Source of the DNA: Legionellales bacterium
Lineage (GTDB): Bacteria; Pseudomonadota; Gammaproteobacteria; Eutrophobiales; Eutrophobiaceae
Length of the DNA: 46,641 nt
Reading direction: 5' to 3'
Assembly (NCBI GenBank): GCA_002721165.1
Contig: PBJS01000009.1
Coordinates: forward strand, 70,124 to 116,764
The translations under genes and the position numbers were made by a program. This document shows positions 1 through 46,641 of this stretch, piece after piece; position 1 is the first letter of the stretch; each line of letters opens with the position of its first letter. The notes under the pieces are model-generated. The model saw only the letters and a list, made by a program, of their open reading frames with translations, was not told where the DNA came from and did no database searches.

Positions 1-80
1 AATAGTTTTGAAAGTGCTACGTCAAGACGTTTCCCATCAAGTTCTTTTGGTATAGCGATTTCTAATTCGATTTTTTTCAT
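1..80 (-). CDS. rluD: 23S rRNA pseudouridine synthase RluD, N-terminal fragment (runs off window edge)
   Basis: Manual translation of the reverse strand from ATG at 80 gives MKKIELEIAIPKELDGKRLDVALSKL (S4-domain G.RLD..L start). It is divergent from bamD, the usual rluD/bamD arrangement. Not in the ORF track because it is truncated. Confidence 0.85.
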   Translation of the reverse strand, partial: MKKIELEIAIPKELDGKRLDVALSKL

Positions 81-129
81 AATCTATCAAGCTTTGCTCT
101 TAATCTTTTATTAGGTTAACCTAGATACT

Positions 130-912
130 ATGCGTAATTTAATGTTTTTTTTAGTTATTTTTTTGTTAATCGGCTGTTCCTATTTTGAAGATAAAGAAGA
201 CCCGACAAAAGACTGGGATGCCGATCGCCTGTATGCTGAGGCAAAAGGCACTTTAGATCAGGGTAACTATACTCAGTCAGTTAAATTCTATCAGCAATTA
301 GAAGCCAGATATCCATTTGGCAAATATGCACAGCAGGCGCTTTTGGATCTGGCCTATAGCTATTTCAAAAACGAGGAACATGACGCTTCAATTGCAGCAT
401 GTAATCGCTTTATTAAATTGTATCCACAACATTTAAATGTGGATTATGCTTATTATTTAAAAGGCTTAGCAAATTTTAATAAAGGAAAAGCGACCGTACA
501 AAGATTTATTCCAAACGAGATTTCCGATGAGTCACAAAGAGATCCGGGTTCCGCATTTAGGGCATTTCAAAATTTTTCTGAACTAATTAAGAGGTTTCCT
601 GACAGTGAGTATATTGAAGATGCAGAGCAACGAATGCGACATTTAAGAAATAATCTTGCTGCAAATGAAGTTCATATCGCAACTTACTATATGCGTCGTG
701 GCGCATTTGTTGCCGCTGTAAACAGAGCAAGATATGTTGTTGAAAATTATGGCCGAACACCAGTTGTGCCGGAGGCCTTAGTTATTATGGCAAAGGCCTA
801 TCGTATACTTGAAATGGAAGACTTAGCAAAAGATGCAGTGAGAGTTTTAAAATTAAATTATCCGAATCATCCGGGGATTTACCAAGTCGAAGAGGAACTA
901 GAGATAAACTAA
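130..912 (+). CDS. bamD: Outer membrane protein assembly factor BamD (ComL/YfiO), lipoprotein
   Basis: Lipobox LIGC; TPR-like LEARYPFGKYAQQALLDLAYSY, FIKLYPQH..VDYAYYLKGL, YYMRRGAFVAAVNRA motifs; divergent from rluD. Confidence 0.95.
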   Translation: MRNLMFFLVIFLLIGCSYFEDKEDPTKDWDADRLYAEAKGTLDQGNYTQSVKFYQQLEARYPFGKYAQQALLDLAYSYFKNEEHDASIAACNRFIKLYPQHLNVDYAYYLKGLANFNKGKATVQRFIPNEISDESQRDPGSAFRAFQNFSELIKRFPDSEYIEDAEQRMRHLRNNLAANEVHIATYYMRRGAFVAAVNRARYVVENYGRTPVVPEALVIMAKAYRILEMEDLAKDAVRVLKLNYPNHPGIYQVEEELEIN

Positions 913-913
913 C

Positions 914-2551
914 CTACTTTTTTTCAATATAACCAGAGCTAATCGGATATCGCCTATCTTTACCAAATGCCCTTTCAGTTATTTTTATACCGGGCGCAGC
1001 TTGCCTACGTTTATATTCATTTTTATCTACAAGGCTAATAATTTCATAAACAATTTTTTTATCAAAACCATTTTTAATAATTTCTTCTGGGTGACGATCT
1101 AGCTCAATATACTGCTCAAGGATTGGGTCCAGTATTTCATAATCTGGAAGTGAATCTCGATCTAATTGGTTTTCACGTAATTCTGCAGTCGGCGGCCTAT
1201 TTATTATATTTTCGGGGATAACTTCTTGCTCTTTATTGCGCCATTTTGCTAGTTGGTATACTAATGTTTTCCACACATCTTTGAGTGGTGAGTACCCCCC
1301 AGCCATGTCCCCATACAGTGTGGCATAGCCCACAGACATCTCACTTTTATTTCCTGTTGCCAGAACAAGTTTGTTGTACTTATTCGATATTGCCATAAGT
1401 AGTACCCCTCTAACACGTGCCTGTATATTTTCTTCCGTTGTATCCATTGGTAATTTTTTGAAAATTGGTTCGAGCGATTGAAGAAAAGCCGAAAAAGGCG
1501 CTTCAATAGAAATTATTTTGTATTCTACTTTTAATTTTTCTGCTAATGCACGGGCATCATCGGTACTCATCTTTGATGTGTATCTAGATGGCATAATTAA
1601 TGCTTCTACATTTTTTGACCCTAGCGCATCTACTGCAATACACAATGTCAGCGCAGAATCTATACCTCCTGACAGTCCTACTACGACACCTTGAAAGTTA
1701 TTTTTTTCAACATAATCTTTAACACCCAATACTAGTCCTTTATAAATGATTTTTTCTTCTACTGAACATAAATTCTTTTCGTTTTTTAGTTCTTTTTTAT
1801 TTTCTACATTTTTAATATCTATATGGGTTTTATATAAACCCTCTTCAAATTCTGGTGCTTGAAAGATAATATTTCCTTTTTTATCAAATACCATTGAATT
1901 ACCATCGAAAATTAATTCATCTTGTCCTCCGACTAAATTAACATAGACAATAAACATACCTGACTCAGATGCTTTTTTTGAAATTACATTTTTACGTTCT
2001 AATTTTTTATTTTTATCAAATGGTGATGCATTTATATTAAATAATATTTTCGCATTTGCAGCAGCAGCTTCGGCAGTTGGTTTTTCAACCCATATATCTT
2101 CGCAAATTGTAAGTGCCGCTGTTACACCTTTTATTTCAAATGTGCATAAATCGTTTCCCGATGTAAAATATCGTTTTTCATCAAATACACTATAATTTGG
2201 TAAGTACTGTTTATAGTAAGTTTTTTTAATTTTTTTATCGTGAATAAGACTGCAGACATTATAAAGATTCTCATTTTGTATTAATGGATAACCCAAAATA
2301 ACATGAATATTTTTTGTTACTGCTTTTATTTTTTCTACTGCAATATTTATAGATTTATTAAATGCGGGCCTTAACAATAAATCTTCCGGTGGATATGAAC
2401 TGACGCAGAGCTCCGGGAAAACAATTACATCAGCATTGTTATCATCATTTACTTTTTTTATTGCCTCAATTATTTTTTTGGTATTATTTTCAATATCACC
2501 AACGGTGAAATTGAGTTGAGCGATAACTATGTGTATATCATGATCTGCCAT
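914..2551 (-). CDS. nadE: Glutamine-dependent NAD+ synthetase
   Basis: N-terminal nitrilase-like domain with E-K-C triad motifs (FPEL, YKQYLPNYSVFDEKRYF, ICEDIW) and C-terminal synthetase domain (GLSGGIDS, ENIQAR, TGNKSE, GYATLYGD, EYKRRQ). Confidence 0.96.
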   Translation of the reverse strand: MADHDIHIVIAQLNFTVGDIENNTKKIIEAIKKVNDDNNADVIVFPELCVSSYPPEDLLLRPAFNKSINIAVEKIKAVTKNIHVILGYPLIQNENLYNVCSLIHDKKIKKTYYKQYLPNYSVFDEKRYFTSGNDLCTFEIKGVTAALTICEDIWVEKPTAEAAAANAKILFNINASPFDKNKKLERKNVISKKASESGMFIVYVNLVGGQDELIFDGNSMVFDKKGNIIFQAPEFEEGLYKTHIDIKNVENKKELKNEKNLCSVEEKIIYKGLVLGVKDYVEKNNFQGVVVGLSGGIDSALTLCIAVDALGSKNVEALIMPSRYTSKMSTDDARALAEKLKVEYKIISIEAPFSAFLQSLEPIFKKLPMDTTEENIQARVRGVLLMAISNKYNKLVLATGNKSEMSVGYATLYGDMAGGYSPLKDVWKTLVYQLAKWRNKEQEVIPENIINRPPTAELRENQLDRDSLPDYEILDPILEQYIELDRHPEEIIKNGFDKKIVYEIISLVDKNEYKRRQAAPGIKITERAFGKDRRYPISSGYIEKK

Positions 2552-2685
2552 ATGATTATTTTCAGCTTTGATTGCAAAATATTAAATTAGTAATTACTTT
2601 CGCTTATTATAGTACTTTTTAGGGAGCCACCACCTCTGATTGTCGTGAGTAGCTGGTGATAATTTTTCATCGAACAAACTGTTCC

Positions 2686-2721
2686 CCTATAGCGATTTTC
2701 TTATAAAAAATAGGCTATAGG
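2686..2721. repeat. Inverted repeat in the nadE-pilin intergenic region
   Basis: CCTATAGC (2686-2693) and GCTATAGG (2714-2721) are exact reverse complements; the inner ATTTT/AAAAT extends the stem. Function unknown. Confidence 0.6.
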
Positions 2722-2752
2722 CATAAGCACCAATAATCTTCTCCCCAGGCTA

Positions 2753-2768
2753 CCCCCCCCTTTTTTTT
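2753..2768. repeat. Adjacent homopolymer tracts C8-T8
   Basis: Directly visible: CCCCCCCC (2753-2760) followed by TTTTTTTT (2761-2768), with another CCCC at 2743-2746. Confidence 0.85.
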
Positions 2769-2873
2769 GCTGATGGATATGGCTTTTAGTATATAAAGAT
2801 TTTGCTAATAATTTATAAAAATCAGATACTTATAGGCGTATTTATTTTTGGTTTGATTAAAATGTTCAGGGTA

Positions 2874-2901
2874 TTGCTTTTCTTACATAGGCACCTATAA
2901 T
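2874..2901 (+). promoter_or_regulatory. Putative sigma70 promoter of the pilin gene
   Basis: TTGCTT (2874-2879), 16-nt spacer, perfect TATAAT (2896-2901); strong SD-like AAGGAGAGG upstream of ATG 2984. The -35 match is only partial. Confidence 0.45.
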
Positions 2902-2983
2902 TTGAGCACAAGAAAACCTAAATTTTTTAGCGCTAGGTATTGCAGTCTATAACAAACAGATTTTTTTGAAGGAGAGGTAGGGT

Positions 2984-3490
2984 ATGAAAACTCAACAAGG
3001 TTTTACATTAATAGAATTGATGATTGTTGTTGCAATTATTGGTATTTTGGCGGCAGTAGCCATTCCATCATACAACGATTACACAGCAAGGGCACAAGTT
3101 ACAGAGGCGGTCAATCTGACGAGTGGTTTGAAGACTTGTGCTGCAGAAAGGATTTCTGACAGAGGTGATGCACCAAGTTTACTTGACTGCGGCTATGATG
3201 CCGCGCTGGGTGCAGCTGCCACAATTTCACAGAATGACGCTGGTCAGTATGTGGATACTATAGCTTGTCCACAATGTGGTGCAGCTGCCGCCATTAATGC
3301 GGCTAACCCGTTAGTCATCACGGCGACTTTTAAAGGCGTTGGTGCTTCTACAGATCTTCAAGGTACAATCTTTGGTATTGGTACTGAGGATGGTAACGTC
3401 TGGACTTGCGGTACAATAGACCTAGCAGGTGGTACTGCTTTGGGCACAACTGTTCCTGTGAGGTTATTACCCTCAGCATGTAAACCATAA
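2984..3490 (+). CDS. pilA: Type IVa major pilin
   Basis: Short prepilin leader [30 protein letters not shown] with G(-1), F(+1), E(+5); Y.DY..RAQV.EA helix; C-terminal WTC...C disulfide loop. Strong RBS and own terminator fit a highly expressed major pilin. Confidence 0.92.
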
Positions 3491-3514
3491 ATTTTTAGTT
3501 AAGTTTTGTAAAAC

Positions 3515-3547
3515 AAAAAAAGGCCATATTTTTATGGCCTTTTTTTT
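3515..3547. terminator. Bidirectional intrinsic terminator between pilA and suhB
   Basis: A7-GGCCAT-loop(ATTTTT)-ATGGCC-T8: GC-containing stem flanked by A and T runs, between two convergent genes. Confidence 0.88.
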
Positions 3548-3579
3548 GGGACCTCGTGTAGATGAATAGTTGTTTGAAC

Positions 3580-4353
3580 CTACTTGGATAATACTTTTAA
3601 CATTGCTTTGATCATTTTCGGGTTTGCCGAAATAATATTACCCGTTTTCATATAATCAGCTCCGCCGGTAAGTTCTGCATTTATGCCCCCCGCCTCTTGT
3701 ATTATCAGCGCTCCTGCTGCAATGTCCCAGGGCCTTAAATTAAATTCCCAAAAACCATCAAGTCGCCCACATGCAACATAAGCTAAATCTAGTGATGCCA
3801 CACCAGCTCTTCTTATACCGGCTACATTCGGGAATAGGTTCTTGTAACTTTCAATAAACTGTTGCATCACGCTTTCGTTATTGTAGGGAAAGCCCGTGCC
3901 AAGTAGCGCTCCATCAAGTGTATTTTTAATACTTACCCTAATTTTTCTATTATTAAGTTGAGCACCCTTTCCTTTTGATGCAGTAAAAAGTTCCTGTTTT
4001 AAAGGATCGTAGATGACAGCCTGCTCGAGAACCCCTTTATTTTGTAATGCAATTGAAACCGAAAAATGAGGGAATCCATGTAGAAAATTTGTAGTGCCAT
4101 CAAGCGGGTCAATAATCCATAGATAATCATTTTCACCTTCTTGGCCTGATTCCTCTGCCAAAAAAGCATGTTCAGGATAAGCGTTTTTAATAACACTGAT
4201 AATAATTCCTTCTGCATTTTTGTCGACCTCCGTGACAAAATCATTTTTACCCTTAGTTTCAATTGATATATCACGTGTACGATCCATTTCACGTACAATA
4301 GAATCACCCGCAGTTCTAGCTGCGCGAATAGCTATATTGAGCATGGGGTGCAT
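3580..4353 (-). CDS. suhB: Inositol monophosphatase / Nus factor SuhB
   Basis: MHPMLNIAIRAAR start, DFVTEVD, WIIDPLDGTTNFLHG, RRAGVASLDLAYVACGRLDGFWE, WDIAAG; divergent from trmJ. Confidence 0.96.
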   Translation of the reverse strand: MHPMLNIAIRAARTAGDSIVREMDRTRDISIETKGKNDFVTEVDKNAEGIIISVIKNAYPEHAFLAEESGQEGENDYLWIIDPLDGTTNFLHGFPHFSVSIALQNKGVLEQAVIYDPLKQELFTASKGKGAQLNNRKIRVSIKNTLDGALLGTGFPYNNESVMQQFIESYKNLFPNVAGIRRAGVASLDLAYVACGRLDGFWEFNLRPWDIAAGALIIQEAGGINAELTGGADYMKTGNIISANPKMIKAMLKVLSK

Positions 4354-4420
4354 AATAGTTCTCCGAAAGGCTAAAAACTTATTCTACGTTGTTGGCAATA
4401 ATGAGTGAAGTAATACCGTA

Positions 4421-5152
4421 ATGGATAGTATTTTTGATAAAGTAAATATTGTTTTAGTTGGGACAACACACCCAGGCAACATCGGGGCAACAGCGCGCGC
4501 TATGAAAACGATGAATCATCGAAATCTACGTCTTGTAAACCCATTAGAATTTCCTTCTGCTGAGGCAAGTTCGAGGGCAGCAGGTGCTGATGATGTGCTC
4601 GCCGAATGCCGACAATTTTCAAGTTTAGAAGATGCCATAAAAGATTGCGATTTAGTAATCGGGACCAGTGCACGCGTTAGAGGCATACCTTGGCCTATGA
4701 TCCTTCCGCGTGACTGTGCAAAAAAGATTTCCGAAGAAACCTATTCTTCTGTTGCTATTGTTTTTGGAAAAGAAAGTTCAGGACTGTCAAATGAAGAATT
4801 ACAATTATGTAATATGGTATTAAAGATACCTACTAATTCGCAATACAATTCACTTAATTTAGCCGCTGCGGTTCAAATCATATGTTATGAAATATATTTA
4901 CTCATAACTAATCTTGATAGCATAGAATATAAACAAAATGAAGTAGCATTTATTAATCAGGATAAGATGGAACAATTTTATAAGCATTTAGAAGAATGTT
5001 TTGTTCAGATTGATTTTCATGACATTAATAATCCAAAAAAATTAATGCATAGAATCCGTCGATTATTTAATCGTGCTCAGTTATATGAGAGCGAATGGAA
5101 AATACTGCGCGGTTTTATATCAAAAATTCAGGAAAAAGTGAAAAAAAAGTAA
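4421..5152 (+). CDS. trmJ: tRNA (C32/U32) 2'-O-methyltransferase TrmJ
   Basis: SPOUT motifs VLVGTTHPGNIGATARAMKTM, FGKESSGLSNEEL, SLNLAAAVQIICYE, C-terminal LRGF; usual neighbour of suhB. Confidence 0.93.
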   Translation: MDSIFDKVNIVLVGTTHPGNIGATARAMKTMNHRNLRLVNPLEFPSAEASSRAAGADDVLAECRQFSSLEDAIKDCDLVIGTSARVRGIPWPMILPRDCAKKISEETYSSVAIVFGKESSGLSNEELQLCNMVLKIPTNSQYNSLNLAAAVQIICYEIYLLITNLDSIEYKQNEVAFINQDKMEQFYKHLEECFVQIDFHDINNPKKLMHRIRRLFNRAQLYESEWKILRGFISKIQEKVKKK

Positions 5153-5195
5153 TAATTACTTCGTTAATCTTGAGATGATATTTTATAATTAGAAA

Positions 5196-6158
5196 ATGAT
5201 TGAAAATCAAAATAAAGAATTATTGACCATCATATCCCCTGCGTATAACGAGGCAGAAAATCTTGATGAGTTATATTCAAGAATATTGAATGCGACAGAA
5301 AATTTAAATCTGGAGATAGAAATTATTTATGTCAATGATGGCAGTAACGATAACACCATTGAGGTTATTAATAGGCAAAGCGAAAATGATGGTCGCATTA
5401 CTGTTATAGATTTAAGTAGAAATTTTGGAAAGGAAATAGCACTAACAGCAGGATTAGACCATGCATCTGGTGATGCCGTCATTGTTATTGACAGTGATTT
5501 ACAAGACCCTCCCGAAGTAATACCACAGTTAGTTGAAAAATGGCGTGATGGTAATGATGTTGTCAATGCTAAACGTATAAAGAGAAAGGGCGAAGGTCTA
5601 TTAAAGAAAATAACATCGTATACTTACTATCGATTATTATTTCATCTCAGCGATATAAAAATTCCTATGGATACCGGCGATTTTCGATTATTAAATAGAA
5701 ATGCGCTTAATGCGGTGTTGAAATTAAGAGAAAAACATCGCTATATGAAGGGATTATTTGCATGGGTTGGTTTTAAACAACAAGAAATACAATATGAGAG
5801 AGAAGCGCGATATAAGGGTAAAACTAAATGGAGTTTTTTCGGTTTGTTTAATCTAGCTTTTGACGGGCTTACTTCATTCTCTATCCTGCCATTACGATTA
5901 GCATCAACTGTTGGTTTTCTATCAGCATTATTTGGTTTTTTTTATGGAGCTACGATCGTTATTAAAAAAGTATTCTTTCATGAGCCAGTCGTTGGTTTCA
6001 CATCACTGGTTGTACTAATAACTTTTTTTGGCGGTATTCAATTACTTTCCATTGGTATTATTGGTGAATATATAGGAAGAATCTTTAATGAAACAAAAAA
6101 CAGACCTCTTTATATTGTTAAGAACATAAAAGAGTCTGTCTTTTCCAATAAGTCATAA
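5196..6158 (+). CDS. GtrB/YfdH-like GT2 polyprenyl-phosphate glycosyltransferase
   Basis: ISPAYNEAEN, VNDGS.DNT, SRNFGKEIALTAGLDHASGD, IDSDLQDPP (DxD), TGDFRL, two C-terminal hydrophobic helices then GEYIGRIF.ETK.RP.Y. Confidence 0.88.
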   Translation: MIENQNKELLTIISPAYNEAENLDELYSRILNATENLNLEIEIIYVNDGSNDNTIEVINRQSENDGRITVIDLSRNFGKEIALTAGLDHASGDAVIVIDSDLQDPPEVIPQLVEKWRDGNDVVNAKRIKRKGEGLLKKITSYTYYRLLFHLSDIKIPMDTGDFRLLNRNALNAVLKLREKHRYMKGLFAWVGFKQQEIQYEREARYKGKTKWSFFGLFNLAFDGLTSFSILPLRLASTVGFLSALFGFFYGATIVIKKVFFHEPVVGFTSLVVLITFFGGIQLLSIGIIGEYIGRIFNETKNRPLYIVKNIKESVFSNKS

Positions 6159-6201
6159 TATAAACTGATTTACATTGTATAAATTATTCAGTTAAAAAAT
6201 A

Positions 6202-7677
6202 ATGAGCATCCCAGAAAAAAATTGGTTTTTTTTCGCATTCTTAATTTATTCAGTAGTCGCTTGGTTTAGCGTCGGCCACTATCATGATGATGAGTACTAC
6301 CAGATATTAGATTTTGCTGCGTATAAGCTTGGCTTTGAAATGCAAAATACAGTTATGTGGGAATATAAGGAGGGCGTGAGAAGTGGTTTGCAACCCTTTA
6401 TTGCTTATGTAATTGCTAAAGGATTAACTTTTATTGATGTAACGTCTCCATTTATATGGGCTTTTTATCTGCGTTTAATTAGTTTAATTATTTCTTTTAT
6501 TTCTGTGTTTGCTTTTTTCCAGATTATTAAAAGGGATATAAAAACTGATAGAACCCAAGCTTTAGTTCTTTTCTTTCTTTTATTCTCCTGGATATTAGTG
6601 TTTTTAAATGTACGCTTTTCATCGGAAGGTTGGGCTACATCATTATTTATACTTGCTTATGCGCTATATTTTTTTCAAGAATCTGAAAAAACAAAAAAAT
6701 ATTTTTTTATCGGGATGCTGTTAGGCTTGGCGTTTTTGTCGAGATACCAAATAGGCTTCTTTATTCTTGGTTTTGGTATGTGGTTGTTATTACAAAAAAG
6801 TGAAAAAATTTCAAATATTTGGCTGATAATTTTAGGCTTTATTGCCTCGTTATCCATTGGTATTCTTTTAGATTACTGGCTCTACGGGAAACTAACATTA
6901 AGTTCTTGGAATTATTTTGAATGGCACATAATAAAAGGTTCCATAGATAATATTACTGAACCTTGGTGGTTTTATATTTACTACTCGATGGTTCAACTTA
7001 TACCTCCAATTACTCTATTTGTACCGCTTATCATTGCTGTCTTCTGGATATTATTCCCACGCCACCCCATAACATGGATAACTATACCTTTTATTCTATT
7101 TCATCATTATTTTGGGCATAAAGAGATGAGATATTTATTTCCTGTTATACCATTTCTTCCAATTATGTTTGCTATGTCAATCGAGGATCTTATAAAACGG
7201 TTTAAGTATTTAAATAAAAATATTTTTAAGTATTTATGTCAATCTGTCATCTATATTTCAGTATTTGTTAACATAATATTGGTTCTTTTGACTATTACTT
7301 TACCTGCTAGTAAGGAAGTTGCCCTTTGGCAAAATTGTTTTTCTAAAAATATTTCCAGCGAATCAGTGTTATTGACATATGATCCTGACGGGTCTGGTTC
7401 TACAACTGGCGAATTAGAATTAGATTTTTACAATGTGAATGATGTACCAATAATTTCGGTAAGTGATGAGGAGGAAATTTTTACAAAAAAAATTGAATTT
7501 CCTGATAAACAATTATTTTATGCTGCCAGAAAAAAAGGAAGAGCACCTGAACTTGCTAGTAAGGGAATTTCGAATCAGTTGATATGTCAGGGACTACCTG
7601 AATGGATTTTAAAATTTAATATAAATAATTGGACTTCCCGAGCAAGTATTTGGCAAATTTGGGAAATTAAGAAATAA
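6202..7677 (+). CDS. Multi-pass membrane glycosyltransferase, GT-C fold, resembling the PIG-B/ALG9 (GT22) family
   Basis: About 10 hydrophobic segments; first-loop acidic motif HDDEYYQ followed by WEY...RS; later PWWFY and HKEMRYLFP, which I recall as matching the HKE.RF..P motif of ALG9/PIG-B; C-terminal soluble tail. Family call from recalled motifs. Confidence 0.7.
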   Translation: MSIPEKNWFFFAFLIYSVVAWFSVGHYHDDEYYQILDFAAYKLGFEMQNTVMWEYKEGVRSGLQPFIAYVIAKGLTFIDVTSPFIWAFYLRLISLIISFISVFAFFQIIKRDIKTDRTQALVLFFLLFSWILVFLNVRFSSEGWATSLFILAYALYFFQESEKTKKYFFIGMLLGLAFLSRYQIGFFILGFGMWLLLQKSEKISNIWLIILGFIASLSIGILLDYWLYGKLTLSSWNYFEWHIIKGSIDNITEPWWFYIYYSMVQLIPPITLFVPLIIAVFWILFPRHPITWITIPFILFHHYFGHKEMRYLFPVIPFLPIMFAMSIEDLIKRFKYLNKNIFKYLCQSVIYISVFVNIILVLLTITLPASKEVALWQNCFSKNISSESVLLTYDPDGSGSTTGELELDFYNVNDVPIISVSDEEEIFTKKIEFPDKQLFYAARKKGRAPELASKGISNQLICQGLPEWILKFNINNWTSRASIWQIWEIKK

Positions 7678-7703
7678 TTTTTTAATATTTTCCTATTCTG
7701 TGA

Positions 7704-8747
7704 TTACTTAAGCTGCACTTTTGATTTCTTATTATTTTCTACGACTTCACCAATCAACCAAGCAGTCTCACCATTGTCATTAAGATAATTGATAATTTTT
7801 TCTGCATTGTTTTGTTCAACACATAATACTAAGCCAACTCCACAATTAAATGTTTTGAACATTTCATATGAATCAATCCCTCCTTTCTCGCTTATCCAAT
7901 TAAATACTGAGGGAATTGCCCATGTATCTGTGTTAATTATTACTGATAAATCTTTTGGTATAGCCCTTGGTATGTTATCAATCAAACCACCGCCTGTTAT
8001 ATGTGAGATTGATTTGATAGGCGCATATTCAAGCAGGCTTAAGATTTGCTTTGCGTAAATTCGAGTTGGGGCGAGTAAATGCTCTAAGAGTTTCTTGTTA
8101 TCTAGGCTTTGAGCTAAATCAGAGTTAGTATCTTTTATAATTTTTCTTATCAGGGAATATCCGTTAGCGTGGCAGCCACTAGATGCGAGAGCAATTAATG
8201 CATCACCAGCTTTCACATTCTCTCCCGTAATCAGCTGATCCTTCTCAACAACACCCACACAAAATCCAGCCAGATCATAATCTTGCTCCCCATACATTCC
8301 AGGCATTTCAGCGGTTTCACCGCCGATCAGACTACATCCGGCCTGCGAACAACCCACATTTATACCGCTTATAACTGTCTCAGCAATATCGATATCGAGT
8401 TTAGAGCAGGCAAAATAATCGAGAAAAAATAACGGTTTTGCACCTTGTACAATTACATCATTTACACACATAGCAACTAAATCGATGCCAATTGTGTTAT
8501 GTAAATTGTTTTCGATGGCAAGTTTAATCTTTGTTCCAACGCCATCCGTTCCTGATACGAGTACTGGTTCTTTATAATTCAAAGAACTAAGATCAAATAA
8601 CCCTCCAAAGCCACCAAGTCCTCCAATAACACCTTTTTGATTAGTATCATTGACTATTCTTTTAAGTCGCTGAACCAATTCATTACCTTTTTCGACATCA
8701 ACCCCTGCATCGCGGTAATTAATCTTTTCATTAGTGTGATTACTCAT
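7704..8747 (-). CDS. purM: Phosphoribosylformylglycinamidine cyclo-ligase
   Basis: YRDAGVD, GGLGGFGGLF, SGTDGVGTK, DLVAMCVND, GGETAEMPG, HITGGG, TFNCGVG motifs. Confidence 0.97.
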   Translation of the reverse strand: MSNHTNEKINYRDAGVDVEKGNELVQRLKRIVNDTNQKGVIGGLGGFGGLFDLSSLNYKEPVLVSGTDGVGTKIKLAIENNLHNTIGIDLVAMCVNDVIVQGAKPLFFLDYFACSKLDIDIAETVISGINVGCSQAGCSLIGGETAEMPGMYGEQDYDLAGFCVGVVEKDQLITGENVKAGDALIALASSGCHANGYSLIRKIIKDTNSDLAQSLDNKKLLEHLLAPTRIYAKQILSLLEYAPIKSISHITGGGLIDNIPRAIPKDLSVIINTDTWAIPSVFNWISEKGGIDSYEMFKTFNCGVGLVLCVEQNNAEKIINYLNDNGETAWLIGEVVENNKKSKVQLK

Positions 8748-8803
8748 TCTGGTATGTTATAGATGTCAGTTATTAACCGCAATCCTTGACTTAGTAGCGA
8801 CTC

Positions 8804-9865
8804 TTGAATAGCGTATTCTCCATGAGATTTGGAATATTATATTTTACATGCTTTTTAGCATTTATTTCTCAACCAACTTATGCGATAAAAGTAACGGGAC
8901 TTTATCAGGCAGTAGTTTCGGTAAGTGATGAATCTACGCAGAAACGGCGTATGGCGCTAAAACAAGCTCTAGGCAAGGTTCTTGTTAAAATTACAGGCGA
9001 CAGGAATATTAATAAAGGCATGGGCGTTACTTCGCTACTAGCAACACCGGGAAAATTTGTTCAGCAATATCGATATCGTCAAAATAGTAATGATTGGAAT
9101 CAAGATAAATTAGCCTATGAATTATGGGTTCAATTTGACGAAGGCGCATTAGACGCAGCACTCAAAACTTACGGTGTACCGATTTGGGAAAAAGAGCGCC
9201 CATCTATCTTAGTTTGGCTAGTCCATAAAAAAAATAAAGATCGGTCTTTTGTAGGTATTGAAAAAGGCTCTGAGTATTTAAATATTCTAGAAAATCGGGC
9301 ATCAGCCAGGGGCGTCCGATTATTATTTCCATTACTTGACTTGCAGGATAACTCTAAAATTTCAGTAACAGATGTTTGGGGTGGTTTCACAGAACCTATA
9401 CTTAACGCATCAAAACGCTATCAAGCAAATGTTGTCTTAACAAGTAAATTTACACAAATACTGCCAACTTTATGGGAGTCAGACTGGTCAGTTTATTTTG
9501 ATAACCAAGTTGTTAATTGGACAAGTCAAAGCGATATTGCAGATATTGTTTTGGAAGAAGGAATTGATGAGCTTGTAGATAAGCTGGTATCACGGTACAC
9601 ACAAACAGAAGGGCAAAATACAGAAGTAATCCAATTATTAGTTAATGATATAAATAATGTTGATGAATACGCGCAAACTTTTTCATACCTTGCATCGATA
9701 CAATCTGTAGATTCGGTAGAAGTTAAGCAAACAACACCAAATTATATTTTATTCGAATTAACTAGTAGTCGTGGTGCTGAAGGCGTGTATCAGGCAATTT
9801 CACTTGGTAAAATTTTAGAATCTGTTGAAGATGGTGATACATCGGAGTATCGCTTGTTACCATAG
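8804..9865 (+). CDS. DUF2066 family exported protein
   Basis: Signal-peptide-like N-terminus, LYQAVV.V, ALKQAL.KVLVK.TG, W.KERP.ILVWL, RGV.L.FPLLDL.D motifs; usual position between purM and hda. Confidence 0.8.
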   Translation: MNSVFSMRFGILYFTCFLAFISQPTYAIKVTGLYQAVVSVSDESTQKRRMALKQALGKVLVKITGDRNINKGMGVTSLLATPGKFVQQYRYRQNSNDWNQDKLAYELWVQFDEGALDAALKTYGVPIWEKERPSILVWLVHKKNKDRSFVGIEKGSEYLNILENRASARGVRLLFPLLDLQDNSKISVTDVWGGFTEPILNASKRYQANVVLTSKFTQILPTLWESDWSVYFDNQVVNWTSQSDIADIVLEEGIDELVDKLVSRYTQTEGQNTEVIQLLVNDINNVDEYAQTFSYLASIQSVDSVEVKQTTPNYILFELTSSRGAEGVYQAISLGKILESVEDGDTSEYRLLP

Positions 9866-9902
9866 TTAAAACCAATAAATTTAAATAATAACTCTATATT
9901 CT

Positions 9903-10610
9903 ATGAATTCTAAACGCATATCATTGCCTCAAATACCATTTGAATTTGGCAATTTTCAGAAAATAGATTTCACCTCGTTTATTGAGGGCGAAAATCAAGA
10001 TTTATTAGATTTTTTGAACACAATGACTAAAAAAAAGAAAAACGATTGTCTTTATATTTGGGGTTCTCAGGGCACAGGAAAAACACATTTATTACAAGCA
10101 GCGTGTAAACAAGCAGATGATATGAATTCTCAAGTTACATATATTCCATTAAAACAATATGAAGAGTTCGACTCTGAAATATTTAATGGTTTAGGAAAAT
10201 TAGATCTAATTTGTGTCGATGACCTTGAATTTATTTCTGGTAACCTAGAGTGGCAGCAGCGTTTGACTCTACTTTATAATGAAATTAGAGATAATAATAA
10301 TTCAATTATAATAAGTTCTACTTCTTCTCCAAAAAATATAAAAATTGAACTCGATGATCTTAAATCTAGATTAGTTTGGGGGCAGGTCTATAAAATAAAA
10401 CCACCCAATGATGAGTTAAAAATTGAGATACTAAAGAGAAAAGCGTCAGAACGTTCATTCGAGCTTAGTAAAAGTGTAGCAGAGTTTCTTATACATCGAA
10501 CTGATAGAGATCTAAATTCTTTAATAAAAATTCTTGACGTTATAGATCATTCATCGTTAGCGGCGAAGCGAAAAGTGACAATACCTTTTGTTAAGAAATT
10601 AATAGATTAA
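9903..10610 (+). CDS. hda: DnaA regulatory inactivator Hda
   Basis: AAA+ GSQGTGKTHLL, VDDLE, DLKSRL.WG; N-terminal clamp-binding-like QIPFEF; synteny with purM/DUF2066. Confidence 0.92.
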   Translation: MNSKRISLPQIPFEFGNFQKIDFTSFIEGENQDLLDFLNTMTKKKKNDCLYIWGSQGTGKTHLLQAACKQADDMNSQVTYIPLKQYEEFDSEIFNGLGKLDLICVDDLEFISGNLEWQQRLTLLYNEIRDNNNSIIISSTSSPKNIKIELDDLKSRLVWGQVYKIKPPNDELKIEILKRKASERSFELSKSVAEFLIHRTDRDLNSLIKILDVIDHSSLAAKRKVTIPFVKKLID

Positions 10611-11200
10611 TTTTTGAGTTTTTTAGCAATTGTTGCCAACCTTTTGCCGGCAGCAAAACAAAGTTCTTTTTCATTTTTTGTAACTGGGAGATCATTTTTC
10701 TCTCCAGCTACATGAGTTGCTCCGTATGGAGTTCCACCACCTTCTTTTTCAAATAGACCTGGTTCAGTGTAAGGCAAACCAATTAATAACATTCCATGAT
10801 GAATTAATGGCAGCATCATTGATAGCAATGTTGTTTCCTGACCACCATGCAAGCTACCCGTTGAGCTGAATACGGTCGCTGGTTTTCCAACAAGACCGCC
10901 CGAGATCCAAACATCAGATGTTGAATCAATGAAATATTTTATTGGGGCAGCCATATTTCCAAATCTTGTCGGACTTCCTAGCGCAAGACCATCACAGTTA
11001 ACTAAATCATTACATGTGACATAAGGTGGGCCACTCTCCGGAATATCTGACTCAATAGTTTGTGTTGTTGTTCTAATTGGGGGGACAGTCCGCAGACTCC
11101 CTTCGCAATTTTCTACAGATTCCACACCTCTGGAAAAATATTGAGCCATCTCAGCAACACTGCCCCCATGACTATAATATAGGATTAGAATTTGAGTCAT
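10607..11200 (-). CDS. wrbA: NAD(P)H:quinone oxidoreductase WrbA
   Basis: ILYYSHGGSV, GSPTRFGNMAAP, STGSLHGGQETTL, GGTPYGA flavodoxin-fold motifs. Confidence 0.93.
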   Translation of the reverse strand: MTQILILYYSHGGSVAEMAQYFSRGVESVENCEGSLRTVPPIRTTTQTIESDIPESGPPYVTCNDLVNCDGLALGSPTRFGNMAAPIKYFIDSTSDVWISGGLVGKPATVFSSTGSLHGGQETTLLSMMLPLIHHGMLLIGLPYTEPGLFEKEGGGTPYGATHVAGEKNDLPVTKNEKELCFAAGKRLATIAKKLKN

Positions 11201-11201
11201 T

Positions 11202-11549
11202 TTAGATTATGTTTAGTATTAGTTCAGGTGGCCGGCCGATAATTGCCTTATTATTTGCGATTACAATAGGGCGCTCAATCAAAATAGGATTTTCTGTCAT
11301 AACCTTCAGTAACGCATCCGCATCATTTTCATATTTACCGATATCCAAATCTTGATAAAGTTTTTCCCCTTTTCGTACCAGATCTATCGGTCTTAAATCT
11401 AGCATTTGCGTAATATTTTTTAACGTTTCAACATCGGGCGGTGTTTTCAAATATTCCACAATTTCTGTTTCTATTTCCCTTTCTAAAAGTAATTCCAGAG
11501 TTTTTCTTGATTTTGAACACCGTGGGTTATGAAAAATTTTCGCTTTCAT
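11202..11549 (-). CDS. ArsC-family (glutaredoxin-type arsenate reductase-like) protein
   Basis: HNPRCSKSR, EYLKTP, P.LIERPIV, IGRPPE. Start moved to ATG 11549 (GGAG 6-9 nt upstream) from the ORF-track 11567. Confidence 0.88.
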   Translation of the reverse strand: MKAKIFHNPRCSKSRKTLELLLEREIETEIVEYLKTPPDVETLKNITQMLDLRPIDLVRKGEKLYQDLDIGKYENDADALLKVMTENPILIERPIVIANNKAIIGRPPELILNII

Positions 11550-11597
11550 ATCTGCTCCATTATCCATTAAATATTTCTTAGATTATACTCTCTGATT

Positions 11598-12467
11598 ATG
11601 ACGGGTTATATCATAAATAGTAAAAATAAATTTTTTATGTTTTTTCAAATTATTTTTGCAAGAACATCATATATTCTTCGTCATTTTTATCTGTCAAATG
11701 CGATGCAGGTCGCCTCATCACTTGCTTTCACATCTCTACTTTCACTTGTTCCTCTATTAACTGTCATGTTTGGTCTTTTCGGTGAAATTTCAGTATTACA
11801 GAATTTTTCAACTTTAATACAGAATTTCATTTTTGCTAATTTTGTGCCCGAATTTGGACAAACCATAGAACAGTATATATATATTTTTTCGATGAAAGCA
11901 TCTCAGCTTACAATAAGCGGTAGCGTTTTTCTTGTCTTGATTGCCATGATGTTACTTGCAACGATTGATAATTCTTTTAATAGAATATGGAAAATAAAAA
12001 AGAAGCGCAATCCGATTAAACGCATACTTATTTATTTTTCTTTGCTTATTGTGGGGCCGTTATTAATAGGCATCGGCCTTGCTTTAACATCATATTTACT
12101 ATCAATACCTGTTATTGCTGATGTTGATACGACATTTAATGTAAAAACGCATTTATTGGGCTGGCTGCCATTTTTGATGACATCGATAGCATTTATCTTA
12201 CTATATATACTTGTTCCGAATTGTTACGTATACAAAAAATATGCTGTCTCGGCTGGTGTGATTTGCGCCATATTGTTCGAATTAGCAAAGTATGGGTTCG
12301 GTATATATGTTAAAGAAATGTCAGGCTATGAGAATATTTATGGTGCATTAGCAATCCTTCCTCTTTTTCTTGTATGGATTTATATTTCTTGGGTAATAAT
12401 TTTATTTGGCGCGCATATTACTTTTTGTTTATCTTCGTTTTATCTAAATACTATAAATAAGTCTTGA
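11598..12467 (+). CDS. YihY/BrkB family inner membrane protein
   Basis: ASSLAFTSLLSLVP, FNRIW, P..IG, YGALA.LPLFLVWIYISW.IILFGA; six TM-like segments. Confidence 0.9.
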   Translation: MTGYIINSKNKFFMFFQIIFARTSYILRHFYLSNAMQVASSLAFTSLLSLVPLLTVMFGLFGEISVLQNFSTLIQNFIFANFVPEFGQTIEQYIYIFSMKASQLTISGSVFLVLIAMMLLATIDNSFNRIWKIKKKRNPIKRILIYFSLLIVGPLLIGIGLALTSYLLSIPVIADVDTTFNVKTHLLGWLPFLMTSIAFILLYILVPNCYVYKKYAVSAGVICAILFELAKYGFGIYVKEMSGYENIYGALAILPLFLVWIYISWVIILFGAHITFCLSSFYLNTINKS

Positions 12468-12506
12468 AAAACATATTAATAATTATGAAGGGTATAAAAA
12501 AACTTT

Positions 12507-12779
12507 ATGCAGAAAAAAGCAATTAATTGTATTGTAAGCGGCAGAGTTCAGGGAGTTGGTTTTCGTATGTCAACAAGCCAACAGTGTAAATTACTCGGAC
12601 TTAAAGGCTGGGTTAGAAATCTTGACAATGGTAATGTAGAAGTATATGTCTGTGGTGACCAAAATTTACTTATTCAAATACATAAATGGTTGTTACATGG
12701 TCCAAGTTTGGCAAAAGTTATTAATGTTGAGTGTGTTAATACTGATTATCAAGAATATGAGGATTTTTCCATACGTTAG
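12507..12779 (+). CDS. acyP: Acylphosphatase
   Basis: [11 protein letters not shown] and GWVRNL.NG.VE signatures; 90 aa. Confidence 0.93.
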
Positions 12780-14029
12780 TTATCATTAATTTTTTCTTTA
12801 ATGAATGTAATTATTTCTTTAATTTGAATATACCTATTGGCATCATCCTGTCTCGCCTTATATTCAATTTCACCCGCATCCAGACCTTTTTCACTAAAGA
12901 CCAAACGATGAGGAATTCCAATTAATTCCATATCAGAAAACATTACCCCAGGCCTCTCATGTCGGTCATCAAGCAAAACATCTATATTATTTGACTTAAG
13001 ATCATCATACAGGGAAATTACCGCATCACGTAAACGCACTGATTTATGCATATTTACAGGGATAAGTGCCAGCTGAAAAGGTGCAATGGAGGTCGGCCAT
13101 ATAATACCTTTTTCATCATGGCTTTGTTCAATGGCGGCTGCGACAATACGTGAAACCCCAATACCATAACAACCCATCGTTAAAGTGACTGACTTTCCAT
13201 GTTCATCAAGACAATTTGTTTTCATACTTGAGCTATATTTTGTACCTAACTGGAAAATATGCCCTACCTCAATACCGCGCGCAGATTCTAACGCATTAGC
13301 ATCTTCACCCAAATCTGCCTTAGCCCTTTCTAAACTAGCAACATAATCCCCGTTTTTTGAAAATACGATTTGGTCTTCTCCCGATTCTGCCAAAACATGA
13401 AATTCATGTGATTTGTCACCACCTATATTTCCTGAGTCAGCAATAACGGCACGGAATTTGAGACCCAGACGAGTAAATATTTTCGAATATGTTGCATACA
13501 TTTGTTCGTAAGTTTCTTGCAGCGATTCATCATTCAAATGAAAAGAATAGGCGTCTTTCATTAAAAATTCACGGGCACGCATAATTCCAAATCTTGGGCG
13601 TACCTCATCTCTAAATTTTGTTTGTATCTGATACAAAATAATAGGGAGTTGTTTGTAGCTTCGAACTTCACGCCTTGCTAGATCTGTAATGACTTCTTCA
13701 TGAGTTGGACCAAAACAGAACTCACGCTCATGACGATCATTGATTCGCAGTAATTCTGGGCCATACTGGTCCCAACGTTTGGATTCACGCCAGAGTTCGG
13801 CTGGCTGAATGGCTGGCATTAATATTTCTTGTGCACCAGCGGCATTCATTTCCTCGCGGACAATAGCTTCGACCTTTTTTAATATTCGGTAGCCCAATGG
13901 CAACCATGTGTATATGCCAGAGGCCAGCTGGCGGACCATACCAGCCCGTAACATAAGTTTATGACTTACAATCTCGGCATCAGCTGGTGCCTCTCTCAAA
14001 GTGGCTGTTAGTAATTTTGATAGTTTCAT
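12776..14029 (-). CDS. proS: Proline--tRNA ligase, bacterial type, lacking the INS editing domain
   Basis: Class II motifs [53 protein letters not shown] plus anticodon domain; only 417 aa. Confidence 0.96.
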
Positions 14030-14230
14030 ATATCGGATTATCTATATTAGTCAGTTAAAAAACACCCATTTTCTAACGATATAATGAATCATATCAGACA
14101 CAGAATGGTAAGCGATATCTAGCTGAATCGGATTTGGTTGGGTTAATAAGATTCAATATTTTATGAAGGTTTTGGTTATACCTAATTGCCCAATTCTGAG
14201 CTATTTCCTAGACAATTATTATAACATAGC

Positions 14231-14259
14231 TTGACCAAACCATAGAATCTTAGTAAGTT
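14231..14259 (+). promoter_or_regulatory. Putative sigma70 promoter of the ilv operon
   Basis: TTGACC (14231-14236), exactly 17 nt, TAAGTT (14254-14259), about 60 nt upstream of the ilvI start. Confidence 0.45.
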
Positions 14260-14322
14260 CCCGCGTTTTTTCTCAAATTGATGTATATTTATAATCTTAA
14301 ACATAATAATTGGATAGGATTG

Positions 14323-16056
14323 ATGCCAAAAAAGAAAGAAATTTTACGAGGAGCAGAAATTTTTTGTCGCGCACTCAAAGATGAGGGCGTCAAGCATTTG
14401 TTCGGTTATCCGGGCGGTGCAGTACTTCACATATATGATGCTCTCTACAAACAGGATGACGTTGAACATATTCTGGTACGTCATGAACAAGGGGCAACTC
14501 ATGCGGCAGATGGTTACGCGCGGGCAACAGGAAAGCCGGGTGTTGTGTTAGTTACGTCTGGACCAGGAGCAACAAATGCTGTTACTGGAATTGCGACGGC
14601 TCATATGGATTCTATTCCGCTAGTTGTTTTCACAGGCCAAGTGCCAAGAAAAATGATCGGAAATGATGCCTTTCAGGAAGTCGATTCTATTGGTATTACC
14701 CGACCTTGTGTGAAACATAATTTTCTAGTTAAAGATGTTAAGACGTTGGCTACAACCATAAAAAAGGCTTTTTATGTTGCAACAAGCGGACGACCCGGTC
14801 CGGTAGTCGTGGATATTCCTAAGGATGTAACAGCTGATTCATGTGAATACGAATACCCTAAAAGTATTGATATGCGTTCATACAGCCCAGTTATTAAAGG
14901 ACATCCTGGCCAAATAAAAAGAGCGTCAAAATTAATTTTGTCAGCAAAAAAACCGATGATTTATTCAGGTGGCGGGGTAATTCTCGGTGAGGCGAGCAGA
15001 GAACTGACCAAATTTGCACGTACACTGAATTTTCCAATAACTAATACACTTATGGGTCTTGGTGCATACCCAGCTACTGATAAACAGTTTGTTGGGATGC
15101 TTGGCATGCATGGGACATATGAAGCTAACATGGCAATGCATAACTGCGATGTTTTAATTGCAATTGGTGCGCGATTTGATGATCGCGTCACTGGCGATCT
15201 TGAAAAGTTTTGTCCGTACGCAAAAATTATTCATATAGATGTTGATCCATCGTCTATTGCCAAAAATGTTCCTGTTGATATTCCAATTGTTGGTGATGTA
15301 AAACATGTTTTAAAAGATTTAAATGAAATTTTAAAAAATACTAAAGATAAACTTCAAGAAAACAAAAAAGATTTAGATTCTTGGTGGAAGCAAATTAACG
15401 AATGGGCAAAAATTGATTGTCTCAAATATGATCGAACATCATCTGTGATAAAACCACAATTTGTTGTTGAAAAATTGTGGGAATTAACAAAGGGTGATGC
15501 ATATGTTACATCAGATGTTGGGCAACATCAGATGTGGGCTGCGCAATTTTATAAGTTTGATAAACCAAGGCGCTGGATTAATTCTGGTGGTTTAGGGACC
15601 ATGGGTTTTGGATTGCCTGCTGCGATGGGAGTCAAATTGGCCTTTCCGAATGAGACAGTTGCATGTATTACAGGCGAAGCAAGTCTCGTAATGTGTATTC
15701 AGGAGTTATCGACTTGTCTTCAATATGGGACACCAGTAAAAATTATAAATCTGAACAATCGCTATATGGGAATGGTTAGGCAATGGCAAGAGTTTTTTTA
15801 TTCTGGGCGTTATTCTCATTCATACATGGAGGCTTTGCCTGATTTTGTCAAAATAGCCGAAAGCTATGGCCATGTTGGTATGAGAATTGAAAAAAGCGGT
15901 GATGTTGAAAGTGTTTTAAAAGAGGCTTTATCAATGAAGGATAAAACCGTAATAATGGATTTTATTACTGATCAGACTGAAAATGTTTACCCTATGATTG
16001 CATCTGGCAAAGGACATCATGAAATGCATTTGTCTTCTGAAAGGGAACTTGCTTAA
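14323..16056 (+). CDS. ilvI: Acetolactate synthase large subunit
   Basis: [61 protein letters not shown]. Start placed at ATG 14323 (AGGA upstream) rather than ORF-track 14278. Confidence 0.95.
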
Positions 16057-16059
16057 TTT

Positions 16060-17596
<1,537 letters not shown>

Positions 17597-17656
17597 CAAA
17601 GCACTATAGATCCATATTCAATTTACTAAAAATTATTTTTTTGAGTTTAGAGTTAA

Positions 17657-18316
17657 ATGCCTAGCAATCATTATCCTTTTATAGCAAGAGAGTCTTGGCT
17701 AACAATAATAATAATTTTTGCAATTGTTCTTTTTATAAAACTTTTCTTTGCTGGGCCGCTTTTTTTATTATCTTTACTTGTCTTATTAATTATTATTTAT
17801 CTTTTTCGGGATCCTCATCGTGAAATTCCATCACAACCATTGGCTATAGTTAGTCCAGTATATGGCGTTGTTTCAAAAGTTGGCGAAGCGAAAGAAATTC
17901 GTTTGAATGTAAATACGATACGTGTACGAATTGTAATGCGTATAAATGATATCTACTCATTACGAAGTCCAATTGAAGGAAAAGTTGTTGAGCAATGGTA
18001 TGAGCCGTCGTTTAAAAACCAACTATACCAGCATCTAGATTTTCATGTTCAGTCCGATGAAGGCGATGACGTTATCACCGCAATAAGGTTCAGAAACTTC
18101 ATGCGCAGGTCGCATATTTATTTGAATTCTGGAGAAAGAGTTGGCCAAGGGCAACGTTGCGGATATATATCTTTTGGTGCCGTTGTCGATCTTTTTATAC
18201 CGATTGAATCTAAAATTCTTGTAGAAGTTGGCCAACATGTGGATTCAGGCAGTACAGTATTAGCAGAATTGATACATTCTGAACCCCTGAGCTCAGTTAA
18301 AGACCACTCAGAATAA
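17657..18316 (+). CDS. Phosphatidylserine decarboxylase-family protein (short type), predicted catalytically inactive
   Basis: YPFIARE, FRDP.R.IP, RSP.EG, GQR.G.I.FG..VD....P, G..V..G.TVLAEL framework and position between ilvC and pssA; catalytic Asp, His and Ser positions read Tyr, Tyr, Ala. Confidence 0.85.
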   Translation: MPSNHYPFIARESWLTIIIIFAIVLFIKLFFAGPLFLLSLLVLLIIIYLFRDPHREIPSQPLAIVSPVYGVVSKVGEAKEIRLNVNTIRVRIVMRINDIYSLRSPIEGKVVEQWYEPSFKNQLYQHLDFHVQSDEGDDVITAIRFRNFMRRSHIYLNSGERVGQGQRCGYISFGAVVDLFIPIESKILVEVGQHVDSGSTVLAELIHSEPLSSVKDHSE

Positions 18317-18386
18317 TTAACTTTTTCTTTTTCTTTGTTTAAGTTGATAACTTTCAAGGGTAAACTTCCTTATCTAACCTTTAAAA

Positions 18387-19136
18387 ATGGTGCTAATGAC
18401 AGAGATGAAATCAAGACGAGGAATTTATTTGTTACCTAACTTGCTTACGACGGGGGCATTATTTTCTGGTTTTTATTCTATCGTCGCAGCAATGAATCAG
18501 CATTTTGGTTCTGCTGCAATTGCAATTTTTGTTGCAATGATACTTGATGGAATGGATGGTCGAATTGCTCGGTTAACGAATACTCAGAGTGCGTTTGGAA
18601 TGCAATATGATAGCTTGTCGGATATGGTTTCATTTGGTTTAGCGCCATCTCTGGTCGTATACCAATGGGCATTATTTGGTATGGGAAAATTAGGTTGGCT
18701 GGCAGCTTTTGTTTATACAGCCTGCGCATCATTAAGGTTGGCAAGATTTAATACTCAGGCGACGAGCATTGATAAGCGTTATTTTCAGGGTTTACCAAGC
18801 CCGGGTGCAGCGGCAGTATTAGCGGGGCTGGTATGGTTTGGTAGCAGTTATGGATTAATTGATGGCACAACCATTGGGGCTATGTGTTTTTTAGTAACAG
18901 TTATTATAGGTTTATTGATGGTTAGCAATATTAGATATCACAGCTTTAAAGAGTTTGATCTCAAAAATCGTATTCCGTTTGTGACTTTCCTTATAATAGT
19001 CCCGGTGTTTGTTTTAATTGCTATAGAACCAGCACTGATTTTGTTTTTTTTAGCAATAATTTACGCAATTTCTGGACCAATTTATACATTAATATTATTA
19101 CGACGCCATAGAGTGGCAAGAAAAGATGCAAGATAA
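18387..19136 (+). CDS. pssA: CDP-diacylglycerol--serine O-phosphatidyltransferase (membrane type)
   Basis: [20 protein letters not shown]...FG..YDSL.D CDP-alcohol motif, RLARFN, FQGLPSP. Confidence 0.93.
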
Positions 19137-20664
19137 ACTAATTATTTTTGATACAACTTTACGTGATGGGGAACAAAGCCCTGGAGCGTCAATGACCAAA
19201 GATGAAAAACTTCGTATAGCAAAGGCATTGGAAAGAATGCATGTTGATATTATTGAGGCGGGTTTTCCAATTGCAAGCCCTGGTGATTTTGAAGCTGTAA
19301 AGGCTGTATCTCAACTAATTACACAGAGCACTGTCTGTGGTTTGGCGAGAGCTTTAAATAAAGATATAGATTGTGCTGCTGATGCACTAAAGCCAGCAAA
19401 GTCTTCTCGCATACACACTTTTATAGCAACATCACCGATTCACATGCGCGAAAAACTACGCATGCAACCAGAACAAGTTGTTGAAAATGCAGTTAAGGCT
19501 GTTAAACGAGCAGGAAAGTATACAGATGATATAGAATTTTCCCCTGAAGATGCTGGACGCTCTGAATTTGACTTCCTATGCCAAGTGATTGAGGCAGTAA
19601 TTAATGCTGGTGCAACAACGATCAATATCCCAGATACAGTCGGATATAACTTACCGCAATACTTTGGAGAGTTAATAGGAAAGCTAATAGAGAACGTGCC
19701 AAATTCTGACAAAGCTACATTTTCAGTACACTGTCATAACGATCTAGGACTCGCTGTAGGTAACTCATTGGCAGCTGTTATAAATGGTGCAAGGCAAGTT
19801 GAATGTACAATAAATGGGCTAGGGGAGCGCGCTGGCAATGCGGCTTTGGAAGAAATAGTAATGTCAGTAAGAACACGAAGGGATGTATTTACATGTGATA
19901 CTAATATCGATACAAGTCAGATTGTTAATTGTTCAAGACTTGTCTCAACAATAACGGGTTTTCCTGTTCAACCAAATAAGGCTATAGTCGGTGCTAATGC
20001 ATTTGCACATGAATCGGGTATTCATCAAGATGGAGTTTTAAAAAGTCGTGAAACTTATGAAATCATGCGTGCCGAGGATGTTGGCTGGAATACCAATAGA
20101 ATGGTTTTAGGTAAACACTCCGGACGTAATGCTTTTCGTACTCGTTTAGAGGAATTAGGAATCACTTTTACAGAAGAAGAAGAATTAAACGCAGTTTTTT
20201 CTCAATTTAAAGAATTAGCCGACAAAAAACATGAAGTTTATGATGACGACCTACAAGCCTTGGTAAGCGATACAATCCAAGGTAGTGCTGATGAAAGAAT
20301 AAAGCTTGTGTCACTTAAGGTGGGGACAGAGACTGGTGTAAAGCCTAAAGCACTCGTTACATTATCAATCGACGGTGAAGAAAAATGCGCCAATGCCGAA
20401 GGCGGCGGCCCTGTTGATGCAACATATAAGGCTATTGAAAACATGGTTGAGAGTGGTTGTAATCTACAATTATATTCGGTTAATAACATAACTGATGGTA
20501 CAGATTCTCAAGGTGAGGTAACAGTTCGTATTGACAAGGGTGGCCGAATAGTTAATGGACTTGGTGCTGATACCGATATTGTTATCGCATCTGCTAAAGC
20601 TTATATCAATGCGCTTAATAAAGCATTAGATCATCGGGAGCGGGCACATCCACAGCAAGTCTAA
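19126..20664 (+). CDS. leuA: 2-isopropylmalate synthase
   Basis: [51 protein letters not shown]; C-terminal regulatory domain with GGGPVDA and DI..ASA.AY. Confidence 0.96.
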
Positions 20665-20671
20665 AGTTTAT

Positions 20672-21373
20672 ATGAATAGTACTTATCAACAAAAATATTT
20701 AAAAGAGATTGGTATTACAGTATGGTCGGAAAAAAAACTAAGAAGTATTAAAAATATTGAAGCCGATACTCAAAATTTTTCTTTAGCGAATAAATTATTA
20801 GATGAAGAATTAGGCCAAGAATTGGGCCATCTTGCCAGTGAGGTTGAATCATGCAAACAGTGCGAATTATATAAATCAAGAACAAAAACCGTTTTTGGTG
20901 TTGGCAACAAGAATGCAGATTGGTTAATTATTGGTGAAGCACCGGGGGCAGAGGAGGATCTCAAAGGAGAGCCTTTTGTTGGACGCGCAGGAAAATTATT
21001 AAATGCAATGTTTCTTTCTATGGGGTTACAAAGAAAAGAAGTGTTTATTGCTAATATATTAAAGTGCAGGCCGCCAAAAAATCGTGATCCAAAATTAGAA
21101 GAAGTAGAGACTTGTGAGAAATATTTAAAGCAACAGATCGAATTAATTCAGCCCAAAATTATTTTGGCACTTGGGAGAATTGCAGCTCAAAATTTATTAA
21201 AAACAGATACGCCTATTGGTAAAATGCGTGGGAATTCTTATCTTTATCCAAACAGCAATCTACCTGTGGTTGTTACTTACCATCCGGCATATTTACTTCG
21301 TTCGCCCACTGAAAAACGCAAAGTATGGGAAGACCTGAAATTAGCTAAGAATATATTTAGAGAGTCAGCATGA
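20672..21373 (+). CDS. Family 4 uracil-DNA glycosylase (Fe-S) with psi-like N-terminal extension
   Basis: [36 protein letters not shown] motifs, with four cluster cysteines present. Confidence 0.92.
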
Positions 21374-21849
21374 GTGCAGTTATCAAAACAAGTGATATAT
21401 ATATCAGACCGATGGTAGAACAGGATGTCACTTCTATTATTAGCATCGAGAAGAATGCATATGATTTTCCATGGGGCCAAACAATTTTTCAAGATTGTTT
21501 GCGTTCAGGTTATAGTTCTTGGGTTATTGAAAATAATCAAACTTTAATCGGCTATGGTGTTATGTTAATTACATCGGACGAATCACACATTTTAAATCTA
21601 TGCGTTCATCCTGATTATCAATCAATGGGAATTGGTAAGCAATTGTTAGAACATTTTCTAGGTTTAGCTGAAAGACATAATATACAAAGGGTTTTTTTAG
21701 AAGTTAGACCAACAAATTTCAAAGCCATTAGCCTTTATACAGGTATGGGTTTTAATGAGATAGGTAAACGCCGTGATTATTATCCAACAAAAATTGGGCG
21801 AGAAGACGCACTGATTTTAGCTAAAACGTTATTGAAAGAAGATTTATAA
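21370..21849 (+). CDS. rimI: Ribosomal protein S18-alanine N-acetyltransferase
   Basis: GNAT: FPW, HILNLCV....Q..G.G, FLEVR.TN..AI.LY...GF, RRDYYP...GREDA; ATGA overlap with udg. Confidence 0.93.
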   Translation: MSAVIKTSDIYIRPMVEQDVTSIISIEKNAYDFPWGQTIFQDCLRSGYSSWVIENNQTLIGYGVMLITSDESHILNLCVHPDYQSMGIGKQLLEHFLGLAERHNIQRVFLEVRPTNFKAISLYTGMGFNEIGKRRDYYPTKIGREDALILAKTLLKEDL

Positions 21850-22778
21850 TGACCACAAAAGACAATGTAAAAATTAGCAAAGGCTTACCAGATTTTCCGA
21901 CAATCGAATCTTTTGTAGGCAATACACCTTTGGTAAAACTTCAACGTTTGCCGGGAAATTCTACTAATATTATTTTGGGTAAACTTGAAGGCAATAATCC
22001 CGCTGGTTCAGTGAAGGATAGACCAGCACTGAGCATGATCAAGCACGCAGAAATGCGTGGAGAAATTAAACCCGGCGATACATTAATTGAGGCAACTAGC
22101 GGTAACACAGGTATTGCTCTGGCTATGGCAGCAGCAATTCGTGGCTATCGCATAATACTAATAATGCCTGAAAATATGAGTGTTGAACGACGTGCGGTAA
22201 TGAAAGCTTTTGGCGCTGAAATTGTATTGACTTCCGATGAGGGGAGTATGGAAGAGGCTATTGATGTTTCCCGTGAAATGGAGGCGCAAGGTAAAGGTAG
22301 AATATTAGATCAATTTGCTAACCCAGATAATCCTCGTTCACATTACGAGGGAACAGGCCCTGAATTATGGAGAGATACCAATGGAAAGATTACACACTTT
22401 GTAAGTGCAATGGGTACAACGGGGACAATAATGGGGACATCACGTTTTTTAAAAGAGATGAACCCAAATATTCAAATTATCGGTGTACAGCCTGAAGATG
22501 GTGCGCGAATCCCAGGTATTAGGCGTTGGCCTAAAGAGTATATGCCAAAAATTTTCGAATCTACAAGAGTTGATCGAATTATTGACGTTACACAATCTCT
22601 TGCGGAGGAAACAACTCTTGCTCTTGGCAAAATGGAAGGTATATTTGCCGGCATATCGTCCGGAGGTTCTGTGGCTGCTGCACTTCAGATATCTAGTGAA
22701 ATTGAAAATGCTGTTATAGTTTCAATTATTTGTGATCGGGGCGATCGTTATCTGTCAACGAATGTTTTTCCAGAATGA
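21849..22778 (+). CDS. cysM: Cysteine synthase B
   Basis: VGNTPLV, KLEGNNPAGSVKDR (PLP lysine), EATSGNTG, GTTGTIMG, IPGIRRWP, ICDRGDRYLS. Confidence 0.94.
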   Translation: MTTKDNVKISKGLPDFPTIESFVGNTPLVKLQRLPGNSTNIILGKLEGNNPAGSVKDRPALSMIKHAEMRGEIKPGDTLIEATSGNTGIALAMAAAIRGYRIILIMPENMSVERRAVMKAFGAEIVLTSDEGSMEEAIDVSREMEAQGKGRILDQFANPDNPRSHYEGTGPELWRDTNGKITHFVSAMGTTGTIMGTSRFLKEMNPNIQIIGVQPEDGARIPGIRRWPKEYMPKIFESTRVDRIIDVTQSLAEETTLALGKMEGIFAGISSGGSVAAALQISSEIENAVIVSIICDRGDRYLSTNVFPE

Positions 22779-22803
22779 TCCCATTAAAATATAGTACTCT
22801 AGA

Positions 22804-23583
22804 ATGAATATACTCGTTTTTGATATTGAGACAATTCCGGATATTGACTCAGGTAAAAAGATTTTTAATCTAGACGATCTTAGTGAGGAAAATGTTGTAC
22901 AAGTAATGCAAAATCATCGTTACCAACAAAGCGATGGCAAAACAGAATTTTTACAACTTTACCTACATAAGATCGTATCAATATCTGTTATTTTAAAAAC
23001 AAGTGATAAAATAAATGTATGGTCACTAGGAAATAAAAGTTCGTCTGAAGCAGAATTACTTGAACATTTTTATGAGGGAATAGAACGATACACCCCCACA
23101 CTTGTATCTTGGAATGGAAGTGGTTTTGATTTACCCGTCATGCATTATCGATCGCTTATACACGGCGTTGTTTCTCAACGCTACTGGGAAAGTGGTGACG
23201 GTGATCAATCTTTTCGTTGGAACAATTATTTATCTCGTTTCCATAGTAGGCATACAGATCTAATGGATGTTTTGTCAGGATATATCCCTACTGCTAAAGC
23301 ACCACTAGATAAAATCGCTACTATTTTAGGCTTCCCAGGAAAAATGGATATGAGTGGTGGAAAAGTTTGGGAAAAATATAGAGCTGGTGATATAGAGTCT
23401 ATTCGTAACTATTGTGAGACTGATGTACTTAATACATATTTAATTTATATGAGGTATCAATTAATACGAGGAAAATTAACGAATGATTCATATATTGAAG
23501 AATGTAATCAAGTACGTGAAATGCTAAAAAATAAAAAAAAATCGCATCTAGAAGAATTTCTTAAAGCCTGGCAAGATAGTTAA
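22804..23583 (+). CDS. Predicted 3'-5' exonuclease (PolB-exonuclease-related family)
   Basis: VFDIETIPD, SWNGSGFDLPV..YR, H.DLMD, GFPGK..M.G..V, YCETDV.NTY. Confidence 0.85.
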   Translation: MNILVFDIETIPDIDSGKKIFNLDDLSEENVVQVMQNHRYQQSDGKTEFLQLYLHKIVSISVILKTSDKINVWSLGNKSSSEAELLEHFYEGIERYTPTLVSWNGSGFDLPVMHYRSLIHGVVSQRYWESGDGDQSFRWNNYLSRFHSRHTDLMDVLSGYIPTAKAPLDKIATILGFPGKMDMSGGKVWEKYRAGDIESIRNYCETDVLNTYLIYMRYQLIRGKLTNDSYIEECNQVREMLKNKKKSHLEEFLKAWQDS

Positions 23584-23617
23584 AATATATTTATATTATT
23601 ACTGTTTTCTATAATAA

Positions 23618-25129
23618 ATGAGAACGGAAAAAAAAATATCACAAACTAAATATTTATTAATATTATATGTTATATTTTTTCAATTTTTCATTAGTAGTTG
23701 TAAGGATTCAAACAGAGAAACTATCGCAGTCGGTTTAAGTACTAGCCCAATAACTTTAGATCCACGTTATGCAACTGATGCAATTTCATATCGTATAACT
23801 AGATTACTTTATGAAAGCCTTGTAGATTTTGATGAAGAATTTCGTGTTAAACCTCAATTAGCAGATTGGCAAAAAATCTCACCAACTCATTACAGGTTTA
23901 GTTTAAGAAAAAACTTGAAAGAATTTCATAATGGTTCTCCACTAACATCTGAGGATGTTAGAGCAACATATCAATCAGTATTAAATCCAGAAGAGATCTC
24001 ACCACATAAAGGATCAATTGACATGATCAAATCAATCCATGCTGTGGACCCTAATACTATTGATTTCAAATTATTTTATGCTGATCCTCTTTTTCCCGGG
24101 CGTTTAGTAATAGGTATTTTGCCTAAGGAGTTAATTTCCAAAAAACATAATTTTTCCCGGCAACCTATTGGTAATGGCCCAATGAAAATTATAAGCTTCA
24201 AAAATGATAAGCATCTAAAATTGAAACGCCTCGATGACAATAAAATAATAGAATTTATAACATTAAAAGATCCTATAGTGAGAGTTTTGAAGTTACTGAG
24301 AGGCGAAATTGATTTAATTCGAGGTAATCTACCACCTGAGATTGTATCCTGGTTAGCAGAAAAAGATTCCATAAAGGTAAAGAAAAAAAAGGGAAGTACT
24401 TTTACATATCTTGGTTTTAATATGGAAGATCCGCTAACCGGTAATTATTATATTAGAAGCGCGATTGCGCACGCTATAGATAGAAAATCAATCATACGGC
24501 ATGTAATGGGAAAATCAGCAAGACAGGCTGAAGCATTGTTACCCCCAGAACATTGGGCTGGCAACTCTGATTTAGTGAGTTTGGATTATAATCCTGATAA
24601 ATCTAGGAGGTTACTAGCACAGGCCGGTTATAACGATTCATCTCCGCTTAGAATAATCTACAAAATATCAAATGACCCTTTTCGACTGCGCTTAGCAACA
24701 ATTATTCAAAGCCAATTAAAGTCTGTTGGAATTGAAGTAGAAATACGTAGTTATGACTGGGGAACTTTTTATGGTGATATTAAAGAAGGACGTTTTCAAA
24801 TGTATAGTCTCTCATGGGTCGGACTGAAAATTCCTGACATTTTTTATTACATATTCCATAGTAAATCCATTCCACCCCATGGGGCTAATCGAGGTAGACT
24901 TAATGACTATAATGTTGATTTAATTCTTGAATTAGCTAAATTTGAGGCGTCATTGGATAAACAAGCCCTTTATTATAAGGATTTACAAAAATATTTATTA
25001 GATATATTGCCTTATATACCTTTGTGGTATGAAGATAATATATTGGTGTCTAAATCTGATATAAAAGGTTATAAACTAAATACCGATGGTAATTTTGATT
25101 CACTTAGATACGTAACAAAAAATAATTAA
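23618..25129 (+). CDS. ABC transporter substrate-binding lipoprotein, family 5 (Dpp/Opp/Nik-like)
   Basis: Lipobox ISSC (Cys28); LDPR.A, LYESLV, IGNGP, YLGFN..DP, R.AIAHAIDR, YIPLWY motifs. Confidence 0.88.
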   Translation: MRTEKKISQTKYLLILYVIFFQFFISSCKDSNRETIAVGLSTSPITLDPRYATDAISYRITRLLYESLVDFDEEFRVKPQLADWQKISPTHYRFSLRKNLKEFHNGSPLTSEDVRATYQSVLNPEEISPHKGSIDMIKSIHAVDPNTIDFKLFYADPLFPGRLVIGILPKELISKKHNFSRQPIGNGPMKIISFKNDKHLKLKRLDDNKIIEFITLKDPIVRVLKLLRGEIDLIRGNLPPEIVSWLAEKDSIKVKKKKGSTFTYLGFNMEDPLTGNYYIRSAIAHAIDRKSIIRHVMGKSARQAEALLPPEHWAGNSDLVSLDYNPDKSRRLLAQAGYNDSSPLRIIYKISNDPFRLRLATIIQSQLKSVGIEVEIRSYDWGTFYGDIKEGRFQMYSLSWVGLKIPDIFYYIFHSKSIPPHGANRGRLNDYNVDLILELAKFEASLDKQALYYKDLQKYLLDILPYIPLWYEDNILVSKSDIKGYKLNTDGNFDSLRYVTKNN

Positions 25130-25136
25130 TATATTT

Positions 25137-25616
25137 ATGCATATTAAAGTATCTATTTTTCAACAACAGCTGATTCTTTTAGATGAGGATAGGGCGGTTA
25201 GAGAATTTTTTGTTTCTACTGCTAAAAATGGTGCAGGGGAGAAAAAGAATAGTGAATGTACTCCACAGGGAAAACACATCATCACAGAAAAAATTGGTTA
25301 TGGGGCTAGAGAAAATTCTGTTTTTGTCGGTAGAGTAGAAACAAATGAATTGTATAAACCTGAATTACGCGATTTATTCCCAGAAAGAGATTGGATACTT
25401 ACAAGAATACTATGGCTAAGTGGTTTAGAAGAGGGCAAGAATAAAGGCGGTGACGTCGATACCCATGACAGATATATTTATATACACGGTTCTCCTGATG
25501 ATATTGAAATGGGCAAGGCTGGTTCGAAAGGATGTATTCGAATGCGAAATTCTGATGTTATTGAATTATTTGATTTAGTAGAAGTTGGAACGACTGTAAC
25601 TATTAGTGAAAGATAA
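25137..25616 (+). CDS. YkuD-domain (L,D-transpeptidase fold) protein without signal peptide, ElsL-like
   Basis: VSTA.NG.GE, TP.G.H, RDWILTRILWL.GLE.G.N, RYIYIHG, S.GCIRM (His117/Cys133); single domain, no hydrophobic N-terminus. Confidence 0.85.
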   Translation: MHIKVSIFQQQLILLDEDRAVREFFVSTAKNGAGEKKNSECTPQGKHIITEKIGYGARENSVFVGRVETNELYKPELRDLFPERDWILTRILWLSGLEEGKNKGGDVDTHDRYIYIHGSPDDIEMGKAGSKGCIRMRNSDVIELFDLVEVGTTVTISER

Positions 25617-25636
25617 AAAATATATAAAATAAAACA

Positions 25637-26563
25637 GTGTATCTCAATTATATAATTAAACGATTGTTCAGTGCTGTTTTTGTATTGTTTAGTATATTAA
25701 CTCTAGTATTTTTCTTGATTCATATTGTTCCTGGTGATCCTATTGAGGTAATGTTGGGTGAGACAGCTAGAACAACCGATAGAGAAGCCTTAAGGCATGC
25801 TCTCGGTTTGGATTTACCAATTATTCAACAGTGGTTAATTTATTTACATAGTTTTTTTCACTTTGATCTCGGAACATCATTACATTCTAAACAACAGGTT
25901 AGTCAATTGTTGTTAGAACATGCATTACCAACAGCTATATTAAGTTTAGCTAGTTTGTTTGTCGCAATTCTAATTTCCGTTCCACTAGGAATATTGTCAG
26001 CAGTGCATAAGGATTCTATTTTAGACAAATTTTCAATGATGACAGCAGTACTCGGTGTTTCTATCCCTAACTTTGTTATGGGCCCGCTATTGATTTTGAC
26101 TTTTTCACTTTGGCTAGGTTGGTTTCCCGTAAGCGGTAATGAAGGTGTGACTTCATTAATCCTTCCAGCATTGACACTAGGCACCGCACTTGCTGCAATT
26201 TTGTCACGAATGATACGCTCTTCGATGCTAGAAGTTTTACAAGAAGACTATATACGATCAGCATATGCTCGCGGATTGACTAAATTTAATGTCTTAGTAT
26301 TTCATGCGTTACGTAATGCTGTATTGCCGATAGTTACCATCTTGGGAATGCAGCTTGGAACCCTTTTAGCAGGTGCCGTCATCACAGAAACTATATTTGC
26401 ATGGCCAGGCATTGGCCAGTTGATTATAGAGTCTATACAAAAAAGAGATTATCCGGTTATTCAAGGCTGTGTAATATTAATCAGTTTTACTTATGTACTA
26501 GTCAATCTTGTTACTGATTTTATTTGCTTATCACTAGACCCAAGAATTAAATTAGATTCATGA
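25637..26563 (+). CDS. Peptide-type ABC transporter permease (DppB-like)
   Basis: PGDP, LGLD.P...Q, DLG.S, RS.MLEVL.EDYIR.A.ARGL (EAA loop), H.LRNA..P, FAWPGIG, RDYPVIQG; GTG start. Confidence 0.92.
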   Translation: MYLNYIIKRLFSAVFVLFSILTLVFFLIHIVPGDPIEVMLGETARTTDREALRHALGLDLPIIQQWLIYLHSFFHFDLGTSLHSKQQVSQLLLEHALPTAILSLASLFVAILISVPLGILSAVHKDSILDKFSMMTAVLGVSIPNFVMGPLLILTFSLWLGWFPVSGNEGVTSLILPALTLGTALAAILSRMIRSSMLEVLQEDYIRSAYARGLTKFNVLVFHALRNAVLPIVTILGMQLGTLLAGAVITETIFAWPGIGQLIIESIQKRDYPVIQGCVILISFTYVLVNLVTDFICLSLDPRIKLDS

Positions 26564-27354
26564 TGAAAAAAATTAATATACCTTTTTTTATAATTAAATT
26601 TTGGTTTGTTTGCGGCATATTGGCATTAATATTACCGTTGCAGCCTGACCAAATCGAATTGAACAAAATTCTTTTAGGACCGAATTTAGAACAATGGTGT
26701 GGCTACGATCATTTAGGCCGTCCGATTTGCGAACGGCTAATTATGGGAGCAAAAACATCTTTGAGTGTTGCAATTGTTGTTGTCTTAATATCTTTTATTG
26801 TCGGTACTTTTTTTGGCGTAATTTGTGCATGGCTTGGTGGAATTTATGATAAATTTCTTGTAGCGATGATTGATATTTTTATTTCCTTTCCTGGAATTTT
26901 ATTAGCAATTGTACTAGCTGGGTTGTTAGGACCAGGTTTAGCAAATACAGTTATAGCGTTGTCTATTGTAAGTTGGGTTGGGTTTTCTAGATTGGCTAGA
27001 ATACAAACACTAAGCATTAAGAATCGTGATCATATTATTGCAGCGCATGCTCTTGGAACATTAGATTATGTGATTGCGTTAAAACACATTTTACCATTAA
27101 TAATTGCGCCATTAATTATCGAAGCAACATTTACAATTGCAAGTGTCATTATTGCTGAGGCGGGTTTATCGTTTTTAGGTTTGGGTATACAGCCTCCGGC
27201 AGCTTCTTGGGGGACTATGATACGCGATGGAACTCAATATATGTTGGTAGCTCCACATATGGTTTTAGCTCCGGGATTTGCTATTCTCTCACTGGTACTA
27301 TGCATAAACCTTATGGGTGATGATATGAGAGACAGAATGGATATTAGAGATTAA
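26560..27354 (+). CDS. Peptide-type ABC transporter permease (DppC-like)
   Basis: G.D.LGR, G.KTSL, AA.ALG...HILP, EAGLSFLGLG.QPP..SWG.M, NL.GD..RD; ATGA overlap with the previous permease. Confidence 0.92.
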   Translation: MMKKINIPFFIIKFWFVCGILALILPLQPDQIELNKILLGPNLEQWCGYDHLGRPICERLIMGAKTSLSVAIVVVLISFIVGTFFGVICAWLGGIYDKFLVAMIDIFISFPGILLAIVLAGLLGPGLANTVIALSIVSWVGFSRLARIQTLSIKNRDHIIAAHALGTLDYVIALKHILPLIIAPLIIEATFTIASVIIAEAGLSFLGLGIQPPAASWGTMIRDGTQYMLVAPHMVLAPGFAILSLVLCINLMGDDMRDRMDIRD

Positions 27355-27356
27355 AA

Positions 27357-28403
27357 ATGAGAAATCACGCAGCTCCTAGAGCATTACAATTAGGGTCGAT
27401 CATGTGCGATATAAACGGGCTTGATCTAGATGAAGATGAACGCGAACTATTGCTTCATCCTCTAATTGGCGGCGTTATTTTATTTTCTCGTAATTATGAT
27501 TCGCCAAAACAATTAGCAGAATTAACCAGTAAGATTCATGGATTACGACATCCTTCGTTACTAATTGCGGTAGATCATGAAGGAGGTAGAATCCAACGGT
27601 TTCGCAATGGTTTCAGCCAATTACCCGCATGTAGTCTGTTTGGCGCACATAAATCAACAAAAGAAGCAAACCTACTAGCCGAATATGCTGGTTGGCTTAT
27701 GTCTACTGAATTATTATCAGTAGGCATAGATTTTAGTTTTGCTCCCGTGCTAGATGTTGGCGGAAACAGAAGTGAAGTAATAGGCGATCGTGCATTTCAT
27801 ACTGAGCCAAAACAGATTTCTAGTTTAACGAAAGCTTTTACGACTGGCATGAATGAAGCCGGTATGGCGGCTGTTGGGAAGCACTTCCCGGGTCATGGTT
27901 CGGTTATTGAGGATTCTCACTTTTCTGCACCATCGGATCCACGTTCATTTAATGATATTAATGAACGAGATTTGATACCTTTCAGGGATCTAATAAATTT
28001 TGGTATTTTAGGATTAATGCCAGCACATGTTGTATATTCAGAGATTGATAAGGTACCGGCAGGATTTTCATCTATTTGGTTAAAAGAGATTTTGAGAAAA
28101 CAGTTGAAATTTCAGGGGGCAATTTTTAGCGATGATCTCAGTATGGCTGGCGCTGAGATTGTTGGAGATTATACTAAAAGAACAAAACTCGCGCTTGAAG
28201 CCGGTTGCGATATGGTATTAATCTGTAATAGTAGGCAGGGTTTAATTTCTGTAATGGATAATAATAAAGTATCTACTAATGATTGTTCTCTAACTCGTTT
28301 AGAGAAAATGCATGGTAATTTTAATTACATTTATAGTGATCTGAAAAATAAAAAAATATGGCAAGAACGTTCTAAAAAAATCGAAAGTTTTTTAAATAAA
28401 TAA
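27357..28403 (+). CDS. nagZ: Beta-N-acetylhexosaminidase NagZ
   Basis: GGVILF.RN, VDHEGGR.QR, FAPVLD, KHFPGHG, DSH, M.AHV, SDDLSM.GA GH3 motifs. Confidence 0.95.
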   Translation: MRNHAAPRALQLGSIMCDINGLDLDEDERELLLHPLIGGVILFSRNYDSPKQLAELTSKIHGLRHPSLLIAVDHEGGRIQRFRNGFSQLPACSLFGAHKSTKEANLLAEYAGWLMSTELLSVGIDFSFAPVLDVGGNRSEVIGDRAFHTEPKQISSLTKAFTTGMNEAGMAAVGKHFPGHGSVIEDSHFSAPSDPRSFNDINERDLIPFRDLINFGILGLMPAHVVYSEIDKVPAGFSSIWLKEILRKQLKFQGAIFSDDLSMAGAEIVGDYTKRTKLALEAGCDMVLICNSRQGLISVMDNNKVSTNDCSLTRLEKMHGNFNYIYSDLKNKKIWQERSKKIESFLNK

Positions 28404-28426
28404 TTTTTAATTATAGGCGAGACTAA

Positions 28427-29530
28427 ATGAATTTTTCAGAATTGATGGAGTTTAACAAAGATTTTTTCGGCGATGAAACATGGATAATAGAAGTTTTTAT
28501 AATTGTATTATTGACGGGATTTATAAATTTCATACAAAAAAGATCTCATCATAAGATTCTTTCAAAGCTTAAAAAGACAAAAACTTTTTGGGATGATATA
28601 TTTTTCGAGGCCGCCAAGAAACCGCTGTCACTCTTAATTTGGATAACTGGTCTTGCTTTTGCAGCAGATATAGCAGAGGAACACACAGGGTCAATTATCT
28701 TTGGTGCTGTTTCACCTTTATATCAAATTGGCGTACTCATTGTAATAGGCTGGTTCTTAATAAGATTTATAACGTACGCCGAAAGCAATATTATTTCGAC
28801 TAAACAATCTGCTGGCGAGGAGATTGACCAGACAACCATTGATGCTATTGCTAAATTACTTCGTATTTCAGTAATCATTATAGGTTTTTTAGTTGCTCTC
28901 CAATCACTAGGGTTCAGTATTTCAGGTGTTCTAGCTTTTGGTGGTGTTGGAGGTATTGCTGTTGGTTTTGCAGCAAGAGACTTATTAGCTAATTTTTTTG
29001 GCGGGTTGATGATCTATATGGATCGCCCTTTTAATGTTGGCGACTGGATTCGATCACCAGATAAAGAAATTGAGGGAACCGTTGAAAAAATAGGATGGCG
29101 ATTAACAACTATCAGAACATTCGATAAAAGACCTTTGTATGTTCCAAATTCAGTATTCAATAACATCTCTGTTGAAAATCCTTCAAGGATGTCTAACAGA
29201 AGAATTAAAGAAACAATAGGAATTCGTTATGATGATTTGTCTAAAATGGAAAAAATTATTGATGATGTAAAAAGAATGCTGAAAAATCACTCTGATATTG
29301 ATACGACAAAAATCTTAATAGTAAATTTTGATGAATTTGCCCCTTCTTCATTAGATTTTTTTATTTATACCTTCACTAAAACTACTGATTGGGTTCGTTA
29401 TCATGAGATTAAGCAAGACATACTATTGAACGTTATAAAGATTATTGAATCAAATGGCGCTGAGTGCGCTTTTCCAACATCGACATTACACGTTTCGTCG
29501 ATGATTGACGCTTCTGATAAAGAGGCTTAG
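28427..29530 (+). CDS. MscS-family mechanosensitive channel
   Basis: Several N-terminal TMs, GG.GGIAVGFAA.D, D.PF.VGDWI, GTVE.IGWR.T, VPN, FP. Confidence 0.92.
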   Translation: MNFSELMEFNKDFFGDETWIIEVFIIVLLTGFINFIQKRSHHKILSKLKKTKTFWDDIFFEAAKKPLSLLIWITGLAFAADIAEEHTGSIIFGAVSPLYQIGVLIVIGWFLIRFITYAESNIISTKQSAGEEIDQTTIDAIAKLLRISVIIIGFLVALQSLGFSISGVLAFGGVGGIAVGFAARDLLANFFGGLMIYMDRPFNVGDWIRSPDKEIEGTVEKIGWRLTTIRTFDKRPLYVPNSVFNNISVENPSRMSNRRIKETIGIRYDDLSKMEKIIDDVKRMLKNHSDIDTTKILIVNFDEFAPSSLDFFIYTFTKTTDWVRYHEIKQDILLNVIKIIESNGAECAFPTSTLHVSSMIDASDKEA

Positions 29531-29576
29531 TAACTAAAGTATTTCATTTATATTTTTTGGGTTTTTATTTAAGAAA

Positions 29577-30407
29577 ATGATACTCGAATTCACAAAAATG
29601 CAGGGAACAGGAAATGATTTCGTTATATTTGATACATTTTCTCAATCTATTTCGCTAAATTCTAAGCAAATAAAGCGCATAGCGAATCGACGTTTAGGCG
29701 TTGGCTGCGATCAAATTTTATTGTTAGAGCCACCAAAGAATGATGAGGCAGATGTTTATTATCGAATTTTTAATTCTGATGGCACTGAAGTTATGCAATG
29801 TGGAAATGGCGCACGTTGTGCGGCTATATACCTTAACAGTAAAGGTTTGATTAAAAAAAACACTATTATTGCAGAAACTAAAAACAGCAAACTCATTTTA
29901 GAAATTAATAACAATCACTCTGTCACTGTAAATATGGGTATACCAGAATTTGATCCTGTTAATATACCACTGGACGTAGATCAAAAATTGGATACTTATT
30001 CTTTAAGCCTAGGAGATGAAAAAATTATTTTTGGGGCGGTTTCCTTTGGGAATCCTCATGCTGTGATAATTGTAGATGATGTGGAAGCTGCATTTGTGGG
30101 ACCCATTGGCGAGGCTTTTCAAAAACAAGCGATTTTTCCTGAAGGCGTAAATGTAGGTTTTGTTCAGATTTTAAATCAAAAGACTATTAAACTACGTGTG
30201 TATGAACGTGGAGTTGGCGAAACTCTTGCTTGTGGTAGCGGTGCTTGCGCCGCAGTCGTAATTGCACACGAACAAGGCCATCTAGATAAAGCTGTAGATG
30301 TAGAATTGAGAGGGGGCTGTTTATCACTAAGCTGGGAAGGAAAAGGAATGCCAGTATATATGAGTGGTTCTGTATCAACGGTGTATGAGGGGGAAATTGA
30401 GTTATGA
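29577..30407 (+). CDS. dapF: Diaminopimelate epimerase
   Basis: FTKMQGTGNDF, CGNGARC, GNPHAV, ERGVGET.ACGSGAC. Confidence 0.97.
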   Translation: MILEFTKMQGTGNDFVIFDTFSQSISLNSKQIKRIANRRLGVGCDQILLLEPPKNDEADVYYRIFNSDGTEVMQCGNGARCAAIYLNSKGLIKKNTIIAETKNSKLILEINNNHSVTVNMGIPEFDPVNIPLDVDQKLDTYSLSLGDEKIIFGAVSFGNPHAVIIVDDVEAAFVGPIGEAFQKQAIFPEGVNVGFVQILNQKTIKLRVYERGVGETLACGSGACAAVVIAHEQGHLDKAVDVELRGGCLSLSWEGKGMPVYMSGSVSTVYEGEIEL

Positions 30408-31111
30408 GTCTAAAAGAAAAAGAGAATCATATTTCGGAAAGTCTTTCAGAGAATTTAGTTACTGATTATCTAAAAAATAACCCAAATTTTTTTGTTGAAA
30501 ATCCTTTAATTCTAACCGAATTAAAAATACCTCATGAGAGTGGAACTGCAATTTCACTTGTTGAAAAACAATTAGCTGTGCTTCGCGATCAAAATGAAGA
30601 GACTAATCAAAGGATATGTGAACTTATAGAAATAGCACGTAATAATGAAAAACTTGCTCGTCGCATGCATCAATTAGCGCTTACTTTAATAGATGCTAAT
30701 AATCCAAAAGATGTTTTCACAGCATTGTATGAAAATTTGAAGAAAAATTTTCATGCTGATAGTGTTGTTGTACGATTATTTGCCGATCCTATATTTATAG
30801 ATCCTCCTCGTGTAGAAGAATTTGTAGGTAAAAGTTCTGAAGATGAATCGTTATTTAAGAATATTATTGAAAGTCGGGAACCACAAAGCGGAAAAATAAA
30901 TCGACAACAAGAAGTATTTTTGTTTGGCGATAAAAAAAATGATATCGCATCATCTGTAATAATACCTTTACATGGCTTCAGGTGGACTGGCGTACTTGCT
31001 ATTGGAAGTTTTGATGCCGAATATTTTAAACCGGGAATGGGCATTGAATTGCTAGCTAATCTAGGTGAAATTTTAAGTTTTATTATAAAACCATGGGTTG
31101 AGAAAAAATAA
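30404..31111 (+). CDS. DUF484 (YigA) family protein
   Basis: YL..NP.FF, IPH..G.AISLVEKQ...LR, A..N, M.T..L; position between dapF and xerC. Confidence 0.88.
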   Translation: MSLKEKENHISESLSENLVTDYLKNNPNFFVENPLILTELKIPHESGTAISLVEKQLAVLRDQNEETNQRICELIEIARNNEKLARRMHQLALTLIDANNPKDVFTALYENLKKNFHADSVVVRLFADPIFIDPPRVEEFVGKSSEDESLFKNIIESREPQSGKINRQQEVFLFGDKKNDIASSVIIPLHGFRWTGVLAIGSFDAEYFKPGMGIELLANLGEILSFIIKPWVEKK

Positions 31112-31119
31112 ATATTTTT

Positions 31120-32031
31120 ATGCATTCATCGGAAATACAATTACTCAATTCTTTTGAAGAGACATTACACTATCTATCAAAATATACTCGCGATGCTTAT
31201 CATCGAGATTTGAATTATTTACAAAATTACTGCACTAAAAAAAATATAAAAAAATGGTCTAATCTTAAAAGTCAACAATTAAGAGATTTCATATCTGATA
31301 GACATCGAAAAGGTATTTCAGGGCGAACGTTACAAAGGAATCTATCCTCAATTAGAACTTTCTATCGATATTTATGTAAGATTGATGTGGTAAGTATAAA
31401 TCCTGCGGAAGGAATAATTACTCCAAAGTCAGCTAGAAAACTACCAAAATTATTAGACGTTGATCAGACTTTTCAATTATTGGAAATTAAAGAAAATGAT
31501 GTATTAGCAATACGCGACAAAGCAATAATTGAACTAATTTATTCATCTGGATTGCGCTTGACCGAAGTTATAAGTTTGAATATTGACGATATTGATTCCA
31601 TAGATCGAGTTTTAACTGTTATTGGCAAAGGAAAAAAAGCACGCAACCTCCCAATAGGTAAATTCGCCATTCAGGCAATAGATGACTGGCTTAAAAGCAG
31701 GCAACAATTAGTAAAAAACAATAAAGAAAGAGCTCTTTTTATTAGTAATAGGGGTAGCCGTATTAGTCCTAGATCAGTGCAAGAACGCATTAAAAGATGG
31801 GCAGTAAAGCAAGGCTTGTCAGGCAACGTTCATCCTCATATGTTAAGACATTCATTTGCCAGTCACATTTTAGAGTCTAGTGGTGATTTACGTGCTGTAC
31901 AGGAACTATTGGGGCATGCGGATATTAGTACAACACAGGTTTATACTCACTTGGATTTCCAGCATTTGGCTCAGGTTTATGATAAAACACACCCACGCGC
32001 GCGTAAAAATCAGATTAAGGAAAATAAATAA
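31120..32031 (+). CDS. xerC: Tyrosine recombinase XerC
   Basis: ELIYSSGLR, GKG.K.R, HPHMLRHSFASH.LESSGDLRAVQELLGH, TQVYTHLDFQHL...YD..HPRA; dapF-DUF484-xerC order marks the housekeeping copy. Confidence 0.94.
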   Translation: MHSSEIQLLNSFEETLHYLSKYTRDAYHRDLNYLQNYCTKKNIKKWSNLKSQQLRDFISDRHRKGISGRTLQRNLSSIRTFYRYLCKIDVVSINPAEGIITPKSARKLPKLLDVDQTFQLLEIKENDVLAIRDKAIIELIYSSGLRLTEVISLNIDDIDSIDRVLTVIGKGKKARNLPIGKFAIQAIDDWLKSRQQLVKNNKERALFISNRGSRISPRSVQERIKRWAVKQGLSGNVHPHMLRHSFASHILESSGDLRAVQELLGHADISTTQVYTHLDFQHLAQVYDKTHPRARKNQIKENK

Positions 32032-32148
32032 TATATAAAGGCCTGTTTAACTTAAGTCTAAATTTAGGCTCATGTACAATTACAGTTATTCATACATTTT
32101 ACGAAGTCTTCTAAAAAATAATAAAAATATTAATTAGTTTAAAGCATA

Positions 32149-32523
32149 ATGACTGAAAGTAATTTACATCCATTAACTATATCTCTACATAAGCAGTCTA
32201 AATTTCTTGAAATTGTTTATGATGATGGGGCTAGTTTTAAACTACCGTGTGAATACTTACGTGTTTTTTCACCATCAGCGGATGTAAAGGGTCATGGTCC
32301 TGGGCAAGAAGTTTTACAGATAGGTAAAGAGACTGTGAATATTAGTAAAATTGAACCGGTTGGTAATTATGCTGTTCGTCTTGTATTTGATGATGGACAT
32401 GAAACAGGTTTATATACATGGGATTATTTATATGAACTTGGAGAAAATCATAAAAGTAATTGGGAAAACTATCTTCTTGCACTGAATAAATCAGGGTATA
32501 AACGTCAAAAAAATGATAAATAA
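32149..32523 (+). CDS. DUF971 (gamma-butyrobetaine hydroxylase-like N-terminal domain) protein
   Basis: EYLRVFSPSADVKGHG, VGNYAV...FDDGH.TGLY.W.YL. Confidence 0.9.
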   Translation: MTESNLHPLTISLHKQSKFLEIVYDDGASFKLPCEYLRVFSPSADVKGHGPGQEVLQIGKETVNISKIEPVGNYAVRLVFDDGHETGLYTWDYLYELGENHKSNWENYLLALNKSGYKRQKNDK

Positions 32524-33259
32524 AAAAACAGATTTTGGATATGAGAAAATTCTTCTAGAAGAAAAAACTAATCGTGTTTATGAAGTTTTTTCATCGGTTT
32601 CTGATGAATATGATTTGATGAACGATCTCATGTCATTTGGTGTACATAGATTATGGAAACGTTTTGCTGTAAATATTGGTGGTATTAGAAAAAATTCTCG
32701 AGTTCTTGATTTAGCTAGCGGCACTTGCGATCTTACAAAGCTAGTTTACGAGAAATTAGGAAAAGATGGGCATGTTATCTCATGCGATATAAATGAAAAT
32801 ATGTTGTACCACGGCAGAGATAATCTCATTAACAGAGGGGTGATCAAAGGTATAGATTATGTTAGAGCAAATGCGGAAAACTTGCCATTCAAAGATAATA
32901 GTTTTGATTACATAATAATTGCCTTTGGACTTAGAAATATGACTGATAAGAATACTGCTCTAGAATCAATGTATAAAAAACTCAAATATGGTTCGCAATT
33001 AATTATCTTGGAATTTTCTAAAGTTACAATTCCATTTATAGATAAGCTTTATGAAAAATATGCTTTTAATTTTATTCCTAAACTTGGTAAAGCTGTTGCA
33101 AATGATGAAAAAAGTTATAGATATTTAGTAGAGTCTATCCGCGTGCATCCTAGCCAAAAGAAATTAGTTTCAATGATGGATGAAGTCGGGTTTAAAAATA
33201 TTAAGTATTATAATCTTTTGAGCGGTATAGCTGCTGTTCATCAAGGGTATAAAATTTAG
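32513..33259 (+). CDS. ubiE: Ubiquinone/menaquinone C-methyltransferase
   Basis: YDLMND.MS.G.HRLWK, VLDLA.GT.D, NAE.LPF.DNSFD, FGLRN, YL.ESI. Confidence 0.95.
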   Translation: MINKKTDFGYEKILLEEKTNRVYEVFSSVSDEYDLMNDLMSFGVHRLWKRFAVNIGGIRKNSRVLDLASGTCDLTKLVYEKLGKDGHVISCDINENMLYHGRDNLINRGVIKGIDYVRANAENLPFKDNSFDYIIIAFGLRNMTDKNTALESMYKKLKYGSQLIILEFSKVTIPFIDKLYEKYAFNFIPKLGKAVANDEKSYRYLVESIRVHPSQKKLVSMMDEVGFKNIKYYNLLSGIAAVHQGYKI

Positions 33260-33273
33260 TTTTTGAGTAAATA

Positions 33274-33894
33274 ATGGAATTCTGGATTAGCAAATTTGAG
33301 AAATGTATTAACAAGATATTAAGTCTTGATAAAGAAACTTGTTACGAATTGGGTAAGTTTGATAATCAAGTTATTGCTTTTGAGTTTGAGAATACGCAAA
33401 CGAAAATATATATTACTCCCTCTGCAAATGGATTAAGTATTGATGATGAATGCAGCAAAGATCCGGATGTACTAATAAAAAGCACACCTATTAATTTTAT
33501 AAGATTATTACTATCTTCAAAAACAAAAACACCAGATATTCCTATTGATATGCAGGTAGTAGGAGATATCAATCTAGCTCGAGATTTCCAAAAGGTAATG
33601 AGTAATTTACAAACAGATTTTGAAGAACCACTATCTAGAATATTAGGGGATACACTTGCATTTCAAATTGGTAATTTTTTACGTAAAGCTGAAGGTTTTA
33701 CATCCAACATAACTGAGAAAATGATACTAGACATTAGCGAATATTTGCGCTTTGAAATTGAAATGTTACCGGATGAATTATTAGTGGATGAATTTAGTAA
33801 AGAGGTTGATTCTCTTCGAGACGAGACAGAATTGATCTCAAAAAGAGTTGAAAAACTCAACCATTTTTTAATGAATAATGAGAGTAATAATTAA
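33274..33894 (+). CDS. ubiJ: Ubiquinone biosynthesis accessory factor UbiJ (SCP2 domain)
   Basis: SCP2-like N-terminal half, GD...A..FQ, D.EE.LS...GD, EY...E; between ubiE and ubiB. Confidence 0.85.
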   Translation: MEFWISKFEKCINKILSLDKETCYELGKFDNQVIAFEFENTQTKIYITPSANGLSIDDECSKDPDVLIKSTPINFIRLLLSSKTKTPDIPIDMQVVGDINLARDFQKVMSNLQTDFEEPLSRILGDTLAFQIGNFLRKAEGFTSNITEKMILDISEYLRFEIEMLPDELLVDEFSKEVDSLRDETELISKRVEKLNHFLMNNESNN

Positions 33895-33897
33895 CTC

Positions 33898-35556
33898 ATG
33901 CCACAGTTTTTACGTTTATTAGTAATACAGAGAGTATTGATTTCTCACGGTCTCGATGAGATTATTTTCGCAACACATTTATTAAGACCCGTTCGCTTTA
34001 TTTTTTATATCTTACCTTGGAATTGGTTTAATAAGCATAAGGAAAAAAGAGCAGTTAGAATTCGCTTGATGCTTGAAGAATTAGGTCCTATATATGTCAA
34101 ATTAGGACAAATACTATCAACTCGTCGTGATCTAATTCCAAAGGATATCGCTGATGAATTTGCTAAATTACAGGATAACGTTGCTCCGTTTTCAGGGAAA
34201 ATTGCTAGAGAAATTATAGAAGATGCTTATGGGCGCAACATTAATGATATTTTCTCAAAATTTGATGAAACACCATTAGCTTCAGCATCTGTTGCTCAAG
34301 TACATAGCGCAACACTTAAAGACGGGCGTAAGTTCATCATTAAAGTGATACGACCAGGCATCGAATCACTAATTCGAAAAGATTTAGATTTGTTACATCT
34401 TTTGGCTAAAAAAGCAGAAAAATATAATAAAAATGCGAAATCTTTAAAATTTACAGGAGTTATAAAAGAATTTGAGAAGACAATATTCAATGAATTGGAT
34501 TTACAAAGGGAGGCTTCAAATGCTTCTCAATTGCACCGTAATTTTGTAAATGAAAAAAGATATCATGTACCAAAAATTGATTGGGAATTAACAAAAAGAA
34601 ATGTGCTCGCAATTGAACGAGTTGAAGGGATTCCAATACGTGATATTAATGCACTAAAAGCTGCTGATATTGACTTAAAATGTCTAGCAGAATATGGCGT
34701 TGAAATATTTTTTACTCAGGTATTCAGAGATAATTTTTTTCATGCAGATATGCACCCTGGGAATATTTTTGTTGTTCCAGGAGAAAAAAAGGAATTGCCA
34801 ATCATCAAGGTTATCGATTTTGGTATTATGTGTTCATTAACTGAGTTTGATCAGCACTATCTTGCTGACAATTTAGTTGCATTTTTAAATCGTGATTATC
34901 ATAGAGTTGCTGTATTACATATACAGTCTGGCTGGGTTCCTAAAGAAACACGTGCCGATGAATTAGAAGGTGCTATTAGAACCGTGTGTGAACCACTGAT
35001 AGATAGACCTATTCATGAAATTTCTTTGGGTGAGTTGTTACAGAGACTTTTCCAAATTGCGCGTAGGTTTGATGTAGAGATCATGCCACAATTGATTTTG
35101 TTACAAAAAACAATCATAAATATTGAAGGAATTGGGAGACAACTTTATCCCCAACTTAATTTATGGGAAACAGCTCGACCGGAGATGGAGCGATGGATGA
35201 GTGAGCGTATGGGAGTAAAAGGGTTTGTGAAGAGCGCGATGCTAAACTTACCAAGACTAATTGAACGTTTACCAGAATTTCCAAATAGGACGATAGATTT
35301 GATTGATAAATTATATGATGGAAAGATAGAAATGGAAAACAAGTCAAATGAAATACGTAAACTACGAAAGGAGATGAAAACGTATAACCGCAAAACAATT
35401 GTTTCAGTAATTGGCTCCGGACTTATTTTATCAGCAACAATTATTTATGCTTTGAATAACACAACTCATGGCGAAATTATTTCTATTCCGCTTGCTTCAT
35501 GGATATTAGGGGTACTTGGATTAGTTCTCATTTATTTTTCATGGAAAGACAAGTAG
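33898..35556 (+). CDS. ubiB: Ubiquinone biosynthesis kinase-like protein UbiB
   Basis: LGP.YVKLGQ.LSTR.D, PLASAS.AQVH, KV.RP, FFHADMHPGN, DFG, LLQKT....EG.GR.LYP. Confidence 0.95.
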   Translation: MPQFLRLLVIQRVLISHGLDEIIFATHLLRPVRFIFYILPWNWFNKHKEKRAVRIRLMLEELGPIYVKLGQILSTRRDLIPKDIADEFAKLQDNVAPFSGKIAREIIEDAYGRNINDIFSKFDETPLASASVAQVHSATLKDGRKFIIKVIRPGIESLIRKDLDLLHLLAKKAEKYNKNAKSLKFTGVIKEFEKTIFNELDLQREASNASQLHRNFVNEKRYHVPKIDWELTKRNVLAIERVEGIPIRDINALKAADIDLKCLAEYGVEIFFTQVFRDNFFHADMHPGNIFVVPGEKKELPIIKVIDFGIMCSLTEFDQHYLADNLVAFLNRDYHRVAVLHIQSGWVPKETRADELEGAIRTVCEPLIDRPIHEISLGELLQRLFQIARRFDVEIMPQLILLQKTIINIEGIGRQLYPQLNLWETARPEMERWMSERMGVKGFVKSAMLNLPRLIERLPEFPNRTIDLIDKLYDGKIEMENKSNEIRKLRKEMKTYNRKTIVSVIGSGLILSATIIYALNNTTHGEIISIPLASWILGVLGLVLIYFSWKDK

Positions 35557-35567
35557 CTGCTATTGAT

Positions 35568-36335
35568 CTATTGATTTTTTATTTCTACTAGTGTTTTAAT
35601 ACTAACTAGTTTTACACCATATTTATCAATATCATCTAAAAATTTCTTAAGTATTTCAATAGTATTAAAATGAGGATGTGCAATAGCTAGTGCTGTCCCT
35701 TCTTTTTTTGCAATTTCGATCAGCTCGTAAAATTTACTAGTTATATAGTCTAAATCTTTTTTATTATCAAGAAATATATCTCTAGACAAAAAAGGAATTT
35801 TATTTTTCTCTGCTATTTCCCACGCTACGCTACTTGTGCTTGTCAAACTATCAACATAAATATATTCATTTTCTTTTATTACATTCATAAGCCACTGCAT
35901 ATGACCGGGGTGACGTGTTAATAAGCTACCCATATGATTATTTACCCCGATTATATTTGAAACAGAACTCATATTTTTTTCTAATGTTTTTACAAATTCC
36001 TTATGTGTCATATTTAATGTTAATGCTCCTGGCCCGAGCAGTTCATTATTTTTATATGCTTGCATAGGCTGATGTAAAAGAATTTCTTTTCCATTTTTGG
36101 ATGCAATTGATACCATCTTTTTTGTATAGGGAGCATGGGGGAGAATTGCATAAGCAACTGGTCCAGGTAATGACAGTGCGAGTAAATCCTCTTTTTGTCT
36201 ATAACCGAGATCATCAATAATGATAGAAATAGAAGGTTTGCTTACTGAGTCAGAATATACGAGTGCTGGGAATAAACTTATCAAAAAAAGAAATAATAAG
36301 TGAATATATTTCACCGATATAAGATAAGAATACAC
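35568..36335 (-). CDS. Divergent polysaccharide deacetylase family protein (YibQ-like)
   Basis: IIIDDLGY, LHQPM, GVNNHMGS, VDS.T, RDIFLDN, AIAHPH; downstream of ctpA. Confidence 0.9.
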   Translation of the reverse strand: MYSYLISVKYIHLLFLFLISLFPALVYSDSVSKPSISIIIDDLGYRQKEDLLALSLPGPVAYAILPHAPYTKKMVSIASKNGKEILLHQPMQAYKNNELLGPGALTLNMTHKEFVKTLEKNMSSVSNIIGVNNHMGSLLTRHPGHMQWLMNVIKENEYIYVDSLTSTSSVAWEIAEKNKIPFLSRDIFLDNKKDLDYITSKFYELIEIAKKEGTALAIAHPHFNTIEILKKFLDDIDKYGVKLVSIKTLVEIKNQ

Positions 36336-36340
36336 AAGTT

Positions 36341-37648
36341 TTATCCGGCTTTCTTAAGATGAATTGAAAGTCCTTTTAATACATTCAATGCTTCGTAGAG
36401 TTGATAATCAGTTTCTGCCAGAGATGAGTTATCAACGTTATCTTTTTTTTGATTCGAATCATTTTTAGTGACTTCACTATCGAGATGACCAGTTAAATCG
36501 GATTCTTTAATTAGTCCATTACCCATATTATTATTTTGTTTAACATCAAATTTTATATTTTTTACAATCATATCAGGTTCAATGCCAGATGCTTGTATCG
36601 AACGTCCCGAAGGCGTGTAATACCGCGCAGTTGTCAATTTTAATGCAGTTTCATCATTCATTGGAAGAATAGTTTGTACAGAGCCTTTACCAAATGTACG
36701 CTCTCCCATGATAATTGCTCTTCTATGGTCCTGTAGAGCGCCAGCAACTATCTCTGATGCAGAAGCTGAACCACCATTAACGAGTACAATAATGGGAATG
36801 TCTTTAAACATTTCACTTGGTTTAGCATTAAATTTTAATTTTGATCCTTTTACTCTTCCTTCAGTGTAAACAATTAATCCTTCGTCAAGGAATAAATCGG
36901 AAACACCAACTGCTGCATTGAGTAGACCACCAGGGTTATTTCTCAGATCTAAAACTAATCCTTTTAGCATATTATTATTTTCACTTTCTAATTTCGTAAG
37001 CGCCTTACTTAAATCATCTACTGTATGTATTTGAAAGTTTGAGATACGTATATATCCAAAAGCAGACTCTATTGTTTCAGCTTTAATGTTTTTAACTGTA
37101 ATAATGTCCCGTACTATAGTTACATTAAATGGTTTTTCTTCACCCCCTCTTAGTATAGTCAATTCAATTTCACTCCCTGGCTTACCTCTCATCATTTTAA
37201 CTGCTTCCATGAGAGAAATACCCTTAACAGATTTACCATCTAAACGAATGATCAAATCTCCCGCTTTGATCCCTGCTCGTTTTGCAGGTGTGTCATCAAT
37301 TGGGGATATCACTTTTACAAAACCATCTTCATAACCAACCTCTATTCCAAGTCCGCCAAACTCTCCTGAAGTCCCTTCCTGTAGTTCTTTATAAGAATCT
37401 TTATCTAAATATGCAGAGTGTGGATCAAGACCCTGTAGCATTCCTCTTATTGCATTTTTTAGAAGCGTGCTATCTTCAATATTTTCAACGTAGTCACTTT
37501 TAATTTTTGAAAAAATCTCTGTGAAAATCCTTATCTCATTTAAAGGCAGGGTATTAACTTCTTGTTTTTTTTCAGAGTTCGCCAGACTAAAACTGCTTGT
37601 TATAAAAAAAAACGTAATAACGTATGATATTTTTTTAAATATAGTCAT
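36341..37648 (-). CDS. ctpA: S41 carboxy-terminal processing protease
   Basis: LDPHS.Y, FGGLGIEV (PDZ), LDLRNNPGG, GSASASEIVAGALQD, TFGKGSVQ, TTA.YYTPSG. Confidence 0.93.
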   Translation of the reverse strand: MTIFKKISYVITFFFITSSFSLANSEKKQEVNTLPLNEIRIFTEIFSKIKSDYVENIEDSTLLKNAIRGMLQGLDPHSAYLDKDSYKELQEGTSGEFGGLGIEVGYEDGFVKVISPIDDTPAKRAGIKAGDLIIRLDGKSVKGISLMEAVKMMRGKPGSEIELTILRGGEEKPFNVTIVRDIITVKNIKAETIESAFGYIRISNFQIHTVDDLSKALTKLESENNNMLKGLVLDLRNNPGGLLNAAVGVSDLFLDEGLIVYTEGRVKGSKLKFNAKPSEMFKDIPIIVLVNGGSASASEIVAGALQDHRRAIIMGERTFGKGSVQTILPMNDETALKLTTARYYTPSGRSIQASGIEPDMIVKNIKFDVKQNNNMGNGLIKESDLTGHLDSEVTKNDSNQKKDNVDNSSLAETDYQLYEALNVLKGLSIHLKKAG

Positions 37649-37771
37649 ATATATAACTCCATTCGGCTATGCTCAGCGAAGTAATTTGATTTTTTACTTG
37701 ATATAGTCCTTGTTAATTTTTTTTGTTAAGCATACTAGTGATTGGGCCTTATCTACAAGCGATATTAGCGA

Positions 37772-38929
37772 CTATTTTTTACACCATAGTGATGGATTTA
37801 AGGTTTTCTTTCCTTTTCTAATTTCGAAATAAAGGGCCGAATTCTTTTGTCCTCCACTGTCACCAACAGTAGCAATTTTTTCACCGGTCTGTACAAAGTC
37901 TCCTATCGATTTCAATAATCTCTGATTATGTCCATATAAGCTTAAATAATCATTTTCGTGATCAATAATTATTAATAACCCGAAATTACGAAACCAATCA
38001 GCAAAAACAATTTTTCCTTGGCTAACAGCACTTACATGTGAACCTTGAACACTTTCAATAAGTACACCTCTCCATTTTAGACCAGTTTTTTTCTTTTTCT
38101 CTCCATATTTTTTTAACAGTTTTCCATTTATAGGCCAGATTAGCTCTCCTTTTTTTGAGCTAAATGAGAATCCCTTTTTTAATGTATCAGTCTTATTTTT
38201 TTTATGAACATTCAGTTTGTTCAGAAGCTTTACAAGTTCATGTTCGTTTTCCTTTAAAAGTAGAAGTTCAACTCCCTGTCTATCGATGTGTTTATTAATT
38301 TCTGTTATAAATTTTAGTCTATCGCCGCGGTACTTATTAAATTTGTCTAATTTAGATTTATGAGTAGTATTTAGAGATTCAAGTCTAGAGGTTTGATCCA
38401 ATATTGTTAATTGAATTTTTTCAATGTCTATTAGCGTATTTTTCAATTTTTTTATACGTTTAGAACGAGCATAATTATCGTAATCGTAATACGCTATCGC
38501 ACGAGTAATTTCTGATACATTTTGTTGATTTAATAAAAGTTTAACATAATCATACTTTCCTATTTTATACATAGTTTTTATTTGTGAAATTAATATTTTT
38601 TTCTCTATATCAATAATTTTCTGACTATCTTTTTTCTTGATTTTTAATCGCTCAAGATTATCTTTCTTTTTTAAAATGTTATTTTGAATATTTTCTAGTT
38701 GTTCTGATATTTTGGCTGCCATTAATTCATTTTTTTTTAATTCTGATTGGAATTCCTTTACTTGATCTTTAGATTTTTCGATTTCGGCATTAACATTTTC
38801 TAGACGATTTTGTATATCTTTTAATTTTTCTTTATGGTTTGACTCATTGGCAATAGCCGAGAGTGATAAAATTAGCAGAAATAGTAAAAAATATTTTTTA
38901 GTAATAATTATTCTTCTATATTGGATCAT
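37772..38929 (-). CDS. envC: Murein hydrolase activator EnvC
   Basis: Signal/TM, long coiled coil, degenerate M23 domain (WP..G, G..VFADW...FG.L.IIDH, LYFEIR). ATG 38929 used; ORF track begins at TTG 38947. Confidence 0.9.
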   Translation of the reverse strand: MIQYRRIIITKKYFLLFLLILSLSAIANESNHKEKLKDIQNRLENVNAEIEKSKDQVKEFQSELKKNELMAAKISEQLENIQNNILKKKDNLERLKIKKKDSQKIIDIEKKILISQIKTMYKIGKYDYVKLLLNQQNVSEITRAIAYYDYDNYARSKRIKKLKNTLIDIEKIQLTILDQTSRLESLNTTHKSKLDKFNKYRGDRLKFITEINKHIDRQGVELLLLKENEHELVKLLNKLNVHKKNKTDTLKKGFSFSSKKGELIWPINGKLLKKYGEKKKKTGLKWRGVLIESVQGSHVSAVSQGKIVFADWFRNFGLLIIIDHENDYLSLYGHNQRLLKSIGDFVQTGEKIATVGDSGGQKNSALYFEIRKGKKTLNPSLWCKK

Positions 38930-38936
38930 AGAAAAT

Positions 38937-40526
38937 TTATTTTCCAATGATTGCAGGCGCTTTATCTTCTGAAAGTTTAATGAGTGATTTACCAGTCATT
39001 TCTTTGGGTTGTGCAATATTCATGATAGTTAGAAGTGTTGGCGCAACATCTGATAATGATCCAGTTCCTGGCAAAAACTTTGCTGGCCTACCAATGTAAA
39101 TTAAGGGTACTAAATTACTTGTATGAGCGGTATGCGCTTGTGATTTAATTTTTTCAGTTGTATATGATTTTATTTGTTCAGCATTTCCATGATCTGCAGT
39201 TATTAGAATCTCACCACCTACTTTTCGTGTAGATTCAATAATTTTACCTAAACACTTATCTATTGCCTCTATTGCTGTAATCGTTGCTTTAAAGTTACCG
39301 GTATGGCCAACCATATCAGCATTAGCAAAGTTACATATTATTGAATCATATTTGCGGCTATTAATTGACTTTACTATATGGTCAGTAATTTTTTCAGCAC
39401 TCATTTCAGGAGCGAGATCATAAGTACGAACATGAGGGGACGGGACTAAGACACGATCTTCGCCATCAAATGCACTTTCGTCGCCGCCATTAAAAAAGAA
39501 TGTGACATGCGCATATTTTTCAGTTTCAGCAATACGTAATTGTTTTAAGCCAAGACCTGAAATATATTTTCCAAACACATTGGGCAAGGAAACCGAGGGA
39601 AATGCTACTGGAAATTCATACTCTGCTTTGTAAGATGTTAAACTTATAAAGGCTGATAGTTTTGGCATCCTTTCTCGTTCAAATGCAACAAATGTAGGTT
39701 TAGTAAATGATCTCGCTAATTGTCGTGCGCGATCAGCTCGATAGTTAGCAAATATAACAACATCATCATCTTCAACAATGACCGGGGGTTTGCCGCCCTG
39801 GGTGATTGCAGTTGGAGATATAAATTCATCTGATTCGCCTCTAGCGTAGGCCATATCAATGGCAATAAATGGATCATTTGATCTGTAGTCAGACTTTCCT
39901 TGGCTAATGAGATCATATGCAAATTTTGTTCTGTCCCAATGTTTATTTCTATCCATCGCATAATAGCGGCCAATCAAAGTAGCAATGCGACCAACATTCA
40001 ATTCTTTGATTTTTATTTGAACTTTATGTATTGATTCTATTGCACTCTTTGGAGATGTATCTCTTCCATCAAGAAATGCATGAAGATATAATTTTTTTAC
40101 CTTACACCTATTTGCTAGTTCCATTAATGCAAAAATATGATCTTCATGACTATGGACACCTCCAGCAGATAAAAGGCCAAGCAAGTGAACAGCTTTATTA
40201 TTTTTTGCCGCAAAAATAAATGCATCATTGAGTATTTTATTCTCATAGAATGTGCCATCTTTGATGGCTCGAGTTATCCGGGTGAATTCTTGATCTACTA
40301 CACGTCCGGCTCCAATATTCATATGCCCAACTTCTGAATTACCCATTTGTGATGCGGGTAAGCCCACATCAAGCCCAGATGCACTTATTAATGTGTGTGG
40401 GTATTGGTCCCAGATTTGGTCCCAGTTTGGCTTATGAGCAGAATAAATTGCATTGTAATCGGTATTATCCGTATGCCCCCAGCCATCAAGGATTATTAGA
40501 ATGGTCGGTTTATGTACTAGTTGCAT
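38937..40526 (-). CDS. gpmI: 2,3-bisphosphoglycerate-independent phosphoglycerate mutase
   Basis: LIILDGWG, QMGNSEVGH, GGVHSH, DGRD, GRYYAMDR, AETEKYAHVTFFFNGG, NFAN.DMVGH, TADHGN. Confidence 0.97.
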   Translation of the reverse strand: MQLVHKPTILIILDGWGHTDNTDYNAIYSAHKPNWDQIWDQYPHTLISASGLDVGLPASQMGNSEVGHMNIGAGRVVDQEFTRITRAIKDGTFYENKILNDAFIFAAKNNKAVHLLGLLSAGGVHSHEDHIFALMELANRCKVKKLYLHAFLDGRDTSPKSAIESIHKVQIKIKELNVGRIATLIGRYYAMDRNKHWDRTKFAYDLISQGKSDYRSNDPFIAIDMAYARGESDEFISPTAITQGGKPPVIVEDDDVVIFANYRADRARQLARSFTKPTFVAFERERMPKLSAFISLTSYKAEYEFPVAFPSVSLPNVFGKYISGLGLKQLRIAETEKYAHVTFFFNGGDESAFDGEDRVLVPSPHVRTYDLAPEMSAEKITDHIVKSINSRKYDSIICNFANADMVGHTGNFKATITAIEAIDKCLGKIIESTRKVGGEILITADHGNAEQIKSYTTEKIKSQAHTAHTSNLVPLIYIGRPAKFLPGTGSLSDVAPTLLTIMNIAQPKEMTGKSLIKLSEDKAPAIIGK

Positions 40527-40810
40527 CACTAATATTGGGCATCACTTACGGAAATGCAGAAGAATATTGGACCGTTTAAATTTTTTTGCAATTTTAATCT
40601 GCAATAAATATATAATCGAAGTTGTTGGTTAATTTAAGCAAAATTCTCGTTAGGCTTTGAGTTTCAAAGACTTTTGTGAATATTAACATGAAATTATTGA
40701 ATACAACACGTTAAATAACACGGTTATTTATCCAATTTCAATGGTTTTTTGGCTGTCAGATATGACGTATTATCGTCGTTATTTAAACTCAACAATAAGA
40801 GAATAGTTAA

Positions 40811-41236
40811 ATGGAAAAGTTCCCTATATTTGTTATAAATCATCCATATTTATTTTCATTGCTTTTTGTAATTTTAACATTGTTAATATGGAATATTTTT
40901 GGTGGAATGGTTGGTGGTGTTAAGTTGTTGACCGCGGACGAAGCGACTCAGCTTATTAATCGTGAAGATGCTGAACTAATAGATATACGAAGCCAAAAAG
41001 AATTTGAGAATGGCCATATCATTAATGCAAAAAATTTTAGTCTGCATGAATTGCCCGAAAAATTAAATAAGTACAGAAAAAATAACAGTAAGGGTATTAT
41101 TTTTTATTGTTCCAATGGCAGTGTCTCACTTAAGGAAGCGCAAAAATTAGTGAAACAAGGTGAAGAAATGATCTATTGCTTAAGGGGAGGTATTGCATCA
41201 TGGACAAATGCGAATTTACCCTTAACTAAAGGTTGA
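40811..41236 (+). CDS. Rhodanese-domain membrane-anchored protein (YibN-like)
   Basis: N-terminal TM, LID.R...EF..GHI..A, YC..G, L.GGI..W; upstream of secB. Confidence 0.88.
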   Translation: MEKFPIFVINHPYLFSLLFVILTLLIWNIFGGMVGGVKLLTADEATQLINREDAELIDIRSQKEFENGHIINAKNFSLHELPEKLNKYRKNNSKGIIFYCSNGSVSLKEAQKLVKQGEEMIYCLRGGIASWTNANLPLTKG

Positions 41237-41292
41237 AAGGATGTTTAATAGATATTTGTGAAAATTATAATTTTAGAATAGGTTACATAATT

Positions 41293-41772
41293 ATGGCCAA
41301 AGAAAAAAAGAAAATTGAAGAAACAACAGAAAGTCAATTCTCAATTCAAAAAATATATGTAAAAGATATATCTTTTGAGACACCAAATACACCTGATGCA
41401 TTTAAAATGGAATGGAAACCTGTTGTAGATATGAATATAACCAATGAGGCTACACCGCTCGGCGATGATCTTTTTGATGTAGTTTTGTCTGTAACTCTAA
41501 CGGTAAAGATTGATGATAAGGTAATATATTTGGTCGAAATTAATCAAGCCGGTATTTTCTTAATAAAAAACTTTCCAGAAGATTTATTGAGTCGTATGTT
41601 GGCGACATCTTGTGCAAACATTTTATTTCCATTCGCGCGTGAAGCAATTTCAGATACTGTAGTAAGAGGAGGTTTCCCTCAGTTATTACTTTCCCCCGTA
41701 GATTTTTTTGCTTTGTATGAAAAGCAAAGGGAACAAGCGTCAGAACAGGCAAAAGAAAGTACAACACACTAA
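41293..41772 (+). CDS. secB: Protein export chaperone SecB
   Basis: QF.IQKIYVKDISFETP, E..QAGIF, C..ILFPFARE, GGFPQL.LSPVDF.ALY. Start placed at ATG 41293 rather than ORF-track 41233. Confidence 0.95.
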   Translation: MAKEKKKIEETTESQFSIQKIYVKDISFETPNTPDAFKMEWKPVVDMNITNEATPLGDDLFDVVLSVTLTVKIDDKVIYLVEINQAGIFLIKNFPEDLLSRMLATSCANILFPFAREAISDTVVRGGFPQLLLSPVDFFALYEKQREQASEQAKESTTH

Positions 41773-41789
41773 CCGGAATTTATAGAATA

Positions 41790-42779
41790 ATGTCACAACC
41801 AGTTTTAGTACAAGGCGCTGGCTCATGGGGAACTGCATTGGCGTTAGTCCTTGCACGTAATAATCATCAAGTTTATCTCTGGGATATTGATTCAGATGTT
41901 ATTGAGGATATAAAGCTACGAAGACATAATGCAAGATATTTGCCCGAAATTGAAATCCCAAAAAATATTTATCCAATTGTAAAATGTGAAGAGATTCCGC
42001 CTGAAATTAAAAAAGTAATCAGCGCAGTACCCAGTCATGCATTAAGAAGTAGTTTAAGTTTCTTAAAAACACTTGATATTAGTAGTATATGTATAGCCTC
42101 TAAAGGTTTCGAACCAGGAACACATAAATTAAGTCATAAAGTCGTCGAAGAAGTAGCCGATAATTGTTCAACGGCAGTTCTTTCAGGGCCTTCTTTTGCT
42201 TTAGAGGTGGCTAAAAAATTACCGACCGCGATAACAATAGCAGCAAAAGATAATAAAGTTGCACAAGATTTTTCAAGTCTTTTTCATACAGATTTTTTTA
42301 GGGTATATATGCATTCAGATTATATTGGCGTGCAGATTGGAGGCGCAGTAAAAAATGTAATGGCAATTGCTACTGGAATTTCAGATGGTTTGGGTTTTGG
42401 TAGCAATGCACGTTCTGCAATAATTACTCGTGGCCTAGCAGAAATTATTCGCTTGGGCTTATCAATGGGAGCTCAACAAGAAACTTTTATGGGGTTAGCC
42501 GGCCTTGGCGACTTAATATTAACTTGTACTGATGATCAATCTCGTAATAGACAGCTTGGGTTATTATTGGCTGAGGGTTTATCTGTAGAAGAAGCAAGCG
42601 GAAAAATTGGGCAAGAAATAGAAGGCCTTAATACCGCTAAAGAGGTAGAGGTTTTAGCAAGAAAAAATAAAGTTGAGATGCCAATATCCGAGCAAGTTTT
42701 AAACGTTATAAATTCTAAATACACAGTAGAAGAAGCAGTACAAAATTTGATATCTCGAGAACAAAAAATCGAGATTTAG
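41790..42779 (+). CDS. gpsA: NAD(P)H-dependent glycerol-3-phosphate dehydrogenase
   Basis: GAGSWGTALA, SKG.E, LSGPSFA.EV, GGAVKNV.AI..G, GLAGLGDL.LTCT..QSRN, EG. Confidence 0.96.
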   Translation: MSQPVLVQGAGSWGTALALVLARNNHQVYLWDIDSDVIEDIKLRRHNARYLPEIEIPKNIYPIVKCEEIPPEIKKVISAVPSHALRSSLSFLKTLDISSICIASKGFEPGTHKLSHKVVEEVADNCSTAVLSGPSFALEVAKKLPTAITIAAKDNKVAQDFSSLFHTDFFRVYMHSDYIGVQIGGAVKNVMAIATGISDGLGFGSNARSAIITRGLAEIIRLGLSMGAQQETFMGLAGLGDLILTCTDDQSRNRQLGLLLAEGLSVEEASGKIGQEIEGLNTAKEVEVLARKNKVEMPISEQVLNVINSKYTVEEAVQNLISREQKIEI

Positions 42780-42810
42780 CTAGCCAATTAGTAGATAAGG
42801 GATATTAAAA

Positions 42811-44241
42811 GTGAATTTTTCAAGCCGAAAAAAAAGAATATTAGATTCTTCTGATATTAATGCAAATAACAGATTAGATTGGAAAGAAAAGAGCAAATAC
42901 TTTCATCAAGAGGACGTGAAGTATCTTTCTTTTATTATTCCAAAGAAATCAGAAGTTTTAGAGATTGGATGTGGTGTCGGAGATTTACTTTCATCACTAG
43001 AACCGGCTAGAGGTGTTGGTATCGATATAAGTGAATCTATGATTAATAATGCTAAGAAAAATTTTCCTCAATTTGAATTCGTGGTTGGTGATGTTGAGAA
43101 CTTAGAATCTCTCGATAAAATAAATGGTACTTTCGATTATATTCTTCTATCAGATACGATTGGGTACCTAGATGACTGTCAGTCAACGCTTAATTTATTA
43201 CATAAATTTTGTAAACGGGAAACTCGTATTATCATAAGTTATTATTCTTATTCATGGCAGCCTATTCTAAGGCTTGCTGAAATTTTAAAATTGAAAATAC
43301 CTCAAATTGAATTAAATTTCCTACCGGCCGACGACATCAAGAACCTTATGACTTTAGCAGATTTTGATGTCGTACAAGAAGAATGGAAACAATTATTACC
43401 AATATCATTATTTGGAATTGGAAGTCTTATCAATAAATATTTAGCAACATTACCAATAATCAGAAGACTATGTTTAAGAAATTATATTGTAGGGAGATCT
43501 CTTAAAAAGGCGAATAATCAATATGAATCTTGTTCTGTAATAATTCCATGTAAGAACGAAAAGGGGAATATTGAGAGTGCTATCCTTCGTATTCCTGACT
43601 TCTGTGAAAATCTAGAGATTATTTTTATAGAAGGACATAGTCAAGATGGAACTTACGAAGAAATAAAAAAGATTAGTTCAAAGTATAATCATAAAAATAT
43701 AAAAATATTACAACAGGATGGCTATGGGAAAGCCGATGCCGTTTACAAAGCTTTCGATCATTCAAATGGTGATATATTGATAATATTAGATGCTGATTTG
43801 ACAGTACCCCCAGAGCAACTTAGTAAATTTTGGAATGCAATTACATCGGGTAAGGGTGAATATATTAATGGCAGTCGTTTAGTTTACCCAATGGAGAAAG
43901 ATGCTATGAGGTTTTTAAATTTGATAGCAAATCAATTATTTTCTAAGATTTTTAGTTGGCTCTTGAATCAGCGTTATACTGACACGTTATGTGGAACAAA
44001 AGCATTATCACGCTCAGATTATAAAAGAATAAAAAGCAATCGATTATATTTTGGTGATTTTGATCCGTTTGGTGATTTTGATCTAATTTTTGGCAGTTCA
44101 AAACTAAATTTAAAAATGGTTGAAATACCGATCGAATATAAAGCTCGTATTTATGGAAAAACACAGATAGCACGTTTTCGACATGGATTACAGTTACTAC
44201 GAATGGTTTTGTATGGGTATCGTAAGTTGAAAGCGTTATGA
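42811..44241 (+). CDS. Fusion: class I SAM methyltransferase-like domain + DPM-synthase-like GT2 domain
   Basis: N-half VLEIGCGVG, GIDIS, GD.E; C-half VIIPCKNE.GNI, S.DGT, GK..AV, LDADL (DxD), GSRL, DTLCGTKA, EIP..Y..R.YG; GTG start. Confidence 0.85.
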   Translation: MNFSSRKKRILDSSDINANNRLDWKEKSKYFHQEDVKYLSFIIPKKSEVLEIGCGVGDLLSSLEPARGVGIDISESMINNAKKNFPQFEFVVGDVENLESLDKINGTFDYILLSDTIGYLDDCQSTLNLLHKFCKRETRIIISYYSYSWQPILRLAEILKLKIPQIELNFLPADDIKNLMTLADFDVVQEEWKQLLPISLFGIGSLINKYLATLPIIRRLCLRNYIVGRSLKKANNQYESCSVIIPCKNEKGNIESAILRIPDFCENLEIIFIEGHSQDGTYEEIKKISSKYNHKNIKILQQDGYGKADAVYKAFDHSNGDILIILDADLTVPPEQLSKFWNAITSGKGEYINGSRLVYPMEKDAMRFLNLIANQLFSKIFSWLLNQRYTDTLCGTKALSRSDYKRIKSNRLYFGDFDPFGDFDLIFGSSKLNLKMVEIPIEYKARIYGKTQIARFRHGLQLLRMVLYGYRKLKAL

Positions 44242-44321
44242 TTTATTGGTTTTTATCCAAAAGAATGATTAACAAAAAATATTGTTTTGGCCCACCATTA
44301 CCGGAAATATTTTAATTTTTT

Positions 44322-44783
44322 TTAATTAGAATAAAAATTTATTTGTTTCCATGCTTCATAAATAATAATACTTACTGTATTTGATAGATTTAAACTTCTA
44401 CTATTTTCTAACATAGGAATTTTTAGAATTTTTTCGGGTTTGAATTTATCTAAAATTTTTACTGGGAGCCCTCGAGTTTCTGGCCCAAATATAAAACTAT
44501 CATTTTTGGTAAAATTACAATCTGAATAGTATTTTTTTCCTTTTGTAGAAATAGCATATAGGGAATTTAGGCCATTTTTTTTGATATAGTCATCATAATT
44601 ATCATAGTGATAAACAATTGACCAATCGATATAATCTAATCCAGCTCGACGTAGCTCTTTTGCATTTATTTTAAAGCCAAGAGGATGAATTAAGTGCAGT
44701 TTTGCTCCTGTATTAGCGCAAAGGCGTATAATATTTCCAGTATTAGGTGGAATTTCTGGTTCAAATAGAACAACATTAAACAT
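44322..44783 (-). CDS. trmL: tRNA (C34/U34) 2'-O-methyltransferase TrmL
   Basis: VLFEPEIPPNTGNIIRLCAN, LRRAGLDY, FGPETRGLP, IPM...RSLNLSN. Confidence 0.95.
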   Translation of the reverse strand: MFNVVLFEPEIPPNTGNIIRLCANTGAKLHLIHPLGFKINAKELRRAGLDYIDWSIVYHYDNYDDYIKKNGLNSLYAISTKGKKYYSDCNFTKNDSFIFGPETRGLPVKILDKFKPEKILKIPMLENSRSLNLSNTVSIIIYEAWKQINFYSN

Positions 44784-44820
44784 AGGCTAACTTTAAATAT
44801 CTAAAAAAATAATACTCAAT

Positions 44821-45780
44821 ATGACAAAAAAATCTTCAAATGTGAAACAAAAGAAAAAACTTAGCATTGATTTTTGCGGGCTAGAATTTAACTCTCCATT
44901 GGTATTACTATCAGGATGTGTTGGTTTTGGCGAGGAGTATACACGGATTAATGGATTTTCTAATACTGACGTTGGCGCTATATGTTTAAAAGGAACCACA
45001 CTTGAACCCCGTTTGGGTAATTCCCCCCATAGAATCACCGAGACCTACATGGGTATGTTAAACGCAATAGGATTGCAAAACCCAGGGACAAAAGTAGTCG
45101 TTGATAAATACTTACCTAATCTTGATTTTTCTGAAACACGTTTCATAGCCAATTTATCAGGGACAACGATTGATGAGTATAGAGAAATAACAAAAATATT
45201 TAATGATTCTCCAATTGATGCAATGGAAATTAATATTTCTTGTCCAAATGTTAAGAAGGGCGGTCTCGAATTTGGGAATGATCCTATAATGTCGGCAAAA
45301 GTTGTCGAGGCTTGTAGAAAAGCTACAAAGAAACCACTAATAACAAAATTATCACCGAATCAGACTGATATTGCAGAAAATGCTAAATGTTGCATAGAGT
45401 CGGGGACTGATGGTTTTGCTGTTATAAATACAATGACAGGAATGGCGATCGATATAGAAAAACGTAAACCTATAATTGATAATAATCAAGGCGGACTATC
45501 GGGACCGGCAATTAAACCTATCGCACTATTAAAAGTTCACCAAGTTTATGAAGTAGCTAAGCAATACAATATACCAATAATAGGGCAAGGAGGGATCAGA
45601 ACAATAGAAGATGCTATAGAATTTATCATAGCTGGTTCAACCGCTGTTGGTATTGGCACAGCATTATTTTATGAGCCACTAGTTTGTTCAAAATTAAATC
45701 AAGGAATAATTGAATATTTAGATAGAAATAATTTAAATAGTGTTTCTGATCTTATTGGAACATTAGAATTAAATAATTAA
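44821..45780 (+). CDS. pyrD: Dihydroorotate dehydrogenase, family 1 (1B-like catalytic subunit)
   Basis: SGC.GFG.EY, KGTT.EPR.GN, MLNAIGLQNPG, EINISCPN (catalytic Cys), KLSPN, INT..GM, GGLSG.AIKP, G.GGI; no N-terminal membrane extension. Confidence 0.92.
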   Translation: MTKKSSNVKQKKKLSIDFCGLEFNSPLVLLSGCVGFGEEYTRINGFSNTDVGAICLKGTTLEPRLGNSPHRITETYMGMLNAIGLQNPGTKVVVDKYLPNLDFSETRFIANLSGTTIDEYREITKIFNDSPIDAMEINISCPNVKKGGLEFGNDPIMSAKVVEACRKATKKPLITKLSPNQTDIAENAKCCIESGTDGFAVINTMTGMAIDIEKRKPIIDNNQGGLSGPAIKPIALLKVHQVYEVAKQYNIPIIGQGGIRTIEDAIEFIIAGSTAVGIGTALFYEPLVCSKLNQGIIEYLDRNNLNSVSDLIGTLELNN

Positions 45781-45793
45781 TTTTCTATAAAAT

Positions 45794-46387
45794 CTATAAT
45801 TTATTTTTTTGAGAAATAATCATTGCCTGATTTCTAAAGCCGTTTTTAAGGTCTCCAGTTACCCCTTCTTCTTTATAAAATATTAATTTCCAGTCACTAA
45901 AAAATCTTAATAATTCATTTTCATCCAATTGGTAGTCGGGATTTTTTGGACCAGATTTATCAATTCTATTTTTTGTAAACGTTTGATAAAAAATTAATCC
46001 ATTACTTTTTATTGATTTTTTTATATTTTTTATTAACTTACGATCAAGAAATTTACTGACGACTATTACATCGAATGTATTTGGCTGTGGCGGATGTTTT
46101 AATACATCTCTAACTTCACAGCAAACTTTTAAGTTTAACTGCTTTGAGTGAATAGATAGTTTTTCTAATGCTAATTCAGATATATCCCAAGCTGTAACTT
46201 GTAGTCTATTCTCAGCAAGACATATTGCATTTAAGCCAAATCCACAGGCAAGGTCTAGTGCATCACCGTTTTTTGGTAATAGGTGTTGATTAAAAAAAAG
46301 AACATCAGAGGGGCGGGTAGATACTTCTACATTAGAATTGTAGTACTTATTCCATTTATTTTTGATTTTATTATTCAATGTCGCCAA
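45794..46387 (-). CDS. Class I SAM-dependent methyltransferase (TehB-like)
   Basis: ALDLACG.G.N...LA, WDIS, FD.I.V..FL.R, GDL; TTG start (46387, or 46378 overlapping the trkH stop). Confidence 0.8.
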   Translation of the reverse strand: MATLNNKIKNKWNKYYNSNVEVSTRPSDVLFFNQHLLPKNGDALDLACGFGLNAICLAENRLQVTAWDISELALEKLSIHSKQLNLKVCCEVRDVLKHPPQPNTFDVIVVSKFLDRKLIKNIKKSIKSNGLIFYQTFTKNRIDKSGPKNPDYQLDENELLRFFSDWKLIFYKEEGVTGDLKNGFRNQAMIISQKNKL

Positions 46388-46641
46388 AAAGCAGGTGTAA
46401 ATAAAACTAAGAGTGTAAATATTTCAAGTCGACCTAATAGCATAGCAAAGCACAAAATCCATTTAGCAAAGTTGTTAATTGCATAATAATTTTGACTAAC
46501 TTCACCTAAACCAGGTCCAAGATTATTCATACAGGCGGATAGAGCTGAGAATGCAGTTGTAAAGTCAATTTCAGTTGCCATTAATGCTAGCAGTAAGATT
46601 GTAAATATAACAACATAGACAGCTAAAAAACCCCATACTGC
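46375..46641 (-). CDS. trkH: Trk potassium uptake permease TrkH, C-terminal fragment (runs in from window edge)
   Basis: Open frame from 46641: AVWGFLAVY...AFSA..AC.NNLGPGLG...KW.L.FAMLLGRLEIFTLLVLFTP.FW. Confidence 0.92.
   Translation of the reverse strand, partial: AVWGFLAVYVVIFTILLLALMATEIDFTTAFSALSACMNNLGPGLGEVSQNYYAINNFAKWILCFAMLLGRLEIFTLLVLFTPAFWRH

Follow-up and report, generated by a model that had tools for sequence, protein, structure and literature searches.

A homolog of short-type phosphatidylserine decarboxylase (PSD) without the catalytic residues is encoded directly upstream of pssA in the window, the whole 46,641-nucleotide stretch of Legionellales DNA analysed here. It is very probably a conserved dead PSD homolog. 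The short PSDs that lack the catalytic His form a clade, to which the convenience name psdX is given here. Overall, the best explanation is a dead descendant of a short PSD which most likely serves as an accessory partner of the downstream PssA, and about even confidence is placed in it. The gene and the residues discussed below are located in the window as follows.

17657..18316, + strand: psdX, 219-residue short-type PSD homolog without catalytic residues; ORF intact
17687..17803, + strand: two-helix membrane anchor, residues 11-49 (AF2 helices 11-30 and 33-49, pLDDT 87-92)
17804..17815, + strand: FRDP, residues 50-53, common to psdX and active short PSDs
17852-17866, + strand: SPVYG, compared with SPADG (codon-by-codon reading)
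17861..17863, + strand: Y69, the position of E. coli D90 (alignment and codon reading)
17948-17971, + strand: DIYSLRSP (codon-by-codon reading)
17954..17956, + strand: Y100, the position of the invariant E. coli H144 (alignment and codon reading)
17975..17983, + strand: E107-G108-K109; E107 is invariant in psdX, not in active PSDs
18053..18070, + strand: acidic hairpin S-D-E-G-D-D, residues 133-138 (column conservation)
18131..18163, + strand: GERVGQGQRCG block, residues 159-169 (column conservation)
18170-18172, + strand: S172 (codon-by-codon reading)
18173-18190, + strand: FGAVVD (codon-by-codon reading)
18176..18181, + strand: G174-A175, the Gly-Ser self-cleavage/pyruvoyl site (alignment; A175 at 18179-18181)

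The reading frame is open over all 219 codons and starts at an ATG. The N-terminus MPSN.YP.IARE is common to all relatives, and therefore the start codon is called correctly. The protein matches PF02666 (PS_Dcarbxylase) with 56.4 bits against a cut-off of 22, over profile positions 5-197 of 198. It scores below every NCBIfam PSD equivalog cut-off, the best being 122.6 bits against 262 for NF003680, and stays under the cut-offs of all 11 PRK05305-type NCBIfam models. The AF2 model, built with 26 relatives, has a mean pLDDT of 84 and a pTM of 0.79, and shows two N-terminal helices followed by a beta-rich body. According to the alignment, the layout of the anchor is that of active short PSDs. The intact frame with a membrane anchor and an FRDP motif, as given in the original prediction, was thus recovered in full. 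Searching PDB sequences with the protein and the clade profile gave only a 40-residue match to the beta chain of E. coli PSD (E ~1). Foldseek with the AF2 model gave no match at E <= 0.001 in the PDB, whose PSD entries list alpha and beta as separate chains. Across the profile and structure searches, psdX matched no other enzyme family.

In order to compare the catalytic positions, the window protein and 25 relatives were aligned with 16 long PSDs, including E. coli Psd, and 30 active short PSDs. E. coli PSD matures via D90/D142-H144-S254; H144 is absolutely conserved, and its mutants do not decarboxylate phosphatidylserine (PMC7952604). The phosphate is held by Y137, S166 and the backbone of V167 (PMC7952604). 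All of these residues are replaced or deleted in psdX, except at the D142 position. In the window protein, D90 corresponds to Y69, H144 to Y100 and G253-S254 to G174-A175. The cleavage Ser, which is Ala here, is present in 30 of the 30 active short PSDs and in all 16 long PSDs. H147 corresponds to R103, and an Arg stands there in all short PSDs. The replacement of the Asp, His and Ser by Y69, Y100 and A175, which had been read from the letters alone, is therefore borne out by the alignment. The wider statement that the whole triad is replaced stands for the D90, H144 and S254 positions only, since the published triad also includes D142 and an Asp (D98) is kept at this second Asp position. None of the 26 psdX rows has residues in the phosphate-binding S166/V167 columns or in those of the NER motif. 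From the PG turn to the next strand, psdX is 8 residues shorter than the active enzymes, and this unrecognisable segment no longer contains the NER motif; the suspected shortening of the LNA...ENERN segment was right. As judged by these residues, the window protein cannot work as a pyruvoyl PSD. Because the defining catalytic features are absent and the curated score cut-offs are not reached, psdX is filed by sequence as a non-catalytic offshoot of short PSDs rather than as a member in the functional sense.

Two local readings of the sequence were rejected during the alignment. GQGQRCG had been considered as a 6-residue insertion carrying a catalytic Cys; it aligns ungapped to G(E/Q)R(Y/F)G of active PSDs, and C168 takes the place of their Y/F. 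SDEGDD had been considered as a remnant of STENER; it aligns instead with the next hairpin, TASGKT.

The loss of the His is a property of a large group and not of the window gene alone. A search of 5.8 billion proteins gave 316 matches. The best 120 of them are 180-236 residues long and read SPV[HY]G, D[IV]YS[LF]R and FG[G>A,S,C]xxD, and the His is absent in every one of these 120 that covers the motif. It is likewise absent in all of the 76 locus-encoded homologs. When 1.84 billion cluster representatives were searched with a profile, 244 matched at E <= 1e-30. Among 143 full-length top cluster representatives, the His position is occupied by Tyr in 71 and Phe in 36, and by His in only 14, while the Asp position is still Asp in 113. 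The Ser position is Ala in 41, Gly in 34, Ser in 22, Cys in 11, Thr in 10, Arg in 9 and Val in 6; it is effectively unconstrained. The Asp position is His or Tyr in the close sub-clade of the window gene, and still Asp in 36 of 40 class-wide psdX genes. The change from Asp to His or Tyr is thus best read as a later event inside that sub-clade.

The His-less proteins formed a single clade in two trees, with SH-aLRT support of 98 and 99. A single change of state is enough to explain the distribution of dead and active proteins. The clade is nested among the active short PSDs of the same class and apart from those of another class, and it spans more than 50 family-level groups. Its terminal branches are about 2.5 times longer than those of active short PSDs. 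These trees mark psdX as a large and ancient clade of single origin, and the active short PSD of the same class (NF003680 type) as its closest family and source. No description of a dead bacterial PSD of this kind was found in the full-text literature searched. The psdX proteins of Inmirania thermothiophila, Sulfuriflexus mobilis and Thiohalobacter sp. IOR34 carry the database name "phosphatidylserine decarboxylase".

The gene does not look like a decaying one. Pairwise dN/dS values (NG86) of psdX are 0.02-0.16, including 0.16 for the window and L143 (dS 0.05), 0.14 for the window and L003, and 0.02 for L004 and L008. The values are 0.06-0.22 for pssA and 0.03-0.05 for ilvC and leuA. The full ORF was recovered in 76 of 80 loci, the other four lying outside that check, and no broken copy came to light. 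Although psdX evolves faster than active PSDs, the dN/dS estimates indicate purifying selection, looser than on its neighbours but with clear constraint. Taken with the missing residues, this pattern identifies psdX as a conserved pseudoenzyme, which lacks essential catalytic residues and has been under long-term purifying selection.

The location of the constraint was identified by comparing 45 psdX and 16 active short PSDs column by column. R51, P53 and R55 are conserved in the dead and active groups alike. In the active enzymes, S.FMNVF.VH.N and FIRFGSR.D, the two catalytic strands, are 94-100% invariant, whereas the top residue in psdX reaches 20-76%. On the other hand, P58, P61, L62, E107, D134, E135, D137, R161, G163 and Q164 are 91-100% conserved in psdX. 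E107 is found in 100% of the 45 psdX, and the top residue of active PSDs at this position is Ala with 31%. In the acidic hairpin, D134 reaches 100%, E135 98% and D137 93%. In the GERVGQGQRCG block, G159 and R161 reach 100%, G163 and G165 98%, and Q164 91%. The comparison indicates that the constraint now falls on E107, D134-E135-x-D137 and R161-x-G-Q-G instead of the catalytic strands. The acidic hairpin, as (T/S)DExDD, is already present in some active short PSDs (LQTDEKDD in L149 and L156, VRTDEGAD in L159), and therefore it is older than the loss of catalysis. L149 (G359) and L156 (G508) keep D-H-S intact and are the sole PSDs of their genomes. By their score on the psdX profile (190-196 bits), no other active PSDs seen come closer to psdX.

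A second PSD is encoded in the genome of the window. The assembly (1.49 Mb in 25 contigs) holds a long-type PSD of 287 residues on contig 17 with 193.9 bits, and its motifs SPVDG, DYHRIHMP and MGST are intact. Therefore, PE in this organism is made by the long PSD. All of the 40 other psdX genomes tested also hold a long PSD, with 179-231 bits on the Pfam model against only 26-68 bits for their psdX, and ten genomes whose short PSD is active (144-162 bits) hold no long PSD. A class-wide survey was carried out with 400 species of Gammaproteobacteria in the GTDB sense, drawn evenly across groups, many of whose genomes are MAGs. The clade profile matched 119 species, a count that includes the genome of the window, which was searched alongside the sample. 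About 99 of them also hold a long PSD, in 16 a short PSD is the only one, and 4 have psdX without a detectable long PSD; this split comes from manual cross-reading of the clade-profile and Pfam result tables, with 60 genes read residue by residue. About a quarter of the sampled species carry psdX, which is not a species-weighted frequency because the sample was drawn evenly. D-H-S is kept in 16 of 16 sole short PSDs. Among the short homologs beside a long PSD, the His is found in 0 of 40, the Ser in 8 of 40 and the Asp in 36 of 40, and the His is also absent from the four genes without a detected long PSD (0/4). The association of the His with the sole or coexisting status gives a Fisher p of 2e-14, although the cases are non-independent and reflect a single event on the tree.

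The four psdX genes without a detected long PSD are G351:C5:5839-6462, G437:C338:3382-3999, G516:C28:7748-8362 and G621:C661:7731-8351 (L161-L164). Three of the four absences are likely to be assembly gaps because family-mates hold a long PSD. G351 also gave no type II PssA match at E <= 1e-25. If one of the four absences of a long PSD is true, psdX would be kept there without any PE synthesis.

The position of psdX also bears on its function. The gene order in the window is ilvI-ilvH-ilvC-psd-pssA-leuA, with the following neighbours of psdX.

16580..17596, + strand: ilvC, upstream neighbour (ORF and locus comparison)
18387..19136, + strand: pssA, type II (CDP-alcohol) phosphatidylserine synthase (TIGR00473 121.3 bits, cut-off 107; PF01066 match)
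19126..20664, + strand: leuA (ORF and locus comparison)

The pssA gene starts 70 nt downstream of psdX, and no terminator-like site was found between the two genes in the window. In a set of 80 loci from named genomes, mostly MAGs, which includes Thiotrichaceae, Thiohalomonadaceae, Ectothiorhodospiraceae, Sulfuriflexus, Thiogranum and Thiohalobacter, pssA lies directly downstream of psdX in 79. The gaps between psdX and pssA start at 3 nt and have a median of 85 nt; in one further genome the two genes overlap by 4 nt. The whole array ilvI-ilvH-ilvC-psdX-pssA-leuA-udg-rimI-cysK is present in 44 loci. The two genes are probably co-transcribed. It had been proposed that the gene is retained instead of decaying, that it keeps its place in ilvC-psd-pssA-leuA and that PE is made by another PSD or not at all; the dN/dS values and intact frames agree with the first point and the shared gene order with the second, and the long PSD on contig 17 speaks for another PSD in the third.

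Several details of the loci are recorded here as well. The mechanical ilvC ORF from TTG 16490 overlaps ilvH (window 16490-17596), and ATG 16580 fits the start of the relatives. The leuA start overlaps the pssA stop by 11 nt (window 19126-19136), and about 270 nt separate the two genes in many relatives; the overlap suggests translational coupling of pssA and leuA in the window genome. L022:5001-6500, which adjoins a rearrangement, is the sole locus of the 80 without pssA after psdX. Its psdX has 208 residues with a slightly short C-terminal end, and is followed by an HNH-endonuclease-like ORF on the opposite strand and a fusA-like gene. A 568-residue open frame in G306 was discarded as a psdX fusion; it is a high-GC artefact, and psdX and pssA are separate there with a 4-nt overlap. 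Elsewhere in the window, the prolyl-tRNA synthetase at 12776-14029 on the minus strand has only 417 residues.

Type II PssA was found in 381 of the 400 sampled species and a short PSD homolog in only 119, and the E. coli-type PssA appears as the exception in this sample. About 260 sampled species hold type II PssA and a long PSD without psdX. Because they run PssA without it, PssA is not generally dependent on psdX, and psdX is better described as an accessory that was lost many times than as a general requirement. Two computations on the pair were uninformative about a coupling. With the species divergence removed, the rate covariation of psdX and pssA is r = 0.29, which is no higher than with unrelated neighbours (seven compared). 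AF2 prediction of read-through fusions of psdX, linker and PssA (24 in-frame loci, stops as Gly) gave a pTM of 0.46 and a mean pLDDT of 71.6. Both halves were folded, the linker was disordered and no confident joint placement was obtained, which gives no sign of a fixed interface.

Four other explanations of psdX were weighed against the same data. A decaying relic, redundant beside the long PSD, would account for the terminal branches about 2.5 times those of active short PSDs and for the many lineages without the gene. However, the low dN/dS values, the ORFs intact in 76 of 80 loci and the motifs that are invariant across more than 50 family-level groups make this the least probable of all, close to negligible. 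It is also highly improbable that psdX is still a PS decarboxylase which matures via a different nucleophile, for instance S172 or C168. A Ser does stand at the cleavage position in about 20% of psdX genes, and E. coli H144 and D90 mutants are still cleaved, although slowly (PMC7952604). But the H144 mutants have no decarboxylase activity, the phosphate-binding segment of psdX is deleted, and the window has Ala at a cleavage position that varies freely. Neither nucleophile is conserved. S172 is Ser, Cys, Thr, Pro or Tyr among close relatives and aligns with the invariant Arg of FIRFGS in active enzymes, so the reservation that had been attached to this Ser falls away. The position of C168 is Phe, Ile, Tyr, Val or Met in distant psdX members.

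The remaining two explanations give psdX a new function. In the first, it is a neofunctionalised enzyme with a new active or metal site formed by E107, D134, E135, D137 and R161, whose substrate would be a lipid head group or another compound related to PssA chemistry. In line with this idea, purifying selection is strong and the constraint falls on a few invariant charged residues, with the strands of the old active site left to drift; a new catalytic or metal site could explain the invariant acidic residues and the Arg equally well. On the other side, the acidic hairpin was already in active short PSDs and so is no new invention, the searches pointed to no other enzyme family, and C168 is not conserved in distant members. 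We consider such an enzyme rather unlikely. A prozyme-like regulator which binds and modulates the long PSD is more doubtful still. It would have a precedent in a dead paralog of another pyruvoyl enzyme, AdoMetDC of trypanosomatids, and a long PSD accompanies psdX in 40/40 genomes checked and in 40/40 class-wide cases. Nevertheless, psdX and the long PSD are distant PSD subtypes encoded far apart on different contigs, the positional tie is to pssA instead, and the correlation of its evolutionary rate with that of the long PSD (r = 0.48, n = 16) does not stand out.

The preferred explanation is set out here as a dead short PSD that most likely acts as an accessory partner of PssA. In its simplest history, a short psd before pssA, in an ancestor within the Gammaproteobacteria (GTDB sense), would have lost once the His needed to activate the cleavage Ser and to hold the substrate carboxylate, in a lineage that already held a long PSD or then gained one. 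Afterwards, the Ser position would have been free to vary and the phosphate-binding/NER segment would have been lost; in the sub-clade of the window, the Asp would have been replaced too. PE now comes from the long PSD, and psdX remains anchored in the membrane with the constraint on E107, D134, E135, D137 and R161. It may have been kept for a non-catalytic side-function already present in the ancestral enzyme, namely docking to or modulating type II PssA via a conserved charged surface. The acidic hairpin in active relatives fits such a retained ancestral side-function. The non-catalytic role first suggested for the gene, as PssA partner, in PS binding or in regulation, would be of this kind. 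The role would be useful but dispensable, since many PssA-bearing lineages lost psdX. That psdX has a new role in lipid synthesis is probable. A structural or regulatory role as partner of PssA is held at close to even confidence. The most specific form, in which psdX is a non-catalytic regulatory subunit of type II PssA that docks by the acidic hairpin and the E107/R161 surface and tunes PS/PE synthesis, is a tentative proposal and rather less likely to be correct.

Three known systems are closest to psdX. The active short PSD (PRK05305 group; NF003680; ilvC-psd-pssA) has the same length, the same two-helix anchor and the same place before type II pssA. Both share the YP.IAREGWP N-terminus, FRDP.R, SP..G, R.P and G.R.G. 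Unlike it, psdX lacks the His of the H144 position as well as a conserved Ser in the Gly-Ser pair, and the NER/phosphate segment is lost. Besides, the active short PSD is the sole PSD of its genome, whereas psdX coexists with a long PSD, apart from the four carriers in which none was detected. E. coli Psd (long; PDB 6L06, 7CNW) belongs to the same fold family, PF02666, and its SP.DG, D.H..HMP and GS motifs have their counterparts in psdX. However, it is of another subtype, marked by three amphipathic helices and an LGST site, and it is active; the real PSD of the window genome is of this type. The trypanosomatid AdoMetDC prozyme is a dead pyruvoyl-decarboxylase paralog that activates the live enzyme and heterodimerises with it. 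Like psdX, it is a pyruvoyl-enzyme homolog that no longer processes itself or catalyses the reaction, is retained by selection and occurs together with an active enzyme of the same step. In contrast to psdX, the prozyme is a close paralog of its partner; psdX differs in subtype from the active PSD, and its gene position ties it to PssA, the preceding enzyme of the pathway.

The finding has consequences for annotation and for the biology of these bacteria. Owing to the public "phosphatidylserine decarboxylase" annotation, psdX is counted as a PSD in pathway reconstructions. Also, psdX offers a clean natural case of the origin of a pseudoenzyme, in which the catalytic His was lost a single time, a second enzyme of an unrelated subtype is present in the genome of every examined descendant that could be checked, and the constraint has moved to new residues. 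The control of PE synthesis in bacteria with type II PssA is poorly understood, and psdX before pssA is an obvious candidate component. If psdX does tune PssA, it would be a control point of PE homeostasis in non-enteric Gammaproteobacteria that has so far not been described.

Follow-up and report, generated by a model that had tools for sequence, protein, structure and literature searches.

A family-4 uracil-DNA glycosylase with a psi-like N-terminal peptide at the holD locus: a candidate ancestral-type form of DNA polymerase III psi

Introduction

The DNA polymerase III protein psi stimulates the clamp loader allosterically, and in Pseudomonas it reportedly had to be found biochemically; to our knowledge no origin of psi has been known hitherto. 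Psi of E. coli (HolD; PF03603; 1EM8, 3SXU, 3GLI, 8GIY) is a protein of 137 aa, for which chi binding is a known property, and it starts MTSRRDWQLQQLGITQWSLRRP, as a sequence-only reading of the locus treated here had correctly stated. With UDG-psi, the gene described below, it has in common a peptide of the form L-x-x-[LMI]-G-I-x-x-W-x-x-R and a flexible segment. Psi binds the clamp loader by its N-terminus, in many chi-encoding genomes psi is 'missing' (both PMC3197488), and a single psi-binding site has been described in the clamp-loader collar (PMC11044049). Two reports (PMC8879598, PMC3197488), citing Jarvis et al. 2005, describe a long 'cryptic' psi of 278 aa in P. aeruginosa, and it is by that published description that it is grouped here with the long psi proteins of Halomonas and Saccharospirillum. 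Like UDG-psi, long cryptic psi has the peptide at its extreme N-terminus, then a long disordered linker, and rimI downstream; its core is larger than that of E. coli psi but, unlike that of UDG-psi, has neither catalytic nor Fe-S residues, and some of these proteins reach the Pfam psi threshold.

Coupling of a uracil-DNA glycosylase (UDG) to a replisome has precedents. Eukaryotic UNG2 works with PCNA and RPA, and archaeal UDG with PCNA. In vaccinia, D4 is a UDG that serves as a processivity-factor component, a role independent of catalysis (PMC1936997), and phage family-A DNA polymerases (9QHS) begin with a UDG-like domain, as sequence and Foldseek matches indicate. In all four a UDG fold is coupled to the replisome, sometimes purely structurally, and to that extent they resemble UDG-psi. 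However, their partners are a clamp, a polymerase or A20, whereas the predicted partner of UDG-psi is the clamp-loader collar, and their docking motif differs from that of UDG-psi; they are evolutionary events independent of it. Solved family-4 UDGs (1UI0, 1L9G, 4ZBX) have the domain, fold, cysteines and motifs A and B in common with UDG-psi, but begin ~5–20 residues before the first Cys, without a psi-type peptide or linker. Full-text literature searches for a link between psi/HolD and UDG returned nothing relevant.

Results

The gene and its neighbour

The window, i.e., the whole stretch of 46,641 nucleotides analysed, from a Legionellales bacterium (contig PBJS01000009.1), contains the UDG-psi gene with rimI next to it (Table 1). 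Its translation opens with exactly the 22 residues that the sequence-only reading had quoted. The UDG-psi stop codon, TGA (21371-21373), shares an ATGA with the ATG start of rimI (21370), an overlap that had been noticed at the outset, and the ORF that follows is rimI by TIGR01575. The E. coli arrangement, mentioned at the same time, is alike: holD is directly upstream of rimI and the two genes overlap. A scan of the remaining window ORFs of at least 120 aa revealed no holC.

Table 1. Features of UDG-psi and its downstream neighbour, in window coordinates
Feature	Position	Strand	Remarks
UDG-psi, whole gene	20672..21373	+	ORF, 233 aa plus stop; psi-peptide-bearing family-4 uracil-DNA glycosylase
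Psi-type N-terminal peptide, residues 1-22	20672..20737	+	predicted DnaX collar (clamp-loader) docking motif
Variable linker, residues 23-53	20738..20830	+	predicted disordered
Family-4 UDG domain, residues 54-233	20831..21370	+	catalytic and cofactor residues complete
C61-x2-C64, first two [4Fe-4S] ligands	20852..20863	+	read from sequence; aligned to 1UI0 Cys
C132, further Fe-S ligand	21065-21067	+	aligned to T. thermophilus UDGA Cys
C148, further Fe-S ligand	21113-21115	+	aligned to T. thermophilus UDGA Cys
Motif A, G88-E-A-P-G92	20933..20947	+	sequence and alignment to 1UI0
Motif B (H204) and C-terminal helix	21281..21343	+	in the hhalign register, aligns with psi SPALTDLRANPTARAALWQQI
rimI	21370..21849	+	TIGR01575, 133.3 bits against a cut-off of 86.4

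The glycosylase domain

Description of the protein as a canonical family-4 UDG holds up well, for the window protein matches TIGR00758 (UDG_fam4) at 231.3 bits (cut-off 125.3) and PF03167 at 135.2 bits (cut-off 24.3), its closest solved relative is T. thermophilus UDGA (1UI0, E=7e-44), and the individual residues agree. Identity to the family-4 core is roughly half over the core aligned to 1UI0, and 41–43% in Foldseek alignments. The four Fe-S cysteines, C61, C64, C132 and C148, are invariant in an alignment of UDG-psi homologues (A2), and the catalytic set is complete: G88-E-A-P-G92, the stacking Phe F102, the uracil-recognising Asn N128, and H204-PA. The AF2 model, of mean pLDDT 69.8, retrieves 1L9G, 1UI0 and 4ZBX with Foldseek at E about 1e-16 to 1e-18 and a target-normalised TM of 0.81–0.85, with 1L9G and 1UI0 at about 1e-18 and 0.82–0.85. 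As judged from its sequence, the window protein is apparently an active [4Fe-4S] family-4 uracil-DNA glycosylase. UdgX (TIGR03914) was also considered, and at 157.4 bits the protein is under that model's cut-off of 189.95.

The N-terminal peptide and linker

Homologues of UDG-psi at 63–99% identity have an identical architecture throughout, and the peptide is kept in about 120 homologues, with Y9, L10, G14 and W18 invariant in alignment A2. The mean majority fraction is 0.56 in the peptide and 0.72 in the UDG domain, with a value of just 0.23 for the linker between them, which differs in both length and sequence from one homologue to another. The first Cys being residue 61, there are ~38 residues between the peptide and C-x2-C, close to the ~35 originally estimated, and this stretch is poorly conserved and predicted to be disordered (pLDDT is <50 at residues 13–44 of the AF2 model). 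Among orthologous UDGs upstream of rimI, where conservation of the motif had been proposed as a check, it is the peptide that is kept and the linker that drifts.

How close is the peptide to that of psi? A helix is predicted at residues 3–12 of UDG-psi (AF2), and the E. coli psi helix is at 4–11. The best-conserved peptide positions, L10, G14, I15, W18 and R/K21, are those of psi L9, G13, I14, W17 and R20, which are nearly invariant among psi proteins. The N-termini of Vibrio and Photobacterium psi have nearly the identical pattern to that of the UDG-psi peptide, annotated Vibrio psi proteins starting YLKEMGISEW or QYLHEMGISTW. An early hhalign comparison with shallow alignments gave P=0.01 and was replaced by ones with more diverse alignments, HolD diversity coming from a representative search, as a word-indexed search gave Enterobacteriaceae only. 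UDG against HolD N-termini then gave P=4.9e-10, with a reversed control of 0.18; another run gave P=2.4e-5. When an HMM of the HolD N-terminus only was run against 9,117 six-frame ORFs, 45 of the 48 matches (E<=1) were UDG ORFs (hypergeometric p=4e-94 for the enrichment). Conversely, with a profile of UDG N-termini only, the top matches in the PDB (177,635 sequences) were psi peptides, 3gli_O (E=0.016) and 9oyg_J, and 3GLI is the psi peptide bound to the clamp loader. Taken by itself, the window protein is a weak match to the HolD N-terminal HMM, E=0.11, and therefore the significance of the peptide comes from the family, not the single sequence. PF03603 matched neither the whole of UDG-psi (E<=1) nor its residues 1–63 (E<=10), and Pfam and NCBIfam searches with the same two queries found no psi model.

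The early suggestion that the peptide corresponds to psi N-termini is thus borne out by the profile comparison, the HMM matches and the PDB hits, and by homology the first ~22 residues of UDG-psi would be the clamp-loader-docking linear motif of psi. A β-clamp-binding motif (of the QL[SD]LF type) at the N-terminus was ruled out by inspection.

Distribution and gene order

UDG-psi is present in 80 GTDB species-level genomes of early-branching Gammaproteobacteria, which were surveyed with flanks of 10 kb or less. The taxa include Steroidobacteraceae, Woeseiaceae, Arenicellales, Chromatiales and Methylococcaceae as well as Competibacteraceae, Thiothrix eikelboomii, Thiodiazotropha, Acidiferrobacterales and others. 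The peptide motif was found in about 76 of the 80, and rimI is directly downstream in 74, in nearly all of these within about 100 nt. The assignment of the gene to the holD locus, initially made from a single contig, therefore applies both in the window and in those 74 genomes: the UDG-psi gene is a positional orthologue of holD, translationally coupled to rimI.

A graded series from glycosylase to psi

A motif scan of metagenomes yielded a graded series, every member of which has the peptide, followed in nearly all cases by rimI. It runs through intact UDGs, UDG-like proteins in which Fe-S or catalytic residues have been lost, long 'cryptic' psi proteins, including those of Halomonas and Saccharospirillum (P0430-P0549), and short psi. 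The Halomonas and Saccharospirillum proteins are annotated as 'hypothetical' or otherwise in databases. Decayed relatives upstream of rimI (L121, L141, L174, L142, L205, L177, L147, L131, L200, L154) retain the peptide and W219 but no longer have GEAPG, the Asn, the His or the Fe-S cysteines. Because these catalytically decayed neighbours of rimI keep both, the peptide is under selection independent of catalysis. The Pfam psi model reaches the N-terminus of one decayed UDG (L147) at E=0.06, and two proteins headed by the peptide are above the Pfam psi cut-off, L090 at 26.1 bits and L119 at 29.9 bits. The long psi proteins also keep a segment equivalent to LKCRPP...helix...beta3, which is absent from E. 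coli psi.

Relationship of the cores

E. coli psi lacks about 45% of the UDG core, and has no Cys cluster, GEAPG, HPA or Asn. What it does share with UDG-psi, beyond the peptide, is a collinear order of secondary-structure elements and a C-terminal helix of the form P-x-x-[KR]-[KR]-x-[LV]-W-x-x-[LI]. In psi that helix has the consensus AKRxLWQQI, and W219 of UDG-psi is kept even in decayed relatives. A resemblance of the UDG-psi C-terminus to psi NPTARAALWQQI had been pointed out, and hhalign aligns the two families exactly there. Full-length UDG-psi against HolD gives an hhalign probability of 93.5% (P=2.2e-7) and is collinear from end to end. Predicted secondary structure agrees at 78% of the hhalign-aligned positions, versus 31–38% when the register is shifted by at least 6, and one alignment register returns in independent hhalign comparisons.

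Direct comparison of the UDG-psi core with the core of E. coli-type psi is weak, P about 1.5e-3 with two competing registers. The intermediates give stronger links. Without the peptide, the core of long psi from Halomonas and Saccharospirillum gave P=8e-6 against the UDG core and P=2.1e-6 against the HolD core (reversed controls 0.058 and 0.54), decayed UDG-like cores, likewise without the peptide, gave P=4.6e-5 against the HolD core, and the L112/L119 core gave P=2.3e-6 against UDG and P=4.4e-7 against HolD; over the core comparisons the reversed controls ranged from 0.058 to 0.6. The psi core thus appears to be related to the UDG core by remote homology, at about 84–93% hhalign probability.

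Two results bear on how far the likeness goes. Foldseek searches of the PDB in both directions gave no cross-match between psi (1EM8, 3SXU) and UDG in the top 50, and so did not reproduce the UDG-like fold that the sequence-only reading had ascribed to psi. Also, psi D56 and W88, the nearly invariant residues outside the peptide, are not matched in UDG-psi, and therefore chi binding by it is unsupported.

Discussion

From the architecture, conservation, synteny, statistical relatedness and graded series computed here, we infer DnaX binding, enzymatic activity and an evolutionary direction for UDG-psi. The reading as a whole, to which we would give a probability of roughly 0.7, is that it is a bifunctional, replisome-tethered UDG and an ancestral-type form of psi. 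Its C-terminal 180 residues, a complete UDG, would flip uracil out of DNA, both single- and double-stranded, and excise it, while the ~22-residue peptide would insert into the DnaX (tau/gamma3-delta-delta') clamp loader at its collar, the two being joined by the flexible linker of ~30 residues. Given a UDG together with a psi-type docking peptide, the protein is expected on the clamp loader at the fork, and riding there it would excise uracil beside newly primed or newly synthesised DNA. The peptide would probably also provide the allosteric stimulation of the clamp loader that psi gives. Counting against the proposal, uracil excision from a single-stranded template at the fork would be hazardous.

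In other gammaproteobacterial lineages the gene would have lost catalytic and Fe-S residues and then whole segments, giving rise to long cryptic psi of the Halomonas, Saccharospirillum and Pseudomonas type and ultimately to the 137-aa psi of E. coli. That psi may be a decayed copy of such an enzyme was surmised in the sequence-only reading, and the series of peptide-bearing, rimI-adjacent proteins, with its core links via long psi, lends this support. We consider the odds slightly in favour of the broader proposition that psi is an active Fe-S UDG in a large part of the Gammaproteobacteria (Steroidobacterales, Woeseiales, Chromatiales, Methylococcales, Thiotrichales, Arenicellales and numerous marine lineages not in culture), and that the catalytically inert psi known from Pseudomonas and E. 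coli descends from it by decay.

Might the peptide do no more than dock a repair enzyme, with a separate and perhaps unrecognisable psi, encoded elsewhere, providing the chi/SSB bridge, or with no chi-psi bridge at all? The features with which psi contacts chi are not recognisable in the UDG, where equivalents of D56 and W88 are not conserved, and psi proteins are known to escape searches by sequence (PMC3197488, PMC8879598), both of which accord with such a tether. However, across the lineages examined the gene occupies the holD slot beside rimI (74/80 genomes), and the collar is described as having a single psi site (PMC11044049), for which two proteins with the peptide would be in competition. 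Catalytically dead relatives, moreover, retain both peptide and position, implying that the UDG-psi gene has a psi-like role that is not enzymatic, and a tether and nothing else seems to us unlikely.

Another origin for the same architecture would be domain capture, a family-4 UDG having been fused to, or having replaced, the body of holD with its 5′ peptide-encoding end kept, the psi core then having no origin in a UDG and any similarity of the cores being noise. The lack of a Foldseek link between psi and UDG (top 50) and the ambiguous register of the direct hhalign core comparison (P about 1.5e-3) suit this, as does the ease with which a small alpha/beta fold such as psi finds chance matches. 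Yet intermediates link the cores at P=8e-6 and P=2e-6, the reversed controls being clean, decayed UDG-like proteins match the HolD core at P=4.6e-5, and the register recurs with 78% agreement in secondary structure; long psi keeps the equivalent of LKCRPP...helix...beta3 that is absent from E. coli psi, and catalytic residues can be seen directly to disappear step by step, all of which leaves capture with little probability. We regard as highly improbable that the peptide has nothing to do with the replisome, whether as a convergent amphipathic helix-Trp motif that binds something else, such as a repair partner or RimI, or as a regulatory or translational-coupling feature. Short as the motif is, with a single-sequence E of 0.11 and pattern-scan matches in a spermidine-synthase-like membrane family as well, the family-level statistics are strong (P=4.9e-10, 45/48, 3gli_O) and each of its conserved positions falls on a conserved position of psi. 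Like the psi peptide (PMC3197488) it lies in every case at the very N-terminal end, with a disordered linker after it, and the same peptide heads the Pfam-recognised psi proteins L090 and L119; in the membrane family it lies in a transmembrane segment without a rimI neighbour.

If UDG-psi is indeed an ancestral-type psi, then psi gains an ancestry, in family-4 UDGs, the 'missing psi' of chi-containing genomes would be identified, and uracil excision would be built into the replisome, a prediction that ties base-excision repair physically to the clamp loader of bacteria, a link not recognised before. The series would be a clear natural progression from enzyme to structural subunit, parallel to vaccinia D4. 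At a practical level, the N-terminal peptide together with rimI synteny offers a simple route to cryptic psi genes, by which 'hypothetical proteins' of Halomonas and Saccharospirillum would be re-annotated as psi.

A minor observation from the metagenome motif scan concerns the membrane spermidine-synthase-like family just mentioned, which carries YLFAMGIGSWLSRY internally. Its motif is not N-terminal, rimI is not a neighbour and the protein matches PF01564, on which grounds the family was set aside as unrelated.

The gene and its enzyme domain

UDG-psi, as the protein with a psi-type N-terminal peptide, a linker and a uracil-DNA glycosylase (UDG) domain is called here, falls squarely within UDG family 4 by its motifs and domain scores. 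Residues ~54-233 match TIGR00758 with 231 bits (cut-off 125), the PF03167 match is 135 bits, and the closest structure match is T. thermophilus UDGA (1UI0, E=7e-44). All four Fe-S cysteines (C61, C64, C132, C148) and all the active-site motifs (GEAPG, F102, N128, H204-PA) are there, and the AlphaFold model (mean pLDDT 69.8, moderate confidence) gives target-normalised TM scores of 0.82-0.85 when superposed on 1L9G and 1UI0. By score the protein is not a member of the Pfam family of psi (HolD, PF03603, a clamp-loader subunit of DNA polymerase III); no Pfam or NCBIfam model matched in a scan of its first 60 residues, NCBIfam has no model that sets such proteins apart, and the databases label its homologues only 'uracil-DNA glycosylase' or, by an SPO1-related label, 'DNA polymerase'.

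The window, AT-rich at 34.6% GC, is housekeeping chromosome of an uncultured marine gammaproteobacterium. The gene order leuA - UDG-psi - rimI - cysM/cysK-type PALP enzyme - PolB-like 3'-5' exonuclease recurs around a homologue 66% identical (loci L002-L005), and the exonuclease may be a second DNA-maintenance gene retained in the cluster.

Features of the window, with positions and matches
Feature	Position	Strand	Remarks
Hda homologue	9903-10610	+	Hda_lid and DnaA ATPase domain; replication-control gene ~10 kb 5' of UDG-psi, no evident link
ilvH-like ORF	16060-16554	+	
ilvC-like ORF	16490-17596	+	from first TTG; overlaps ilvH-like ORF by 65 nt; real start probably further downstream, as the Pfam match starts at residue 44
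UDG-psi gene	20672-21373	+	233-residue ORF
rimI	next gene after UDG-psi	same as UDG-psi	start overlaps UDG-psi stop codon as ATGA; TIGR01575, 133 bits
Predicted PolB-like 3'-5' exonuclease	22804-23583	+	PF10108, E=1e-91; two genes 3' of UDG-psi

The N-terminal peptide

Is the peptide that of psi? Because the window sequence by itself matches an HMM of HolD N-termini weakly (E=0.11), the case rests on the family. Throughout 120 listed homologues, 63-99% identical to UDG-psi and 229-248 aa long bar one truncated sequence (171 aa), Q-Q-x-Y-L-K-E-[MI]-G-[IV]-x-[VI]-W-x-x-[RK] is kept, and the next 30-45 residues are free to vary in sequence and length. A survey restricted to a single genome for each GTDB species yielded 80 loci, spanning Steroidobacteraceae, Woeseiaceae, Arenicellales, Chromatiales, Methylococcaceae, Competibacteraceae, Acidiferrobacterales, Thiodiazotropha and the cultured Thiothrix eikelboomii; by a strict regular expression 70 carry an in-frame N-terminal motif, the remaining ~10 having mostly a near-variant or a gene interrupted by a contig end, and in 74 rimI is 3' on the same strand, usually at a spacing of -3 to +100 nt. 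Across 71 sequences, the fraction held by the majority residue comes to 0.56 in the peptide (residues 5-22), 0.23 in the linker and 0.72 in the enzyme domain, the most conserved peptide positions being L10 (99%), G14 (93%), W18 (92%), Y9 (85%), R/K21 (82%) and I15 (80%).

The N-terminus of E. coli psi is MTSRRDWQLQQLGITQWSLRRP..., and in an alignment of 81 HolD sequences (from 240 clusters, by a full HMMER search with the HolD profile) L9, G13 and I14 are nearly invariant, with W17 and R20 in the consensus; these map one-to-one, at an offset of 1, onto the conserved positions of the UDG peptide. Some annotated psi proteins have UDG-like N-termini, as in Vibrio sinus (YLKEMGISEWQL), V. diabolicus (QYLHEMGISTWEL) and also Photobacterium. 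With hhalign, residues 1-30 of the UDG family match the start of psi (P=2.4e-5); confined to N-termini, with the 71-species alignment, the comparison gives P=4.9e-10 (reversed control 0.18). Among 9,117 six-frame ORFs from the DNA analysed, an HMM trained on HolD N-termini alone had 48 matches at E<=1, of which 45 were UDG ORFs (hypergeometric p=4e-94). Conversely, a 25-column profile from UDG N-termini alone, run against 177,635 PDB sequences, had as its top two matches the clamp-loader-bound psi peptides 3gli_O (E=0.016) and 9oyg_J, with full-length psi chains likewise among its matches. A short helix precedes G-I-x-x-W in both AlphaFold models (residues 3-12 in UDG-psi, 4-11 in psi). On this family evidence the peptide of UDG-psi is the psi peptide. 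The sequence-only reading had given the E. coli psi start and holD beside rimI correctly (in E. coli the two genes overlap); the likeness to psi that it saw in L-x-x-[IL]-G-I holds at the level of profiles, and the conservation among orthologous UDGs upstream of rimI, which it proposed for checking, is evident from the survey.

A graded series from glycosylase to psi

A metagenome scan with a DNA pattern encoding Y-L-x-A-M-G-I-x-x-W-x-x-R returned at least 120 loci. Among the 120 listed, 45 are UDGs with intact motifs, and ~40 (L089, L094, L095, L100 and ~35 others) encode an unrelated membrane protein of ~470 aa, spermidine-synthase-like (PF01564), whose look-alike YLFAMGIGSWLSRY is internal and inside a transmembrane segment; the bare motif is thus unspecific unless N-terminal. 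The other listed loci have the peptide at the extreme N-terminus and failed the UDG motif test; where length allows a judgement, rimI is next in almost every case.

Peptide-bearing loci without intact UDG motifs
Loci	Length (aa)	Core	State
L121		Pfam-recognised UDG domain	GDAPT; His to Glu
L141, L174		Pfam-recognised UDG domain	TEAP-; Asn to His
L142, L126		Pfam-recognised UDG domain	GGVPS, GAAPS respectively
L205, L177, L147		Pfam-recognised UDG domain	motif A destroyed
L131, L200		Pfam-recognised UDG domain	three or all four Fe-S cysteines gone; His to Tyr
L154		Pfam-recognised UDG domain	barely recognisable
L087, L088, L109, L166, L112, L119	256-267	without UDG motifs	long low-complexity linker
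L090, L105	156	Pfam psi (L090, the one scanned)	full length, 26.1 bits

W219 of the C-terminal helix is kept in all the decayed UDG-like loci bar L154, and rimI is 3' of L121, L131, L141, L142, L147, L174, L177, L200 and L205, the exception being L154, on a short contig. Two Pfam models match L147: UDG (53.6 bits) and, over the N-terminus, psi (E=0.06). Several of the 256-267-aa proteins touch the Pfam psi model, L119 above its cut-off with 29.9 bits. The decayed loci look like natural intermediates between enzyme and structural subunit.

Proposed role and precedents

UDG-psi combines a complete UDG domain with the psi-type peptide on a flexible tether, and its gene occupies the place of holD, in translational coupling with rimI. 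The peptide would enter the collar of the DnaX complex, as in 3GLI and 8GIY (PMC11044049), so that the glycosylase would ride with the clamp loader; the peptide would supply psi's stimulation of the loader, and the enzyme domain would excise uracil near sites of clamp loading and new DNA synthesis. Relatives with decayed catalytic machinery retain both the peptide and the position 5' of rimI. Since the peptide outlasts catalysis, the protein presumably also acts as psi does in its own right, and UDG-psi may be regarded as the organism's psi, not merely a tethered enzyme; a non-catalytic, psi-like role is likely. 'Missing' psi genes would thereby be explained, and replisome-coupled uracil excision is predicted in many bacteria.

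There are precedents, in none of which clamp loader or psi is involved. UDGs bound to PCNA occur in archaea and eukaryotes. In vaccinia virus a UDG, D4, has become a component of the processivity factor (PMC1936997), and phage family-A polymerases have a UDG-like N-terminal domain (9QHS). In the full-text literature covered, mostly outside subscription journals, no paper was found that connects psi/HolD with a UDG, and an earlier description may exist.

Core similarity, long psi and probable descent

A protein search from L112 and L119, both 5' of rimI, traced their long form to proteins of Halomonas/Vreelandella, Saccharospirillum and relatives, possibly also Marinobacter, that are labelled no further than 'hypothetical protein' (P0430-P0549; 240-320 aa, starting RRHYLxAMGI..W). 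The C-terminal helix is of KRxLWP type in Halomonas and QKAVAW type in Saccharospirillum, and precomputed PF03603 matches cover part of the set only. These proteins are unannotated long psi subunits. Their architecture corresponds to that of the cryptic P. aeruginosa psi as described in print: 278 aa, with the conserved N-terminal peptide, a ~100-residue disordered linker and an enlarged core (PMC3197488, PMC8879598).

hhalign comparisons, peptide removed unless stated; P-values for such small alpha/beta domains are to be read beside the reversed controls
Comparison	P	Reversed	Remarks
UDG-psi core, E. coli-type psi core	~1.5e-3	0.37	two competing registers
Decayed UDG-like proteins, UDG-psi	2.8e-76		
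Decayed UDG-like proteins, HolD core	4.6e-5	0.38	
L112/L119, UDG core	2.3e-6		
L112/L119, HolD core	4.4e-7	0.61	
51 Halomonas/Saccharospirillum long psi, UDG core	8e-6	0.058	153 columns
51 Halomonas/Saccharospirillum long psi, HolD core	2.1e-6	0.54	
Full-length UDG-psi, HolD	2.2e-7		peptide included; Prob 93.5%, collinear end to end

The register is constant across comparisons: a 10-residue UDG segment corresponds to VRLVMVANDLP of psi (beta1), one of 21 residues to LVSDVLRALTVSPDQVLQLTP (helix and beta2) and one of 24 to QVASPALTDLRANPTARAALWQQI (beta4 and C-terminal helices), the last taking in the C-terminal resemblance to psi already seen in the sequence-only reading. The segment LKCRPP...long helix...beta3-helix is absent from E. 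coli psi but still present in long psi. Between the AlphaFold models of UDG-psi and psi, the DSSP state is identical at 74 of 95 aligned positions (78%; 31-38% at shifts >=6), an agreement not built in, as hhalign was run without secondary structure. Residues D56 and W88 of psi lack a conserved equivalent in UDG-psi in the hhalign comparison with the HolD alignment, which gives binding of chi no backing. Among the best 50 Foldseek matches each way there was no psi-UDG connection, and the UDG-like fold that the sequence-only reading ascribed to psi thus gained no support there.

UDG-psi and psi are alike in the defining peptide, in locus and, remotely yet reproducibly, in their cores. The earlier proposal that psi is a decayed copy of such a UDG is supported by the graded peptide-bearing series and by the core links via long psi, and psi would so gain an origin. 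The UDG form is found in early-branching orders and reduced forms in Oceanospirillales/Pseudomonas-type bacteria and Enterobacterales/Vibrionales; this distribution and the stepwise losses fit descent from enzyme to scaffold. One psi homologue of 181 aa (P0380) has a ~45-residue insertion placed after the second strand and ahead of the C-terminal KRLFW helix, a size variant which suggests that the psi core is plastic.

What the first reader, a model, noticed from the sequence alone, without database searches (positions are those of the whole stretch)
23618..28403. Candidate muropeptide import and recycling operon: Dpp-type ABC transporter interleaved with a YkuD enzyme and nagZ
Seen: SBP lipoprotein, YkuD protein, permease, permease and nagZ are co-oriented with gaps of 7, 20, -4 and 2 nt, so the peptidoglycan enzymes are physically embedded in the transporter operon. 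Knowledge: NagZ acts in the cytoplasm on imported GlcNAc-anhMurNAc-peptides, which E. coli imports through AmpG. Family-5 ABC systems can carry murein peptides (MppA/Opp) and, in Agrobacterium, muropeptides (Yej/YepA). Inference: this is an AmpG-independent uptake route feeding NagZ and a cytoplasmic L,D-carboxypeptidase, using an SBP that would normally be annotated only as a peptide or nickel binder.
Basis: partly seen in the sequence, partly recalled or inferred. Interest (0 to 1): 0.7.

Follow-up and report, generated by a model that had tools for sequence, protein, structure and literature searches.

The report
Candidate cell-wall fragment import and recycling cluster
A marine gammaproteobacterium carries a binding-protein-dependent ABC importer interleaved with two cytoplasmic cell-wall recycling enzymes; many related bacteria keep the same arrangement, so it is probably an undescribed uptake route for the cell's own wall fragments, though the cargo and the motor ATPase are unknown.

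Summary
Five co-oriented genes lie at 23618-28403 with gaps of 7, 20, -4 and 2 nt. They encode a family-5 SBP lipoprotein, a leaderless YkuD protein whose best match is the ElsL L,D-carboxypeptidase, two Dpp/Nik-like permeases and NagZ.

In 80 related genome loci:
- SBP-ElsL are adjacent in 54 of 75.
- PermB-PermC are adjacent in 31 of 32.
- PermC-NagZ are adjacent in 21 of 29, mostly overlapping.
- Candidatus Tenderia electrophaga keeps the five-gene core with different flanks.

All 239 SBP family members examined lack the aspartate that clamps a free peptide N-terminus in DppA, OppA and MppA. The family also lacks the nickel residues of NikA and NikZ. This fits an N-blocked stem peptide such as a muropeptide but does not prove it.

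Three things are not shown:
- "AmpG-independent" could not be tested.
- No ABC ATPase gene lies in the window or near any relative.
- Neighbouring housekeeping genes are also syntenic, so gene order alone is weaker evidence than it looks.

No paper describing this cluster was found. This is a new variant of the ABC-type peptidoglycan-recycling importer, not homologous in detail to YejBEF-YepA or MppA-Opp.

The parts
23618..25129 (+). Family-5 substrate-binding lipoprotein (503 aa). It founds a distinct, well-conserved subfamily and is the proposed receptor for peptidoglycan fragments.
   Evidence: Pfam SBP_bac_5, 3.6e-67. No NCBIfam equivalog reaches its cutoff; the best is 135 bits against 650. 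Lipobox ISSC28. The position of DppA D408 / OppA D419 holds L, I or V in 239/239 relatives. NikA H416/R137/R97 and the NikZ HH-prong are absent. AF2 model pLDDT 90.6, cluster-C SBP fold, best TM 0.85 to CjNikZ at 25% identity.
25137..25616 (+). Leaderless YkuD-domain protein (159 aa), an ElsL-type cytoplasmic L,D-carboxypeptidase homologue. Its proposed role is trimming stem tetrapeptide to tripeptide.
   Evidence: NCBIfam NF040925 ElsL, 1.9e-54, 183.8 bits, residues 3-158 on profile positions 8-160 of 164. This is below the 'exception' cutoff of 270, and the next best L,D-transpeptidase models score only 4e-7. It has no N-terminal extension. The catalytic H117...S-K-G-C133-I-R motif is present, as in 120/120 relatives. 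ElsL function is taken from PMC8649774.
25637..26563 (+). ABC importer permease, DppB/NikB-like (308 aa).
   Evidence: Pfam BPD_transp_1 plus BPD_transp_1_N. 40% identity to E. coli DppB, 37% to NikB, 27% to YejB. NCBIfam Opp2B scores 357.8 bits against a cutoff of 350. An EAA-type loop (EDYIRSAYARGL...ALRNA) is visible in the translation.
26560..27354 (+). ABC importer permease, DppC/NikC-like (264 aa). It overlaps the previous gene by 4 nt.
   Evidence: Pfam BPD_transp_1. 36% identity to DppC, 34% to NikC, 26% to YejE. PermB-PermC are adjacent in 31/32 related loci, median gap -4 nt.
27357..28403 (+). NagZ, a cytoplasmic beta-N-acetylglucosaminidase (GH3) that removes GlcNAc from GlcNAc-(anh)MurNAc-peptides.
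   Evidence: NCBIfam equivalog NF003740, 452 bits (cutoff 207), and Pfam Glyco_hydro_3, 1.2e-78. KHFPGHG...DSH motif and no signal peptide. Directly downstream of PermC in 21/29 related loci, median gap -6.5 nt.

Best explanation
The locus encodes the receptor and membrane channel of a Dpp/Nik-like (PepT-family) ABC importer dedicated to the cell's own peptidoglycan turnover products. It is co-encoded with the first two cytoplasmic processing enzymes.

Proposed mechanism:
1. Lytic transglycosylases release GlcNAc-1,6-anhydroMurNAc-tetrapeptide into the periplasm.
2. The membrane-tethered lipoprotein SBP captures it. The pocket has no clamp for a free alpha-amino group, which fits a stem peptide whose L-Ala is acylated by MurNAc.
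3. The PermB/PermC heterodimer translocates it, driven by one or two ATPase subunits encoded elsewhere in the genome.
4. In the cytoplasm NagZ removes GlcNAc, and the ElsL-type L,D-carboxypeptidase removes D-Ala4. The tripeptide can then be re-used by Mpl, with AmpD acting in between; both would be encoded elsewhere.

Shown: gene identities, order and overlaps, conservation of the arrangement, the state of the diagnostic SBP residues, and low-level expression in the ocean.

Inferred: the ligand, the import direction, the trans ATPase, and the link to Mpl and AmpD.
For: -
- Conserved arrangement in 80 genome loci with SBP identity 50-79%. SBP-ElsL are adjacent in 54/75 (median gap 10 nt), PermB-PermC in 31/32, and PermC-NagZ in 21/29 (median gap -6.5 nt, suggesting translational coupling).
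- When unrelated genes are inserted (GGDEF/TPR genes, mlaFEDB), they fall between ElsL and PermB. Both enzyme-transporter pairs stay intact.
- The closed genome of Ca. Tenderia electrophaga keeps the five genes with different flanks on both sides.
- The two enzymes act on two different parts of one molecule, the disaccharide-tetrapeptide. ElsL cleaves disaccharide-tetrapeptide to tripeptide in vitro (PMC8649774).
- The SBP family has L, I or V in place of the N-terminus-clamping Asp of DppA, OppA and MppA in 239/239 members, and T or I in place of DppA R355. E. coli YejA, a homologue of the Agrobacterium muropeptide binder YepA, also lacks this Asp (PMC9790009).
- Nickel signatures are absent.
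- An ABC-type muropeptide importer has a precedent: YejBEF-YepA.
- Contigs from runs labelled as RNA match all five genes. One spans the ElsL/PermB junction.
Against: - No ligand data exist.
- Flanking housekeeping genes are syntenic too: cysM-polBexo adjacent in 18/33, NagZ-MscS in 13/22, MscS-DapF in 8/14. Part of the conservation is therefore inherited gene order.
- 15 of 75 loci have no ElsL downstream of the SBP within the locus held. Nitrospirales loci have SBP-PermB-PermC without ElsL or NagZ.
- No ABC ATPase gene lies in the window or within 10 kb in any relative.
- NikA also lacks the clamp Asp, so its absence is not specific to muropeptide binders.
- PermB passes NCBIfam's 'nickel permease' cutoff, and the nearest folds are NikZ proteins.
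- The RNA evidence consists of low-depth assembled contigs, and DNA carry-over cannot be excluded.
Confidence: 0.55

Rival explanations
1. An MppA/Opp-like scavenger of free murein peptides. The SBP binds the free tetra- or tripeptide (L-Ala-D-Glu-mDAP-(D-Ala)), the permeases import it, and ElsL trims it for Mpl. NagZ is only co-regulated and works on disaccharide-peptides imported by AmpG, which the genome would still possess.
For: - The tightest and most widespread pairing is SBP-ElsL, 54/75, and ElsL's substrate is defined by the peptide.
- MppA/Opp transports only freed peptides and coexists with AmpG in E. coli (PMC10622912).
- Family-5 SBPs are classically peptide binders.
- Absence of ampG was not demonstrated.
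Against: - The Asp that binds the free alpha-amino group in DppA, OppA and MppA is replaced by L, I or V in 239/239 family members. A free peptide would therefore need a non-canonical binding mode.
- The SBP is not closer to MppA (23% identity) than to DppA or NikA.
- PermC-NagZ overlap in most genomes, which ties NagZ to the channel genes themselves.
Confidence: 0.2
2. The transporter carries a cargo unrelated to the cell wall, such as nickel or another metal chelate, ordinary peptides, or an amino-sugar compound such as chitobiose. elsL and nagZ sit beside it only because this chromosomal block is inherited intact in these lineages.
For: - PermB exceeds the NCBIfam Opp2B 'nickel ABC transporter permease' cutoff, 357.8 against 350.
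- The best structural neighbours are NikZ nickel binders, TM 0.85.
- Unrelated genes (cysM, polB-exo, rlmD, mscS, dapF) are also syntenic.
- Nitrospirales carry SBP-PermB-PermC alone.
- Family-5 SBPs also bind sugars and sugar acids, for example sialic acid and agrocinopine among the fold hits.
Against: - NikA residues H416, R137 and R97 are not conserved.
- The NikZ GHHG 'HH-prong' is replaced by G-N-[FY] in most members, and 'HH' occurs in 1 of 239 C-terminal tails.
- No nikR, nikDE, urease or hydrogenase genes were seen nearby.
- The canonical peptide-clamp residues are absent.
- Insertions and changes of flank spare the SBP-ElsL and PermC-NagZ junctions.
- An L,D-carboxypeptidase has no role in chitin or metal metabolism.
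Confidence: 0.15
3. The permeases are no longer a working importer: a relic without ATPase, or a module with a non-transport role such as signalling through the SBP.
For: No ATPase gene lies in cis in the window, in 80 loci, or in the closed Tenderia locus.
Against: - Both permeases are intact, full length and 55-88% identical across orders, with EAA-type loops.
- The SBP has about 75 invariant positions in 119 sequences.
- Contigs from runs labelled as RNA match all five genes.
- This is the pattern of purifying selection on a working system. ATPases shared in trans are known for other ABC importer families (general knowledge).
Confidence: 0.05

Closest known systems
YejBEF-YepA muropeptide ABC importer of Agrobacterium tumefaciens (PMC9790009)
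   Same: - A family-5 SBP plus two PepT-family permeases proposed or shown to import anhydromuropeptides that NagZ then processes.
- Part of the system is encoded away from the rest: yepA there, the ATPase here.
- The clamp Asp is absent in the related E. coli YejA.
   Different: - Not orthologous. PermB and PermC are 27% and 26% identical to YejB and YejE, against 40% and 36% to DppB and DppC. The SBP aligns with YejA over only 219 residues, E = 3e-7.
- There is no fused YejF ATPase.
- Here the recycling enzymes ElsL and NagZ are inside the cluster.
- The carriers are Gammaproteobacteria, and their ampG status is unknown.
- A. tumefaciens has no L,D-carboxypeptidase or Mpl.
MppA-OppBCDF murein tripeptide uptake of E. 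coli (PMC10622912)
   Same: A dedicated family-5 SBP feeds a PepT-type ABC importer with cell-wall-derived peptide material for recycling.
   Different: - MppA keeps the Asp clamp (motif SWVGDYNEP) and binds free peptides only. This family has SWVG[LIV]K.PD.
- MppA borrows the whole Opp channel and ATPases, whereas here the SBP has its own permeases and no ATPase.
- The SBP is 23% identical to MppA.
AmpG, the MFS muropeptide:H+ symporter
   Same: The proposed cargo (GlcNAc-anhMurNAc-peptides) and the downstream enzymes (NagZ and the L,D-carboxypeptidase) are the same.
   Different: - The transporter class and energy source are entirely different: ATP with an SBP against proton-motive force.
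- No AmpG homologue is in the window or the flanks.
- Whether the two coexist in these genomes is unknown.
DppABCDF / NikABCDE (E. coli) and NikZ-type nickel importers
   Same: These are the closest sequence and fold relatives of the SBP and permeases. Gene order is SBP first, then the permeases.
   Different: - DppA D408 and R355, NikA H416, R137 and R97, and the NikZ HH-prong are all missing.
- No DppDF or NikDE genes are present.
- A YkuD gene is inserted between the SBP and the permeases, and nagZ is fused to the operon's end.
ElsL of Acinetobacter baumannii (PMC8649774)
   Same: A leaderless single YkuD domain of about 160 aa with the catalytic Cys. It matches the ElsL model over its full length.
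   Different: - It scores below NCBIfam's strict ElsL cutoff, 183.8 against 270.
- In A. baumannii the substrate arrives through AmpG. That species is reported to lack Opp (PMC13507758 abstract), and the ElsL paper mentions no link to a transporter gene.

Membership tests
PepT-family (Opp/Dpp/Nik) binding-protein-dependent ABC importer | Family-5 (cluster C) substrate-binding protein | tested here: met
   Pfam SBP_bac_5, 3.6e-67. AF2 model TM 0.73-0.85 to DppA, NikZ and AppA.
PepT-family (Opp/Dpp/Nik) binding-protein-dependent ABC importer | Two BPD_transp_1 permeases (B- and C-type) with an EAA coupling loop | tested here: met
   The loop is visible in the translations.
PepT-family (Opp/Dpp/Nik) binding-protein-dependent ABC importer | One or two ABC ATPase subunits encoded with the system | tested here: not met
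   The window has no ORF with both Walker A and the ABC signature, and no tblastn hit to DppD/F, NikD/E or YejF. None of Dpp/Nik type is within 10 kb in 80 loci, except a fused Dpp-like ATPase 8 kb upstream in L065, separated by unrelated genes. None is in the Tenderia locus. The rest of the genome is not testable.
MppA-type murein peptide binding protein | Asp that salt-bridges the free alpha-amino group of L-Ala (the W-x-[GA]-D motif shared with OppA D419 and DppA D408) | tested here: not met
   L, I or V at that position in 239/239 family members.
MppA-type murein peptide binding protein | Close sequence relationship to OppA/MppA | tested here: not met
   23% identity to each, no better than to DppA or NikA. 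In the single-sequence search, the PDB MppA match covers mainly the C-terminal half.
YejBEF-YepA muropeptide importer | Permeases orthologous to YejB/YejE, and the fused ATPase YejF | tested here: not met
   27% and 26% identity to YejB and YejE, against 40% and 36% to DppB and DppC. The NCBIfam YejB model scores 120 bits against a cutoff of 445. There is no YejF.
YejBEF-YepA muropeptide importer | SBP orthologous to YepA (Atu1774) | not testable with these tools
   No YepA sequence was available. Only E. coli YejA could be compared, and it gave a weak local match.
ElsL-class cytoplasmic L,D-carboxypeptidase | Leaderless single YkuD domain with the catalytic His/Cys motif | tested here: met
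   159 aa. The domain starts at residue 2. H117 and the SKGC133IR motif are present, as in 120/120 relatives.
ElsL-class cytoplasmic L,D-carboxypeptidase | Score above the NCBIfam NF040925 cutoff | tested here: not met
   183.8 bits against a cutoff of 270. It is nevertheless full length, E = 1.9e-54, far ahead of the L,D-transpeptidase models. It is a family homologue but not a strict equivalog.
ElsL-class cytoplasmic L,D-carboxypeptidase | Cleaves tetrapeptide to tripeptide and not pentapeptide | not testable with these tools
   Needs an enzyme assay. Shown only for A. baumannii ElsL.
NagZ (GH3 beta-N-acetylglucosaminidase of peptidoglycan recycling) | Equivalog model score, KH(F/I)PGHG...D(S/T)H motif, no signal peptide | tested here: met
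   NF003740 scores 452 bits against 207. The motif GKHFPGHGSVIEDSH and a cytoplasmic-type N-terminus are seen.
Nickel importers (NikABCDE; NikZ type) | Nickel or nickelophore ligands: NikA H416, R137, R97; NikZ GHHG HH-prong and v-loop His | tested here: not met
   The NikA positions hold I/V/L/T, a gap, and A/I/V. NikZ H480/H481 align with N492/F493. The site reads N-[FY] in most members, and 'HH' occurs in the C-terminal tail of only 1 of 239.
Nickel importers (NikABCDE; NikZ type) | Permease equivalog score | tested here: inconclusive
   PermB scores 357.8 against the Opp2B cutoff of 350, which is met. PermC scores 251 against the Opp2C cutoff of 300, which is not met.
   No AmpG homologue is in the window or in about 1.3 Mb of flanks.

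The most novel reading that the evidence does not exclude
This SBP/permease family would be the main or only muropeptide importer, functionally replacing AmpG, in a broad set of Gammaproteobacteria: marine uncultured lineages, sulfur oxidisers and Tenderia. It would work with a membrane-anchored lipoprotein receptor that recognises the MurNAc-blocked stem peptide, and with ATPase subunits borrowed from another locus. That would be a second, independently evolved ABC route for peptidoglycan recycling besides YejBEF-YepA.
Probability: 0.25. Interest if true: 0.7.

Novelty: new variant of a known kind. Interest (0 to 1): 0.55.

Why it matters
Peptidoglycan recycling controls beta-lactamase induction, the release of immunostimulatory muropeptides and cell-wall economy. 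Its known uptake routes are few: AmpG, MppA/Opp, CadB and YejBEF-YepA, as reviewed in PMC11509177.

A conserved gammaproteobacterial ABC system with ElsL and NagZ built into it would:
- add a route of independent origin;
- give the ElsL family a genomic partner;
- correct the routine 'peptide/nickel' annotation of thousands of proteins;
- offer a simple sequence marker, SWVG[LIV]K.PD in place of W-x-G-D, for N-blocked-peptide binders.

For oligotrophic marine bacteria it would also bear on how cell-wall carbon and nitrogen are retained or scavenged.

Tried and rejected
- **Promoter and terminator scan of 22700-30500.** Counts equalled the shuffled expectation (35 against 33.9; 3 against 3.7), so it says nothing about operon limits.
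- **Rfam scan of the window.** No riboswitch or leader lies near the cluster. The only hit was a borderline one elsewhere.
- **AF2 with a 16-sequence alignment.** It failed, pLDDT 49. A 119-sequence alignment gave pLDDT 90.6. The fold search then only returned the whole cluster-C family at similar scores (TM 0.73-0.85, 18-26% identity), so it did not discriminate ligands.
- **Search for a cis ATPase.** The ABC ATPases found in flanks are MlaF (inside an mlaFEDB insertion), a MacB-type pair, an EttA-like protein and, in L065, the end of another Dpp-like operon 8 kb away. All were rejected as partners.
- **Search for AmpG in the flanks.** None was found, but this is expected by chance and is not evidence of absence.
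- **Homologue searches with the YkuD protein and a second SBP.** Close relatives saturated the results, which reached few cultured organisms. Only Ca. Tenderia electrophaga was named.
- **Loci without ElsL.** The downstream genes are unrelated: chemotaxis genes, RNase G, glyA/nrdR and a transposase. No alternative carboxypeptidase was seen.
- **Literature.** Four searches found no description of an SBP-YkuD-permease-nagZ cluster.

Full report
**What is there**

- 23618-25129 (503 aa)
- 25137-25616 (159 aa)
- 25637-26563 (308 aa, GTG start)
- 26560-27354 (264 aa)
- 27357-28403 (348 aa)

All are on the + strand, separated by 7, 20, -4 and 2 nt.

Pfam and NCBIfam identify them as follows.
- **SBP.** A family-5 solute-binding protein. 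No NCBIfam equivalog comes near its cutoff; the best are Opp4A at 135 bits against 650, and NikA- and DppA-type models at about 121 bits.
- **YkuD protein.** A single-domain YkuD protein. Its best model by far is the cell-wall-recycling L,D-carboxypeptidase ElsL (1.9e-54, 183.8 bits, full length). That is below the strict cutoff of 270, and the L,D-transpeptidase models score only 4e-7.
- **PermB.** A DppB/NikB-like permease. It just passes the 'Opp2B nickel permease' cutoff, 357.8 against 350.
- **PermC.** A DppC/NikC-like permease.
- **NagZ.** Equivalog score 452 against 207, with the KHFPGHG...DSH motif and no signal peptide.

The SBP has a signal peptide ending in the lipobox ISSC28. The Cys is present in at least 90% of 119 aligned relatives, and the residue after it is A, S, T or K, never D. 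The YkuD protein has no leader and carries H117 and the SKGC133IR catalytic motif, as do 120 of 120 relatives.

The source is an uncultured marine gammaproteobacterium of about 34% G+C. It is widespread in ocean metagenomes.

**Is it more than chance?**

Short gaps alone are not informative here. The window from 14278 to 35556 is a single co-directional array of more than 20 genes with gaps of a few tens of bases. A promoter and terminator scan is at background.

The informative evidence is comparative. A scan of one genome per species found at least 588 stretches encoding relatives of the SBP. The best 80 (50-79% identity) were fetched with 10-kb flanks. Adjacency in these loci was as follows.

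| Gene pair | Adjacent / loci with room | Median gap |
|---|---|---|
| SBP-ElsL | 54 / 75 | 10 nt |
| PermB-PermC | 31 / 32 | -4 nt |
| PermC-NagZ | 21 / 29 | -6.5 nt |
| ElsL-PermB | 18 / 52 | |

In 14 more loci ElsL and PermB are separated by 0.4-8.7 kb of plainly unrelated genes. L026 has a GGDEF protein and a TPR protein there, and L038 has mlaFEDB. Both enzyme-transporter pairs stay intact in these loci.

The closed genome of Candidatus Tenderia electrophaga keeps SBP-YkuD-PermB-PermC-NagZ. Its flanks differ on both sides: CYTH upstream, and cytochrome c peroxidase, hpt and MTA phosphorylase downstream.

**Limits of the synteny argument**

- Housekeeping neighbours are syntenic too. cysM-polBexo are adjacent in 18/33 loci. 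rlmD usually sits between polB-exo and the SBP. NagZ-mscS are adjacent in 13/22 and mscS-dapF in 8/14. Part of the signal is therefore inherited gene order. The enzyme-transporter junctions are only moderately more conserved, though much tighter, than the flanks.
- 15 of 75 loci have no ElsL after the SBP. These are mostly large sulfur bacteria, with unrelated neighbours.
- Nitrospirales carry SBP-PermB-PermC without ElsL or NagZ nearby.

**The missing motor**

No ABC ATPase is encoded in the 46.6-kb window. There is no ORF with both Walker A and the ABC signature, and no tblastn hit to DppD/F, NikD/E or YejF. None of the Dpp/Nik type lies within 10 kb of the SBP in the 80 loci or in Tenderia.

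The ATPases seen in flanks are MlaF, a MacB-type pair, an EttA-like protein and, in L065, the end of another Dpp-like operon 8 kb away.

Both permeases are intact and 55-88% identical across lineages, and they retain EAA-type loops. I therefore infer a working channel energised by ATPases encoded elsewhere. Which ones is unknown.

**What the SBP can and cannot bind**

By sequence and profile alignment, DppA D408, OppA D419 and the equivalent MppA Asp sit in the motif W-x-[GA]-D. This Asp clamps the free alpha-amino group of a peptide ligand (named from established structures, from my own knowledge).

- In the new family the motif is SWVG[LIV]K.PD. The position holds L, I or V in 239 of 239 full-length members from two searches.
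- DppA R355, the C-terminal carboxylate partner, is T or I.
- E. coli NikA and YejA also lack the Asp. YejA is 38.7% identical to the Agrobacterium muropeptide binder YepA in that organism.
- E. coli NikA's H416, R137 and R97 are not conserved.
- The 'GHHG' double-His prong that marks NikZ-type nickel binders (bioRxiv 10.1101/2022.10.03.510666) aligns with G-N492-F493. It reads N-[FY] in most members, and 'HH' occurs in only 1 of 239 C-terminal tails.

A confident AF2 model (pLDDT 90.6) has the ordinary cluster-C fold. Foldseek ranks CjNikZ, a B. anthracis SBP, AppA, DppA, GbpA, a sialic-acid binder and MppA at similar scores (TM 0.73-0.85, 18-26% identity), so the fold does not decide the ligand. 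The only internal low-confidence stretch, 418-424, lies in the highly conserved PPxGANRG loop.

In sum, the receptor is not a canonical peptide binder and not a NikA- or NikZ-type nickel binder. A ligand without a free N-terminal amine, such as a stem peptide still attached to MurNAc, fits but is not proven.

**Expression**

Assembled contigs from four runs labelled as RNA (one of them only provisionally) match all five genes at low depth. One contig spans the ElsL/PermB junction (25430-25715), and one spans the NagZ/mscS junction (28286-28436). This is weak support for transcription in situ. DNA carry-over cannot be excluded.

**Mechanism proposed, confidence 0.55**

1. A lipoprotein SBP captures periplasmic GlcNAc-anhMurNAc-tetrapeptide.
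2. PermB/PermC import it, using ATPases supplied in trans.
3. NagZ removes GlcNAc, and the ElsL-type enzyme removes D-Ala4.
4. AmpD and Mpl, encoded elsewhere, complete the re-use.

The main argument is that two separate junctions each tie a transporter component to an enzyme, and both junctions survive rearrangement. The two enzymes act on different ends of the same molecule. ElsL cleaves disaccharide-tetrapeptide in vitro and is essential for safe recycling in A. baumannii (PMC8649774).

**Rivals**

- A free murein-peptide scavenger like MppA/Opp, with NagZ merely co-regulated: 0.2.
- A cargo unrelated to the cell wall, with inherited synteny: 0.15.
- A non-functional or non-transport module: 0.05.

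**Comparison with known systems**

- It works like YejBEF-YepA (PMC9790009) but is not a member of that family. The permeases are Dpp/Nik-like, 40% and 36% identical to DppB and DppC against 27% and 26% to YejB and YejE. There is no YejF.
- It is not an MppA/Opp system. The clamp Asp is missing, identity to MppA is 23%, and it has its own permeases.
AmpG is absent from the window and from about 1.3 Mb of flanks, which is expected by chance. Whole genomes were out of reach.

**Novelty and verdict**

Four literature searches and a 2024 review of muropeptide transporters list AmpG, MppA/Opp, CadB and YejBEF-YepA but nothing like this cluster. The ElsL paper's main text mentions no transporter linkage.

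I rate it a new variant of a known kind, interest 0.55.

Noticed in passing
window 28427-29530 (+); E. coli locus L089: The MscS-family channel just downstream of nagZ is 51% identical over 234 aa to E. coli YnaI. In E. coli K-12, ynaI lies next to mppA, the murein-tripeptide binding protein. NagZ-MscS adjacency is kept in 13 of 22 related loci. This may be coincidence or a relic.
   Followed up: partly
window 25637-26563: PermB passes NCBIfam's cutoff for 'Opp2B nickel ABC transporter permease' (357.8 against 350). Automatic annotation would therefore call it a nickel permease, although the cognate SBP lacks the NikA and NikZ nickel residues.
   Followed up: yes
window 23618-25129, residues 28-31: The SBP is a lipoprotein in a Gram-negative organism. 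The residue after the lipid-modified Cys is A, S, T or K, never Asp, across the family. By the E. coli sorting rule it would go to the outer membrane, which would be odd for an importer's receptor.
   Followed up: partly
window 23618-25129, residues 418-424: In the otherwise confident AF2 model, the only internal low-confidence stretch lies in the highly conserved PPxGANRG loop. It could be a mobile ligand lid.
   Followed up: no
window 23584-23617, compared with L014, L026, L038, L043, L051: Most relatives have rlmD (23S rRNA m5U methyltransferase) between the PolB-like exonuclease gene and the SBP. The window lineage has only a 34-nt gap there.
   Followed up: partly
window 36634-36946 (+): A borderline Rfam hit to Rickettsia sRNA47 (60.6 bits against a gathering score of 60) lies antisense inside the ctpA gene (36341-37648, - strand). 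It is probably coding-sequence similarity rather than an sRNA.
   Followed up: no
window 14278-35556: One uninterrupted co-directional array of more than 20 genes (ilvBNC, psd, pssA, leuA, udg, rimI, cysM ... dapF, xerC, ubiE, ubiB) with short gaps. This is typical of a streamlined genome, and it makes gap length useless as an operon criterion here.
   Followed up: no
L061, L069, L084 (Nitrospirales MAGs): SBP-PermB-PermC at 50-54% identity occur in a different phylum without ElsL or NagZ nearby, and again without an ATPase. This suggests horizontal transfer of the transporter core alone.
   Followed up: partly
window 5196-7677 (+): A GT2 glycosyltransferase lies next to a large ArnT/PMT-like membrane protein. 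This looks like an undecaprenyl-phosphate sugar transfer pair for modifying lipid A or another envelope glycan. The assignment was made by eye only.
   Followed up: no
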